This document shows, in pieces, positions 1 to 11,087 of a stretch of 11,087 nucleotides of DNA. Numbering within the stretch: the first letter of the stretch is position 1; each line of letters starts with the position of its first letter. The position numbers were made by a program, and so were the translations under genes. The notes beneath the pieces are model-generated. The model saw only the letters and a program-made list of their open reading frames with translations, was not told the origin of the DNA and did no database searches. Origin of the DNA: Acidobacteriota bacterium (lineage in GTDB: Bacteria > Acidobacteriota > UBA6911 > JACQSX01); contig DASXQR010000031.1 in the NCBI GenBank assembly GCA_036507075.1, positions 1 to 11,087 on the forward strand, in the 5' to 3' direction.

Positions 1-9
1 GCACTTCGT

Positions 10-516
10 TTACCTCCCCTGCTTTCGAGCCCGATGGCGGCGCGCAGCCTTTTTCACTACACGTTTCACAGCCGGTTTCTTGCGGACCGTAGACTTGGCT
101 TTGGAAACTGTTTTTGCCCGCGAAGCCACCTCGGCCGCATGAGGTGGTTCGGGCTTCAACTCGGTAGTCACTATTTCTAAAGGCTTGTCGGTCAGATTTT
201 CCACAGCGTGACGGATGGCGGGACGCCATGCCACCTCTCCCGCCCTGGATTCCATCTCCTGGCTTCTTCCATCTCCCAGGGTTACCCGAGACCTCCCGCT
301 GGTGAGATTTGTCGTAATGCGGGCGGGGTGCTCGTGCATGGGAGATTTCTCACGCGGCCCGAGCCTGAAGCGCAGCACACGAATGTGCTGGTTTTCGAAT
401 TCCACTCTGTAGTGAGAAGGATCTACCTTGACGGGATCCTGTGAAAAGCAGTTGAGATGCCCACACCATGTCACTAGTGCAGCGAAAGCGAAACGCGTAT
501 GCGATTCCCACGTCAT
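10..516 (-). CDS. Cupin-domain (RmlC-like beta-barrel) protein with probable N-terminal signal peptide and Lys/Arg/Ala-rich C-terminal tail
   Basis: 168 aa. Cupin-like motifs ENQHIRVLRFRLGPREKSPMHEHP and AGEVAWRPAIRHAVEN. Hydrophobic N-terminus ending CFS-QDP. Purine-rich RBS (AAAGGTGAAGAAGA) before ATG. Confidence 0.8.
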   Translation of the reverse strand: MTWESHTRFAFAALVTWCGHLNCFSQDPVKVDPSHYRVEFENQHIRVLRFRLGPREKSPMHEHPARITTNLTSGRSRVTLGDGRSQEMESRAGEVAWRPAIRHAVENLTDKPLEIVTTELKPEPPHAAEVASRAKTVSKAKSTVRKKPAVKRVVKKAARRHRARKQGR

Positions 517-539
517 TCTTCTTCACCTTTTGAAACGGA

Positions 540-721
540 ACCTATCCGTTGTCAGTAGTCCGTTGTCCGTTGTCAATGTCTAAAGTCGAACGTCTCAAGG
601 TCGAAGGTCGGAAAACTGCATCTCTATTCGACCTTCAGACTTTCAACATTGACAACCGGACAACGGACCACTGACCACGGACTACGGACCACCGACCACG
701 GACCACTGACCACGGACAGGT
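540..721. repeat. Nested inverted heptamer tandem-repeat element: outer GTCCGTT-type / GGACCAC-type arms, inner GTCGAAG-type / TTCGACC-type arms
   Basis: Left arm ATCCGTT GTCAGTA GTCCGTT GTCCGTT (544-571). Right arm about nine GGACCAC-type units (658-720). Ends ACCTATCCGT (540-549) and ACGGACAGGT (712-721) are 9/10 complementary. GTTGTCAATGT (569-579) pairs perfectly with 646-656, and AAGGTCGAA (597-605) with TTCGACCTT (627-635). Confidence 0.9.
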
Positions 722-733
722 CGCTTTCGCGCC

Positions 734-762
734 TTCGCAGTTCATTCTTTCATGCGTATAAT
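734..762 (+). promoter_or_regulatory. Sigma70-type promoter of msrA (probably leaderless transcript)
   Basis: TTCGCA (734-739) - 17 nt - perfect TATAAT (757-762), 6 nt before ATG 769. No Shine-Dalgarno in between. Confidence 0.65.
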
Positions 763-768
763 AACCCC

Positions 769-1257
769 ATGGACAAGCCGAATATCGAGAAAGCCACTTT
801 TGCCGCAGGGTGTTTCTGGGGGGTTGAGGCGACCTTCCGCCGCATTCCGGGAGTCGCGGCTACCGCGGTGGGATACATCGGCGGGACGCTGCCCGAACCT
901 ACCTATGAGGACGTTTGCACCGATCGCACCGGACACGCCGAAGCGGTGGAAGTGCAATTCAATCCATCCAGAGTATCATACCGGGAATTGCTGAAGGTCT
1001 TCTGGGAAAACCATGATCCGACGACCCCTAACCGGCAGGGACCCGACGTGGGCACGCAGTATCGCTCGGCTATTTTCTATCACACGCCCGAGCAGGAGGC
1101 CGAGGCCAGCAATTCCAAAGAAGAATTGGAGCGCAGCGGAAGGTTCAAAAGACCAGTGGTCACTGAGATCGTCCCGGCCTCGCGCTTTTACCGCGCCGAA
1201 GACTACCACCAGCAGTATCTGGAAAAGCGGGGCCTGGCGCACTGCAGAATTGAGTAG
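769..1257 (+). CDS. msrA: Peptide-methionine (S)-S-oxide reductase MsrA
   Basis: Catalytic GCFWG motif, [44 protein letters not shown]. Start moved from 649 to ATG 769 because the extension is translated repeat and a -10 box lies at 757-762. Confidence 0.97.
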
Positions 1258-1263
1258 CCTCCA

Positions 1264-1358
1264 AATGCGGATTTCGGAATGCGGAATGCGGAATCTGTCT
1301 AACTTGGAGCTATAAGGGCTGAAACCAAATCACTTCCTATTCCGCATTCCACATTCGC
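1264..1358. repeat. Inverted heptamer tandem-repeat element (AATGCGG)n ... (ATTCCGC)n between convergent msrA and rho
   Basis: AATGCGG ATTTCGG AATGCGG AATGCGG AAT (1264-1294), 44-nt spacer, then ATTCCGC ATTCCAC ATTCGC (1339-1358). Confidence 0.85.
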
Positions 1359-1360
1359 GG

Positions 1361-1415
1361 CCTCGAATCTGCCTATGTGATAAGTCTGGACTGAGACGAA
1401 AACTTAGGCAGGAGG
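1361..1415. terminator. Possible stem-loop just downstream of rho
   Basis: CTGCCTA (1369-1375) pairs with TAGGCAG (1405-1411), with inner GTCT/AGAC and outer CCTC/GAGG. No good U-tract, so terminator function is uncertain. Confidence 0.3.
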
Positions 1416-1425
1416 TTCCAAACTC

Positions 1426-2727
<1,302 letters not shown>

Positions 2728-2750
2728 ATAAGTTCTCCAATTTCCAAACC

Positions 2751-3353
2751 TTATTGCAGGCCCTGCCGCGCTTCTGCGCCGGCACGCACCGCCCGGTTAA
2801 TCTCTTTCCAAATCTCTTTTAAGCCTTCCTTCTTTCGGGCCGAACAGGCGAGCAGCCCGAAGCCAAATTGCCCGCGCAATTCGCGCAGCCGCTTGTGTCT
2901 CTCACTCCCGCCGGAAGCGTCAATCTTGGTCGCCACCACGCGGAAGGGTACCGTCAGCGATTCAAGCCAGCACTTCATCTGTATGTCGATTTGCATCGGC
3001 GAATGGCGGCCGTCAACCAGCAGCAAGACCAGTGCCACTTGGTCGGAATCCTGAAAGAACTTTTCAGTGAACGATCCCCACCGGTCCCGCGCCTGCTTCG
3101 GGGCTCTGGCGAATCCGTAACCCGGAAGATCTATGAAATAGAATTTCTCGTCGACTAAAAAGAAATTCAAACGCTGAGTCCGCCCGGGCGTATGGCTGGT
3201 CTTAGCCAGCCCGCTCACGCCCACCAGAGCGTTAATCAGGCTCGATTTCCCTACATTTGAGCGACCTGCAAAGGCAATTCGGGGAAGCTTTGAGGCCGGA
3301 TACTGCTCTGAATCTCCAGCGCTGCACACAAAGCGGGCGCTGTGAAATTTCAT
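2751..3353 (-). CDS. engB: Ribosome biogenesis GTP-binding protein EngB/YihA/YsxC
   Basis: G1 [13 protein letters not shown]2 TPGRTQ, G3 DLPGYGFA, G4 TKID. Usual position after lon. Confidence 0.96.
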
Positions 3354-3404
3354 TCGTTTCGTTCAACAATTCGAGCTACTGCACTGCAACATCTGGATCG
3401 ATAC

Positions 3405-3500
3405 CGTGGAGACGCGACATGTCGCGTCTGAGCTCTGACGCGGCATGCCGCGTCTCTACGCTTGAAAATGTCCAAGAGATGCCCAGCGGGCCGCCTCTAC
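3405..3500. repeat. Cluster of GTAG-family REP-like palindromes (inverted doublet plus a degenerate third unit)
   Basis: Perfect palindromes AGACGCGACATGTCGCGTCT (3410-3429) and GACGCGGCATGCCGCGTC (3437-3454), bounded by CGTGGAG...CTCTACG (3405-3460). Third unit reads GTAGAGGCGGCCCGCTGGGCATCTC on the minus strand (3500-3476). Confidence 0.8.
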
Positions 3501-3527
3501 TAGTGCCAAATCAGGTGTTACGATGCA

Positions 3528-5951
3528 CTAGTGAGTAATCGATTCGTTAGGTTTCGGATGGTCCTGAGTCTCGAGTTTCGGCGGATATTCTTCCGTGGCC
3601 TTTTCCTTTAATGCCGTCAAGTTTAACGGTTTTTCGAGTGCAAGATCAAGCACTTCGTCCATCGTGTCGACCAGGTGGATATTCAGCGCCTCCAGCACGG
3701 CTGGGGGAATGTCGCGCAAATCCTTCTCATTCTCCTTGGGCAGAATGATGTGGCGAATGCCTGCCCGGTGCGCCGCCAGCAGCTTTTCCTTGACCCCTCC
3801 GATCGGCAGCACCTTGCCCCGCAGGGTGATTTCGCCGGTCATGGCGACGTCTTTGCGAACCGGTATCTTCGTCAGCGCCGAAACGATAGTGGTCGCCATG
3901 GTAATGCCTGCCGAAGGACCGTCCTTGGGGATCGCGCCCTCGGGAATGTGCACGTGCACGTCCAGCAACTTGTAAAAATCCTTGGTCAAGCCGTACGCGT
4001 CGGCCCGCGAACGAACGTATGAGATGGCCGCCTTGGCGGACTCCTGCATTACCTCACCCAACTTTCCGGTGAGCATCAGATCGCCTTTTCCTTCCATCGA
4101 AGTCGCCTCGGTCAGAAGCACTTCTCCTCCCACCTCGGTCCAGGCCAGGCCGGTCGCCAGGCCCACCTCGCTTTGCTGGGAAGCCAGGGACGGCCGGAAC
4201 TTGGCGATGCCCAGGTACTCGCGCACCAGGCTCTCCTCGACCTGCTGTTTGAACTCGACGCCTTCATCGGCGACGATCTTGCGGACCACTTTGCGGCAGA
4301 TATTTGCAATTTCGCGCTCCAACTGGCGCACGCCGGATTCCTTGGTATAGGAACGGATCATTTCAAGGATCGCGCCGTCGCTGAACGTCAACTGATCGGC
4401 GGTGATCCCCTGCGCTTCCAGTTGTTTTGTAACCAGAAACTGCTTGGCAATGTTGAGCTTCTCCAATTCGGTGTAACCCGACAGCATGATTACTTCCATA
4501 CGATCCTGCAGCGGCCGCGGGATCGAATGCAGCACGTTGGCCGTTGCGATAAACATTACCGAAGAGAGGTCAAACTCGGTATCCAGGTAATGGTCGACAA
4601 ATGCGTGGTTCTGTTCAGGATCGAGCACCTCAAGCAGCGCCGCGGAGGGATCTCCGCGGAAATCCATGCTCATCTTGTCCACTTCATCCAGCACAAAGAT
4701 CGGATTTCTGGATTCCGCCTTTTTCATCATCTGGATGATCTGCCCCGGCAGGGCGCCGATGTAGGTACGGCGATGTCCGCGGATTTCCGCTTCATCGCGC
4801 ACACCGCCGAGTGAAAGCCGGACAAACTTTCTACCGGTGGCACGGGCGATCGACCTGCCAAGCGAAGTCTTGCCCACACCCGGAGGCCCCACAAAGCAGA
4901 GAATTGAGCCTTGGGGCTTTTTCACGCGAGCACGCACAGCCAGAAACTCAAGGATGCGTTCCTTGATCTTGTCCAGGCCGTAATGGTCTTCGTTTAAGAT
5001 CTCCTCAGCCCGCTTGAGATCCTTCATTTCCCGCGTTCTTTTGTTCCAGGGCATGGCAATCAGCCAGTCCAGGTAGGTGCGCGAAACGGTCGATTCAGCC
5101 GACATGGGGGGCATCATTTCCAGCCGCTGGATTTCCTTTGTCGCCTTATCGTAGGCGTCCTTTGGCATTTCAGCTTCTTCAACCTTCTTCTTCAACTCGT
5201 CCATCTCGCTCTTTTCGTTGCGGCCGAGTTCTTTTTGAATCGCTTTGATCTTTTCATTCAGGTAGTACTCGCGCTGCGCTTTCTCCATCTGCTTGCGCAC
5301 GCGGCCCTGAATGTTCTTGTCCATCTTGATCTTCTCGATCTCGATTTCGATCAGCTCGTTGATTTTCTCGATCCTCTCAACGGGATCGAAAATCTCGAGC
5401 AGGCTTTGCTTCTCTTCCAGCGTGATGGGAAGGTTAGCCGCGATCGTGTCCGCCAGGCGGTCCGAATCGGTGCTGCGGGCCGCCTGAACAATGGTGTCGT
5501 AATTAATGTTGGGATTGAGTTTGGCAAATTGCTCAAAAAGACTGTTAAGCCTCTTGGCCAGAATGGAGCCCTTGGCCCGGGTGCCGGACTGGATCTCTTC
5601 GAACTGCACTTCAGCCACAAGATATCCATCGACGTCGGTCACCTCGACGGTCCGGGCCCGCCGGATTCCCTCCACCAGAACCTTGATATTGCCATCGGGC
5701 AGTCTCAGGCTCTGCACAATGTTGGCAACGGTCCCAACCGAGTAAATATCGCTGGACTTGGGATCGTCGACTGAGGCGTCAAGCTGAGTTGCCAGATAAA
5801 TCTTCTTGTCACCCTGCAAGGCCTTTTCCAGGGCCAGTACGGAAGGGGTGCGCCCGATCACGAATGGCACCATCATGTAAGGGAAAACCACCACATCCCT
5901 GATGGGCACCATCGGGTATTGCTGGGTTTCTCTGGTTTCAGTAGTGTTCAT
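3528..5951 (-). CDS. lon: ATP-dependent protease La (Lon)
   Basis: 807 aa. LON N-domain (PIRDVVVFP), Walker [27 protein letters not shown], catalytic PKDGPSAG (Ser) and GGVKEK (Lys). Confidence 0.99.
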
Positions 5952-6020
5952 ATTTTCATTAAATCCTCGAAGTAAACCGCCCGTCGAGGACAGCCGGATA
6001 AAAGTTCTGCTGTCTTAAAA

Positions 6021-6046
6021 GACGCCAAAACTCGGCAAAAGTTTCA
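6021..6046 (-). promoter_or_regulatory. ECF sigma-factor-type promoter upstream of lon
   Basis: Minus strand TGAAAC (6046-6041) - 16 nt - CGTC (6024-6021), matching the general ECF AAC/CGT architecture (Bacillus SigW/SigM-like). Confidence 0.6.
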
Positions 6047-6141
6047 GTCGGTCCGACAGCCCGAATCCTACTCCCCCTTCATAAGATCAAGGGAATCAAT
6101 AAGCAAGGCAGGGGAAAGGGGTTATTTAGGAACCCACCGGT

Positions 6142-7383
6142 TTATCCGGCTTTTTCAAGGAGCTTGAAGACGATTTCCTTATTCTCTACCATCTCTTTTG
6201 TGATTATGAATTCTTTTACCTTCTTTTGGGAAGGAAGTTCATACATCACGTCGAGCATGAGGTCTTCCATGATGAGACGAAGGCCGCGAGCACCAATTTT
6301 GCGCTCGATGGCGAGCGAGGCAATTGCGTGCAGGGCTTCCTCGCTGAATTTCAATGAGACGTTCTCAAATTCGAACATTTTCTGGTACTGCTTTACCAGA
6401 GCATTGTTCGGCTTGGTGAGAATGTCAATGAGGGCCTTTTGATCAAGCTCATGCAGAGTACACAGGATGGGCAACCGTCCCACGAATTCCGGAATTAGCC
6501 CATACTTGATCAGATCTTCCGGCAGCACCTGCAGCAGAATATTTGTGTCATTCGGTTTCCATTTGTTGCCGGCTTCCAGTTTGGCGCGAAACCCTAAAGA
6601 GTTTTTACCCAGACGCCGGCGAATAATCTTCTCCAGGCCGACGAAGGCGCCGCCGCATACGAATAAGATATTAGTGGTGTCGATCTGCACGAATTCCTGG
6701 TGAGGATGTTTGCGCCCGCCCTGCGGCGGGACATTGGCGACAGTTCCTTCCAGTATTTTCAACAGGGCCTGCTGCACTCCCTCGCCTGAAACGTCGCGAG
6801 TGATGGAGGGGTTCTCATCTTTTCGAGAAATCTTGTCAATTTCATCAATGTAAATGATCCCCTGCATGCAGCGGTCTTTGTCGCCGCCCGCCGCCTGCAA
6901 AAGCTTCAATATGATGTTTTCGACATCTTCACCCACGTAGCCGGCTTCAGTCAGCGTGGTAGCATCAACCAGCGCGAAGGGAACACTGAGCATTCGCGCC
7001 AGCGTCTGCGCAAGGAGCGTCTTGCCGGTGCCCGTCGGTCCAATCAGCAGCACGTTGCTCTTGGCAAGCTCGACATCCTGATGGCGACGCCGGCCGATCT
7101 TGATCCGCTTGTAATGATTGTAGACGGCGACTGCCAGCTTCTTTTTGGAAAGCTCCTGGCCGATTACATATTGATCCAGAAAATCCTTAATCTCGCTGGG
7201 CTTGGGAAGGCTGTCGCGGACGGTGGCCGACTCCTGGGTGATGTCATCAGAGATTATTTCATTGCAGACATCCACACATTCATCGCAGATGAAAACCGTG
7301 GGTCCTGCGATCAGCTTCTTGACGTCGTTCTGACTTTTGTTGCAGAAGCTGCAACGCAGGATGTCTTCGCCGTCCTTTTTCAA
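6142..7383 (-). CDS. clpX: ATP-dependent Clp protease ATP-binding subunit ClpX
   Basis: C4 zinc finger (CSFC...ICDEC), [49 protein letters not shown] loop. TTG start with AGGAGG RBS. Confidence 0.99.
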
Positions 7384-7424
7384 AAGGCCTCCTAATTCCG
7401 GTTGAAGAGGGGATCTGGCATAGG

Positions 7425-8012
7425 TCAGTCGCGCTTAGAAATTACCGAGTCGATTATACCATAGTCCTTTGCCTGAGCCGCCGTCATTATGAAATCACGC
7501 TCAACATCACTCTCGATTTTCTTGACGCTTTGACCGGTATGTGATGCCAGAATCCGATTGGTAACCTCCCTCAGCCGGAGAATCTCCCGCGCGTGAATAT
7601 CAATGTCGGTAGCCTGCCCGGAGAGGCCACCCATCGACGGCTGGTGAATCAAAATACGGGAATTTGGAAGCGCGAAACGCTTGGCTGACGATCCGGACGC
7701 CAGAAGCAGCGCGGCCATGCTGGCAGCCTGTCCGATGCAGTAGGTGATCACGTCATTCTTGATGAACTGCATGGTGTCATAAATGGCCATTCCCGCGGTG
7801 ATCGAGCCGCCGGGCGAATTGATATAAAGCGAGATCTCCTTTTCCGGGTCCTCGGCTTCCAGAAAGAGCAACTGGGCGGTCACTACGTTAGCGATAGTGT
7901 CGTCAATCGGCGCACCCAAAAAAATGATGTTGTCTTTCAGCAGCCGCGAGTAAATATCGTAGGCTCTCTCGCCACGGTTGGTCTGCTCCACAACCATCGG
8001 AATTAATGTCAC
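7425..8012 (-). CDS. clpP: ATP-dependent Clp protease proteolytic subunit ClpP
   Basis: [22 protein letters not shown] (catalytic Ser), IHQP (His), ERDF (Asp). GTG start overlaps the tig stop (GTGA), GAGGTG RBS. Confidence 0.99.
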
Positions 8013-9328
8013 GGCGACACCTCATCAACTCTTGCGCTGTCCAGAACCAGTTTCATTGCCTTTCTTGATTTCAACCGGTCCCTCAACTCTTCCATCCGGT
8101 TCTCCTTCTCATAGTGTAGCGCGATTTTTTCCACGGCTTGCTTCTCGATTTTCGCGATACGTTCCAATTCATCATCAAGTTCGTCCTCGGAAGGATCCAG
8201 GGCTTCCGCCTGGGCAATCCTGTTGAGCACCAGAGCGGCGCGCACGTCGCGCTCGCTCGGTTCGTTCAGGTCGTCCTTTATTTTTTGCCAGTTCACACCG
8301 CTGCGGGCCGGATCCACGCCGCGGCTGGCCAGTTCCAAAGCAAAGTTTTGAATCTTTTGCTGCACCCTGTCTTCCACCAGCACGGCTGGAACTTCAAATC
8401 GGTTGCGGTCCAGCAACTGATCAATCGCCTGCTCCTGCATCGCTGTCTCCAGTTCGTGCTGCCGCCGGTGCTCGATGTCCTGTCCGATTTCACGGCGCAA
8501 TTGTTCCAGGCTTTCACAATCCTTTCCAATCTCCTTTGCAAAATCATCGTCTACCCGGGGCAGTGTTTTCTCCTTGATGTTCTTCAGCGTCACTTTGTAA
8601 CGAATCGACTTTCCAGCGAATTCCTTTCGGGCGAAGTCGTCCACATAGTCTACCGTGAACTCGCGGGTTTCTCCCGGCACAGCGCCGGTGAGGCTGTCGG
8701 TAAACTCAGGCAACGTTCTTTCATCACCCAGAAGGAGCGACCCGCCTTCCTCTTTCAGCGGCTCTTCATCCGTGGGCTCATTAGATTCCTTGTCAATGCC
8801 GGTTCCTTCAATGTCTGCAACCACCTGGTCTCCGGTTTGAGCCCCTCTTCCCTGCACCGGAATGAACTTGGCCAGCTTCTCACGCAGACTATCTATCACT
8901 TGATCGATGTCTTCGTCTGTAACCGGCTTCACCTTCTTTTCCAGGCGCAATCCTTTGTACTCACCGAGCTCGAATTCGGGAGCGACCTCGAACACTGCTT
9001 CGTACTGGAGAGGCTGTCCAACCTGAAAATCCAGTTTTTCAATCCGCGGCAGCGCCAGGGGCTTCAGGTCTCGAGATTTGACCGCCTCATCGTAGGATTT
9101 CGGCACCAGATCGTGGATCAACTCGTCCTTGATCTCATTCTTGAAGCGACTGCGGATTAATCCCAGCGGCGCTTTCCCCGGACGAAAGCCTGGAATGCGC
9201 GCCAGCGAAGCGATTTTGCGTGAGACTTCTTCGTAAGCTCTCCTGGTCTCCTCTTCCGGTATTTCCACCTTCAGTTTCTTCTTTACCGAAGAGAGATCCT
9301 CGAGTTCGATTTTTACTTCCATAGGCAC
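8009..9328 (-). CDS. tig: Trigger factor (ribosome-associated chaperone/PPIase)
   Basis: Ribosome-binding signature [14 protein letters not shown]-like middle domain, DDDFAK motif, directly upstream of clpP. Start is GTG 9328 or ATG 9322. Confidence 0.97.
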
Positions 9329-9335
9329 AAAATCA

Positions 9336-9365
9336 CTTATACGTTGTGTAGATCACAAATGTCAA
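9336..9365 (-). promoter_or_regulatory. Sigma70-type promoter of the tig-clpP-clpX operon
   Basis: Minus strand perfect TTGACA (9365-9360) - 18 nt - TATAAG (9341-9336). The spacer contains the palindrome TTGTG-N5-CACAA (9344-9358). Confidence 0.6.
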
Positions 9366-9401
9366 AGAATCGGGCCAGGCAGCAATGGTCTGGTTTGTGC
9401 T

Positions 9402-9687
9402 GCCATCGGGAAAAAGGACTTCACCACAGGGGCACAGCCCGGCCGCAGGCCGCAACCAAAAAGCCGTCCACGTTCACGAGCACGTGCACGTCAACGACCA
9501 CGTCTCGGGTCCACGTTCACGACAACATACAGACAGCCCCGCAATTCTGCGTAGTCTGGGACGAAGCGAGCCCAGTTGTAAACGTAATCGTAGACGTTGA
9601 CGTGCACGTGCTCGTAGACGTGGACGGCTTTTTGGTTGCGGCCTGCGGCCGGGCTGTGCCCTGTGGTGAAGTCTTTTTCGTGATGGC
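9402..9687. repeat. 286-bp composite long inverted repeat (MITE/REP-like, multi-layered)
   Basis: Arms 9402-9496 and 9595-9687 pair at 89 of 95 positions, including a perfect 44-bp stretch (9430-9473 with 9618-9661) and a perfect 21-bp stretch (9476-9496 with 9595-9615). Inner arms are GTNCAC-type hexamer repeats. Confidence 0.95.
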
Positions 9688-10442
9688 TACCGGGCCAGGA
9701 ACTCGCGCAGCTTGCGCACCGCTTTCCCTCGATGACTGAGCTCGTTCTTTTCGGCACGAGTGAGTTCGGCCATGGTCTTTTCCGCCTCCGGTACCAGAAA
9801 AACGGGATCATAGCCAAAACCGCCGGTGCCCTGCGGCCTGGAAACGATGAATCCGCGACACTCTGATTCACAGAAGAACTGCTCTTCGCCGTTATCGTAA
9901 TAACTCAGCGCGCAAACAAAGCGGGCCGGAGATAGAACGTCATAACCGGGGACCTTTGGCACATCCACACTGCCGATTTCAAAAGACTCCATTTGTTTGA
10001 ACTTCTCCTCGGCGGTCAATGGTCGCACCTTGTCCAAACGCGTGGATGTCGCCGAAGAACCTGGCTCGCGCCGCTTCGCTTTCGCCTCGGATCGAAGGGC
10101 GCCGCTTTCACGACTTACCTGTTTGATCTCTTGCAGCAGCTTTTCGATCCGATCGTGATCGGAAGCCGCCGCGCCGGCATAACGCGCCGAGTGAATGCCC
10201 GGCGCGCCTCCCAGAAGTTCCACCTCCAGCCCGGAATCATCGGCGACCACCGGCATTCCCGTGAGCCCGTGGAAGTGGGCTGCTTTTTCTCGCGCGTTTT
10301 CAGCAAACGTGATCCCGCTCTCCTGAAACGGGTCGAGCCCGGGAATGTCATTCAGAGACACCAGTGCTACATGCGGCAATCGGAGAAGCTCTCTAAATTC
10401 GGAGAACTTTCCCGTGTTTGAAGTGGCGATTAACAGCTTCAT
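9687..10442 (-). CDS. rdgB: Non-canonical purine NTP pyrophosphatase (RdgB/HAM1, dITP/XTP pyrophosphatase) with internal insertion
   Basis: ATSNTGK, TFAENAREKA, ADDSGLEV, GAPGIHSARYAG, GFGYDPVF, KNELSHRGKA. 251 aa versus about 200 typical. Confidence 0.95.
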   Translation of the reverse strand: MKLLIATSNTGKFSEFRELLRLPHVALVSLNDIPGLDPFQESGITFAENAREKAAHFHGLTGMPVVADDSGLEVELLGGAPGIHSARYAGAAASDHDRIEKLLQEIKQVSRESGALRSEAKAKRREPGSSATSTRLDKVRPLTAEEKFKQMESFEIGSVDVPKVPGYDVLSPARFVCALSYYDNGEEQFFCESECRGFIVSRPQGTGGFGYDPVFLVPEAEKTMAELTRAEKNELSHRGKAVRKLREFLAR

Positions 10443-10939
10443 CCGATCGGTTCAACATCTGAGGCGTCGATCTCGAGGGCTACCGACTGCTGAATAAGGT
10501 CGACCGAGAGAATGAATTTGAACTTGTTCTTCTTTTTCAACAGTATTCCCTGCATGCCTCTCAGGGCGCCCCGCCGGATTTCCACGCGCTGGCCCACCTT
10601 TACATAAGGGTAAGGATCATACTTGATGGTCGTTTGCAGGAAAGTCTGGATCGCCTGGATCTGCTCATCGGGGATTGGTTCGGCACGGTTGTCAAAGCCG
10701 ATGATCCGGGCCACTCCGGGCACTTTGACAATGTCAAGCCGCCGCTGCTGCATCGGGACATGCACAAACAGATAACCTGTGAAAAGTGGAATATGGACTC
10801 GCTGCTTGCGATCCTTCCACTGGCTCAGCACTTCGCGCAGCGGCAGGAAGGTTTCGATACTCTTACGCTGAAGTTCCTCTTCAACGACCTTTTCGTGGCG
10901 CGAACGTGTGTAAACGGCGTACCAGCGCATTTCATCCAT
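10439..10939 (-). CDS. Specialised NusG paralogue, UpxY/RfaH-family transcription antiterminator (NGN + KOW)
   Basis: WYAVYTRSRHEK, FLPL...WKDRK...PLFTGYLFV NGN domain, KOW motif VGQRVEIRRGALRGMQG. The WxDRK segment is UpxY-like rather than housekeeping NusG. Stop overlaps the rdgB start (ATGA). Confidence 0.9.
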   Translation of the reverse strand: MDEMRWYAVYTRSRHEKVVEEELQRKSIETFLPLREVLSQWKDRKQRVHIPLFTGYLFVHVPMQQRRLDIVKVPGVARIIGFDNRAEPIPDEQIQAIQTFLQTTIKYDPYPYVKVGQRVEIRRGALRGMQGILLKKKNKFKFILSVDLIQQSVALEIDASDVEPIG

Positions 10940-10979
10940 GCGCTTAAATTACCACCGGCGTGGTGGTGTTTGCCACCTC

Positions 10980-11087
10980 GATGGGGATGGAGGGAGGGAG
11001 GGAGGGATGGATGGATGGAGTTATGGAGAGATGGAGGGATGGAGGGATGGAGGGATGGAGGGAGGGAGGGATAGAGGGATGGAGGGA
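10980..11087. repeat. Purine-rich octamer/tetramer tandem repeat (GGAGGGAT)n, truncated by the window end
   Basis: 108 nt with no C on the + strand. Units GGAGGGAT, GGAGGGAG, GGAGAGAT, GGAGTTAT. Confidence 0.92.

Follow-up and report, generated by a model that had tools for sequence, protein, structure and literature searches.

What kind of element leaves mirrored arms of short repeats, built from different units, in one intergenic spacer after another? The question is raised by the window, the 11,087-nucleotide stretch analyzed here, which comprises the whole of contig C31 of an acidobacterial genome. A preliminary description had placed repeat or palindromic elements in five spacers and had read them as gene-less copies of a single mobile or cassette system recognizing structure rather than sequence. 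We found the repeats at the described places in all five spacers (E1 to E5), with the following parts, none of which is assigned to a strand:

545..574, E1 outer left arm: heptamer array of the GTCCGTT family, 4.3 copies, with ∼169 loci in the genome
582..613, E1 inner left arm: degenerate heptamers of the AAAGTCG/GTCGAAG family
627..650, E1 inner right arm and a junction complementary to 575-581: identified by inverted-repeat pairing and fold
651..718, E1 outer right arm: reverse complement of the GTCCGTT family, ∼9 copies
1264..1294, E2 left arm: AATGCGG array
1295..1338, E2 core: 44-base spacer, degenerate and specific to its family
1339..1356, E2 right arm: identified by inverted-repeat pairing
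3376..3531, E3 composite frame: overlaps the stop codon of lon; its terminal inverted repeats are imperfect
3405..3460, E3 REP doublet (REPIN) of the GTAG type: ∼95 loci
9412..9463, E4 left end: remnant of a CACAGAG-type array and a hairpin "head"
9464..9524, E4 left GTNCAC arm: identified by array, inverted repeat and genomic copies
9525..9588, E4 core: common to ∼21 to 28 genomic copies
9589..9678, E4 right GTNCAC arm and mirror head, replacing the usual tail: identified by inverted repeats
10985..11087, E5 left arm: GGAGGGAT octamer array, running to the contig end

As single-stranded DNA, the four complete elements were all predicted to fold far better than pair-shuffled controls, with z scores of −9.3 (E1), −4.3 (E2), −4.5 (E3) and −20.5 (E4). 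Of the four elements to which a mirrored design was ascribed, E3 (3376..3531) has no tandem arms: it is a REP doublet in a short inverted-repeat frame, and the outer frame is unpaired in the predicted fold. The contig end truncates E5, since the window is all of C31; contigs C58 and C179 both start with the same octamer array, and no cognate cassette was found for this arm. A contig from a second sequencing run covers positions 545-1289 with zero differences. Contigs of runs X1 and X2 connect each of the two E4 flanks with a head, and none of the listed contigs bridges the whole of E4. Read joints that skip the inner layer of E1 (572 to 661 and 575 to 659) matched over 24 to 30 bases at 85% likeness, probably come from other copies and were set aside.

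None of the arm types is single-copy in the genome. BLAST loci numbered ∼169 for the E1 outer arm, ∼14 for the E1 inner arm, ∼305 for E2, ∼95 for the E3 REP, ∼21 for the E4 core and ∼90 for E5, and AATGCGG is the largest array family (359 TRF rows). The combination of E1 outer and inner arms recurs at 8 genomic loci, the window copy counted, and E2 as a whole matches C187:73782 at 83% over 96 bases; the ungapped score of its core is weak (9.6 bits). Genome-wide, the arms have a fixed polarity: among 2,647 arrays, the nearest related array within 300 bp was opposed in 543 cases, same-direction in 10 and ambiguous in 1 (570 opposed versus 24 same-direction arrays at 1,000 bp), against ∼50 to 50 with permuted units. 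The opposed orientation is thus far commoner than expected by chance. The proposal of a shared architecture without shared sequence proved true between families but not within them, where each alignable family has a homologous spacer. On this comparison, the elements are several repeat families with their own cores rather than one sequence-blind design. A single core common to different arm types was rejected, the core matches that bore arms being AATGCGG-type.

The orthologous spacers of four relatives (G001, G003, G004 and G005) were unalignable and held other units or none. In the tig-rdgB spacer, for example, G001 has no element, G004 has one AATGCGG-type arm and G003 has GTNCAC elements, so that even between close genomes one and the same spacer can carry different units. 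These four genomes yielded no empty, single-layer or cargo-filled allele of the insertions in the window; for the empty and single-layer forms, this is explained by the distance of the relatives.

For four of the five window elements, this genome or a relative did provide a match with a small gene between or beside the repeats. The GTCCGTT family (E1 outer arms) encloses a four-helix-bundle gene at C88:58555-58935, the AAAGTCG/GTCGAAG family (E1 inner arms) encloses such genes in G001 (L168) and G003 (L171), and the AATGCGG family (E2) does so in G001 (L179). A GTNCAC arm, as in E4, lies on the four-helix-bundle gene C37:4140-4481, and the E4-type head precedes the four-helix-bundle cassettes L182 and L183. 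No AATGCGG or AAAGTCG cassette is among those found in this genome, which counts against the reading preferred below. Both in this genome and in relatives, the cargo of these tandem arms is PF05635 (four-helix bundle, with hits to PDB 2gsc and 2rld) or PF13366 (GxxExxY), as the preliminary description had suggested from other genomes. Intact GxxExxY proteins are encoded at C140:9337, C37:29125 and C83:12873, and a further four-helix-bundle protein at C199:13270. Four-helix-bundle genes had opposed arms at 44 of 80 loci from many phyla (32/49 within this class), compared to 0 of 124 control window pairs. Y1 genes carry their own palindromes, and one of them lies inside an AATGCGG arm.

In 74 of 76 opposed pairs around four-helix-bundle genes, the repeat period was 7 bases; in all 10 pairs around GxxExxY genes, it was 8 to 10 bases. 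The unit tracked protein similarity (Spearman −0.23, permutation p 0.001, kin not being independent). Since period follows cargo and unit follows protein similarity, these observations suggest cognate protein-repeat pairs or at least co-inheritance, and the matching of units to proteins may be plain co-inheritance. We know of no catalytic site in the four-helix-bundle protein.

Many cassettes are broken or deleted, and some gene-less copies can be traced to such deletions. Fourteen GTNCAC copies lacking a gene still close with the final codons of a four-helix-bundle gene, and 8 of these 14 retain, under a strict pattern, the upstream motif described below. One tested GTNCAC copy aligned with cassette L182 in two collinear blocks, with ∼300 bases missing; likewise, all five gene-less copies tested in the more distant genome G109 were internal deletions of a GxxExxY cassette. 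The gene-less GTNCAC form can thus be demonstrated, by alignment, to be an internal deletion of a cassette that has multiplied at unrelated sites. The E2 and E4 cores showed no convincing match to the motif or to cassette leaders, so that descent of these two elements from a cassette rests on arm identity. As the preliminary description had it, the elements are gene-less and multicopy. Whether empty cores are, without exception, decayed promoters was also considered; this was rejected for AATGCGG and a further five families and weak for AAAGCGCG and GTNCAC. The idea that the AATGCGG core is the leader between cassette arm and promoter was not supported (1/23 leaders at p < 0.05).

The cassettes have in common a competence-type upstream motif, a feature absent from the preliminary description. 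Only cassette and Y1 genes, 19 in all, served as seeds for the matrix; one four-helix-bundle, one GxxExxY and four Y1 loci were left out for lack of a motif by eye or of upstream DNA, and two of these four Y1 loci were later recovered. At ≥18 bits, 76 sites were found in the genome and 2 in a shuffled genome. Among the genes that they mark are ssb, comEA, recA, comM, a minor pilin, radC, recQ, recG and pcrA as well as comEC, comF, dprA and an ERCC4 nuclease. In the manner of known competence regulons, such as those of Sxy/CRP-S and ComX, one upstream motif is thus common to comEA, comEC, comF, comM, dprA, pilin, radC, ssb and recA. The SOS regulon was rejected as an explanation, since lexA, two uvrA genes and uvrC score below zero; 8 window genes do so as well. 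The motif probably represents the promoter of an alternative sigma factor, for which the ECF sigma factor C17:71533-72081 is a candidate.

In this genome, the motif precedes 6/7 four-helix-bundle, 5/6 GxxExxY and 10/12 PF01797 loci, and in five close relatives it was found at 15 of 23 four-helix-bundle loci. Other motif variants mark competence genes and cassettes in two other families (17 matches versus 0 in the control in G109, 24 versus 0 in G083), the G109 pattern having no match at dprA, comF or comEC. This gap in the G109 pattern speaks against the preferred reading, as do two further observations. In most other families of the class, the matrix of this genome fails (≥15 bits at 1/29 four-helix-bundle, 2/30 dprA and 2/24 GxxExxY loci), and in the many-phyla set of 80 loci, arm and gene usually adjoin each other, with <90 bases to the match start in 32/44. 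No motif common to cassettes and comM or dprA was seen by eye in 30 genomes of other phyla. Literature searches found no competence link of these cassettes in print.

With two short inverted palindromes at 3405-3460 (∼95 loci, 156 half-sites), E3 is, by its structure, a REPIN. The RAYT gene C88:75569-76111 (NF047646, E = 2.6e-11, below the curated cutoff) is flanked by the same REP, with two half-sites within 500 bases and further variants, and it carries the competence-type motif. In E. coli, induction of the RAYT gene yafM accompanies that of competence (Sinha 2009, cited in PMC5581495). The likeness to REP/BIME and RAYT/REPIN (PMC5581495; see also PMC3116915, PMC2817692) lies in a REP doublet with a RAYT between the same REPs and in gene-less families whose arms are conserved while their cores vary. 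E1, E2, E4 and E5 differ in having tandem-array arms with no HUH gene between them.

Taken together, our best reading, by analogy with Ssn/NTS and RAYT/REPIN, is that of cassettes, selfish or domesticated, whose target would be single-stranded DNA entering the cell. With moderate confidence, we regard the window elements as gene-less members of several families whose full cassettes are likely competence induced and probably target their own hairpins in DNA that is being taken up. Because the arms enclose genes with the upstream motif of DNA uptake genes, uptake is likely the occasion on which the repeats spread or act. The full-length form would consist of an arm, the competence-type motif, one small gene and a mirror arm, and natural competence would switch it on. 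Each protein would recognize its own unit (four-helix bundle with heptamers, GxxExxY nuclease with 8- to 10-mers, RAYT with REPs) and act on its hairpins in incoming single strands, whereby gene-less copies spread. Movement between cells may proceed by homologous recombination of the flanks, and new sites may be reached by cutting or template switching at hairpins. A bolder version, which we put forward only tentatively, is that four-helix-bundle (23S-IVS) and GxxExxY proteins, two very large orphan families, are sequence-specific movers of transposase-free mobile DNA riding natural transformation, each paired with its own 6- to 10-base unit, and form with RAYTs a competence-induced guild that writes the heptamer repeats of bacterial genomes, for which an explanation has long been lacking.

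Such a reading would give two large uncharacterized protein families a testable function and trigger, and it would suggest where the surplus of heptamer repeats between bacterial genes may come from. For an uncultured soil lineage, it predicts a promoter and a regulon of competence. Should GxxExxY proteins prove to cleave single-stranded DNA at their own arms, Ssn would no longer be the one family of site-specific single-strand nucleases encoded next to their own substrate. MITEs are internal-deletion derivatives of insertion sequences that multiply without a gene, and multicopy internal deletions of GTNCAC here and of GxxExxY derivatives in G109 resemble them; the likeness concerns these two sets of copies, the parent gene is not a recognized transposase, and no empty orthologous site could be aligned. 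Intergenic heptamer and octamer arrays are described in Xanthomonas and Nostoc (PMC4692102), Geobacter metallireducens (PMC2700814) and, as TAACTGA repeats, Beggiatoaceae (PMC4679880). They share the 7- to 8-base period and, in Xanthomonas and Geobacter, partly the opposed pairs; these papers interpret them as quadruplexes or regulator sites and, in the passages considered here, connect them neither with competence nor with genes of the four-helix-bundle or GxxExxY type.

A close parallel is Neisseria SsnA, which cleaves transforming DNA at the hairpin repeat that flanks its own gene (PMC11893778). The Ssn system with NTS/SRM repeats (PMC11893778) likewise comprises a small gene flanked by a hairpin repeat of its own, intergenic copies without a gene that number in the hundreds, and a link to transforming single strands, but its proteins are GIY-YIG nucleases and its hairpins are 20 to 50 bases long, whereas the elements here have PF05635/PF13366 cargo, tandem 6- to 10-mer arms and lengths of 100 to 290 bases. 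No GIY-YIG gene was found between repeats in this genome, whose sole short one lies beside a tRNA-like sequence, without motif or arms. By this analogy, competence-induced host proteins might instead bind or cut incoming hairpins to tune recombination, the repeats being selected marks whose spread is secondary. We consider this unlikely as a whole, although the motif is that of core uptake and recombination genes and also precedes an 80-residue GIY-YIG gene in G109, the elements are dense and nearly all intergenic (14/495 inside crude open reading frames), and SsnA reduces transformation by repeat-bearing DNA (PMC11893778). The many broken or deleted cassettes, the turnover of units and the presence of the motif on multicopy Y1 transposase genes are better explained by hitchhiking than by a fixed host role.

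Less probable still is a role at the RNA level, in which the arms are stems for RNase III processing or termination, produced by slippage and template-switch mirroring without a dedicated enzyme. The cargo is indeed the protein of the 23S rRNA IVS (S23p, PF05635/TIGR02436), which also lies between terminal inverted repeats, in stems that RNase III cuts (PMC4990558); 250 of 459 measured element edges lie 0 to 30 bases behind a stop codon, and arm-to-arm copying is visible in E4. Compared to IVS, however, the cassettes lie outside rRNA genes (the window elements are between protein genes, none inside a 23S rRNA gene) and have tandem arms, an upstream motif and gene-less derivatives. Such a role leaves unexplained the family cores at dozens of unrelated sites, the multiplied deletion derivatives and the competence motif; flanking genes are oriented near background (238 codirectional, 116 convergent and 74 divergent versus 1,411, 559 and 565), and the window contains no Rfam match.

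Concentric nesting, as noted in the preliminary description, is real: two-family arrangements were concentric in 12 cases and side by side or interleaved in none, and AATGCGG and GTCCGTT nest in both orders. Insertion into the middle of existing hairpins is not what these cases show, because the outer family's spacer is missing instead of split (gap sums of 12 to 29 bases versus the 44-base AATGCGG core), and several nested junctions are complementary on both sides. That one enzyme reads hairpin structure whatever the sequence and inserts new elements into old loops, as first proposed, is thus very improbable, since the prevalence of concentric forms in both orders is offset by lost outer spacers with two-sided junction complementarity, by E1 and E4 combinations that recur as families, and by a period and unit that follow the cargo protein (at the correlation given above, kin not being independent).

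Under the preferred reading of several cassette families, concentric forms most likely arose when one arm was copied across to the opposite side; the composite would then spread as a unit. The "three layers" of E4 travel together as one family of ∼21 to 28 copies, whose left and right ends are mostly unlike. Apparent core inversions at C167:9319 and C83:29972 could be misassemblies. Of 97 heads in the genome, 14 are followed by a mirror head and 28 by a tail, and on this comparison the window copy of E4 is a symmetrized form.

The preliminary description listed five repeat-carrying spacers in the window, and all five were confirmed. The window is the whole of contig C31 in a 6.1-Mb genome of 233 contigs (G000), sampled words of which were present at 96% and 91% in two soil-metagenome runs. 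Family searches recognized a cupin gene, msrA, yihA/engB, rdgB and a UpxY-type gene; rho, lon, clpX, clpP and tig were assigned from their translations.

540-721: element E1, outer GTCCGTT and inner AAAGTCG/GTCGAAG arms
1264-1358: element E2, AATGCGG arms
2751-3353: yihA/engB, flanked by lon and rho in the window and in relative G005, not at that place in relatives G001 and G004
3376-3531: element E3, GTAG-type REP
9402-9687: element E4, GTNCAC arms
9687-10442: RdgB/HAM1 protein, family match split between residues 2-112 and residues 173-249, ~60 residues apart
10439-10939: UpxY-family NusG paralogue, immediately upstream of rdgB-tig-clpP-clpX-lon, as also in relatives G001 and G003
10980-end: element E5, octamer repeat

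RdgB/HAM1 orthologues of three relatives are ~40 residues shorter, and the window gene may contain an in-frame insertion.

Each window arm has between 14 and ~300 relatives in the genome. For 2,647 de-duplicated arrays of period 6 to 10, the closest related neighbor within 300 bp was in opposed orientation 543 times and in the same direction 10 times, with 1 ambiguous case; at 1,000 bp we counted 570 opposed against 24 same-direction arrays, compared with ~50 against 50 for permuted units. Since the arms are multicopy and opposed orientation exceeds random expectation, two of the three findings that the preliminary description had named as refuting it did not occur. The polarity of the left arm is fixed (144 of 151 pairs for AATGCGG, 23 of 25 for GTCCGTT, 15 of 16 for AAAGTCG and 18 of 20 for GGAGGGAT). 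Crude ORF calls enclosed only 14 of 495 paired elements. Of the 459 measured element edges, 250 fell 0 to 30 bases behind a stop codon. The nearest available genomes belong to the same family only, and their orthologous spacers were unalignable with those of the window.

The same arms surround small genes elsewhere, as the preliminary description had suggested. In G000, four-helix-bundle genes occupy 7 loci (8 matches), GxxExxY genes 6 and PF01797 genes 12; the outer E1 unit stands on both sides of a four-helix-bundle gene on C88, the E4 unit does so on C37, and in G001 and G003 genes of this kind lie between copies of the inner unit of E1 and of the unit of E2. No cassette found carried the unit of E5. 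Among the best 80 of at least 598 confirmed four-helix-bundle loci, from many phyla, opposed arms occurred at 44 and same-direction arms alone at 2, with none in 124 control pairs. The period follows the cargo: 74 of the 76 opposed pairs around four-helix-bundle genes have 7-base units, and the GxxExxY pairs, detected at 10 of 28 loci, all have periods of 8 to 10 bases. Where two proteins were more than 70% identical, their units never differed by more than one base (12 of 12 pairs); below 40% identity, units this similar were seen in ~1% of pairs. Kin are not independent in these counts.

That gene-less elements are cargo-less cassettes held for part of the material. In fourteen gene-less GTNCAC copies the final codons of the gene persist; by a strict pattern, 8 of the fourteen also carry the motif described below, and one copy aligned with cassette L182 in two blocks, with ~300 bases missing. 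All five gene-less copies tested in G109, from another family of the class, matched a GxxExxY cassette in the same way. Because these derivatives occupy unrelated sites, they multiplied after gene loss. E4 is a member of a sister subfamily, the core of which could not be traced to any cassette. At L030 (G000:C57:18376-18805), a DUF7674 gene, possibly newly captured cargo, lies behind a GTNCAC arm and motif where deleted cassettes keep their remnant.

The families are separate, yet the proposed shared architecture without shared sequence breaks down within them. AATGCGG pairs enclose a homologous degenerate core of ~44 bases, found only between arms of this type (94 of 146 pairs are near modal length), and the E4 core has ~21 to 28 homologues in G000, most with a hairpin head at the left and a different tail at the right. 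The window copy of E4 has a mirror head in place of the tail; each of its flanks was joined to a head in contigs of two runs, and 97 heads in G000 were followed by a mirror head in 14 cases and by a tail in 28. The repeat-array arms attributed to E3 are absent: it is an ordinary REPIN, a REP doublet with ~95 relatives, and its REP flanks a RAYT gene (C88:75569-76111).

Cassette genes share an upstream motif of two blocks, roughly TTTCGCAGATTT, ~10 bases and CRGTTATGT. A matrix seeded with 19 cassette and Y1 genes, picked by eye from 25 loci and including no competence gene, gave 76 sites of at least 18 bits in G000 and 2 in a shuffled genome. These sites preceded ssb, comEA, recA, comM, a minor pilin gene, radC, recQ, recG and pcrA, as well as comEC, comF, dprA and an ERCC4 nuclease gene. 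Family searches on 39 of 80 downstream ORFs left 17 without a match, and some sites lie ahead of unrelated genes. Scores were below 0 at lexA, both uvrA genes, uvrC and 8 window genes, and none of the five window elements contained the motif. Its shape and its position just ahead of start codons suggest a sigma-factor promoter.

The motif was present at 15 of 23 four-helix-bundle loci in five close relatives. In other families of the class the G000 matrix mostly failed and motif variants were visible; patterns derived from comM, dprA and GxxExxY leaders yielded 17 sites for G109 and 24 for G083, and reversed controls yielded none. In G109 the newly found genes were recA, ssb and a pilin gene; in G083 they were ssb, comEA, Y1 genes and a four-helix-bundle gene. 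Since dprA, comF and comEC were missing from the G109 hits, since the arm mostly adjoins the gene directly in other phyla (best 80 of at least 598 four-helix-bundle loci), and since no shared motif was seen by eye in 30 genomes of those phyla, the link between cassettes and competence is established for part of one class only.

We somewhat favor a mechanism in which entry of single-stranded DNA into the cell would trigger cassette expression, the arms would then fold, and each cassette protein would act on its cognate unit. GxxExxY belongs to the PD-(D/E)XK family, and 4 of 5 aligned G000 copies have full length. The four-helix-bundle protein matches solved structures 2gsc and 2rld; its action is the weakest step, since it has no known chemistry.

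The G000 cassettes have the same kind of layout as the known repeat-gene-repeat systems RAYT/REPIN (PMC5581495, also our source for Sinha 2009) and Ssn/NTS (PMC11893778), and a domesticated Ssn-like host tool is an unlikely, though the strongest, alternative. Less probable still are stems that work at the RNA level without any mover. The repeat feature itself is real, and we found no printed description of tandem-armed families with cassettes, nor a paper linking tandem arms, these genes and competence, in the literature searched, whose coverage excludes most subscription journals; the term GxxExxY occurs in only 3 of the records there. Related work covers 23S intervening sequences (PMC4990558), tandem arrays (PMC4692102, PMC4679880) and further topics (PMC3686654; bioRxiv 10.64898/2026.10.21.760802), and the supplements of PMC2700814, on paired arrays, may list genes between paired sites.

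Concentric layering was borne out: wherever two different families each had a complete pair in one cluster, the arrangement was concentric (12 clusters), and none was side by side or interleaved. Although this agrees with the inserter reading structure that was originally proposed, such insertion into existing hairpins is very improbable, since the outer spacer is gone rather than split. Gap sums around inner elements are 12 to 29 bases, against 44 for the AATGCGG core; wherever inner cores could be recognized they were intact, and several junctions are complementary on both sides. For these reasons, a better fit than repeated insertion into loops would be that one arm was copied onto its partner and that the composite then spread. 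The E1 outer/inner combination occurs at 8 loci in G000 (of 11 pattern hits, one fell on a locus already counted, one was partial and one spurious).

Several further loci stood out. L020 (G000:C17:70859-72725), a candidate regulator of the motif genes, encodes an XRE regulator, an ECF-type sigma factor and a zinc-finger anti-sigma protein in the vicinity of recG, and three motif sites lie nearby; close homologues occur in G001, G023 and G021, and none in G003 or G109. Seven near-identical ~300-residue Y1 transposase genes in G083 (L362, L364, L367, L368, L373, L374, L377) carry a competence-type motif and apparently represent an insertion sequence tied to competence. In G109, an 80-residue GIY-YIG gene behind the motif (L350, C1:3307099) fits an Ssn-like nuclease in size and domain. 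Another short GIY-YIG gene (L399, G000:C5:1190-1396) lies right behind a sequence that looks tRNA-like by eye, the 3' part of which is repeated after the gene. Finally, five motif-led ORFs at L025, L026, L027 and L032 (G000), lacking Pfam or NCBIfam matches, are candidate new competence proteins: two related coiled-coil-like proteins on C28, and C48:57222, C87:5624 and C97:18644, the last with homologues also behind the motif in G083.
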